In this document: positions 1 to 39,724 of the stretch, in pieces
Layout of the letters: each line of letters starts with the position of its first letter
Position numbering within the stretch: the first letter of the stretch is position 1
From: Aquimarina sp.
Lineage (GTDB): Bacteria; Bacteroidota; Bacteroidia; Flavobacteriales; Flavobacteriaceae
Assembly (NCBI GenBank): GCA_002697475.1
Contig: NZVW01000073.1
Coordinates: 1 to 39,724 of the forward strand
Direction of reading: 5' to 3'
Length of the DNA stretch: 39,724 nt
The notes under the pieces: generated by a model
Seen by the model: only the letters and a program-made list of their open reading frames with translations
What the model was told of the DNA's origin: nothing
Databases searched by the model: none
Position numbers and translations under genes: made by a program

Positions 1-1
1 C

Positions 2-853
2 ATTCATCAGGATATGAAAAATACCTATTTAGGAGAAAACTACAGTATTTATGGCCATTTAAACTTCTATTTTTTTCAGAGAAACCTTCAATTCAGAGTG
101 GGTCAGGGAATTGCTATTACCACAAATCCGTATGACAGAAATACAAATTATATTAACAATGCTTATGGATCCAGATTACTGAGCTCAACATATCTTAAAA
201 TTAATTATAAGAAAAATAATATTATAGAGAATTTAGGACTGGAAACAGGTGTTTCGATTATTCATTATTCTAATGCCAGTTCTAAAGCCCCAAACAATAG
301 TACAAATACATTTACTTTTAATCTAGGTCTTAATTATACTTTTAATGACAACCAGGAGATAAAGAGGTACTCTGGCAAAAAGGATATTAAATACACTGAA
401 CCTATTTCTTATACTTTTGCCTTCAGGATGGGTGTTAATGAAACAGATGTAATAGGTTCAGGTCAGTTTCCTTTCTATACATTATCAGCATATGCGAGTA
501 AGAGAATAAACAAAAAGAGTTCTCTTCAGTTAGGGACTGATGTTTTTTTTGCAGAGTTTTTGAAAGAGTACGTCAGGTATCAGTCCATAGCATTTCCTGA
601 GGAAGGTATTGGCGGTGATGAGGACTGGAAACGTGTAGGGTTGATAGTTGGACATGAATTGCATATTGGGGATTTATCATTGCTTACACAACTTGGTTTT
701 TATTTGATTTACCCGTTTGAGTATCAGGGGCGGATATATAACCGAATTGGATTACAGTATACTGTATATAAGGATATCTTTGTTGCAGCAACAGTGAAGT
801 CGCATGGTGCTACTGCAGAGGGAGTAGAATTCGGAGTAGGCATTAAAATTTAA
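2..853 (+). CDS. Acyloxyacyl hydrolase / lipid A 3-O-deacylase (PagL-like) outer-membrane protein, 5'-truncated by the window edge
   Basis: The frame is open from base 2 (IHQD-MKN), so the true start is probably upstream. It carries the PagL-like HYSNA motif, amphipathic beta-strand patterning and a C-terminal EFGVGIKI strand. Confidence 0.65.
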   Translation: MHQDMKNTYLGENYSIYGHLNFYFFQRNLQFRVGQGIAITTNPYDRNTNYINNAYGSRLLSSTYLKINYKKNNIIENLGLETGVSIIHYSNASSKAPNNSTNTFTFNLGLNYTFNDNQEIKRYSGKKDIKYTEPISYTFAFRMGVNETDVIGSGQFPFYTLSAYASKRINKKSSLQLGTDVFFAEFLKEYVRYQSIAFPEEGIGGDEDWKRVGLIVGHELHIGDLSLLTQLGFYLIYPFEYQGRIYNRIGLQYTVYKDIFVAATVKSHGATAEGVEFGVGIKI

Positions 854-859
854 AATTCT

Positions 860-1612
860 ATGAAAGTATTAATTAGTGTAGTATTTATTTTTTTGATGTT
901 TACGGCTTGCGATACCGAGAATGCTTGGGATTGTGCTCAAACTTCAGGTCCGATTATTTCACAGTCCATAGAAGTACCTGATTTTGATAAAATAAGTGTA
1001 TTACAGAGGTCGCAACTTGTAATTAGACAAGGAGTAAAAAATGTTATTATTGAAACCGGAGAAAATTTATTGGAAGATGTAGCTGTTTTTGTTGAAAATG
1101 GGACTTTAATAATCGATAATAAAAATGCCTGCAATTTGATTAGAGACTACGGGGTAACAAAAGTTACAGTAACTACACCAGTACTGACAGAAATTAGAAA
1201 CGCTAGTGGTTTAACAGTTATTGGAGATGGTGCACTAAGTTTTAGTGAATTAACATTGAGATCTGAGGATTTAGAAGAGGAAGATTTATATAGAAAAGTG
1301 GGGGATTTTGATTTGACTTTGGACGTTGATTTTCTAAATATAATTACCAATGGAAAATCAAACTTTTTTTTAGATGGAAGAGTAGATGAAATGGATATTA
1401 ATTTTTTAGACGGGGATAATAGGTGTGAATGTGATTCATTATTATTGAATAGGGCAACAATTTTTCATCGAGGAACTAATGACATTTTTATTGCTCCTAT
1501 TCAGGAAGTCACCGGCGAGTTGAGAAGTACAGGTAATCTAGTTCTGAGTAGTAGACCCATCTCCGTGGATGTTCAGGAATTATATAAGGGGAGAGTAATA
1601 TATAATGATTAA
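860..1612 (+). CDS. DUF2807 / head GIN domain lipoprotein
   Basis: Lipobox FTAC-D. The segments 'VPDFDKISV' and 'IETGENLLEDVAVFVENGTLII' and the beta-helix-like repeats are typical of this Bacteroidota family. Confidence 0.75.
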   Translation: MKVLISVVFIFLMFTACDTENAWDCAQTSGPIISQSIEVPDFDKISVLQRSQLVIRQGVKNVIIETGENLLEDVAVFVENGTLIIDNKNACNLIRDYGVTKVTVTTPVLTEIRNASGLTVIGDGALSFSELTLRSEDLEEEDLYRKVGDFDLTLDVDFLNIITNGKSNFFLDGRVDEMDINFLDGDNRCECDSLLLNRATIFHRGTNDIFIAPIQEVTGELRSTGNLVLSSRPISVDVQELYKGRVIYND

Positions 1613-1624
1613 TAGAGGTTAAAA

Positions 1625-2416
1625 TTACTGCTTATTTAAATTCCAGTCGTATTCTAAATATTCAATGTTGGCATCAATATTTATTTTGGTGTTGGTATAC
1701 TGATTTATATATGCTATAACAGAGTTCGTAGAAGGTGTTTTATAATCTTTCTCATACCACTTAAAAATATGGGACAATTTCACACTAGTTGAAGAGATCC
1801 TATTTTTATCGGAGTTTATAAACTCACTGGCAGCTTCGTCTAACTGTTCGTTAATAGACGTAGGAGTGTAAGCTTTATTCATAAGTTTAGGGCATGAAAT
1901 GGAGGCACAATTAATAGCAAAATGTATTCTAGGCTCGTCCATTTTTCTAAGTACTCCATTCTCAATTCCTCCTAAAGACATGGTTCTGTTACCCACTGGC
2001 ACAATGGCTTTTGTCCAGGCTCCATTTATATCTTTTATACTTTTTACAGGATAATTTTTGATAATAAGGTCTACAGTATAGGCATTATAAAGATTGATAT
2101 AATAGGCTAATAACTCCTGAACCTGCCATTCTTCGTTTGGAGGATTTGAAGATAAAGCAGTTAAATAAGTAGTGAGCTGCTCCTGATCATTTTTAAATCC
2201 TTCGTAATCTACTAACCCATCATCTGATACATGCTTTTGTAATAAATCAGTCCAAAGCTGATGATCAACTTTTGCTGATATATCTTCTTGCAGATTAACC
2301 AGATTTTCAGGGACCTCCTTAACAGGCTGCCCCTGACTGGATATTCCGGCTGCAGTTAAAAGTGCACAGTTTTGAAACAATACTAAAATTCCAATAAAGT
2401 ATAATATTAACCGCAT
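1625..2416 (-). CDS. DUF547 domain lipoprotein
   Basis: Motifs 'LAYYINLYNA', 'EPRIHFAINCASISCP', 'LSHIFKWY' and 'YDWNLN'. The hydrophobic N-terminus ends in LFQNC. Confidence 0.85.
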   Translation of the reverse strand: MRLILYFIGILVLFQNCALLTAAGISSQGQPVKEVPENLVNLQEDISAKVDHQLWTDLLQKHVSDDGLVDYEGFKNDQEQLTTYLTALSSNPPNEEWQVQELLAYYINLYNAYTVDLIIKNYPVKSIKDINGAWTKAIVPVGNRTMSLGGIENGVLRKMDEPRIHFAINCASISCPKLMNKAYTPTSINEQLDEAASEFINSDKNRISSTSVKLSHIFKWYEKDYKTPSTNSVIAYINQYTNTKINIDANIEYLEYDWNLNKQ

Positions 2417-2452
2417 GTTTTTATCTTTTAATTTAGTTTAATGAAAATTTTC

Positions 2453-3421
2453 TTAGCAACACCCACCACCATCATAGTGAAAAGTAGATTCGCTGATAAA
2501 AATATCCTCTCTTCCTAAATCTGATAATGCTTTAGCAGTTTTATCACAAACAGCGATAGGCTGATTTTTTAACAGCACATGTCCCTTTTTATCGTCAAAA
2601 TAATCTTGATCTCCATAATATATTGCGGCTTTACCGGTAAATACACAAGGACCATCCTCTGGCATAGGGTCTTTAATTGCTGCCACCTCTATAGATTCAA
2701 TGTAGATTAGTTCTTCTGTTGGATAATTTTTCGGGTCTAAAATTCTGTATGGCTTTCTTGCTCTGATCTCAATAGTTCCGAAACCTACGTCAGTTAGGGC
2801 TTTTACATAGTCATTGATAGGTAAACTTCCACTTAGGCAAAGTGCTCTTAAACGCTCATCGTTTCTTAAAGTGTCATTCATGGATTGCTCACAAGTAGGA
2901 TCACTCATCACTAGTCTTCCGTGAGGTTTTAGAACTCTATACATTTCTTCGATTGCCTTTTTTAAATCTTCTTCTTTAAAAATGTTGAAAAGACAATTTT
3001 GAGCAGCTACGTCTATGCTGTTGTCATCCACAGGAAGATTCAGTGCGTCTCCATATCTAAGATCAACAAATTCACTATTAAACCAATCATTCTGTGCTTC
3101 TGCCTCTTTGAAATTTTTTCTGGAGGCATCTAACATTTCCTGAACGACATCGACTCCGATGACCCCGTGTTTTTGTCTTGAAAAATAAGAGAATTGCAAT
3201 AGCTCCATTCCTCCGCCGACACCAACATATAGAATTTTAGGATTATTAGTTAAATCTCTGGCATGTACGGTACTACCACAACCATAATTCATTTCCTGCA
3301 TTATCTTTGGGATTTTTAGTCCTGGTAGTTCCCATATAGGGTTGGTGGTGCAGCAAAGACCTACGTCTGGAGTCAAAGCAGCTTCTTTATAAACGTCGTG
3401 TGTAGTATTTAAATAACTCAT
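2453..3421 (-). CDS. arsM: Arsenite S-adenosylmethionine methyltransferase, arsenosugar-biosynthesis type
   Basis: Class I SAM-binding motif LYVGVGGG, ArsM-like cysteines (GLCC, NYGCG, AQNCLFN, ALCLSG), a C-terminal GGGCC, and position in an operon with arsS. Confidence 0.85.
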   Translation of the reverse strand: MSYLNTTHDVYKEAALTPDVGLCCTTNPIWELPGLKIPKIMQEMNYGCGSTVHARDLTNNPKILYVGVGGGMELLQFSYFSRQKHGVIGVDVVQEMLDASRKNFKEAEAQNDWFNSEFVDLRYGDALNLPVDDNSIDVAAQNCLFNIFKEEDLKKAIEEMYRVLKPHGRLVMSDPTCEQSMNDTLRNDERLRALCLSGSLPINDYVKALTDVGFGTIEIRARKPYRILDPKNYPTEELIYIESIEVAAIKDPMPEDGPCVFTGKAAIYYGDQDYFDDKKGHVLLKNQPIAVCDKTAKALSDLGREDIFISESTFHYDGGGCC

Positions 3422-3496
3422 TTTTTAAATTCAGTATTTGTAATGTAGTTAAATATAAACCAGATCTTATTAAAAATGGTGATTAGTTTAACTTTT

Positions 3497-4309
3497 CTAC
3501 ATGGATTTGATTAATTCTCTAAAAAGTGTGATCATCTGTGGCTCAGCCTTATTAGCCATAGCAATGATTTCTTCAATATTTATAGGTTCAAGATTTTCAG
3601 GGTCACATTCGTCAGTTAATACAGAAACCGCAGCTACCGGTAAATCAAGATGATTTGCAACAATAACTTCAGGTACAGTACTCATTCCTACAGCATCTGC
3701 GCCAATAACCTTTAAATATCTATATTCTGCGCGGGTTTCTAATTGAGGGCCTACAACAGATGCGTAAACACCATTGTGCAGTTTTATATTATTATCCTTA
3801 GCTATTTTTTTAAGGGATTCATTAATAGTTTTATCGTAAGGAGCACTCATATCCGTAAAACGACTTCCTAATTGTTCTACTCCTTTAAATGCTAAGGGAG
3901 AACCTCCTTGTAAATTAATATGGTCATCAATGAGCATTAACTCACCTTTATTAAAATCAAGGTTAATGGCACCGGAGGCATTTGATACCAATAAAGTTTT
4001 AACTCCAAGTTTATGCATGATTCTTACGGGGTAAGTTACATCTTGTAAGGTATACCCTTCGTATAGGTGAAACCTACCTTGCATTACAACAACTTTTTTA
4101 CCTTCCAGGTTACCGTAAATAAGCCTTCCTTTATGAAATTCTACTGTTGCAGTAGGAAAGTTAGGGATATGATTATAACTCACCTCTTTAATTACTTCAA
4201 TATGGTCAATTAGCTGGCCTAGCCCGGTTCCTAAAATTATACCTATTTCGGGTTTGTCAAATCCTTTTTCAATAAGATAATCTGTGGTATCTTCAATAAG
4301 TTTAATCAT
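3497..4309 (-). CDS. punA: Purine nucleoside phosphorylase (trimeric, PunA/XapA type)
   Basis: Motifs GIILGTGLG, MQGRFHLYEG, DHINL, GPQLETRAE and GADAVGMSTVPE. Its start overlaps the upstream gene's end by 8 bp. Confidence 0.92.
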   Translation of the reverse strand: MIKLIEDTTDYLIEKGFDKPEIGIILGTGLGQLIDHIEVIKEVSYNHIPNFPTATVEFHKGRLIYGNLEGKKVVVMQGRFHLYEGYTLQDVTYPVRIMHKLGVKTLLVSNASGAINLDFNKGELMLIDDHINLQGGSPLAFKGVEQLGSRFTDMSAPYDKTINESLKKIAKDNNIKLHNGVYASVVGPQLETRAEYRYLKVIGADAVGMSTVPEVIVANHLDLPVAAVSVLTDECDPENLEPINIEEIIAMANKAEPQMITLFRELIKSM

Positions 4310-4919
4310 TGTTTGTATAAAATTTTTTAAATATAATATTGTCTTTTATATCATCATAGGTGTCTATATCATTTCTTTCAGAAAGCAATTCGATTCTATC
4401 GTTTTTTAAATCCTGCAATGTGCTTTTTAAAACGGTATTGGTACCCCAATCTTTATTTTGAAATAATTTTTTGTTTTTCAATGACTTCATGCCCAAAAGA
4501 TAATAGCCACCGTCTTTAGCTGGACCCAGAACAAAATCATTATTTCTCAGGCAATCAAAAGCAGTTTGAATGTCATTGGTTGTCAGGTCGTACATATCGC
4601 TACCAATAACAATGATATTCTCATATTCTGCGTTAAACCCGTCCTGAAATGCATTCAGCATTCTTTCTCCTAAGTCATTTCCTGCTTGGATTTGTTTTTT
4701 ATAGATATGATCGCTCCAAATATCGTTTACGGCAATAGATTCTGAATAATAAACTCTTTTCGAGCAATTGAGATCTTTTGTAATATTTACGGTATGCTGC
4801 AATAAGAATTTATAAATCTCTAATGCAGCATTATCACCTATCGTTTTTCCTAATCTTGTTTTGCACTTACCTAGTTCAGGGTTTCGGGTAAATATGATAA
4901 GTAGGTTTTTATTTTTCAA
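4302..4919 (-). CDS. TIGR04282/DUF2064 family GT-A fold transferase (CofC-like), arsenosugar-associated
   Basis: Motifs 'FTRNPELGKCKTRL', 'QAGNDLGERM', 'IGSD', 'LGPAKDGGYYLLGM' and 'DIDTYDD'. TTG start. Confidence 0.85.
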   Translation of the reverse strand: MKNKNLLIIFTRNPELGKCKTRLGKTIGDNAALEIYKFLLQHTVNITKDLNCSKRVYYSESIAVNDIWSDHIYKKQIQAGNDLGERMLNAFQDGFNAEYENIIVIGSDMYDLTTNDIQTAFDCLRNNDFVLGPAKDGGYYLLGMKSLKNKKLFQNKDWGTNTVLKSTLQDLKNDRIELLSERNDIDTYDDIKDNIIFKKFYTNND

Positions 4920-4921
4920 TA

Positions 4922-5410
4922 TTAATATACTTTAATTCCGTTTTGCACCCACTTGCTCCATTTCTTAGAAAAAGTATGAATGCTATCTGTGATTTTATTA
5001 TTGTTTACAATCTCAAGATTGTGATTTTTCCATTCAAATATTCCTCCGTATAGATTTAAAACATTGGGATAGCCATATTCTTTAATTTTTTCACCAATAT
5101 TTTCTGAACGAATACCAAGACTACAATACACAACAATAGTTGAGGTTCTAGGAATTTTTAGACTATCTAATTTTTGTAATGAAAAGTTGTTATAGCCTAC
5201 ATATTTAGCTTTAGGTATGTGACTAATTTCAAACTCTTCCTTTTCTCTAGCATCTAATATGACCACCGAGTCTTTTATTTTATGAAGATCTGAGATAGTG
5301 ATATAAGGTACGGAGCCTTTATTAAACTTTTCAAGAAGCTTATCTAGGGAATTTTGAGCAATACAAAATTGTCCTGTGATCAGAAATAAAAATAAAAATG
5401 ATTTCATCAT
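4922..5410 (-). CDS. Exported single-domain rhodanese-like protein
   Basis: Motifs 'LDAREKEEFEISHIPKA', active-site loop YCSLGIRS and 'NLYGGIFEW'. Signal peptide ends in CIA-Q. Confidence 0.88.
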   Translation of the reverse strand: MMKSFLFLFLITGQFCIAQNSLDKLLEKFNKGSVPYITISDLHKIKDSVVILDAREKEEFEISHIPKAKYVGYNNFSLQKLDSLKIPRTSTIVVYCSLGIRSENIGEKIKEYGYPNVLNLYGGIFEWKNHNLEIVNNNKITDSIHTFSKKWSKWVQNGIKVY

Positions 5411-5413
5411 TAG

Positions 5414-6481
5414 CTACGCAACAGTTCCCTGACAGCTACTTCCGGCACCGGCCGTACATCCATAACAGTGTTGAGAAATTATGATGTTTCTGTCATTTAA
5501 TATATCTTCATTATATTCGCTTATATGTTTAATCTTGCTGGCTACTTTAAGACCTAGCATTTGATTAAAATCGCAGTCATACAGCCATCCATCCCAGCTT
5601 ACAGAAATAGTGTTGGTACACATAACATTTTCTACTGCTGCAGGATTGTAAGCCTCAACTAATGCATACATATAGTCCTCATAGTTATCAGAAGCGATTA
5701 AATAGTCTAAAAACCTACTGATAGGGAGGTTTGTTATTGCAAAAAGATTATGAAAATGAATTCCGAAATCTTCTAAAAGAGCTTTTTTAAAGTCTTTTTC
5801 CATAGAAGTTTGGTCACCAGGTAAAAACGCACCTGAAGGGTTATATACCAAATCTAATCTTAAGTCGCTATCAGGCATTCCATAACCTCTTTCATTAAGT
5901 TCTTGCAATGCCTTAATGGAAGCGTCAAAAACTCCATTTCCTCTTTGTTTATCTGTTTTTCCTCTTGTCCAATGAGGCATAGATGAAACTACATGAACAT
6001 TATATTTTTTAAAGAAGTCTGGTAGGTCATAGTACTTTTTATTTGCTCTTATAATTGTCAAATTGCTGCGTACAATAAAGTCTTTGATACCTGCTTTGCT
6101 TGCTTCTTCAACAAACCATCTAAAGTTAGGGTTCATCTCAGGAGCTCCTCCGGTTAAATCTAAAGTGTGTGCTCCTGTATTTTTAATGACATCAAGACAC
6201 TGTTGCATCGTTTCTTTAGTCATAATTTCTTTACGATCAGGCCCGGCATCCACGTGACAATGTTCACATACCTGATTACACATATAACCAACATTGATTT
6301 GTAAAATCTCTAACTTTTTAGGTTTTAAAGGCAGTTGCCCGGATTCAGAAATTTTGTCAGCAAATTTTGGAAGTTCCCCGTTTGCGAAGATTCCATTATT
6401 TAAAATTTCCAATTGTCTTTTGGCATCAGCCAATTGATCATTTCTTTTATGTAAGGATTGCTTTTTTTTAATTTCTGACAT
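5414..6481 (-). CDS. arsS: Radical SAM arsenosugar biosynthesis protein (radical SAM / Cys-rich DUF3641), cysteine form
   Basis: CxxxCxxC motif CNQVCEHC, LTGGAPE, and a Cys-rich tail (VMC, YDCDFNQML, HCYGCTAGAGSSC). ATG at 6481 preferred over the TTG at 6493. Confidence 0.9.
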   Translation of the reverse strand: MSEIKKKQSLHKRNDQLADAKRQLEILNNGIFANGELPKFADKISESGQLPLKPKKLEILQINVGYMCNQVCEHCHVDAGPDRKEIMTKETMQQCLDVIKNTGAHTLDLTGGAPEMNPNFRWFVEEASKAGIKDFIVRSNLTIIRANKKYYDLPDFFKKYNVHVVSSMPHWTRGKTDKQRGNGVFDASIKALQELNERGYGMPDSDLRLDLVYNPSGAFLPGDQTSMEKDFKKALLEDFGIHFHNLFAITNLPISRFLDYLIASDNYEDYMYALVEAYNPAAVENVMCTNTISVSWDGWLYDCDFNQMLGLKVASKIKHISEYNEDILNDRNIIISQHCYGCTAGAGSSCQGTVA

Positions 6482-6566
6482 TTTATTGTTCAAATTTTAG
6501 ATTTGGGGTCGATTGTGTTTATTTCTTAATAAACCCATTATGGCAAAGCTGTTAAAGGATACGGAA

Positions 6567-6902
6567 TTACATTTCCAACTTATTTACTTTATTCATCATC
6601 ATGACACCGTGTACCAAGGTAGCACCACTTTTTATAGCAGCACCCACATGTATTGCTTCCATCATTTCTTCTTTAGTTACTCCCCTTTGTAAAGTGTCTT
6701 TAGTATATGCATCAATACAATATGGACATTGTTCTGTATGTGCAACAGCTAAAGCGATAAGAGCTTTTTCTCTTGCTGTCAATGCGCCTTCTTCAAAAAC
6801 TTTTCCGTAATAATCAAAAAACTTTTTACCTAATTCTTCACTCCATTCCGTAATATTCCCAAACTTTCTTAAGTCTGAAGGGTCATAGTATGTTTTAGAC
6901 AT
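6567..6902 (-). CDS. AhpD/carboxymuconolactone-decarboxylase family peroxidase-like protein, arsenosugar-associated
   Basis: CMD motif 'LTAREKALIALAVAHTEQCPYCIDAY' with CxxC. First gene of the arsS operon. Confidence 0.85.
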   Translation of the reverse strand: MSKTYYDPSDLRKFGNITEWSEELGKKFFDYYGKVFEEGALTAREKALIALAVAHTEQCPYCIDAYTKDTLQRGVTKEEMMEAIHVGAAIKSGATLVHGVMMMNKVNKLEM

Positions 6903-7136
6903 ATATACTTTAGATTAATTAATTGTTAGTTCGTCGTATCTTAAATTTCAGCCTTACACAAGAATAAAATAATTTATTATTAAAGTTGAAATATAATAAA
7001 CAATATTTTTAAAGATAAGGTTTTAAACTTAAAATCAAATATTTGTGTAAAACGTATAATTTTTAAAAAATAATGGAGAAAAACCTTAATTTAGACAAAG
7101 AATTGTCTTACAAATTAAGAATTAGAAATAGGGGTT

Positions 7137-8144
7137 ATGAGAAAAAAGGTTACCTTAAAACAACTTGCAAAAGAATTAAATTTATCAATTTCAACTGTTT
7201 CTAAATCATTAAAAAATGATCCTGAGATTAGTCAAAAGACTATTAATAGAGTACACGAGCTTGCTGATTTTTATAATTACAAACCTAATGCCTTAGCGGT
7301 AAGTCTGAAGAGTAGCAGGACTAAAACGATTGGAGTAATATTGCCAGAAATATTAAATCATTTTTTCGCTAAAGCATTATATGGTATAGAAAAAGAAGCT
7401 TCTAATCATGGGTACAAAATTTTAACCTGTATCACTAATGAGTCTTATGACAAGGAGGTGGAGTATGTTGAAATGCTTAATTATAGTAGTGTTGACGGGT
7501 TTATCGTTGCCTTAAGTGAAGAAACCCAGGTGCTTAATAAATTTGACCATTATGCTGCGCTTAAAAGAGATAAGGTGCCCATGGTGATGTTTGACAGAGT
7601 TATTGATGAGATTGACTGCGATAAAGTAATTGTAGACGACGAAAATGCATCTAAGAATGCGGTACAGTATCTTATTGATTCAGGCTGCTCCAAAATAGGT
7701 TTAATTACTACCATAGGGGATTTAAGTGTTGCTAAGCATAGAATTCAAGGAGCTAAAGCTGCGGTAGCAGATAAGGACGTTGAGTTGCACGAATTTAAAT
7801 TGAAAGGAGCATCTCGTGCTGAAGAAGAAATTTTAGCATTTCTAAAGAGTACAGATCTGGATGCCGTTCTGGGACTAGATGAAACTTCAGCTGCAGTAAC
7901 AATAAATAGTTGTCATAGGTTAGGGTATAAAATACCCAAAGATATATCTGTAATTGGTTTTACAGATGGATTGTTGTCTAAGCATTCTTTTCCTAAGCTT
8001 TCTACAGTTTCCCAACATGCTGAAGATCTTGGTGAAAGGGCTGTACAGGTTCTGATTAATAATATAGAAAATGACGATGAGAAGTATGTTCCTAAAACCC
8101 AAATAGTAAAAACATCTTTAATACTTAGAGATTCGACCAATTGA
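7137..8144 (+). CDS. LacI family transcriptional regulator
   Basis: HTH 'VTLKQLAKELNLSISTVSKSL', hinge YKPNALAVSL, and sugar-binding domain motif IPKDISVIGF. Confidence 0.95.
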   Translation: MRKKVTLKQLAKELNLSISTVSKSLKNDPEISQKTINRVHELADFYNYKPNALAVSLKSSRTKTIGVILPEILNHFFAKALYGIEKEASNHGYKILTCITNESYDKEVEYVEMLNYSSVDGFIVALSEETQVLNKFDHYAALKRDKVPMVMFDRVIDEIDCDKVIVDDENASKNAVQYLIDSGCSKIGLITTIGDLSVAKHRIQGAKAAVADKDVELHEFKLKGASRAEEEILAFLKSTDLDAVLGLDETSAAVTINSCHRLGYKIPKDISVIGFTDGLLSKHSFPKLSTVSQHAEDLGERAVQVLINNIENDDEKYVPKTQIVKTSLILRDSTN

Positions 8145-8186
8145 TTACTAATCAATTTTCGATAAATAATGTTGATGAAAAAATGG

Positions 8187-9218
8187 TTAATCACCCGTAC
8201 TTTCTCTGAAGACAATTTTTGTTTCCAGGGTAATTACTCTTTTCTTATGCTTTTCATCAGATTCATCCTTTAATTGATCTATTAAGAGCTCTGCTGACTT
8301 TTGTCCCATTTCAAAACTGGGTTGAGCTACACAGGTTAAAGAGGGCACAAAAACTTTACCTACTCCAAGATCACCAAAACCTATTACTTCTACATCCTTG
8401 GGAATATTATAATTTAATTTTGTTAATATTTTCATACTCATCATGCCATAATTATCAGTGACCGTAAATACAGCATCGGGTCTTTTTTTTAAGTTTTTGA
8501 AGTATTTGCTTATCTCAAGGTCTTCTTCCTCTCTATCCAGAGAATTACAATGCAGAATAAGATCTTCATCGATTGGAATATTATACTTTTTCATTGCTTC
8601 CAGATAACCGCTATATCTGTCTTGGAAAACTTTTTTATCCTTAATGCCTCCAATAAAGACAATTTTCTTTTTTCCTTTTTTTATGAAATATTCAACAGCC
8701 GAAAAAGAAGCTTTATTGTCGTCAATAAGTACATGATCCGCACCGGAAACTTCTTCTTTAATGTTGTCAAAAAGTACGGTAGGAATACCTTTATTAATAA
8801 TGCTTCTAATATGAGAAAATGTTTCGGTTTCGTGAGATGGACATAAAATGATCCCGTCGACTAATCCTTTTTCAAAAAACGAAAGGTTTTCTTGCTCTGA
8901 TTCAAATGAGGTTCTTGAGGAACTAATTAATATTTTATAATTGTGTTTACTTACATAATGGTCAATTCCTCTACATACTTCGATAAAGAAAGATTCATCG
9001 TATCTGGGGATAATTACTCCTATTAAGTTGGTCTTACCAGAACTTAAACTTTTGGCAATTTGGTTAGGCATATACCCCATGGCTTTGGCCATTCTAAATA
9101 CTTTTTCACGAGTACTGGGTTTAACTCTTGGACTTTCATCAAGAGCTCTCGAAACAGTAGCTATTGAAATGTTAAGTTTTCTGGCAATATCCTCAAGTTT
9201 TACCCTTCTTTTTTTCAA
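8187..9218 (-). CDS. LacI family transcriptional regulator
   Basis: HTH 'LEDIARKLNISIATVSRAL', hinge YMPNQIAKSL, IPKDVEVIGF and PSLTCVAQP. TTG start. Divergent from the GH13 gene. Confidence 0.95.
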   Translation of the reverse strand: MKKRRVKLEDIARKLNISIATVSRALDESPRVKPSTREKVFRMAKAMGYMPNQIAKSLSSGKTNLIGVIIPRYDESFFIEVCRGIDHYVSKHNYKILISSSRTSFESEQENLSFFEKGLVDGIILCPSHETETFSHIRSIINKGIPTVLFDNIKEEVSGADHVLIDDNKASFSAVEYFIKKGKKKIVFIGGIKDKKVFQDRYSGYLEAMKKYNIPIDEDLILHCNSLDREEEDLEISKYFKNLKKRPDAVFTVTDNYGMMSMKILTKLNYNIPKDVEVIGFGDLGVGKVFVPSLTCVAQPSFEMGQKSAELLIDQLKDESDEKHKKRVITLETKIVFRESTGD

Positions 9219-9278
9219 ATCTTTAAGTTTTAGGTTAAATAATTGTTATTGAATTTATGGTTTTCGTAAAAATACAAT

Positions 9279-9296
9279 AATACAAACGTTTGTATT
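9279..9296. promoter_or_regulatory. LacI-type operator (perfect 18-bp palindrome AATACAAACGTTTGTATT)
   Basis: Perfect palindrome with the central CG and A/T flanks typical of LacI-family operators, located between the divergent lacI and GH13 genes. Confidence 0.7.
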
Positions 9297-9541
9297 TTGT
9301 AAATGTAATTTTTTGTTTCTCAATTAGTTCAAATGTTTAGTAATTTGTAATAGTTGTATGGTTAAGTTGAGCATTTGACAAAAGAATCAGTTTTAAATTA
9401 CGATTCTCACAATACAGCCCCTAATCCTTAATACTGCTCAACAAGTTTAATACAACCTACTAAGTTATAAAATAATTGATCGCTTGATAGCGCAATTATA
9501 AAGGTCATTTTTCAAAATTATAAACAGATAAAACTAAGTAA

Positions 9542-11215
9542 ATGGAACTTACTTGGTATAGGAAAGGTACCATATATCAAATCTACCCAAGAAGCTTCAA
9601 TGATAGAAGTGGTAATGGTGTTGGAGATTTAAAGGGAATTACGGAGAAGTTAGACTACATTAAAAGTCTAAACGTGGATATCATTTGGTTAAGCCCCATT
9701 TTTAGCTCTCCAAATGATGACAATGGTTATGACATAAGTGATTACTGTGCTATAATGGATGAGTTTGGGACGATGAGTGATTTCGATGAACTACTCAGTG
9801 AAACTCATAAACGTGGTTTACGATTGATTCTTGATTTAGTTGCCAACCATTGTTCTGATGAACATAATTGGTTTAAAGGGGCAAAAAAATCCAGAAATAA
9901 TAAATATAGAGATTATTTCCACTGGGTTGATCCCGCATCAGATGGAGGTCCGCCTAATAACTGGAAATCGTTCTTTGGAGGTAGTGCCTGGGAGTACGAT
10001 AAGAATACTGAGCAATACTATTTACATCTCTTTACCAAAAAACAACCCGATTTAAATTGGGAAAATCCTGAGGTAAGAGAGGAGATATATAATGCCATGC
10101 GTTTTTGGTTAGATAAAGGTGTTGATGGATTTAGGATGGATGTAATACCTCTTATTTCTAAGAGAAAGGGATATCCCGATGCACCAGATTTTGGTTTCAG
10201 GAAAATTATTGAAGATGTCTATGCTAATGGACCAAGAGTCCATGAATTTTTGAGGGAAATGAATCAAAAAGTAATTCGTAAATACGATGCATTTTCTTTA
10301 GCAGAAGGAATAGGTGTTAATCAGGAGTTGGCCGGATTGTATGTAAATGAAGATAGAGAAGAGCTTGATATGCTATATCATTTTGATGTTTTAGAGTGTA
10401 CAATAGTGAACGGAAAGTTTGAAGAAGAAACTCCGTTTGATCTGGTTAATTTAAAATCAATTTTTAAGAAGTGGCGAGATGCCGTTCACGGTACAGGATG
10501 GATAACAAATGCCATGGGTAATCACGATTTTGCCAGACTAGTCTCCAGATTTGGAAACGAAGGTAAATATTGGAAAGAGTCAGCAAAGATGTTGATAACT
10601 ATGCTGGCCACCCAGAATGGAACATTAAGTATTTATCAGGGTGATGAAATAGGTATGACTAACGTTAATTTAGATTCTATTGATGAGGTTAAAGACGTAC
10701 AATCCATAAATTTTTACAAGGAGAGTATGGAATCTAAAAAATATACTTCTATTGAAGCGATGAAACTTATAAATAAAGAAGGTAGAGATAATGCAAGAAC
10801 ACCTATGCAATGGTCAGAGGATATAAATGCAGGTTTTACTGAAGGAGAACCCTGGTTGAAAATTAATGATAATTATAAGACAATTAATGTAAAACGTCAG
10901 GATAATGATAGTAATTCAATTTTAAATTATTATCGCAATCTTCTTTCGATAAGAAAGGAAAATGATGTATTCATATATGGAGATGTTGAAGAACTTGATT
11001 TCAATAATAATTCCTTTTACGGATATAGGAAGAGCTTTAGAGGTAAAGGTATTATGGTGCTTTTGAATTTTTCAGATAAAAATTATGAATATATGTCAAG
11101 CTGGGAGATGTCGATGGATGATGTATTGATAAATAATTATGACAACATTATAATGGATAAAGAAAAAATTAAATTAAAACCCTATCAGGCAATAGTTTTT
11201 AGGCTATCTGATTGA
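9542..11215 (+). CDS. GH13 alpha-glucosidase (oligo-1,6-glucosidase-like), cytoplasmic
   Basis: Motifs YQIYPRSF, DNGYDISDY, DLVANH, QPDLNW, GFRMDVI (nucleophile), AEG (acid/base), NHD, YQGDEIGM and RDNARTPMQW. No signal peptide. Confidence 0.92.
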   Translation: MELTWYRKGTIYQIYPRSFNDRSGNGVGDLKGITEKLDYIKSLNVDIIWLSPIFSSPNDDNGYDISDYCAIMDEFGTMSDFDELLSETHKRGLRLILDLVANHCSDEHNWFKGAKKSRNNKYRDYFHWVDPASDGGPPNNWKSFFGGSAWEYDKNTEQYYLHLFTKKQPDLNWENPEVREEIYNAMRFWLDKGVDGFRMDVIPLISKRKGYPDAPDFGFRKIIEDVYANGPRVHEFLREMNQKVIRKYDAFSLAEGIGVNQELAGLYVNEDREELDMLYHFDVLECTIVNGKFEEETPFDLVNLKSIFKKWRDAVHGTGWITNAMGNHDFARLVSRFGNEGKYWKESAKMLITMLATQNGTLSIYQGDEIGMTNVNLDSIDEVKDVQSINFYKESMESKKYTSIEAMKLINKEGRDNARTPMQWSEDINAGFTEGEPWLKINDNYKTINVKRQDNDSNSILNYYRNLLSIRKENDVFIYGDVEELDFNNNSFYGYRKSFRGKGIMVLLNFSDKNYEYMSSWEMSMDDVLINNYDNIIMDKEKIKLKPYQAIVFRLSD

Positions 11216-11264
11216 AGGTAAAAGAATAAAAGAAGAAAGTGAAATTAGTTTTTGTTTGTTAGCG

Positions 11265-11291
11265 AAGGAGTTTCTGTAGCGGAAACTTCTT
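11265..11291 (+). terminator. Hairpin downstream of the GH13 gene (possible terminator or stabiliser)
   Basis: AAGGAGTTTCTG-TAG-CGGAAACTTCTT forms a 12-bp stem with two G-U pairs, but there is no good U tract. Confidence 0.4.
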
Positions 11292-11493
11292 AAAAGTGAC
11301 AAAGGAGGCGCCTCAGAAGATATTAAATGTCAAATTTAATATTTGAGATTAATTTTAATAAAATCGGGTTAAAATGATGTAGGCGCCTCTGTTGTTACTA
11401 AAAAATTATGAGTATATTTAATAACACTTTATCATTTTAACATAAATCCAACTAAAAGATTAATTATCAAATTTTAAATCAAACTCAAAAATT

Positions 11494-14469
11494 ATGAAAG
11501 GTATGATACTTAAAAGCCTCACTTTTCTGATCATGATGCTATCGGGGAGTGTGGTGTTTTCACAAATCACTGTAACTGGAGTGGTATCTGATTCAGGAGG
11601 TCCGATTCCCGGTGTAAATGTTGTTGTAAAGGGCACAACAAATGGAGCCTCGACCGATTTTGATGGAAGATATACCATCAATAATGTGCCATCAGGTGGA
11701 ACTTTGGTTTTCAGCTATTTGGGATTTGTTACTAGGGAAGTCCCTGTGAATGGTCAAACAACACTGAATGTAACAATGCAAGAAGATGCTGCAGAATTAG
11801 AACAGGTTGTAGTGATAGGGTATGGCTCTATTAGAGCAAAAGATGCCACAGGGGCTGTAGCTACCGTAAAATCGGATGACTTTAATCAAGGTATAATTAA
11901 TTCTCCTGAGCAACTAATACAAGGTAAAACAGCTGGTGTACAAATTACTCAAACCAGTGGAGAACCAGGAGCTGGTGTAAATTTAAGAATTCGAGGAACA
12001 TCATCTGTTCGAGCCAATAATAACCCATTATATGTAGTTGACGGATTTCCTTTAAGTGGAGCAGATACCTCGGCTGGTGCCGCGGGTTCTGATATAGGAG
12101 CATCGTCAGCATCAAACCCCTTAAGTTTTTTAAACCCAAATGATATTGCAAGTATAGATATTTTAAAGGATGCTTCTGCGACAGCCATCTATGGTTCAAG
12201 AGGAGCTAACGGCGTTGTATTAATAACCACTAAACAAGCTACAACTGGAGTTCATTTATTGGAATTTAATTCTTCTATTTCGGTAAGCTCTGTAAACAAT
12301 AGGCTAGATTTATTAAATAGGGATCAATTTCTTGATGCGCAGGAAAGGTTAGGATCTGATATTTCATTATTGGATCTTGGGGGTAATACTGATTGGCAGG
12401 ATTTTATATATAGAGATGGAATTAGTTCAGAATATCACGCTGCTTTTGGTGGTGGTAATGACAATGGAGGATATAGATTCTCGGTCGGATATGTAGATCA
12501 AGAGGGAATTATAGAGCAAACAGGGTTAGAAAGATTGACGGCTAGAGTAAATGGTAAGTACAATTTTTTTGATAATAAACTTAAATTGAACTTTCAGTTA
12601 AATGTATCAAATGTAGATATTGATAAAGTGCCAATATCGGATAACGCTAATGCCAGAGGAGATTTATTATCTGCAACGTATTATTCTAATCCAACTTTGT
12701 CACCATATGACGCTGATGGTAATCCTACTTCGACAGGATCACTTGAGCAATTAAATCCAGCGGCTATATTAGCCTTTTCAGAAATTAACACTCAAACCTT
12801 AAGAACCTTAAATAACCTCTCTTTAGAATACTTTTTTACACCAGAGCTTTCTTTGAAATCAAATATTGGTGTTGATAAATCTATTTCAAAAACTGAAAAT
12901 GCCTTTTCTCCTGATTTCGAATTGACCGGAACACAAGGGTTGGGTAGAGCTCAAGTTGATGAATTAACTTTAACATCTACTTTATGGGAGAGCTATCTTA
13001 ATTATAACAGAGATTTTAATGAGGATCATAGCATAAACGCTCTAATAGGATATTCTTATCAAGAATTCAATACTAAAACTAGTGCGTTGATTGCCGCGGA
13101 CTTTAGACTTTCAGAGCCAGGTGCGATGCTTGATAATATTGCTTCAGCTCAGGTATTCGGAGCAAACACAGGAAATTTTACAGATGAACTACAGTCCTTT
13201 TTTGCAAGGGTAAATTATTCTTTGTTAAATAAATATTTATTTACCGGGACTATAAGAGTTGATGGTTCTACAAGATTCGGTCCAGATAAAAAATATGGTC
13301 GTTTTCCTTCTTTTGCTGCTGCCTGGCGTTTATCCGAAGAGAATTTCATACCAGATATCTTTTCGGATCTAAAACTTAGATTAGGTTATGGTGTTACAGG
13401 GAATCAGGAGATACCTAGTAATTTGTATGTAGCGAGAACTCGATTTGGTCTGGGAACGATTGACAATGGGGGGGTATTTTTTCCGGGAGGCGAAAGTATT
13501 GTAGCTTTTAGAAATGATAAATTACAATGGGAGGAATCATCCCAAATAAATTTAGGTCTGGACTTTGGCTTTCTAAACAACAGATTAACAGGTTCTGTCG
13601 ATTTATTTAGGAAGGAAACCACAGACTTGTTGCTTCAAATTAGCGGTGTGGCACCTGCTGACACTAATTCTGCATGGAGAAATATAGATGCTACAGTAAT
13701 AAATGAAGGTGTTGAATTAACATTGAATTATGGTATAATTCAAAATGAAGACCTTCAATGGGATACTAGTTTCAATATTTCATACCTCAAAAATGAAGTT
13801 ACTGATTTTGAGGAAGCTCCTATAAATACAGGTCAGATTGACGGTCCGGGATTGACAGGTGCATTTGCCCAACAAATTGCAGATGGACAACCCTTATATG
13901 CATACTTTTTAAGAGAATTTATTGGATTTGACGATAATGGAATAGCGCAATATGAGGGAGGCGATGTTCAGAAATTTACTGGAGACAGTCCTTTACCAAA
14001 ATATAATTTAGGTTTCTCAAATAGTTTAAAATATAAAAATGTTGATTTAAATTTGTTCTTTTCAGGACAGTTTGGACATAAGATTTATAACAATACTCAA
14101 AATGCATTGTTCTCGTTGGCAAACCTTTCGCAAGGTAGAAATGCAACTGAAGCAACAGCAGCACTTATTGGTACAGAGAATCCCTTTAATTCTGCGGATG
14201 TCTCTACCAGATTTTTAGAGAAGGGAGACTTTTTGAGACTTCAGACTGCTACACTTGGATATACTCTGAATATGGATAATTATGAATGGATTAATAAGGT
14301 TAGGTTATTTATTAATGCTCAAAACTTATTTGTGATTACAGATTATAGCGGACAGGATCCAGAAGTCTCTATAAATAAGCAAATTAACGGTGTTCCATCC
14401 TTGGGAATTGATTACACAGCTTTTCCCAAGTCAAGAACATTTACATTTGGTTTAAATGTTACGTTTTAA
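11494..14469 (+). CDS. susC: SusC/RagA family TonB-dependent outer-membrane transporter
   Basis: N-terminal carboxypeptidase-like domain (GVNVVVKGTTNGASTDFDG), plug signature 'LKDASATAIYGSRGANGVVLITTK', GYGVTGNQ and a C-terminal FGLNVTF. Confidence 0.97.
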   Translation: MKGMILKSLTFLIMMLSGSVVFSQITVTGVVSDSGGPIPGVNVVVKGTTNGASTDFDGRYTINNVPSGGTLVFSYLGFVTREVPVNGQTTLNVTMQEDAAELEQVVVIGYGSIRAKDATGAVATVKSDDFNQGIINSPEQLIQGKTAGVQITQTSGEPGAGVNLRIRGTSSVRANNNPLYVVDGFPLSGADTSAGAAGSDIGASSASNPLSFLNPNDIASIDILKDASATAIYGSRGANGVVLITTKQATTGVHLLEFNSSISVSSVNNRLDLLNRDQFLDAQERLGSDISLLDLGGNTDWQDFIYRDGISSEYHAAFGGGNDNGGYRFSVGYVDQEGIIEQTGLERLTARVNGKYNFFDNKLKLNFQLNVSNVDIDKVPISDNANARGDLLSATYYSNPTLSPYDADGNPTSTGSLEQLNPAAILAFSEINTQTLRTLNNLSLEYFFTPELSLKSNIGVDKSISKTENAFSPDFELTGTQGLGRAQVDELTLTSTLWESYLNYNRDFNEDHSINALIGYSYQEFNTKTSALIAADFRLSEPGAMLDNIASAQVFGANTGNFTDELQSFFARVNYSLLNKYLFTGTIRVDGSTRFGPDKKYGRFPSFAAAWRLSEENFIPDIFSDLKLRLGYGVTGNQEIPSNLYVARTRFGLGTIDNGGVFFPGGESIVAFRNDKLQWEESSQINLGLDFGFLNNRLTGSVDLFRKETTDLLLQISGVAPADTNSAWRNIDATVINEGVELTLNYGIIQNEDLQWDTSFNISYLKNEVTDFEEAPINTGQIDGPGLTGAFAQQIADGQPLYAYFLREFIGFDDNGIAQYEGGDVQKFTGDSPLPKYNLGFSNSLKYKNVDLNLFFSGQFGHKIYNNTQNALFSLANLSQGRNATEATAALIGTENPFNSADVSTRFLEKGDFLRLQTATLGYTLNMDNYEWINKVRLFINAQNLFVITDYSGQDPEVSINKQINGVPSLGIDYTAFPKSRTFTFGLNVTF

Positions 14470-14480
14470 AAAAAAAGATC

Positions 14481-15971
14481 ATGAAAAAAATTAAATTTAA
14501 AAAAATTGTGGGGTCTTTATTCACGACAGTAGCTTTGATTACTTTTTCTTGTACTGATCTAGACCCTGTTTTTAACGACTCAACACCAGTAGAAAATTCT
14601 TCTGGAGAATTCACAGGAGTTGATCCAACAAACTTTTTAGAATCAGCTTATAACGATATTGAAGGAATGGGTGATCAGGCTAATACATATGCTTTACAAG
14701 AAGTATCTTCTGATGAACTTGTTGTATTAACGAGAGGAGCTGATTGGGGGGATAATGGTGTTTGGAGAACATTACACCAACACACTTGGGATGCTAACCA
14801 TCCACAGGTATTAAATACGTGGAATAATAGGAATAATGCTGTTTTTAGAACTACTCGTATCATAGCTCCTGAATCTAATGCCTCTCCAAATCAATTGGCA
14901 CAGGCCAAAACTTTGAGAGCTTTAAATATGTTTTATGTAATGGATATGTTCGGACAAGTGCCTTTCAGAGGAGTAAATGATGGACCAGATGTAAATCCTA
15001 ATGTTTTTTCGCGATCTGAAGCTTTTGACTTTATAGTACAGGATTTAACAGAAGCATTACCAGACCTGGATGAAGGTACTATTTCTGATATTTACACAGT
15101 AGATAAAGCTTTTGCTAACTTTTTATTGGCTAAATTATATTTAAATAAGGAAGTTTATACCGGAAGTTCTTCTGCTGAAGATTTTAATAAAGTAATACAG
15201 TATTGTGATGCAATTACAGCAGAAGGATATGCTTTAGATCCAGAGTACTTCGAAATCTTTAAGCCTAGTCATACTAATTCAGAGATTATATTAGCATTGG
15301 ATACTTTTACAGGTAATAGAGTATGGAATATTTTACACCCAAATCAAGGAGGGTGGAATGGTTTTGCTACTCTAGCGGAAGTCTATGACTCTTTTGAACC
15401 TGGAGATATAAGATTAGGTACACCAAGTTCGCCTACGGAAGGTTTTGGAACAGGTATGCTAATTGGTCAGCAGTACGACGAAAATGGAAACCCTTACACA
15501 GATCGTGGAGGAAATCCTTTAGTCTTCACTAAAGACTTTCCAACCGGAATTACAGGTAATAATGAGAGAACTGGTGTAAGACCACACAAATATACCAGGG
15601 AAGGAGACGAAGGAAGACCAGATCCTGGAAACGGTACTGTCGTAGCCAGATATGCTGATGTAGTATTAATGAAAGCTGAGGCTATTATGAGAGGTGGTAC
15701 AGCAGGAGAAACAGCAGAATCTATTATTGATAACTTAAGATCTTTAAGAGGAGCTACCGCGTCAGGTACATATTCAATGGATGAATTGCTTAATGAAAGA
15801 AGAAGAGAGCTGTGGATTGAAGGATGGAGAAGAAATGATCAGGTAAGATTTGGAACCTTTGCTAATACATGGGATATGAAAGAGGTAACAGAAGATTTCA
15901 GGGTATTATTTCCAATCCCTGCAACAGCGTTGGCAACAAATCCTAATTTATCACAGAATCCTGGATATTAG
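14481..15971 (+). CDS. susD: SusD/RagB family surface lipoprotein
   Basis: Lipobox FSC-T, LAKLYLN, RYADVVLMKAEA, ERRRELWIEGWRRNDQVRF and terminal QNPGY. Lies directly after susC. Confidence 0.97.
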   Translation: MKKIKFKKIVGSLFTTVALITFSCTDLDPVFNDSTPVENSSGEFTGVDPTNFLESAYNDIEGMGDQANTYALQEVSSDELVVLTRGADWGDNGVWRTLHQHTWDANHPQVLNTWNNRNNAVFRTTRIIAPESNASPNQLAQAKTLRALNMFYVMDMFGQVPFRGVNDGPDVNPNVFSRSEAFDFIVQDLTEALPDLDEGTISDIYTVDKAFANFLLAKLYLNKEVYTGSSSAEDFNKVIQYCDAITAEGYALDPEYFEIFKPSHTNSEIILALDTFTGNRVWNILHPNQGGWNGFATLAEVYDSFEPGDIRLGTPSSPTEGFGTGMLIGQQYDENGNPYTDRGGNPLVFTKDFPTGITGNNERTGVRPHKYTREGDEGRPDPGNGTVVARYADVVLMKAEAIMRGGTAGETAESIIDNLRSLRGATASGTYSMDELLNERRRELWIEGWRRNDQVRFGTFANTWDMKEVTEDFRVLFPIPATALATNPNLSQNPGY

Positions 15972-15994
15972 TAAATCATTAATATGTTAAAAAT

Positions 15995-16029
15995 GCTAAG
16001 CCCTTCATTTGTGAGGGGCTTAGTTTCTT
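15995..16029 (+). terminator. Strong hairpin after susD (intrinsic terminator/attenuator)
   Basis: GCTAAGCCCTTCA-TTTG-TGAGGGGCTTAGT forms a 13-bp stem followed by TTCTT. Confidence 0.7.
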
Positions 16030-19000
16030 ATGATAATCCCAGTGCATCAAATACAGTTGAAATTTTTTATTTACCTGATAATTAGTCTTTTATTTTTTTC
16101 TTGCCAAGAGATAGAAGAAGATAAGCTGTTAGTTATAAAAAATGCTGATGAATCTGGTGTTGATTTCAAGAATCAGCTTTCTGCAACTTCAGAGCTCAAT
16201 ATACTGACTTATTTATACTATTATAATGGAGCCGGCGTTGCTGTAGCAGATTTTGATAATGATGGATGGGAAGATGTATACTTTGTTTCTAATCAAGGAC
16301 AAAATAAACTATATCTCAATCAAAGGAATATCAAATTTAAAGAAAATACACCTGAAATTTTAAAGCAAAATGAGGGCTGGTCGACCGGTGTGAGTATTGT
16401 AGATATAAATGCTGACGGATTAAAAGATATTTATCTGTGCAAGATTGGAGATTATAATGGTATCAAAGGAAGAAACATGCTTTTTGTCAATAAAGGTGCG
16501 GATGCTAATGGTAAATTAGTATTTGAAGAAGAGGCAGAAAATTATAATCTTGATATTATTTCTTTTGCAACTCAATCTTCGTTTTTTGATTATGATTTGG
16601 ATGGGGATTTAGATATGTATTTATTAAACCATTCAGTTCATCCCAATAGAACTTATGGTAGAGGATCCAAAAGAACCGTTGAAGATTCACTTTCCGGAGA
16701 TCGATTATACAGAAATGATAACGGAATATTTACTGATGTTTCTCAACAAACCGGAATTTATCAAGGCGCTATAGGTTATGGTTTGGGAGTATTGACTACA
16801 GACATAAATAATGATGGTTTTCCTGATATTTATGTGGCTAACGATTTCTTTGAAAATGATTATCTGTATATTAATAACCAGGATGGGACTTTTAATGAAA
16901 TCATTTCTTCTGATCAAAATACTGTAGGGCATACATCTCATTATTCTATGGGCGTTGATATCGAAGACCTCAATAATGATGGTCTTAATGATATATTCTC
17001 CTTAGATATGTTACCTGAAAATCTATCAACGTTTAAGTCTTCCGGTACAGAATATGGTTTTACAATTTATAACCAATACCTAAAGAATGGCTATAAACCG
17101 CAATATATGCAAAATGCGTTGCAGCTAAATCGGGGTGCAAGTGGTTTTTCAGAAATTGCATTTTTGTCTGGAGTTGCCGCTTCAGAATGGAGTTGGGCAC
17201 CTCTAATTCAGGATTTTGACAATGATGGTTATAAAGATATTTTTATTTCTAATGGTATTAAAGGCGCTACTAATGACATGGATTTTATAAGCTTTATTGC
17301 TAATGATAATATCCAAAAGCGTATTAATAAAGGAATGACCAAGGAGGATTTAGCATTGATTGATGAAATCCCTGAGAAGAAAGTGAGTAATTACTTTTAT
17401 AAAAATAATGGAGACTTAAGTTTTTCAGATGTCTCTGGTATTTGGGCAGTAAATGTACCGTCCTTTAGTAATGGGGCAGTTTATGCTGATCTTGATAATG
17501 ATGGAGATCTTGATATTGTGGTCAATAACGTAAACGAACAAGCGTTTATCTACGAAAATAGAAGTACAGAAAAGTATCCTGAAAGGAATTTTCTTCAAAT
17601 CAAACTTAAAAATAATACGAATAATATTGCGGCGATAGGAGCCAGAGTCCAGGTTTATTTTGGAGATCAAATATTATATAATTCATTGACATCTTCAAGG
17701 GGATATTTATCTTCAGTATCTGAAGTACTTACCATGGGACTCGGAAAACAAAAAAAGGTAGATTCTTTGATTGTTTCCTGGCCCGAAGGGGAAAAAGAGG
17801 TTTTTAGAAATATAAAAATCAATTCAGCTAATACACTTGTAAGAGGTAATGGGTTTTATATAAAGCCAAATCAAGAGACTAAAATTCAGAATAAAACTGA
17901 ATCTGCTACTTTAAACTATAGGCATAAAGACTATGAGACAAAGGATTTTTCGTATGAACCATTAGCTCCTTTTGCTATTTCAAATGAGGGGCCTCATGTA
18001 AGCTGTTTAGATATCAATGATGATGGATTTGAAGACATTTTTATACCTGGAGGGCGATTTGAAAGTTCAAAATTATACCTTCAAAATAAAGAAGGTATTT
18101 TTACTGAACAAACCTTTTCTGATTTCAATCTACACAAAAAATATGAAGATATAGGTCAAACCATATTTGATGTGGATAGTGATGGTGATAAGGATATTAT
18201 TATTGTATCAGGTGGCAATGAAAGTATCACGGGATATAACTCACCTCCTAGACTATATCTTAATGAATCCGGTAATTTTAAGTTTAAACAACAAGCTTTC
18301 AATATTGACGAATTAAATGCATCTACTGTAACTCAAGGAGATATAGATAACGATGGAGATATCGACCTATTTATTGGAGCCAATTCAATTCCGGGCAGCT
18401 ATGGTAAAGTTCCTGATAGTTACTTAATGTTAAATGATGGTCAGGGTAATTTTAGTACAAGCGCTAATTTTGATACTAAAATGGGATTGGTGTATGATGC
18501 TAAGTTTATGGATTTTGATAAGGATAATGATCTTGATTTGATCGTAGTAGGTCATTATATGCCGATATCTATATTTTTAAATGATGGTAAAGGTAATTTT
18601 GAGAAAAGATTATCAGAATCCTTGTCAAATTCAAAAGGATGGTGGAATACTATGGATGTAGCGGATTATGATAATGATGGAGATCTTGATATAGTGGCGG
18701 GCAACTGGGGATTAAATACAAGATTAAGAGCCTCCTTAGAGAAACCAATAATATTATACAGAAATGATTTTGACGGTAATGGGAAAGTAGATCCGATTGT
18801 CACTTATTTTTATCAAAATAGAGAAACTCCTATCGCCACAAAAAGTGAGTTAACTAAACAAATTCCGGTTTTAAATAAAAACTTTCTATCTTATAAAGAT
18901 TTTGCGCAAGCAAATTTTGAAGATTATTTTTCTAAGGAGAAGATTAAGTCAGCTGAAAAACAACAAGTCTATATGTTATCAAGCACATATTTTGAAAACA

Positions 19001-19338
19001 AAGGAGATTTTAATTTTGAAGCTACTCCTTTGCCCTGGACGGCTCAGATTTCCTCTATTCAGGCAATCCGAAGTATGGATATAAATGATGATGGATATCT
19101 GGATTTGATAATTGGGGGTAATACTTATGAAATGAGTACGCAATTAGGCAGGTTAGATGGCTCTTATGGAGAAATATTGATTAATAAAGGTGGAAAAGGT
19201 TTCGTAGTCGAATCTAATAAAACATACAATATTAAAGGGGCTGTCAGATCTATAGAAAATATTACTATTAATGAAGATCAGTATCTCATATTTGGAATAA
19301 ATAACGATAGTATCAGAATCGTTAAAACAATAAAATAA
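16030..19338 (+). CDS. FG-GAP/VCBS repeat lipoprotein with ASPIC-UnbV domain (CRTAC1-like), paralog 1
   Basis: Lipobox FFSC-Q, many DxDxDGxxD repeats, YYYNGAGVAVADFDNDG, WSW, an ASPIC-UnbV-like segment 'SRGYLSS...MGLG...VSWP', and a second repeat block in the C-terminal half. Confidence 0.88.
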   Translation: MIIPVHQIQLKFFIYLIISLLFFSCQEIEEDKLLVIKNADESGVDFKNQLSATSELNILTYLYYYNGAGVAVADFDNDGWEDVYFVSNQGQNKLYLNQRNIKFKENTPEILKQNEGWSTGVSIVDINADGLKDIYLCKIGDYNGIKGRNMLFVNKGADANGKLVFEEEAENYNLDIISFATQSSFFDYDLDGDLDMYLLNHSVHPNRTYGRGSKRTVEDSLSGDRLYRNDNGIFTDVSQQTGIYQGAIGYGLGVLTTDINNDGFPDIYVANDFFENDYLYINNQDGTFNEIISSDQNTVGHTSHYSMGVDIEDLNNDGLNDIFSLDMLPENLSTFKSSGTEYGFTIYNQYLKNGYKPQYMQNALQLNRGASGFSEIAFLSGVAASEWSWAPLIQDFDNDGYKDIFISNGIKGATNDMDFISFIANDNIQKRINKGMTKEDLALIDEIPEKKVSNYFYKNNGDLSFSDVSGIWAVNVPSFSNGAVYADLDNDGDLDIVVNNVNEQAFIYENRSTEKYPERNFLQIKLKNNTNNIAAIGARVQVYFGDQILYNSLTSSRGYLSSVSEVLTMGLGKQKKVDSLIVSWPEGEKEVFRNIKINSANTLVRGNGFYIKPNQETKIQNKTESATLNYRHKDYETKDFSYEPLAPFAISNEGPHVSCLDINDDGFEDIFIPGGRFESSKLYLQNKEGIFTEQTFSDFNLHKKYEDIGQTIFDVDSDGDKDIIIVSGGNESITGYNSPPRLYLNESGNFKFKQQAFNIDELNASTVTQGDIDNDGDIDLFIGANSIPGSYGKVPDSYLMLNDGQGNFSTSANFDTKMGLVYDAKFMDFDKDNDLDLIVVGHYMPISIFLNDGKGNFEKRLSESLSNSKGWWNTMDVADYDNDGDLDIVAGNWGLNTRLRASLEKPIILYRNDFDGNGKVDPIVTYFYQNRETPIATKSELTKQIPVLNKNFLSYKDFAQANFEDYFSKEKIKSAEKQQVYMLSSTYFENKGDFNFEATPLPWTAQISSIQAIRSMDINDDGYLDLIIGGNTYEMSTQLGRLDGSYGEILINKGGKGFVVESNKTYNIKGAVRSIENITINEDQYLIFGINNDSIRIVKTIK

Positions 19339-19341
19339 CAG

Positions 19342-22300
19342 ATGTATAAAATTTTCACACTTATATTCTTATTGTCTATTAGTATTTCTTGTAGTGAAAA
19401 GGATAATACTCAAGAAAAGCAACAAGATGGACCCACAGAGGAAACTCTTTTCACAAAATTGCCCTCGGATAGCACTCATATTAAGTTTACAAATTATGTG
19501 ACTAATGAGCGGGACTTCAATATTTTTAAATATAGAAACTTTTATAATGGAGGTGGAGTTGCTATTGGGGATATCAACAATGATGGTCTTGCTGATATTT
19601 ACCTGACCGCGAATAGAAGTGAAAATAGGCTGTACCTCAATCAGGGGGATTTTAAATTTAAAGATATAGCTGAATCTTCAGGAACTACAGGTAAAAATTC
19701 TTGGTCTACCGGTGTTGTTATGGTTGATATCAATGCCGATGGATTATTGGATATTTATGTGTGCAATGCCGGGAATGTCAAGGGGGATAATCAAAAAAAT
19801 GAACTTTTCATTAATAACGGGGATTTAACATTTACAGAAAAAGCAGAAGAATATAATCTTGCGGATAGCGGTTTCACTACCCACGCGGCATTTTTTGATT
19901 ACGATGGAGATGGAGATTTAGATGTATATATTTTAAACAATAGTTTTATTCCGGTAAGTAGTCTGAGTTTTGTTAATAAACGAAATCTTAGAGCAGAAGA
20001 ATGGGACATCCCCGAAATTCTGAAAGGTGGCGGTGACAAATTATTACGCAATGATAATGGCAAATTTAGAGATGTAAGTCAAGAAGCAGGTATATATGGA
20101 AGCCTTATTGGCTTTGGTCTGGGAGTTACTATTGGTGATGTTAATCAGGATCTGTTGCCGGATATTTATGTTTCTAATGATTTCTATGAAAGGGATTATC
20201 TGTATATAAATAAAGGAGATGGAACCTTTTCTGAGGAAATAAAAGATTGGGTAAAGCATCTGAGTATTTCGTCAATGGGCGCAGATATGGCGGATATAAA
20301 TAATGATGGTTATCCTGAAATATTTGTAACCGATATGCTTCCTGAAGATGATCAAAGATTAAAGGAAACCAGTTCTTTTGAGACTTATGATGTTTATCAA
20401 TTAAAAAAAGGCAGGGATTTCTATAATCAATACATGCAGAATTCACTACAATTAAATAATGGAGACAATTCATTTTCTGAAATAGCATTTTATAGTGGTG
20501 TTGCAAAGACAGATTGGAGCTGGGGAGCATTACTCTTCGATATGGATAATGATGGTTATAGAGACATTTTTGTGAGTAATGGGATTTATCACGATCTGAC
20601 AGATCAGGATTTTATGAACTTCTTTGCTAATGATATTATTAGAAGGATGACCCTGACAGGAAAAAAGGAAGAAGTAGATTCTATTATCAACAAAATGCCA
20701 TCTCACCCTATTCCTAATTACGCCTTTAAAAATAATAAAGATTTGACTTTCTCCGATGTCAGTTCAGTCTGGGGGTTCGAAGAACCTACTTTTTCTAATG
20801 GAGCCGCGTATGGCGATTTGGATAATGATGGGGATTTAGATCTTATCATTAATAATTTTAATAATGAAGCATTTGTATACAGAAATGACACTGACAATCT
20901 TGATCATAATTATTTAAAATTTAAAGTTAAAGGAGAAGGACAGAATACCTTTGGCATAGGTACAATTATAGAATTATTTGTGGATGATGAAATTATTAGA
21001 CAGGAGTTAATACCATCAAGAGGATTTCAATCCTCTGTGGATTTTACAATTGCAGTAGGATTAGGACAAAAGGATAAAATAGATTCTGTTCGGGTTATTT
21101 ATCCAAATCATAAATACGAAACTTTAAAGATAGAAGGTTTAAATAAAGTTGTTGAATTGGATCAAAAAGATGCAGCTTTAGTGTATCGTATTAAACCAAA
21201 AGAAAATGATCAACTACTTACACTAATTGAAGCTGATTTTATTGCGCATAAGGAAGATTCATATGTCGACTTTGATTATGAGGGTCTAATCTATAAAATG
21301 CAGTCAAAGGAAGGTCCTGCATTAGCTATAGCAGATGTAAATGATGATGGAAATGATGATGTTTTTATTGGAGGAGCATATGGACAAGCTGGTAAGTTGT
21401 ATTATCAGCAAGATTCTGGCAAGTTCATATCTTCTAAGTTTATGACCGAGGACTTTTTTGAAGACACTGTAGCAGCTTTCGCAGATGTAGATGGTGATAA
21501 TGACTTGGATTTGGTTATCGGTTCAGGGGGCAACTTTAAAGGAGCAAGAACCGGAGTGCGATATTATGTAAATGATGGAAAAGGTAATTTCTCCAGAGGT
21601 TCAATTATTCTTCCTACAGAATCTAATATTTCTACGCTTAAATTATATGATTTTGATCAGGATGGAGACCTGGATATTTTCGCAGGTAGTCTTAGTAGGA
21701 TTGGAGTTTACGGAACAAATCCGGATAATTATCTACTACAGAATAATGGTAAAGGAAACTTTACAGACGTCACACCTAAAATAGCTCCAGATCTTAGATC
21801 CATCGGAATGGTTACTGATGCAACCTGGGAGGATTTTGATAACGATGGGATTAAAGATTTATTAGTTGTCGGAGAGTGGATGAGCCCTTTAATTTACCTA
21901 AATAAGAAAACTCAATTTAAGCCCTTTCAAACAACGCTTAATGAGCTATCAGGCATGTACAATGCTGTAAAAGCTGAGGATCTGGATGGCGATGGCGACG
22001 TTGATATTGTTTTAGGGAATCAAGGATTAAATGCCCCTTATCAAGCCACAAATCAACATCCTATTAAATTGTATATTTCTGATTTTGATAATAATGGTAC
22101 AGTTGAGCAGATTATGACACAAACTATCAATGGTAAAGACATACCTATCCATTTAAAAAAGGAGTTAACAAGTCAATTGCCTTTTCTTAAAAAGCAGAAT
22201 ATTAAATTCTCTGAATACGCTACTAAGTCAATTGATCAACTTTTTAATAAGGAAATTTTAAGTAAGGCTGATATAAAGGAGGTTAATCAATTTGCCAGTT

Positions 22301-22653
22301 TAGTGGCTTATAATGAGGGAGATGGAAAATTCAACGTTCAGGAATTACCGGGTAGAGTGCAACTTTCGTGTATTTGTAGTATAGAAACGTATGATTTTAA
22401 TAATGATGGCATTAAAGATTTGATTTTAGGAGGTAATAATTATAATCTGAAGCCTCAATTTTCAAGACAGGATGCAAGCAGGGGGAATATTTTAGTAAGT
22501 AGGGATAAGAAGGAGTATAAGAACTCTGAAAATTCAGGTTTCATTGTTGATGGCGAAGTTAAGGGACTAGGTTGGGTAAAAAATAGTTCTGGAAAACAAT
22601 TCTTAATTACGGCAATTAATGATGAGGCTCCAAAAGTTTTCAAACTCAATTAG
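19342..22653 (+). CDS. FG-GAP/VCBS repeat lipoprotein with ASPIC-UnbV domain (CRTAC1-like), paralog 2
   Basis: Lipobox SISC-S, YRNFYNGGGVAIGDINNDG, TDWSW, 'SRGFQSS...VGLG' and DxDxDG repeats. Confidence 0.88.
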   Translation: MYKIFTLIFLLSISISCSEKDNTQEKQQDGPTEETLFTKLPSDSTHIKFTNYVTNERDFNIFKYRNFYNGGGVAIGDINNDGLADIYLTANRSENRLYLNQGDFKFKDIAESSGTTGKNSWSTGVVMVDINADGLLDIYVCNAGNVKGDNQKNELFINNGDLTFTEKAEEYNLADSGFTTHAAFFDYDGDGDLDVYILNNSFIPVSSLSFVNKRNLRAEEWDIPEILKGGGDKLLRNDNGKFRDVSQEAGIYGSLIGFGLGVTIGDVNQDLLPDIYVSNDFYERDYLYINKGDGTFSEEIKDWVKHLSISSMGADMADINNDGYPEIFVTDMLPEDDQRLKETSSFETYDVYQLKKGRDFYNQYMQNSLQLNNGDNSFSEIAFYSGVAKTDWSWGALLFDMDNDGYRDIFVSNGIYHDLTDQDFMNFFANDIIRRMTLTGKKEEVDSIINKMPSHPIPNYAFKNNKDLTFSDVSSVWGFEEPTFSNGAAYGDLDNDGDLDLIINNFNNEAFVYRNDTDNLDHNYLKFKVKGEGQNTFGIGTIIELFVDDEIIRQELIPSRGFQSSVDFTIAVGLGQKDKIDSVRVIYPNHKYETLKIEGLNKVVELDQKDAALVYRIKPKENDQLLTLIEADFIAHKEDSYVDFDYEGLIYKMQSKEGPALAIADVNDDGNDDVFIGGAYGQAGKLYYQQDSGKFISSKFMTEDFFEDTVAAFADVDGDNDLDLVIGSGGNFKGARTGVRYYVNDGKGNFSRGSIILPTESNISTLKLYDFDQDGDLDIFAGSLSRIGVYGTNPDNYLLQNNGKGNFTDVTPKIAPDLRSIGMVTDATWEDFDNDGIKDLLVVGEWMSPLIYLNKKTQFKPFQTTLNELSGMYNAVKAEDLDGDGDVDIVLGNQGLNAPYQATNQHPIKLYISDFDNNGTVEQIMTQTINGKDIPIHLKKELTSQLPFLKKQNIKFSEYATKSIDQLFNKEILSKADIKEVNQFASLVAYNEGDGKFNVQELPGRVQLSCICSIETYDFNNDGIKDLILGGNNYNLKPQFSRQDASRGNILVSRDKKEYKNSENSGFIVDGEVKGLGWVKNSSGKQFLITAINDEAPKVFKLN

Positions 22654-22654
22654 A

Positions 22655-25600
22655 ATGTGCTTACAAAGATTTTTAGTTTTTTCACTCATTTGCAGTCTTT
22701 TAGCAGTTAATATGTCCTGCACTAATAAAAAGGAGGTCGAAGTTGACACTCTTTTTAAAACTCTGCACGCCTCAGAAACAGGATTAAACTTCAAAAACAC
22801 ATTAAATCCCTCTGACAGTTTAAACATATTAGACTACCTGTATTATTATAATGGGGCAGGTGTTGCTGTTGGCGATGTAAATAACGATGGGTTACCAGAT
22901 GTGTTTCTAACTGCTAATCAAGGAAAAAATGCTTTATTTCTAAATAAAGGAAATTTCACTTTTGAAGATGTGACTTCTGCCGCAGGATTACAAGGTCATG
23001 CAGATTGGAATACCGGGGCAATAATGGCTGATGTTAATGGCGATGGATTTTTAGATATATATGTCTGTGCTGTTACAGGTATACATAACTTTAAAGGCAG
23101 AAACGAACTCTACATAAATAATGGTGATGGTACTTTTGTAGAAAAAGCAGAAGCTTTTGGTTTGGGTTTTACAAACTATACTACCTCTGCAGCATTTTTT
23201 GACTATGATAATGATGGTGATTTAGACATGTACTTGTTAAATCACGCCATTCATACACAAAATTCATTTGGTAAGGCTTCTATAAGAGAAAACAGGGTTG
23301 ATCAAAGCGGCGATAAATTACTTAGAAACGATAACAACATATTTGTTGACGTTAGTGAAGAAGCAGGAATATACGGAGGAGCTAACGGTTATGGATTAGG
23401 CATAGCTACTGCAGATTTTAATAACGATGGATACACAGATATTTATGTAAGCAATGACTTTCACGAAGATGATTATTACTATGTTAATAATGGTGACGGT
23501 ACATTTTCTGAAAAGTTGAAAGAAGACTTTTCCCAAACCAGTAGATTTTCTATGGGTAATGATGTGTCTGATATAAATCATGATGGCTATGTTGACATTT
23601 TTACGTTGGATATGACTCCGCAAGAAGAAAATGTATTGAAAGCATCCATGGGTGATGAGACTTATGATATGCTCAGAATGAGAGTGGATCGCCTGGGTTA
23701 CCATTATCAGTTTGCACGCAATATGTTGCAGATCAATAATGGTGGTCAGTTTTTTTCAGAAACCGCGTTATTAAGTGGTATAGCAGAAACAGATTGGAGC
23801 TGGTCGGCATTGTTTGCTGATTATGATCAGGATGGAGAACAGGATGTTTTTATATCTAATGGTATTCCTAAAAGACCAAACGACTTGGATTATATTAAGT
23901 ATATCTCCAATAAACAAATCAGGGAGAAAGTAAACAACTCCAGATTTGTAGATCAAAAGGCTTTAGACATCATGCCATCAGGAAAGGTGCCTAACTATTT
24001 TTATAAAGGGGAATCAGACTTAAGTTTCGAAGATGTTACCAGGGATTGGATAGGAAATAGCGCTGTAGTAGCTAATGGAAGTGCTTATGCAGATTTGGAT
24101 AATGATGGTGATTTGGATATCGTTACCAACACCATAGACTCAGAAGTGGTTATTTATAAAAATACCATCGACACAGCTTCCAATTATTTGACTTTAAGAT
24201 TTAAATATAAAGATCATAACCCCTTTGGCTTGGGAACAAAAGTACTTTCTTATCATAATGGCATATTACAGTATAAACAGTTGTTTACTTCAAAAGGTTT
24301 TCAGTCATCATCGGAGCCCATTATACATTTTGGATATGGTAAAACAGAAACAATTGATTCATTAAAAATAATATGGCCAGATCAGACAATACAGATAGCA
24401 GAAAATATTAAAACTAATCAAAAACTGACAATTCAGGTACTGCATAAGAGGGATAAAGTAGATTACACAGTGCTATTTCCTAAGAAAAGGAAGTGGTTTA
24501 GAGGAATAGATAGCCTGCCTGGTCTATGTTACGAACATAAAGAAAATAACTACATTGATTTTAATCGTCAAAAACTAATTCCATATAAAGTTTCGGACAA
24601 AGGGCCGGCAGTTGTTGTCTCGGATTTCAATAATGATGGTTTGGATGATTTATTTTTTGGTAGCTCAAAGAACTTTAAATCTGAAGTCTATTTACAAACA
24701 AAAAATGGATTTCAAAAGCTAGACATACCCTTCTTGCATGATGATAAAGACCAGGAGGATATAGTCGCAATTGCAGAGGATTTTGATCAGGACGGTAGCA
24801 AAGACCTTTTAATTGGTTCTGCCGGAGGAGAAATTTTATATACTAAAGAAAAACTTCAGGATAGATTATATCTTAATAAGAATACTAACTTTAATAGGGC
24901 CTCTTTTCCTAAAATAAATGCAAACACCTCTGTAATTGCTCCACACGATATCGATGGCGACGGTGATTTGGATATATTTATAGGGAGTTATATTTCTGCT
25001 GATAATTTTGGGAAAATACCAGAATCATTTTTGCTGATAAATGATAATAACAATTTCCATATTTCAAATCAAAAAGAATTGAAATCCTTGGGAATGGTTA
25101 CAGATGCTATTTGGTCGGATATAGATGGCGACGGAAATAAGGAACTTTTTGTTGTGGGAGAGTGGATGTCTCCTAAAATTTTGAAATATACATCTGGATC
25201 GTTTAAGGATATGACTAATAAATATCTGGGTAATATGCCTCTGGGGTTGTGGCAAATGATAAAACCATTTGACGTTGATAGCGATGGAGATACAGATTAT
25301 GTTTTGGGTAATTTTGGGACAAATACTAAGTTTAAAGCAACTGGTGATCATCCGTTAAGAATGTACTATTCTGATTTTGATAGCAATGGTACTCCGGAGA
25401 CCATTATTGCATTATACAAAGAAGGGCAATATTATCCAATTTTAGGGCTAGACGAATTAGCTGCGCAGATGAATTTTTTGAAAAAGAAGTATACCAGTTA
25501 TCGCGATTTTGCGGGTAAAACTCTGGAAGAAATATTGGGTAGAGATAAATTGGATGAAGCTAAACTTTTTGAAGTTACTGAGCTTAGATCAGGATATCTG

Positions 25601-25936
25601 AGGAATGATAATGATAATTATACTTTTAAATCCTTTGAAAATAGTATGCAAATAGCTCCCATAACTAAAGCACTAAATTATGATTTTGAAGGGGATGGAG
25701 AACAAGAATTATTACTTGCAGGTAATTATACGGGTTTAATACCCTATCATAGTAAATTGGATGCCTTTGCGGGTGCGATTATAAAGACAGGGAAAATAAT
25801 TGAAGGTAAAGATATTGGGTTAAACCTGACACAACATGTAGTTAGAGGATTAAATATTCTTAAATTTGATAGTAAAGAATATATCATCGTAACTATGAAT
25901 AATGATAAGCCACAGATTTATGAATTGGTTAAATAG
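22655..25936 (+). CDS. FG-GAP/VCBS repeat lipoprotein with ASPIC-UnbV domain (CRTAC1-like), paralog 3
   Basis: Start placed at ATG 22655, 1 bp after the previous stop, which gives a signal peptide ending in NMSC-T. Motifs YYYNGAGVAVGDVNNDG, TDWSW and 'KGFQSS...HFGYG...IIWP'. Confidence 0.88.
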   Translation: MCLQRFLVFSLICSLLAVNMSCTNKKEVEVDTLFKTLHASETGLNFKNTLNPSDSLNILDYLYYYNGAGVAVGDVNNDGLPDVFLTANQGKNALFLNKGNFTFEDVTSAAGLQGHADWNTGAIMADVNGDGFLDIYVCAVTGIHNFKGRNELYINNGDGTFVEKAEAFGLGFTNYTTSAAFFDYDNDGDLDMYLLNHAIHTQNSFGKASIRENRVDQSGDKLLRNDNNIFVDVSEEAGIYGGANGYGLGIATADFNNDGYTDIYVSNDFHEDDYYYVNNGDGTFSEKLKEDFSQTSRFSMGNDVSDINHDGYVDIFTLDMTPQEENVLKASMGDETYDMLRMRVDRLGYHYQFARNMLQINNGGQFFSETALLSGIAETDWSWSALFADYDQDGEQDVFISNGIPKRPNDLDYIKYISNKQIREKVNNSRFVDQKALDIMPSGKVPNYFYKGESDLSFEDVTRDWIGNSAVVANGSAYADLDNDGDLDIVTNTIDSEVVIYKNTIDTASNYLTLRFKYKDHNPFGLGTKVLSYHNGILQYKQLFTSKGFQSSSEPIIHFGYGKTETIDSLKIIWPDQTIQIAENIKTNQKLTIQVLHKRDKVDYTVLFPKKRKWFRGIDSLPGLCYEHKENNYIDFNRQKLIPYKVSDKGPAVVVSDFNNDGLDDLFFGSSKNFKSEVYLQTKNGFQKLDIPFLHDDKDQEDIVAIAEDFDQDGSKDLLIGSAGGEILYTKEKLQDRLYLNKNTNFNRASFPKINANTSVIAPHDIDGDGDLDIFIGSYISADNFGKIPESFLLINDNNNFHISNQKELKSLGMVTDAIWSDIDGDGNKELFVVGEWMSPKILKYTSGSFKDMTNKYLGNMPLGLWQMIKPFDVDSDGDTDYVLGNFGTNTKFKATGDHPLRMYYSDFDSNGTPETIIALYKEGQYYPILGLDELAAQMNFLKKKYTSYRDFAGKTLEEILGRDKLDEAKLFEVTELRSGYLRNDNDNYTFKSFENSMQIAPITKALNYDFEGDGEQELLLAGNYTGLIPYHSKLDAFAGAIIKTGKIIEGKDIGLNLTQHVVRGLNILKFDSKEYIIVTMNNDKPQIYELVK

Positions 25937-25943
25937 AAATAAT

Positions 25944-27311
25944 ATGTTCCACAAGTTAGTAAGAGGATTGCAATATACCTTAGTTTTAGTTTTGCTCTCA
26001 GGTGCGTTCAGCTGTAAAAATGATGAAGAAATAATAGTAACTTCAGATGATTACCACAAAACACTGGACAAGCTCACTGAGATCATGATACACGATATAT
26101 TTTCTCCTCCGGTTGCCAGTAGGATATATAATTATCCTAATATCGCGGCATATGAGATCATAAGCCTTCAATCCTCTGAATATAAGTCATTGTCAGGACA
26201 ACTTAGTGACTTTACTCCTGTGCCTAAACCAGACACTAACAAGCAAATTAATTATAAGGTTGCCGCACTTGTTGCATACATAGATGTAGCCAAGCAGTTG
26301 ATTTTTTCTGAAGATCGTATGGAAGCATATAGGGACAGCATTTATACAAATTGGAAGAATGTCAACCAAACAAGTTTTGAGGATTCTAAGGATTATGGAC
26401 TAAAAGTAGCAACACATATTAAAGAATGGTTGTCAAAGGATAATTATGCGCAGACCAGAACGATGCCTAAGTTTACCGTAGATACTGAAAATCCTTCAAG
26501 ATGGCAGCCGACACCACCTGATTATATGGATGGGATAGAACCTCACTGGAATAAAATAAGACCTATGGTATTAAAATCTTCGGATCAATTTACCCCTGAT
26601 AAACATCCGGATTTTTCCTTAGAGAAAGATTCACCGTTCTTTAAAGAGGTTATGGAAACCTATGAGGTAGGGGCGGCGATAAAGAAAGAAGGAGAAACTT
26701 CTGAAAAATTAGAGATAGCTAAATTTTGGGACTGTAATCCCTATGTTTCTACTCACAAGGGACATTTAATGTTTGCTACCAAAAAAATTACACCTGGAGC
26801 GCATTGGATAGGCATCTGTAAAATTGCGTGTAAAAAGTCTAAAACTGACTTTGAAGAAACTGTTTATGCCTATACCAAAACATCAATAACTATAGTAGAT
26901 GGATTTATTAGTTGCTGGGATGAAAAGTATCGAAGTAATTTGATAAGACCCGAAACATTAATTAATCAGCATATCGATGAAAATTGGGCACCTATATTAC
27001 AAACTCCTCCGTTTCCTGAATATACCAGCGGTCATTCCGTAGTTTCAGGAGCCGCGTCTACAGTGTTAACTGATATTTTTGGAGATAATTTTTCATTTGA
27101 TGACACCACAGAGCTACCTTATGGGTTGACCATGCGATCTTTTCCTTCTTTTAATAAAGCGGCAGAAGAAGCCGCTATAAGCAGATTATATGGAGGTATC
27201 CATTACAGATCAGCTATTGATTTAGGTCTTAAGCAAGGAAGAAGTCTGGGTAATTATGTTTTGAACAACTTAGATATGAAAACCAATCAAGAAGAAATTG
27301 CCAGTAAATAA
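25944..27311 (+). CDS. Vanadium-dependent haloperoxidase (PAP2 superfamily), lipoprotein
   Basis: Vanadate-binding motifs CWDEKYRSNLIRP, TPPFPEYTSGHS and SRLYGGIHY, plus WQPTPPDY and FWDCNP. Start ATG 25944 gives lipobox AFSC-K. Confidence 0.88.
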   Translation: MFHKLVRGLQYTLVLVLLSGAFSCKNDEEIIVTSDDYHKTLDKLTEIMIHDIFSPPVASRIYNYPNIAAYEIISLQSSEYKSLSGQLSDFTPVPKPDTNKQINYKVAALVAYIDVAKQLIFSEDRMEAYRDSIYTNWKNVNQTSFEDSKDYGLKVATHIKEWLSKDNYAQTRTMPKFTVDTENPSRWQPTPPDYMDGIEPHWNKIRPMVLKSSDQFTPDKHPDFSLEKDSPFFKEVMETYEVGAAIKKEGETSEKLEIAKFWDCNPYVSTHKGHLMFATKKITPGAHWIGICKIACKKSKTDFEETVYAYTKTSITIVDGFISCWDEKYRSNLIRPETLINQHIDENWAPILQTPPFPEYTSGHSVVSGAASTVLTDIFGDNFSFDDTTELPYGLTMRSFPSFNKAAEEAAISRLYGGIHYRSAIDLGLKQGRSLGNYVLNNLDMKTNQEEIASK

Positions 27312-28216
27312 TGAAGAAGTTATTTAGTGTTCTGGTTTTTATAATTCTAGGTCTTGCCATTTGGTTTTTCTTTATAAGATCATATGATTATGAAATTAAT
27401 TTTACAACACAAACGAATAGAGCGCACGTTTATCATCAGGTAGTGGCAATACCCTCCTGGGATGACTCCGGAAAAGAAAGTGTCAAGATTACGGACACCG
27501 TATTATATAATTTCATTGAACAGCAAATCGATAAAAAGGATTCACCTTTTATTCTGGGTTGGCATTTTGATAAAGTTTCAGATACTGTAACGAAAATTAA
27601 GGTAGGAGTTAAGTCTAAGGAACAAAGCTTAAAACACAGATTAAAGGTTATATTAGGTAAGTCAACACTCATCAAAGAAGTTAAAGAGAACCTTATTGCC
27701 TTTCGATCAAAGATAAAAGATGATCAGGATCGGTTTAAAATACATATAAATGGAATTGTCGAATCTCCTGCCATTCACTATCTAGGTATGAAAGTAAAAT
27801 CTTTAAGAGCGCTTAAAGCGGGTAAGATGATTGAAGGGAATGCGATATTATATCCGGCAATTGAAGATAACAATCTCGTTCAAAATGGTAAGCCCTTTAT
27901 TAAAATACGCCAATGGAATGCTTTATCAGATGAAATGACTTATGAATTTGGTTTTCCGGTACAGCAAAATGACTCCATAACAGTAGCTAACAAAGACTTA
28001 TTTATTGCTGATCTTCCATCTTATAAAGCCCTAAAGGCTACGTATTATGGTAATTATAGCCGTAGCGATGAAGCCTGGTTTGCTCTACTACAATATGCGG
28101 AAACAAATAATATTAAAGTTTCTAAACAACCTCTGGAAATCTTTTATGATAATCCTATGCAGGGCGGAGATGATAAAAAATGGAAAGCTGAGGTGTTTTT
28201 GCCTGTAATTGAATAA
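27311..28216 (+). CDS. Membrane-anchored GyrI-like small-molecule-binding domain protein
   Basis: N-terminal transmembrane helix and a C-terminal GyrI-like segment 'KALKATYYGNY...AWFALLQYA...PLEIFYDNP...WKAEVFLPV'. A TAATG overlap couples it to the haloperoxidase gene. Confidence 0.75.
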   Translation: MKKLFSVLVFIILGLAIWFFFIRSYDYEINFTTQTNRAHVYHQVVAIPSWDDSGKESVKITDTVLYNFIEQQIDKKDSPFILGWHFDKVSDTVTKIKVGVKSKEQSLKHRLKVILGKSTLIKEVKENLIAFRSKIKDDQDRFKIHINGIVESPAIHYLGMKVKSLRALKAGKMIEGNAILYPAIEDNNLVQNGKPFIKIRQWNALSDEMTYEFGFPVQQNDSITVANKDLFIADLPSYKALKATYYGNYSRSDEAWFALLQYAETNNIKVSKQPLEIFYDNPMQGGDDKKWKAEVFLPVIE

Positions 28217-28287
28217 AATTATCTTTTATCACAATTCTGTTTAGTCCACGTTTTATTGTATTTTAAGAGACAAATTCACACTATAAT

Positions 28288-31200
28288 ATGTCTGATAAAA
28301 AATACATTATAGCCTTTGATCAGGGCACAACAAGTACCAGAGCAATCATCTTTAACACTGCCGGAGAGATTTGTGGAATTACCCAAAAAGAGTTGGATCA
28401 GATATATCCTAAAAATGGCTGGGTAGAACACAATCCTGAACAAATTTATACCCAACAGCAAGAGGTTTTTGAAAAGGTAATTAAGGAATCAGGGATTGGT
28501 GTGGATAAAATCGCAGCAATAGGCATTACAAATCAACGTGAAACTACAGTCGTTTGGAATAAAAACACTGGCAAACCTATTTATAACGCTATAGTATGGT
28601 TGGATAAAAGAACAAAATCCATCTGTGCCGATCTTAAAAAAAAGGGGTTAGATAATTATATTTCAGAAAATACGGGTCTGGTAATTGACTCCTATTTTTC
28701 AGGAACTAAATTAAAATGGATTCTGGATAATGTGGAAGGAGCCAGAGAGCAGGCAGATAAAGGCGAACTATTATTCGGAACAATTGATACATGGTTGATA
28801 TGGAATTTTACGAATGGGAAAAAACACGTCACAGACCATTCTAACGCATCCAGAACGATGCTGTATAATATCAAGGAGTTACAATGGGATAAGAAATTAT
28901 TAAAGGAATTGGAGATCCCTGTCTCGATGTTGCCACAAGTGCAACCGTCGTCCTCTGATTTTGGAAAAATAAGCATTGAAAATCATGAGATATCCATTTA
29001 TGGAGTTGCCGGTGACCAGCAGGCAGCTTTATTAGGACAGGGAGGCCATAAAAAGGGAATTGCAAAAAACACGTATGGCACAGGATGTTTTATGTTGATG
29101 AATACGGGTAAGAAACGTTATACTTCAAAAAACGGGTTGCTTACGACCTTATGTGCCAGTTTTTCAGACGGTCCTATTCAATACGCTCTGGAAGGTAGTA
29201 TTTTTATAGGGGGTGCTTCTATTCAGTGGCTAAGGGATAAAATGAAAATAATTGATAATGCTTCTGAGACTGAGACTATTTGTCAATCTACAATTTTACC
29301 GGATGATTTATATGTAGTACCGGCTTTTGCAGGTTTAGGGGCTCCATATTGGGATATGGATGCTAAAGGTGCTGTGTACGGACTTACTCTGGATAGCGGT
29401 AAAAATGAAATTGTCAAAGCAACTGTAGATGCTTTAGCGTATCAGACCCGGGATGTGTTAGAGGCTATGACTGAAGATAGTGGACAATTGATGAAGGAGC
29501 TAAAAGTAGATGGCGGAGCGAGTGCTAACAACTATTTGATGCAGTTTCAGGCAGATATCTTAAATGTGGAAGTGGATAGACCTAAGGTTCTTGAGGTAAC
29601 CGCATTTGGAGCTGCTTTACTGGCAGGAATTAAAGCTGGAGTATGGTCTAAGGACGATATAACCTCTGTACGCAGTACAGATATCATATTTAAACCTCAA
29701 ATGAACGAGCATGATAGGTTTAGAAAATATAGAGGTTGGCAGCAAGCTGTGGAGGGTACTAAGACCGATACTATTAATAAGCTGTTTATAAAAGAGGATG
29801 GGTTAGTGCGATTTTCGGTTTTGGATCGCAAAACACAAATCAAACGAGCCAAAAAGAAGAAATATGATCTTGTAGTCATAGGAGGTGGCGTTACAGGAGC
29901 AGGAATAGCTTTAGATGCTGCTTCAAGGGGAATGAAAGTATGCCTGGTAGAAAAGAATGATTTCGCTTCCGGAACCAGTAATAAATCTACTAAATTGATT
30001 CATGGAGGGTTACGGTATTTAAAACAATTTGAAATAGGTTTAGTAAAGGAAACAGGACTTGAACGTGCCATTGTGCATAAGCTGGCCCCTCATTTGGTCA
30101 TTCCTGAAAAGATGTTGTTACCCATTATTGAAGGAGGTAATTATGGAAAATTGATGGCTTCCTTTGGATTAAAGGTCTATGATCTTTTAGCTAATGTTGA
30201 AGATGATGATAGGCGCCGTATGTTAAGTAAGGACGAAACTTTGGATAAAGAACCTTTATTAAATGATGACAATTTATTAGGAGCTGGTTTTTATGCTGAA
30301 TATCGTACAGATGATGCAAGGTTGACTATTGAATTGTTAAAAAAGGCAAACGAATATGGTGCTAACTGTATTAATTATTGTGAGATGAAATCTTTTGTAT
30401 ATAATGATAAAGGCAAAATTGAAAACTTACTTTGTTTAGACCATAATACTGGCGAGGAATTTACCATAACTTCCAGAAATTTTGTTTCTGCAGCAGGACC
30501 CTGGGTTGACGTTTTGAGAGAACAAGATCGCTCAATGAATAAAAAACATTTGCATCTCACTAAGGGTGTCCATATCGTGTTTTCCAGAGAGCGTTTTCCA
30601 CTATCACAATCTATTTACTTTGATGTAGCCGACGGTAGAATGGTTTTTGCAATACCTCGTGGTAGGAGCACCTATGTAGGAACTACGGATACTAATTATA
30701 ATGCTGACCTTAATCGTGTCGTAGCTACGAAGGAAGATGCCATGTATCTTCTCAATGCTGTAAACCATATGTTTCCGGAAATAAAACTTACGATACACGA
30801 TATAGAGTCCAATTGGGCAGGACTACGACCTTTAATTCACGAGGATGGGAAATCTCCATCTGAATTATCCAGAAAAGATGAAATTTTTCAGTCAAAAAGT
30901 GGTCTGATATCGATAGCCGGAGGTAAGTTGACGGGGTATCGTAAAATGTCTCAACGGGTAATCGACGTGGTGCTAAAGACCATGAATAGTAAAAGAAGAG
31001 AAAAGTTTAAGACTTCTGTGACTAAAACCTTACCACTAGCCAGTGAAGCTTTGATTGATGATGAAGGAATAAAACAGTATAAAAAAGATGTATCTGATAG
31101 ATTAAAAAGTAAAGGTGTTGAAGATAAATTCCATGCGGATTATCTTGTGGCAAACTATGGGACGCAAACAGAGTTTATTTTGAATAAGATCAACTATTTT

Positions 31201-31470
31201 CTGAATGATGATATCGAGGAAAGATTGATTCGATCAGAGTTATGGTATACCGTTAATTACGAAATGGTAAACGGGTTATCTGACTTTTTTGTCAGAAGAA
31301 CTGGGAGGTTATATTTTTACATCGATAGCGTACAAAAATATAGAAATATCATAGAAAAAGACTTTATCAAATATTTAGGTTGGGACGTAAAAAGACTAAA
31401 TCACGAAAATGAATATCTGGATATGCTGCTTAAAGATGCAACTACCTATTATGAGAGTGAATTTGTTTAG
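28288..31470 (+). CDS. glpK-glpD: Fused glycerol kinase / FAD-dependent glycerol-3-phosphate dehydrogenase (GlpK-GlpD)
   Basis: The N-terminal half has DQGTTSTR, GITNQRET, YFSGTK, GDQQAAL, KNTYGTG and DGGA. The C-terminal half has GGGVTGAG, GTSNKSTKLIHGGLRYL, DDARL, WAGLRPL and GGKLTGYR. The 1060-aa frame is uninterrupted. Confidence 0.93.
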   Translation: MSDKKYIIAFDQGTTSTRAIIFNTAGEICGITQKELDQIYPKNGWVEHNPEQIYTQQQEVFEKVIKESGIGVDKIAAIGITNQRETTVVWNKNTGKPIYNAIVWLDKRTKSICADLKKKGLDNYISENTGLVIDSYFSGTKLKWILDNVEGAREQADKGELLFGTIDTWLIWNFTNGKKHVTDHSNASRTMLYNIKELQWDKKLLKELEIPVSMLPQVQPSSSDFGKISIENHEISIYGVAGDQQAALLGQGGHKKGIAKNTYGTGCFMLMNTGKKRYTSKNGLLTTLCASFSDGPIQYALEGSIFIGGASIQWLRDKMKIIDNASETETICQSTILPDDLYVVPAFAGLGAPYWDMDAKGAVYGLTLDSGKNEIVKATVDALAYQTRDVLEAMTEDSGQLMKELKVDGGASANNYLMQFQADILNVEVDRPKVLEVTAFGAALLAGIKAGVWSKDDITSVRSTDIIFKPQMNEHDRFRKYRGWQQAVEGTKTDTINKLFIKEDGLVRFSVLDRKTQIKRAKKKKYDLVVIGGGVTGAGIALDAASRGMKVCLVEKNDFASGTSNKSTKLIHGGLRYLKQFEIGLVKETGLERAIVHKLAPHLVIPEKMLLPIIEGGNYGKLMASFGLKVYDLLANVEDDDRRRMLSKDETLDKEPLLNDDNLLGAGFYAEYRTDDARLTIELLKKANEYGANCINYCEMKSFVYNDKGKIENLLCLDHNTGEEFTITSRNFVSAAGPWVDVLREQDRSMNKKHLHLTKGVHIVFSRERFPLSQSIYFDVADGRMVFAIPRGRSTYVGTTDTNYNADLNRVVATKEDAMYLLNAVNHMFPEIKLTIHDIESNWAGLRPLIHEDGKSPSELSRKDEIFQSKSGLISIAGGKLTGYRKMSQRVIDVVLKTMNSKRREKFKTSVTKTLPLASEALIDDEGIKQYKKDVSDRLKSKGVEDKFHADYLVANYGTQTEFILNKINYFLNDDIEERLIRSELWYTVNYEMVNGLSDFFVRRTGRLYFYIDSVQKYRNIIEKDFIKYLGWDVKRLNHENEYLDMLLKDATTYYESEFV

Positions 31471-32333
31471 AATCGCCCTACAACACCAAGTTGTCCTGCA
31501 CCAAGCTTAAGATCCCATGATATTTTCGTCTTTTTTTCATCATAAGAATAGCGCTCATTCTTTTTAAGATAATTATCAATACCATCAACAATGACAACAC
31601 TGAGTGCAACACCTAAAACAACATCAGTTAGCCAATGTGCTCCAGTCCACATGCGGCTTACCGGTGTAATAAGACCTAAAGCATATAATCCACCCTTGAT
31701 ATAGGGGCTTTTAAATTGTTTACCTATAGCATACATTGTAGTAAAAGACAATATAGCGTGTCCTGATGGAAAAGAGTGATATCCAGCTTCGTTAGACCAA
31801 AATCTAAAACTTAAGTTACCTTCACCTACATCAGGTCTTGCTCGACCCACAAGAGTTTTACTCAGTGTCTGAAGTAACCCTCCGGCTGTGGCTGAAGCAA
31901 TTAAAAGTACTCCTGTCTTCCTTATTTTTTCATTTTTAGTAAATAATCCTATACTATAAATTCCCGTAGTGAGACCGTAATTAAAAAGAGGTTTCCCAAA
32001 TCGAAATCCAACTTCCTGAAGAAATGGTGGTACGTCTTCTCCTTGATCTGTGAAATATTCATTTGCAGGCTCATCAACTGTAAGCAAAAGAGCACTACCT
32101 GCTACTATACCACCAAAAAGGGCCCAATCTTTCCCTTTCCATCTAATTGGCTGCGTATATGCATTGGTTACACCGCCATAAATGGAAGCACCGTCGTGCT
32201 TTAACATTTGCCAGGTGGTCATTTTCTCTTTAGTGCCCAGAGTATCCACTTCTATTTGATCATTTTGTGCATGGGATATTAAAGCAAAAAAGAATAACAA
32301 AGTCAAGTTTAATAGGAGCGTGATTTTTTTCAT
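31467..32333 (-). CDS. PAP2 family phosphatase
   Basis: Motifs KTLVGRARP, SFPSGH and SRMWTGAHWLTDV, with a signal peptide and hydrophobic segments. Confidence 0.9.
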   Translation of the reverse strand: MKKITLLLNLTLLFFFALISHAQNDQIEVDTLGTKEKMTTWQMLKHDGASIYGGVTNAYTQPIRWKGKDWALFGGIVAGSALLLTVDEPANEYFTDQGEDVPPFLQEVGFRFGKPLFNYGLTTGIYSIGLFTKNEKIRKTGVLLIASATAGGLLQTLSKTLVGRARPDVGEGNLSFRFWSNEAGYHSFPSGHAILSFTTMYAIGKQFKSPYIKGGLYALGLITPVSRMWTGAHWLTDVVLGVALSVVIVDGIDNYLKKNERYSYDEKKTKISWDLKLGAGQLGVVGRF

Positions 32334-32623
32334 ATGGAAATAGTATCCGACAAAAATAAGAACTAAAAGCTTAATAAAAATATAATTTAGGATCTATACA
32401 GTTATACCTAGAAGGAATGCTAAACATCTTGAGTGAAGAGTTAAAAGTTTTTAAACGTATAGCTTCGCCCATAGGAAAATAAGGTTATTGAGATGTTTTA
32501 GCATTTAACCTCGGATAAATAATTCAAAGAGATTGAATAAAAGGCATAGTTAAATATTTACAAAACTTCAGTAAGTAAAACCTTTTTGATATAGCCTTTT
32601 CTTAATTTAATGAAAAAAATAGG

Positions 32624-33985
32624 ATGCAATTATTCAGTAAGATTAAGAAGGTAATTCACTTAATGAAGCAAGTGGATTTTGAAGAATTGTCGAAAATTTC
32701 TGAGAAAATTGATTTGTCAGAAATTATGAAAACAGTTGGAGAACTTAATGAGACACAACTTAATGGATTAATGAAAATGCTGACCGAGAAGCAAAAGAAA
32801 GGGCAGCATAAATTACCTCCGATAGATGGTGATTTTTATGATTACGACTTAAAGTTAAATCAAAAACACCGTGATATTCAAATGAAGGTTAGAAGCTTTA
32901 TGGAAAATGAAGTGGAGCCTATTGCGAATAAGTATTGGAATAAAGCCGAATTTCCTTTTGAAATCATACCCAAGCTTGCAGAACTAAATATTTGTGGAGT
33001 AGCCTATAAAGGATATGGCTGTCCTAATCTGCCTTTTATCATGGAAGGCATAATTGCAGAAGAAATAGCCCGGGTAGATGTATCTATATCTACATTTTTT
33101 GGAGTACATAGTGGTCTGGCTATGGGATCTATTTATTTATGTGGTAGTGAGGAACAAAAGCAAGAATGGCTCCCTAAAATGCAGAAACTGGAAACTATTG
33201 GAGCCTTTGGTCTTACAGAGCCAAATGTTGGTAGCGCTGTTGCAGGAGGTATGGAGACCACCTGTAGAATTGATGGAGATGAATGGGTTCTTAACGGGCA
33301 AAAAAAATGGATTGGTAATGCTACATTTTCAGACATAACAATTATTTGGGCAAGAGATGAAGCATCAAATCAGGTTAAAGGATTTATTGTTAAAACAGAT
33401 AATCCAGGATACAAAGCAGAAAAGATGGAGGATAAAATGGCCTTACGAACTGTACAAAATGCCATAATTACGTTAACCGACTGCAGAGTGCCTGAAAGTG
33501 ATCGTTTACAAAATGCCAATTCATTTAAGGATACTGCTAGAGTTCTTCGTATGACAAGAGCAGGTGTAGCATGGCAGGCTGTAGGATGCGCCAGAGGCGC
33601 TTATGAAAGTGCTTTAAAATATACTAAAAAAAGAGAGCAATTTGGTAAGCCAATCGCCAGGTTTCAGCTCGTACAGAACCATCTTGTAGAGATGCTTTCT
33701 AATCTCACGGCAATGAAAGCTATGGTATACAGGTTGTCAGAATTACAGGATCAGGGATTACTTACCGATGAGCACGCTTCGTTAGCGAAAGTTTTTTGTA
33801 CCATGAGAACCAGAGATGTAGTGAGTAGGGCCAGAGAGGTCATGGGAGGTAATGGAATTCTTTTAGAATATGATGTAGCCCGATTTGTAGCTGATGCAGA
33901 AGCCATTTATTCTTATGAAGGGACAAAAGAAATTAACTCTCTAATTGTAGGAAGAGCCATAACTGGTTATAGCGCCTTTGTTTGA
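32624..33985 (+). CDS. Acyl-CoA dehydrogenase (glutaryl-CoA dehydrogenase-like subgroup)
   Basis: Motifs FGLTEPNVGS, LNGQKKWIGN, REQFGKPIARFQLVQ, GGNG and YSYEGT. Confidence 0.9.
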   Translation: MQLFSKIKKVIHLMKQVDFEELSKISEKIDLSEIMKTVGELNETQLNGLMKMLTEKQKKGQHKLPPIDGDFYDYDLKLNQKHRDIQMKVRSFMENEVEPIANKYWNKAEFPFEIIPKLAELNICGVAYKGYGCPNLPFIMEGIIAEEIARVDVSISTFFGVHSGLAMGSIYLCGSEEQKQEWLPKMQKLETIGAFGLTEPNVGSAVAGGMETTCRIDGDEWVLNGQKKWIGNATFSDITIIWARDEASNQVKGFIVKTDNPGYKAEKMEDKMALRTVQNAIITLTDCRVPESDRLQNANSFKDTARVLRMTRAGVAWQAVGCARGAYESALKYTKKREQFGKPIARFQLVQNHLVEMLSNLTAMKAMVYRLSELQDQGLLTDEHASLAKVFCTMRTRDVVSRAREVMGGNGILLEYDVARFVADAEAIYSYEGTKEINSLIVGRAITGYSAFV

Positions 33986-34061
33986 TAGGATTAAAAATGG
34001 ATCATTCCTAAAAGTTGTGTTTGAATTGAGATAAGAATGTGATCTTTGCAAAAAAAAGATA

Positions 34062-34415
34062 TTGGATTCCTACATTGATTTATTAAAAGTTTTATTGCCT
34101 GAGATCTTGATTACGCATTTCGATATTGTAAATCACCAGACCAAGGATAATTTGCTTCATTTATATTTTGAAGAGAAGAAGGGTATTCCCAAAGAGTTTT
34201 TATCCGAGATTGTCATCTCTCACGGTTTTCATAAAGAGGTTACTATCCAGGATTTTCCTATTCGAGGCAAACAGGTTTATTTGCATATCAAACGTCGTAG
34301 ATGGCTCAATAAAACCAGTAAGACAGTAGTACAAAGAGATTGGGATTTAGTAGCACAGGGAACTCGTATGACCGTTGAGTTTGCTGCTTTTTTAAAAGTA
34401 CTTAATAACTACTAA
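34062..34415 (+). CDS. ISL3/ISAon1-type transposase N-terminal ORF
   Basis: Motifs 'IQDFPIRGKQVYLHIKRRRW' and 'GTRMTVEFAAFLK', located inside the IS ends. Confidence 0.8.
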   Translation: MDSYIDLLKVLLPEILITHFDIVNHQTKDNLLHLYFEEKKGIPKEFLSEIVISHGFHKEVTIQDFPIRGKQVYLHIKRRRWLNKTSKTVVQRDWDLVAQGTRMTVEFAAFLKVLNNY

Positions 34416-35386
34416 GGCTAATGATTGTCATACTATTGGTAGTTTTTATGGTGTTAACGGCAAGAAACTCCAGCGACAGTATAGAGATTACTTAAGTGAG
34501 TTCAAGGAATGGAAAGCAAAACCACACGCTAAAGAATGGTTGGTCTTTCCAGAGAATATGAGTAAATATCTATCTATTGATGAGACCGCACTATCTAGAG
34601 AACTCTATACTATTATTACCAATAAAAAAGCTAAAGGTAAGAAAGTGGCTATCGTAGCCATACTAGCAGGAACTAAAGCAGAGCCTATTATAGCACAACT
34701 GCTTAAGATCCCAAAATCACTTAGGAACAAAGTAAAAGAAGTGACTTTAGATATGGCACATTCAATGAAAATGATTGTAAAAAAGTGCTTCTCCAAAGCG
34801 ACAAAAGTGACCGATCGTTTTCACGTACAGAAACTAGCTTTAGAAGCCTTACAGGATATTAGAATCAAGCACCGACGGGGAAGCAATAGATTTAGAAAAT
34901 GAACAACTCAAACAGGCTAAGGGCAAACAAACAGAACACAAACCCGAAATATTATCCAATGGAGATACTAGAAAGCAACTTCTTGCAAGAAGTAGGTATC
35001 TGCTATATAAAGCACCTAATAATTGGACCCAAAACCAATACATACGATCTAAAATCCTCTTCGAACAATATCCAGACATCAAGAAAGCGTATGATCTAGT
35101 ACAAGGATTAAGAAACATATTCAATACGGCTACTTCTATACAAACTGCTTACACAAAACTAGCACATTGGTATAAAGATGTAGAGCAGACCGGATTTAAA
35201 GCATTCAATACAATAGCCAATACAATATCAATCAACTATAGGTCTATCTTAAACTATTTTATAAATCGGAGTACGAATGCTTCAGCGGAATCTTTTAATG
35301 CCAAAATCAAAGCATTTAGAGCACAGTTCAGAGGTGTCAAAAATGTAGAATTCTTTCTATTTAGATTAACAAGAATATTTGCTTAA
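34396..35386 (+). pseudogene. ISL3 DDE transposase catalytic part, frameshifted
   Basis: The frame opens at 34396 and contains LSIDET, TLDMA and DRFHVQKL. One extra base near GGGG (34877-34880) shifts the frame. The next frame reads EAIDLENE...NRSTNASAESFNAKIKAFRAQFRGV...RIFA to TAA at 35386. Confidence 0.85.
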
Positions 35387-35393
35387 ACACAAC

Positions 35394-35425
35394 AATTGAT
35401 CTTGATCCCAATTGATCTTGATCCC
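35394..35425. repeat. 16-bp perfect tandem duplication of the IS right tip (AATTGATCTTGATCCC x2)
   Basis: Read directly at 35394-35409 and 35410-35425. Confidence 0.9.
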
Positions 35426-35462
35426 TTAAAAATCGAGTAATTTATTAAAACACTAAAAAAAC

Positions 35463-35491
35463 AAAAAACCCGAACTGTTGTTCGGGTTTTT
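35463..35491. terminator. Bidirectional intrinsic terminator downstream of tRNA-Phe
   Basis: AAAAAACCCGAAC-TGTT-GTTCGGGTTTTT is a perfect stem with A and T tracts on both sides. Confidence 0.85.
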
Positions 35492-35495
35492 AAGG

Positions 35496-35568
35496 TGGTG
35501 CCTCCAGGAATCGAACCAGGGACACAAGGATTTTCAGTCCTTTGCTCTACCAACTGAGCTAAGGCACC
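35496..35568 (-). tRNA. trnF: tRNA-Phe (GAA)
   Basis: The reverse complement GGTGCCTTAGCTCAGTTGGTAGAGCAAAGGACTGAAAATCCTTGTGTCCCTGGTTCGATTCCTGGAGGCACCA forms a 73-nt cloverleaf with anticodon GAA. It is followed by CCT, so CCA is not fully encoded. Confidence 0.97.
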
Positions 35569-35601
35569 TTTTCGCCTATGCCTTTGAAGCGTTAGCGGGT
35601 G

Positions 35602-35632
35602 CAAATATAGAACGCTTTTTTTAATACGCAAA
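35602..35632 (-). promoter_or_regulatory. Bacteroidota primary-sigma promoter of tRNA-Phe
   Basis: On the minus strand, TTTG (35632-35629), a 19-nt spacer and TATATTTG (35609-35602) match the -33/-7 consensus TTTG / TAnnTTTG. Confidence 0.75.
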
Positions 35633-35657
35633 AGAAAATTTTAAAAAAATCGTTTTG

Positions 35658-35665
35658 TATTTTTG
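35658..35665 (+). promoter_or_regulatory. Possible -7 promoter element for the coaX operon
   Basis: TATTTTTG matches TAnnTTTG about 100 bp before coaX. No clear -33 element. Confidence 0.35.
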
Positions 35666-35761
35666 GCTTTTTGAGAATGAAAGATGGAATGATAAAGATA
35701 ATCAATGAAATACCTTCTTTATTACGCTTCATAAATCTTTTTCAATAGTAAAATCAATAAA

Positions 35762-36496
35762 ATGAATCTTGCAATAGATGTCGGTAACACAGATATAAAA
35801 CTTGGCGTTTTTGATAAAAACCACCTTATAGATAATTTTAGAACACGGTCTGAAGGATTATATAACCTGCTAAAAAGGATCATTGATGATTATAATAGTA
35901 TTGAAGCGGTAATTTTTTCTTCTGTGGGTAGTTTAGAAAAAAGTTGCTTGACTTTTTTAGAATCTGAAGACCTTTTGGTAATGGAATTGTCTCACGAATT
36001 AAACCTGCCATTTACTAACCTCTATAAAACGCCAACTACATTAGGAGTAGATAGGATAGCACTGGTTGCCGCAGCGGTATATAACTTTTCTGGTAAAAAC
36101 ACATTAATTATTGATGCGGGCACGTGTATTACTTATGATTTTAAAGATGTGGAAGAAAATTATCTGGGCGGGGCTATTTCTCCTGGTATAGGTTTAAGAT
36201 ATGCTTCATTACATAGTTATACCGCAAAATTACCCTTGTTAGATAAAAAATCACCAAATTCTCTAGTTGGAACTTCAACTGATGAAGCCATACACTCAGG
36301 TATAATTAATGGCATAATTAGCGAAATTGATGGAATTATAGAGCGATATTGCAACACTTATGATGATTTAACAGTTATTTTAACCGGTGGGGATGCACAT
36401 TTTTTGTCTAAAAGATTAAAAAATAGCATATTTGCCACCTCTAATTTTTTATTAGAGGGACTTAATTACATCTTAGGAATTAATAAAGATAAATGA
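35762..36496 (+). CDS. coaX: Type III pantothenate kinase
   Basis: Motifs IDVGNT, LGVDR, IDAGTCITYD, GGAISPG and LTGGDA. Confidence 0.95.
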   Translation: MNLAIDVGNTDIKLGVFDKNHLIDNFRTRSEGLYNLLKRIIDDYNSIEAVIFSSVGSLEKSCLTFLESEDLLVMELSHELNLPFTNLYKTPTTLGVDRIALVAAAVYNFSGKNTLIIDAGTCITYDFKDVEENYLGGAISPGIGLRYASLHSYTAKLPLLDKKSPNSLVGTSTDEAIHSGIINGIISEIDGIIERYCNTYDDLTVILTGGDAHFLSKRLKNSIFATSNFLLEGLNYILGINKDK

Positions 36497-37743
36497 TAAA
36501 GAAGATTTTAGTACTTGTACTGGTGTTATTAGCCGGTTATTCTTATGCTCAGGAAGGCACAACTTCTCCATACTCTTTTTATGGTATAGGACTACAAAAA
36601 TTTAAGGGAACCGTGGAGAATCGATCTATGGGAGGTTTGAGCATTTTATCAGACAGTATCCACTTAAATCTTCAAAATCCTGCGGCATATGGTGAATTGA
36701 GATTAACCGCCTATAGCCTTGGTGCCAGTTATGGTAAATATAGTATTGAAAATGAGAGCGAGTCTTCATCAAAGGACAATGCTACTATAGATTATCTTGG
36801 ATTGGGTATTCCTGCAGGTAAATTTGGTTTTGGTTTTGGAGTAATACCTTCTACAGCTGTGGGATATGACTTGATATCTACTGATGAAAATGATGTTGAG
36901 AGAAGATTTACAGGAAGAGGAGGTCTTAATAAAGTGTATCTTTCTGCCGGAGTTAAACTTAACGAGAATTTAAGTGTAGGTCTGGATTTTAATTATAACT
37001 TTGGAAATATTGAAACTAAATCCATACTCAGAGACCCTGATGTTCAGAGAGGTACGAGAGAAATTAATAGCTCAGATCTTTCTGGGGTTAGTTTTGGTTT
37101 GGGGATAAATTATCAATCCATGATTACAGATGAACTGCAACTAACAGCTTCTATAGTGTCAAGGCCATCAACTACATTAACATCAGAAAACTCACGAGAG
37201 TTAGCTACCGTAGTTATAGATAATTTTGGTAGAGAAAATGTTTTTGACAGACAAAATGTAACGGTTGGAGATAGTGATCTGGACTTACCTGCAGAATTAA
37301 AAATAGGTACAGGTATAGGGCAGCCAAAGAAATGGTTTGTAGGAATGGAATATAACTTTCAGGATACTGAAAATTTATCCGAAAGAATTTCGGCAAACAA
37401 TAGTGATAACGTAAGATATGAAAATGCATCCTCTTATAAATTAGGGGGATATTTTATACCAAAATATAATTCGTTGACAAGCTACTTTAACAGAGTGGTT
37501 TACAGGGCTGGGATACGTTATGAAAAGACTGGTTTGAATATTAACAATCAGTCCATAGATGAGTTTGGCATATCTTTTGGAGTAGGATTGCCAGTGGGAA
37601 GCTTATTCTCCAATGCTAACCTCGGATTTGAGTACGGGCAAAGGGGACAAACCGATTTCGGTTTAGTAAAGGAGAACTTTTTTAATTTCTCTTTAAGTTT
37701 GTCACTAAATGATAAATGGTTTAGACAATTAAAATTTAATTAA
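36493..37743 (+). CDS. Outer-membrane beta-barrel protein (FadL/long-chain fatty acid transport-like)
   Basis: Signal peptide, 'SPYSFYGIG...RSMGG...NPAA' N-terminal motif and alternating beta strands. ATGA-like overlap with coaX. Confidence 0.65.
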   Translation: MIKKILVLVLVLLAGYSYAQEGTTSPYSFYGIGLQKFKGTVENRSMGGLSILSDSIHLNLQNPAAYGELRLTAYSLGASYGKYSIENESESSSKDNATIDYLGLGIPAGKFGFGFGVIPSTAVGYDLISTDENDVERRFTGRGGLNKVYLSAGVKLNENLSVGLDFNYNFGNIETKSILRDPDVQRGTREINSSDLSGVSFGLGINYQSMITDELQLTASIVSRPSTTLTSENSRELATVVIDNFGRENVFDRQNVTVGDSDLDLPAELKIGTGIGQPKKWFVGMEYNFQDTENLSERISANNSDNVRYENASSYKLGGYFIPKYNSLTSYFNRVVYRAGIRYEKTGLNINNQSIDEFGISFGVGLPVGSLFSNANLGFEYGQRGQTDFGLVKENFFNFSLSLSLNDKWFRQLKFN

Positions 37744-37761
37744 CTACAATTTAATACAGCT

Positions 37762-39132
37762 ATGAACACTAAAGTTTTATTTACAATAGCAGCAGGTTTA
37801 GTTCTGGGAGCTTCTACAGCAACAGCTCAGGCTACTGACTGTGCTACCACGGCTTCGATTGCCTATGAGCATGCTAAAGTAAAAAATTATGAAGCAGCGG
37901 AAGAGCCGTTATGGAAAGTAAGGAAGGAGTGTCCTACATATAGCGTTGCTACCTATCAGTTTGGAGAAAAGCTTTTAGATGATAAATATAAAAAAGCACC
38001 AGATGCTCAAAAGCAATCTCTGGCTCAAGAGATTATCAAATTATGGAAAGAACGTTATCAATATTTTCCTGAGAAAACAAGTATAGGTGATATGCACTCT
38101 GAAATTGGTCAGTTGATGCACGATAACAATATAGGGACTAAAGAAGCTCAATTGGCTGAGTTTGAAAAAGCCTGGAAAGAGGATAGAGCTAATTTTGACA
38201 ACTCTAAGAAATTATATACTTTCTTTTCTGTAGTAGTAGATCTTCAGGATGAAGGAAAAAAGGATCTTCAGGATGTATTTGATTTATATGATGAGGTAAT
38301 TGAGAAGATTGAAGCTGAAGAGAATGATAAAGCTGAAAAAATTAATGAGTATACTGAAAAGGAAGAGGCTGGAGAGACACTTTCAAGCAAAGATAAAAAA
38401 CGATTAAAGCAGTATGAAGCTATTCTTTCTAACTTTAGTAAAGTAAAAGCTGGAGTTAACCAAAAGCTTGGAGAAAGAGCGGACTGTGCTAACTTGATTC
38501 CATTATATAATGGTCAGTTTGATGCTAAAAAAGGAGATGTAAATTGGTTAAAAAGTGCAGCAGGAAGAATGTCAGGGAAAGATTGTACTGAAGATCCGTT
38601 GTTCTTTAAATTGGTTGAAGCGTTACACGCTGCTGAGCCATCTGCTAAATCAGCTTATTACTTAGGGTTACTTGCGCTAAAGGATAACAAGACATCAACA
38701 GCGTTAGATTACTTTAAGCAATCTGAAGAGTTAGAAACTAAAGCTAGTGATAAAGCTAAGGTGAACTATAAAATTGCTGAAACTTACAGAAAGAAAGGAA
38801 ACTTTGGTAGTGCAAGAACTTACTATAAGAAAGCATTAAGTCAGAAACCTTCAATGGGTATTTGTTATCTTAAGATCGCAGATATGGTTGGGGATAGCGC
38901 AAATAACTGTGGTGATGATAAATTTAGTAAGCAGGCCGTATATTGGTTAGCAGCTAATTATGCAGATAGAGCTGGTAAAATTGATCCAAGTTTATCTTCT
39001 ACGGCTTCTAAAGCAGCAGCACGATATAGAGCTCTTGCTCCGTCTAAAACAGATGTGTTTAACAACCCGGAGAGAAAGTCTGTTAAAATAGGATGTTGGA
39101 TCGGAGAGACTATAAAAGTACCTTCACTTTAG
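37762..39132 (+). CDS. Exported tetratricopeptide-repeat protein
   Basis: Signal peptide (ATA-Q) and TPR-like helices 'AYYLGLLA...ALDYFKQS' and 'YKIAETYRKKGNFGSARTYYKKAL'. Confidence 0.75.
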   Translation: MNTKVLFTIAAGLVLGASTATAQATDCATTASIAYEHAKVKNYEAAEEPLWKVRKECPTYSVATYQFGEKLLDDKYKKAPDAQKQSLAQEIIKLWKERYQYFPEKTSIGDMHSEIGQLMHDNNIGTKEAQLAEFEKAWKEDRANFDNSKKLYTFFSVVVDLQDEGKKDLQDVFDLYDEVIEKIEAEENDKAEKINEYTEKEEAGETLSSKDKKRLKQYEAILSNFSKVKAGVNQKLGERADCANLIPLYNGQFDAKKGDVNWLKSAAGRMSGKDCTEDPLFFKLVEALHAAEPSAKSAYYLGLLALKDNKTSTALDYFKQSEELETKASDKAKVNYKIAETYRKKGNFGSARTYYKKALSQKPSMGICYLKIADMVGDSANNCGDDKFSKQAVYWLAANYADRAGKIDPSLSSTASKAAARYRALAPSKTDVFNNPERKSVKIGCWIGETIKVPSL

Positions 39133-39134
39133 TG

Positions 39135-39692
39135 ATGGATAAATATAAGATTAGAATAGTATTGAACATTGTCACAGCAATTGCTGTGACAATGTTTTTT
39201 TCATGTGGGGGTAAACAAGAAAAGGTTGTAGATCCTGAGTTAATAAAAAAGACTCCTATTGCTGAAGGTCTGAACGTAAACCTTAAGTATACGGATTCAG
39301 GAAAGTTAGTCGCTATCTTACGTTCTCCAAAAATTTTGAACTATACTAATAGGTCATTTGGATACTGGGAATTTCCTGAAGGAATAGTTTTAGACTTTAT
39401 TGATGAGAATGGTAAAGTAAGTGTGGTGAAATCAGATTTTGCTGTCAGTTATCAGTTGACTGGTCTTATTGATATGAGAGGTAATGTAGATATATTTACT
39501 GCAGACAGTACACGCTTAAAAGCAGAACAATTGTATTGGGACCAGGAATCTAACTGGATATTTACCGATCAACCGTATACCAGTATCTTGCCAGACGGAA
39601 CTATCAATGAAGGAGATGGTTTTGATGCTAATCAGGATTTTACTATCTTGAATTCAAGAGTTAACGAGGGGGTCATATTTATAAAAGAATAA
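39135..39692 (+). CDS. lptC: LPS export ABC transporter periplasmic protein LptC
   Basis: ATG at 39135 gives lipobox FFSC-G. Motifs 'YTDSGKL', 'EFPEGI', 'GNV', 'EQLYWDQ', 'IFTD' and 'GDGFDA' fit the Bacteroidota LptC jellyroll, and the gene context is the usual one. Confidence 0.8.
   Translation: MDKYKIRIVLNIVTAIAVTMFFSCGGKQEKVVDPELIKKTPIAEGLNVNLKYTDSGKLVAILRSPKILNYTNRSFGYWEFPEGIVLDFIDENGKVSVVKSDFAVSYQLTGLIDMRGNVDIFTADSTRLKAEQLYWDQESNWIFTDQPYTSILPDGTINEGDGFDANQDFTILNSRVNEGVIFIKE
39165..39201 (+). terminator. Intragenic terminator-like palindrome with T7 tract inside the 5' end of lptC
   Basis: AACATTGTCACAGCAA-TTGCTGTGACAATGTT is a perfect 32-bp palindrome running into seven T residues. Confidence 0.65.
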
Positions 39693-39724
39693 ATCCTTTT
39701 TTGTATTTTTAATTTTTCAATAAA

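What the first reader, a model, noticed from the sequence alone, without database searches (positions are those of the whole stretch)
2453..6902. Arsenosugar operon whose PNP and CofC-like transferase could supply the steps after ArsS
Seen: arsM and arsS flank a TIGR04282/DUF2064 gene that overlaps a purine nucleoside phosphorylase gene by 8 bp. Established: ArsM methylates arsenite, and ArsS uses SAM to make 5'-deoxy-5'-dimethylarsinoyl-adenosine. To my knowledge, removal of the adenine and glycoside formation are not well assigned. Inference: the PNP phosphorolyses this As-nucleoside to dimethylarsinoyl-ribose-1-phosphate, and the CofC-like GT-A protein either activates it with an NTP or transfers it to an acceptor. 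The PNP reads 'VLTDEC' where inosine/guanosine PNPs typically have 'TN'. Asp at this position is known to favour 6-amino (adenine) substrates, which fits the proposal.
Basis: partly seen in the sequence, partly recalled or inferred. Interest (0 to 1): 0.82.

Follow-up and report, generated by a model that had tools for sequence, protein, structure and literature searches.

The report
Arsenosugar cluster's candidate adenine-removing phosphorylase
A marine flavobacterium carries a known type of arsenic-sugar gene cluster that includes a nucleoside phosphorylase, and unrelated bacteria fill the same gene slot with a different phosphorylase (MTAP), so this enzyme likely performs the step, unassigned in the papers searched, that removes adenine from the arsenic nucleoside.

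Summary
The cluster is real: ahpD-like, arsS, rhodanese, TIGR04282, PNP, arsM, DUF547, all on the minus strand, with the 8-bp overlap. Asp233 is the human Asn243 position, but it also occurs in 30 of 30 lpxK-linked housekeeping PNPs. Better evidence supports the proposal. The enzyme lacks the 5'-OH-binding His257 (0 of 76 cluster copies have it). In a genus where arsS is patchy, this PNP type occurs in exactly the 7 of 111 genomes with arsS. Proteobacterial plasmid clusters and 13 of 80 metagenomic arsS loci carry a true MTAP (23-26% identical) in the same slot; no hydrolase was found there. TIGR04282 folds like CofC/FbiD nucleotidyltransferases and keeps their three-Asp motif. Likely route: DDMAA to arsenoribose-1-phosphate, to NDP-sugar, to beta-riboside via TIGR04283. 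Against: the same PNP clade persists in genomes without arsS, most arsS loci elsewhere lack a linked phosphorylase, and clearing 5'-deoxyadenosine explains much of the pattern. No activity is shown.

The parts
6567..6902 (-). AhpD-like CxxC protein (TIGR04169, arsenosugar-associated peroxidase-like)
   Evidence: 192.5 bits, cut-off 120; C59/C62
5414..6493 (-). ArsS radical SAM enzyme (TIGR04167), CxxxCxxC at 72/76/79
   Evidence: (436.5/300)
4922..5410 (-). Rhodanese-homology protein (NF045521), hydrophobic N-terminus, role unknown
   Evidence: 194/145
4302..4919 (-). TIGR04282/DUF2064 CofC-like protein; invariant D108, D184, D186; predicted nucleotidyltransferase
3497..4309 (-). Trimeric-type nucleoside phosphorylase: E191 (=Glu201), D233 (=Asn243), I245 (=His257), L190 (=Phe200); start overlaps the TIGR04282 stop by 8 bp
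2453..3421 (-). ArsM arsenite methyltransferase, arsenosugar type (NF038099)
   Evidence: 578.3/400
1625..2416 (-). DUF547 protein, 36 bp after arsM; recurrent member of arsS clusters
   Evidence: (31 of 56 well-flanked loci)

Best explanation
This is a known-type arsenosugar gene cluster whose embedded nucleoside phosphorylase likely removes adenine from the ArsS product DDMAA to give 5-deoxy-5-dimethylarsinoyl-ribose-1-phosphate, which TIGR04282 is predicted to activate with an NTP and a TIGR04283 glycosyltransferase would then transfer to an acceptor. Shown here: gene content, linkage, active-site residues, fold, and replacement by MTAP in other phyla. Taken from papers on other organisms: ArsM methylates arsenic and ArsS makes DDMAA. 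Inferred: all three later steps. The stereochemistry is consistent: beta-nucleoside to alpha-1-phosphate, then an alpha-NDP-sugar, then an inverting GT2 (recalled) giving the beta-ribosides found in nature. The enzyme probably comes from a housekeeping MTAP-like lineage and may still clear 5'-deoxyadenosine, MTA and adenosine. My odds: about 0.7 for the phosphorolysis step and about 0.45 for TIGR04282 making an NDP-arsenoribose.
For: (1) Convergent replacement. TIGR01694-grade MTAPs, 23-26% identical to this PNP, lie in arsS clusters on plasmids of Acinetobacter portensis, Burkholderia thailandensis, B. glumae and Cupriavidus KK10 (4 of 7 plasmid loci viewed); in the last three they directly adjoin the TIGR04283/TIGR04282 pair. 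They also occur in 13 of 80 metagenomic arsS loci (10 of 74 distinct), as often as arsM (13 of 80); single-query searches found no MTAN, DeoD or trimeric PNP there. (2) Active site. His257, which binds the ribose 5'-OH (PMC12648331), is absent in 76 of 76 cluster-linked copies and present in 27 of 30 lpxK-linked copies. Asn-to-Asp at this position makes K. lactis PNP prefer adenosine (PMC5074518). (3) Co-occurrence. In genus g18, arsS is in 7 of 111 genomes; those 7 carry this PNP type within 9 kb, none of the other 104 do, and 4 of the 7 keep a second PNP. The PNP lies within 9 kb of arsS in 36 of 56 well-flanked named loci, against 32 of 56 for arsM. TIGR04282 ends within 150 bp upstream of it in 38 of 46 loci, and stays beside it in 5 of 5 split clusters checked. 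(4) TIGR04282. After its own family's structure 3CGX, the nearest folds are CofC/FbiD, then IspD, KdsB and sugar-1-phosphate nucleotidyltransferases; the first glycosyltransferase listed is rank 43. D108/D184/D186 are invariant in 59 of 59 and match the FbiD three-Asp motif that holds a substrate phosphate through two Mg ions. (5) The genome has a separate DeoD and SAH hydrolase.
Against: The Asp is lineage-wide. The His-less type is not confined to arsenic genomes: it is in 13 of 18 arsS-positive but also 19 of 91 arsS-negative Bacteroidia genomes. Seven unlinked sequences sit in the same supported clade, in unrelated neighbourhoods, and 4 of 5 such genomes tested lack TIGR04282. Its sister group is a housekeeping gene at yggS-divIVA-ileS. 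In 0 of 40 arsS-positive genomes of other classes is the best PNP match within 10 kb of arsS; 67 of 80 metagenomic loci (29 of 36 at 10 kb or longer) and 3 of 7 plasmid loci show no phosphorylase. Two arsS-positive genomes (G325, G376) have only the His-type PNP, and Fibrella has MTANs but no trimeric PNP. In 23 of 24 genomes of this genus it is the only trimeric PNP, and no MTAN or MTAP was found in the 5 genomes scanned, so a clean-up role is needed anyway. It keeps Glu201, unlike MTAP. Arsenosugar production by flavobacteria was not found in the papers searched.
Confidence: 0.6

Rival explanations
1. By-product clean-up only: the phosphorylase clears 5'-deoxyadenosine, MTA and adenosine to keep ArsS and ArsM active, and DDMAA is processed by other enzymes.
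For: MTAP clears 5'-deoxyadenosine in S. elongatus (PMC8102628). No MTAN or MTAP was found in 5 genomes scanned. The clade persists without arsS. NucPNP in the nucleocidin cluster acts on MTA and adenosine (PMC8694150 abstract). His loss and MTAP replacement fit this reading too.
Against: The gene follows TIGR04282 rather than arsS when clusters split (5 of 5). No MTAN hydrolase, which would also clear by-products, was found in 80 metagenomic loci. TIGR04282 has a phosphate-binding motif that needs a phosphorylated substrate. ArsS adenosylation is redox-neutral and consumes the radical (PMC13598754).
Confidence: 0.2
2. The PNP step is right, but TIGR04282 activates a three-carbon phospho-acceptor (as CofC does with PEP or 3-phosphoglycerate), or itself transfers the sugar from the 1-phosphate, rather than making an NDP-arsenoribose.
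For: Its closest characterised folds act on three-carbon phospho-acids (PMC6450877). Glycerol and phosphate arsenosugars are known (PMC10456119). NCBIfam names it a glycosyltransferase.
Against: The GT2 partner would still need an activated sugar donor (recalled family chemistry). The gene is tightly coupled to the enzyme that would make a sugar-1-phosphate.
Confidence: 0.15
3. Arsenolysis: the PNP uses arsenate in place of phosphate and so helps thiols reduce As(V) to As(III), feeding ArsM.
For: PNP reduces arsenate in vitro (review passage, PMC12608789). No acr3 was found in 4 genomes of the genus.
Against: Any PNP would do, so it does not explain His loss or the choice of MTAP. LMWPc-family (ArsC-like or phosphatase) genes are present in 5 of 5 genomes. 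The same review says in vivo relevance is unknown.
Confidence: 0.05

Closest known systems
ArsM/ArsS arsenosugar pathway (Synechocystis; ArsS biochemistry Cheng et al. 2021, seen only through reviews) and the NCBIfam gene set TIGR04167, NF038099, TIGR04169, TIGR04282, TIGR04283
   Same: Four of the five set members in the window exceed their cut-offs; ArsS makes DDMAA.
   Different: Adds an embedded, overlapping phosphorylase gene that NCBIfam treats as an ordinary PNP; TIGR04283 is not in this window (partial hit at the end of contig C152).
Trimeric PNPs: Spirosoma linguale 4LNA, Planctomyces limnophilus 4M1E, B. fragilis 8SWT, human PNP
   Same: Same fold (TM 0.96 to 4LNA); 4LNA and 4M1E share Asp, Leu at Phe200 and no His257.
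   Different: Human PNP has Asn243 and His257; 8SWT has Asp but keeps the His. No paper naming 4LNA was found.
5'-methylthioadenosine phosphorylase (MTAP, TIGR01694)
   Same: Same superfamily, Asp at the base-binding position, no 5'-OH His; fills the same slot in proteobacterial arsS clusters.
   Different: This protein scores 100.7 against a cut-off of 274.85, is 23-26% identical, has TDEC instead of TD[YF]D, and keeps Glu201.
CofC/FbiD guanylyltransferases (2I5E, 6BWH, 7P97)
   Same: Nearest characterised fold of TIGR04282; three-Asp motif kept.
   Different: 13-16% identity; TIGR03552 score 35.8 against cut-off 105; no F420 context; substrate unknown.

Membership tests
NCBIfam arsenosugar gene set | ArsS TIGR04167 over cut-off with CxxxCxxC | tested here: met
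   436.5 vs 300; C72/C76/C79
NCBIfam arsenosugar gene set | ArsM NF038099, TIGR04169 and TIGR04282 over cut-off | tested here: met
   578.3/400, 192.5/120, 216.3/134
NCBIfam arsenosugar gene set | TIGR04283 glycosyltransferase in the genome | tested here: inconclusive
   Partial hit, 113 bits vs 182, at the end of contig C152 of a 55% complete genome; full copies in 4 of 4 relatives, 3 of them about 4 kb from the PNP
NCBIfam arsenosugar gene set | Arsenosugar production by the organism | not testable with these tools
   Needs HPLC-ICP-MS
Inosine/guanosine-specific PNP I (TIGR01700) | HMM cut-off | tested here: met
   295.8 vs 293.35, marginal
Inosine/guanosine-specific PNP I (TIGR01700) | Asn at position 243 | tested here: not met
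   D233
Inosine/guanosine-specific PNP I (TIGR01700) | His257 binding the 5'-OH | tested here: not met
   I245 aligns with residue 257 of the human H257F chain 2A0X
Inosine/guanosine-specific PNP I (TIGR01700) | Glu at position 201 | tested here: met
   E191
MTAP (TIGR01694) | HMM cut-off | tested here: not met
   100.7 vs 274.85
MTAP (TIGR01694) | TD[YF]D motif as in cluster-borne MTAPs | tested here: not met
   TDEC here; TD[YF]D in 13 of 13 metagenomic MTAPs
MTAP (TIGR01694) | Phosphorolysis of 5'-substituted adenosines | not testable with these tools
   Enzyme assay needed
CofC/FbiD guanylyltransferase | HMM cut-off TIGR03552 | tested here: not met
   35.8 vs 105
CofC/FbiD guanylyltransferase | Three-Asp Mg/phosphate-binding motif and fold | tested here: met
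   D108/D184/D186 invariant in 59 of 59; aligned to 2I5E by a weak profile match, E 0.13; Foldseek ranks 2-5, E about 5e-8
GT-A glycosyltransferase (NCBIfam name of TIGR04282) | Closest structural neighbours are glycosyltransferases | tested here: not met
   First listed glycosyltransferase at rank 43, behind many nucleotidyltransferases; fold alone cannot exclude the activity

The most novel reading that the evidence does not exclude
The complete bacterial arsenosugar route is ArsM, ArsS, a 5'-substituted-adenosine phosphorylase (recruited separately as a His-less PNP in Bacteroidia and as MTAP in Proteobacteria), TIGR04282 as an NDP-arsenoribose synthase and TIGR04283 as the beta-riboside transferase. 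It would run through an arsenic-bearing nucleotide sugar that I found described nowhere, and marine heterotrophic flavobacteria would be widespread producers.
Probability: 0.35. Interest if true: 0.82.

Novelty: new variant of a known kind. Interest (0 to 1): 0.6.

Why it matters
Arsenosugars are major arsenic species of marine algae and seafood, and only the first two enzymes appear assigned in the papers searched. This gives a three-enzyme in vitro test for the rest of the route with named candidates. It suggests that the NCBIfam label 'glycosyltransferase' for TIGR04282 and the label 'inosine/guanosine-specific' for this PNP are both wrong. The cluster is in 24 of 24 genomes of this genus and many other marine Flavobacteriaceae, which would make them unrecognised arsenosugar producers.

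Tried and rejected
The Asp as an arsenic-specific mark: rejected. The His-less PNP as exclusive to arsS genomes: rejected at class level. The PNP as a member of the MTAP family: rejected. Promoter/terminator scan of 1500-7200: 21 promoter-like sites against 24.9 in shuffles and no terminator, so uninformative. RNA runs: at most 6% of words shared, only short contig pieces, no evidence on expression or co-transcription. A second structural search of TIGR04282 by VIA-align did not run because the machine was busy. The tree is the quick version (SH-aLRT only); the careful search did not finish. No complex was predicted, since no binding is claimed. Literature: nine searches found no paper assigning adenine removal or glycoside formation to a gene, or linking PNP, MTAP or TIGR04282 to these steps. 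Most subscription papers are not held: Xue et al. 2019 was not held and Cheng et al. 2021 was seen only as a citation, so such an assignment may exist there or in their supplements.
Full report
Observation. Seven genes lie on the minus strand from 6902 to 1625: AhpD-like TIGR04169, arsS, a rhodanese-homology gene, TIGR04282, the PNP, arsM and DUF547. The gaps are 73, 3, 2, -8, 75 and 36 bp. The overlap reads ATGATTAA. The best named arsS relatives are marine Flavobacteriaceae. The genome is 55% complete. It holds a DeoD-type PNP on contig C18, an SAH hydrolase and a cut TIGR04283 at the end of contig C152.

What is established. Review passages state that ArsS adenosylates DMA(III) to DDMAA (PMC13598754) and that the adenine 'can then be removed', naming no enzyme in that passage (bioRxiv 10.64898/2026.04.29.721666). 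One proposed algal route invokes a nucleosidase (PMC10456119). Nine searches found no gene assignment for the later steps; the primary ArsS papers were not available.

The Asp clue. D233 aligns with human Asn243, E191 with Glu201, L190 with Phe200 and I245 with position 257. Asn-to-Asp at this site turns K. lactis PNP into an adenosine-preferring enzyme (kcat/KM 2.2e6 against not detected; PMC5074518), so adenine acceptance is likely. Among 147 distinct PNPs from fetched loci, the Asp is in 76 of 76 cluster-linked, 30 of 30 lpxK-linked and 36 of 41 other copies. It is also in B. fragilis 8SWT. It therefore says nothing about dedication to arsenic.

A better clue. His257 binds the ribose 5'-OH (PMC12648331), a group that DDMAA lacks. 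It is present in 0 of 76 cluster-linked, 27 of 30 lpxK-linked and 18 of 41 other copies. The groups are uneven: cluster copies are mostly Flavobacteriaceae, lpxK copies mostly one genus, and one 'cluster' copy (L017) comes from a genome where arsS was not found. The predicted structure (pLDDT 93.7) is closest to 4LNA, which shares the Asp and the missing His.

Linkage. All 24 other genomes of the genus have the PNP 1.5-3.7 kb from arsS, and in 23 it is the only match. Of 80 named arsS loci, 48 hold the PNP; of the 56 with at least 5 kb upstream and 6 kb downstream, 36 do, against 32 for arsM. I picked 5 genomes from the 20 well-flanked loci without it; in all 5 the PNP sits beside TIGR04282 elsewhere. 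In genus g18 (it groups with named Flavobacterium), 7 of 111 genomes have arsS. The same 7 have a PNP of 59-71% identity within 9 kb; the best match in the other 104 is 51%; 4 of the 7 keep a second PNP. These 7 need not be independent gains. Three named arsS-positive Flavobacterium genomes each have a lpxK-linked copy and an arsS-linked copy.

Limits of the linkage. In a class-wide draw of 109 genomes (own genome and one unpublished genome left out), a PNP favouring the His-less profile by more than 20 bits was in 13 of 18 arsS-positive and 19 of 91 arsS-negative genomes; at 0 bits 15 of 18 and 27 of 91, at 50 bits 10 of 18 and 7 of 91. About a dozen of these genomes were in the training alignments, and kin are not independent. 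The 28 cluster-linked sequences in the tree form one clade (SH-aLRT 98) with 7 unlinked ones, beside a clade at yggS-divIVA-ileS (quick tree). The unlinked copies lie next to dnaG, panD, tsaB-like or hipA genes, and 4 of 5 such genomes lack TIGR04282. In other classes of the phylum, 0 of 40 arsS-positive genomes have their best PNP match within 10 kb of arsS; weaker second matches were not all listed. I infer that the His-less Asp enzyme is an old housekeeping type, drawn into the cluster where the resident PNP is His-type.

Convergent replacement. Of 53 plasmid records with arsS (48 Burkholderia) I viewed 7. Four carry an MTAP over the TIGR01694 cut-off or annotated as such: A. portensis, B. 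thailandensis, B. glumae and Cupriavidus KK10. In Cupriavidus the order is arsS, TVP38/FAD, TIGR04283, TIGR04282, MTAP; in Burkholderia it is MTAP, TIGR04283, TIGR04282. Hymenobacter, Pseudanabaena and Thiodictyon show none within 9 kb, in an incomplete gene table. In 80 metagenomic loci found with the Cupriavidus arsS, 13 hold MTAP (7 of 36 at 10 kb or longer; 10 of 74 distinct), mostly adjoining arsS or TIGR04282; arsM is in 13 of 80. One query each for MTAN, DeoD and trimeric PNPs hit none. Nine of the 13 were scanned: 7 pass the cut-off and 2 fall just below it on trimmed sequences; the span in L280 holds a stop that I did not resolve. These MTAPs are 23-26% identical to the window's PNP, so two distant phosphorylase lineages occupy one slot. 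This is the strongest evidence for a functional tie to a 5'-modified adenosine.

TIGR04282. The model is confident (pLDDT 96.3). After 3CGX come CofC/FbiD (ranks 2-5), IspD, KdsB, glucose-1-phosphate cytidylyltransferase and GlmU; mannosylglycerate synthase is rank 43. D108, D184 and D186 are invariant in 59 of 59 and match the FbiD motif D116/D188/D190 that anchors a substrate phosphate (PMC6450877). An N-terminal K[TS]RL is kept in 50 of 50 closer sequences and lost in 9 divergent paralogues. A nucleotidyltransferase acting on a phosphate monoester fits best; which one is open.

Mechanism. ArsM and ArsS make DDMAA (established elsewhere). The phosphorylase likely gives adenine and the alpha-1-phosphate, TIGR04282 is predicted to form an NDP-sugar, and TIGR04283 (GT2, inverting; recalled) would give the beta-riboside; natural arsenosugars are beta-D-ribofuranosides and these phosphorylases give alpha-ribose-1-phosphate (abstract of PMC7226091). 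In cyanobacteria a resident MTAP could supply the step; it cleaves 5'-deoxyadenosine in S. elongatus (PMC8102628). The same fact supports the main rival, by-product clean-up, which sequence cannot exclude and which may coexist.

Papers seen. Passages: PMC13598754, 10.64898/2026.04.29.721666, 10.1101/2024.02.01.577332, PMC5074518, PMC12648331, PMC6450877, PMC8102628, PMC10456119, PMC12608789, PMC12159101. Abstract: PMC8694150; start of abstract: PMC7226091. Not seen: Xue 2019, Cheng 2021. No supplements were read.

Verdict. A common, catalogued cluster type with a well-supported but untested candidate for an open step. Earlier notes of this scan made the same proposal on other DNA and supplied the His257 and lineage-wide Asp leads, which I tested. 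Interest 0.6.

Noticed in passing
window 28288-31470 (+): One 1060-aa ORF fuses an FGGY kinase (glycerol-kinase-like) to a DAO/glycerol-3-phosphate oxidase-like domain.
   Followed up: no
window 7137-27311: Two convergent LacI regulators, an alpha-amylase-family hydrolase, SusC/SusD and three tandem 1100-aa FG-GAP/ASPIC proteins: a polysaccharide utilisation locus unrelated to the arsenic genes.
   Followed up: no
L080:10060-10734, L083:1042-1722, L085:7808-8500 and others: A divergent TIGR04282 paralogue next to arsS/ahpD keeps the three Asp but has lost the N-terminal KTRL motif (9 of 59 sequences).
   Followed up: partly
L241 (G141:C32:20000-37000): PNP-TIGR04282-rhodanese-DUF547 module in a genome where arsS was not found at E 1e-60.
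   Followed up: partly
L240 (G149:C11, about 532400-534000): Two tandem His-less PNP genes, one with Asp and one with Asn at the base-binding position, in an arsS-negative genome.
   Followed up: no
L060, L061, L090, L115, L252, L254: Extended arsS clusters recurrently add an FAD oxidoreductase, a membrane 4Fe-4S protein, a large GT2 and a GH113 gene.
   Followed up: partly
L258, L259, L262 (plasmids): Whole arsS clusters lie on plasmids, next to transposases in Burkholderia, with ccdA/thioredoxin, a sigma factor and a YiiX-like hydrolase.
   Followed up: partly
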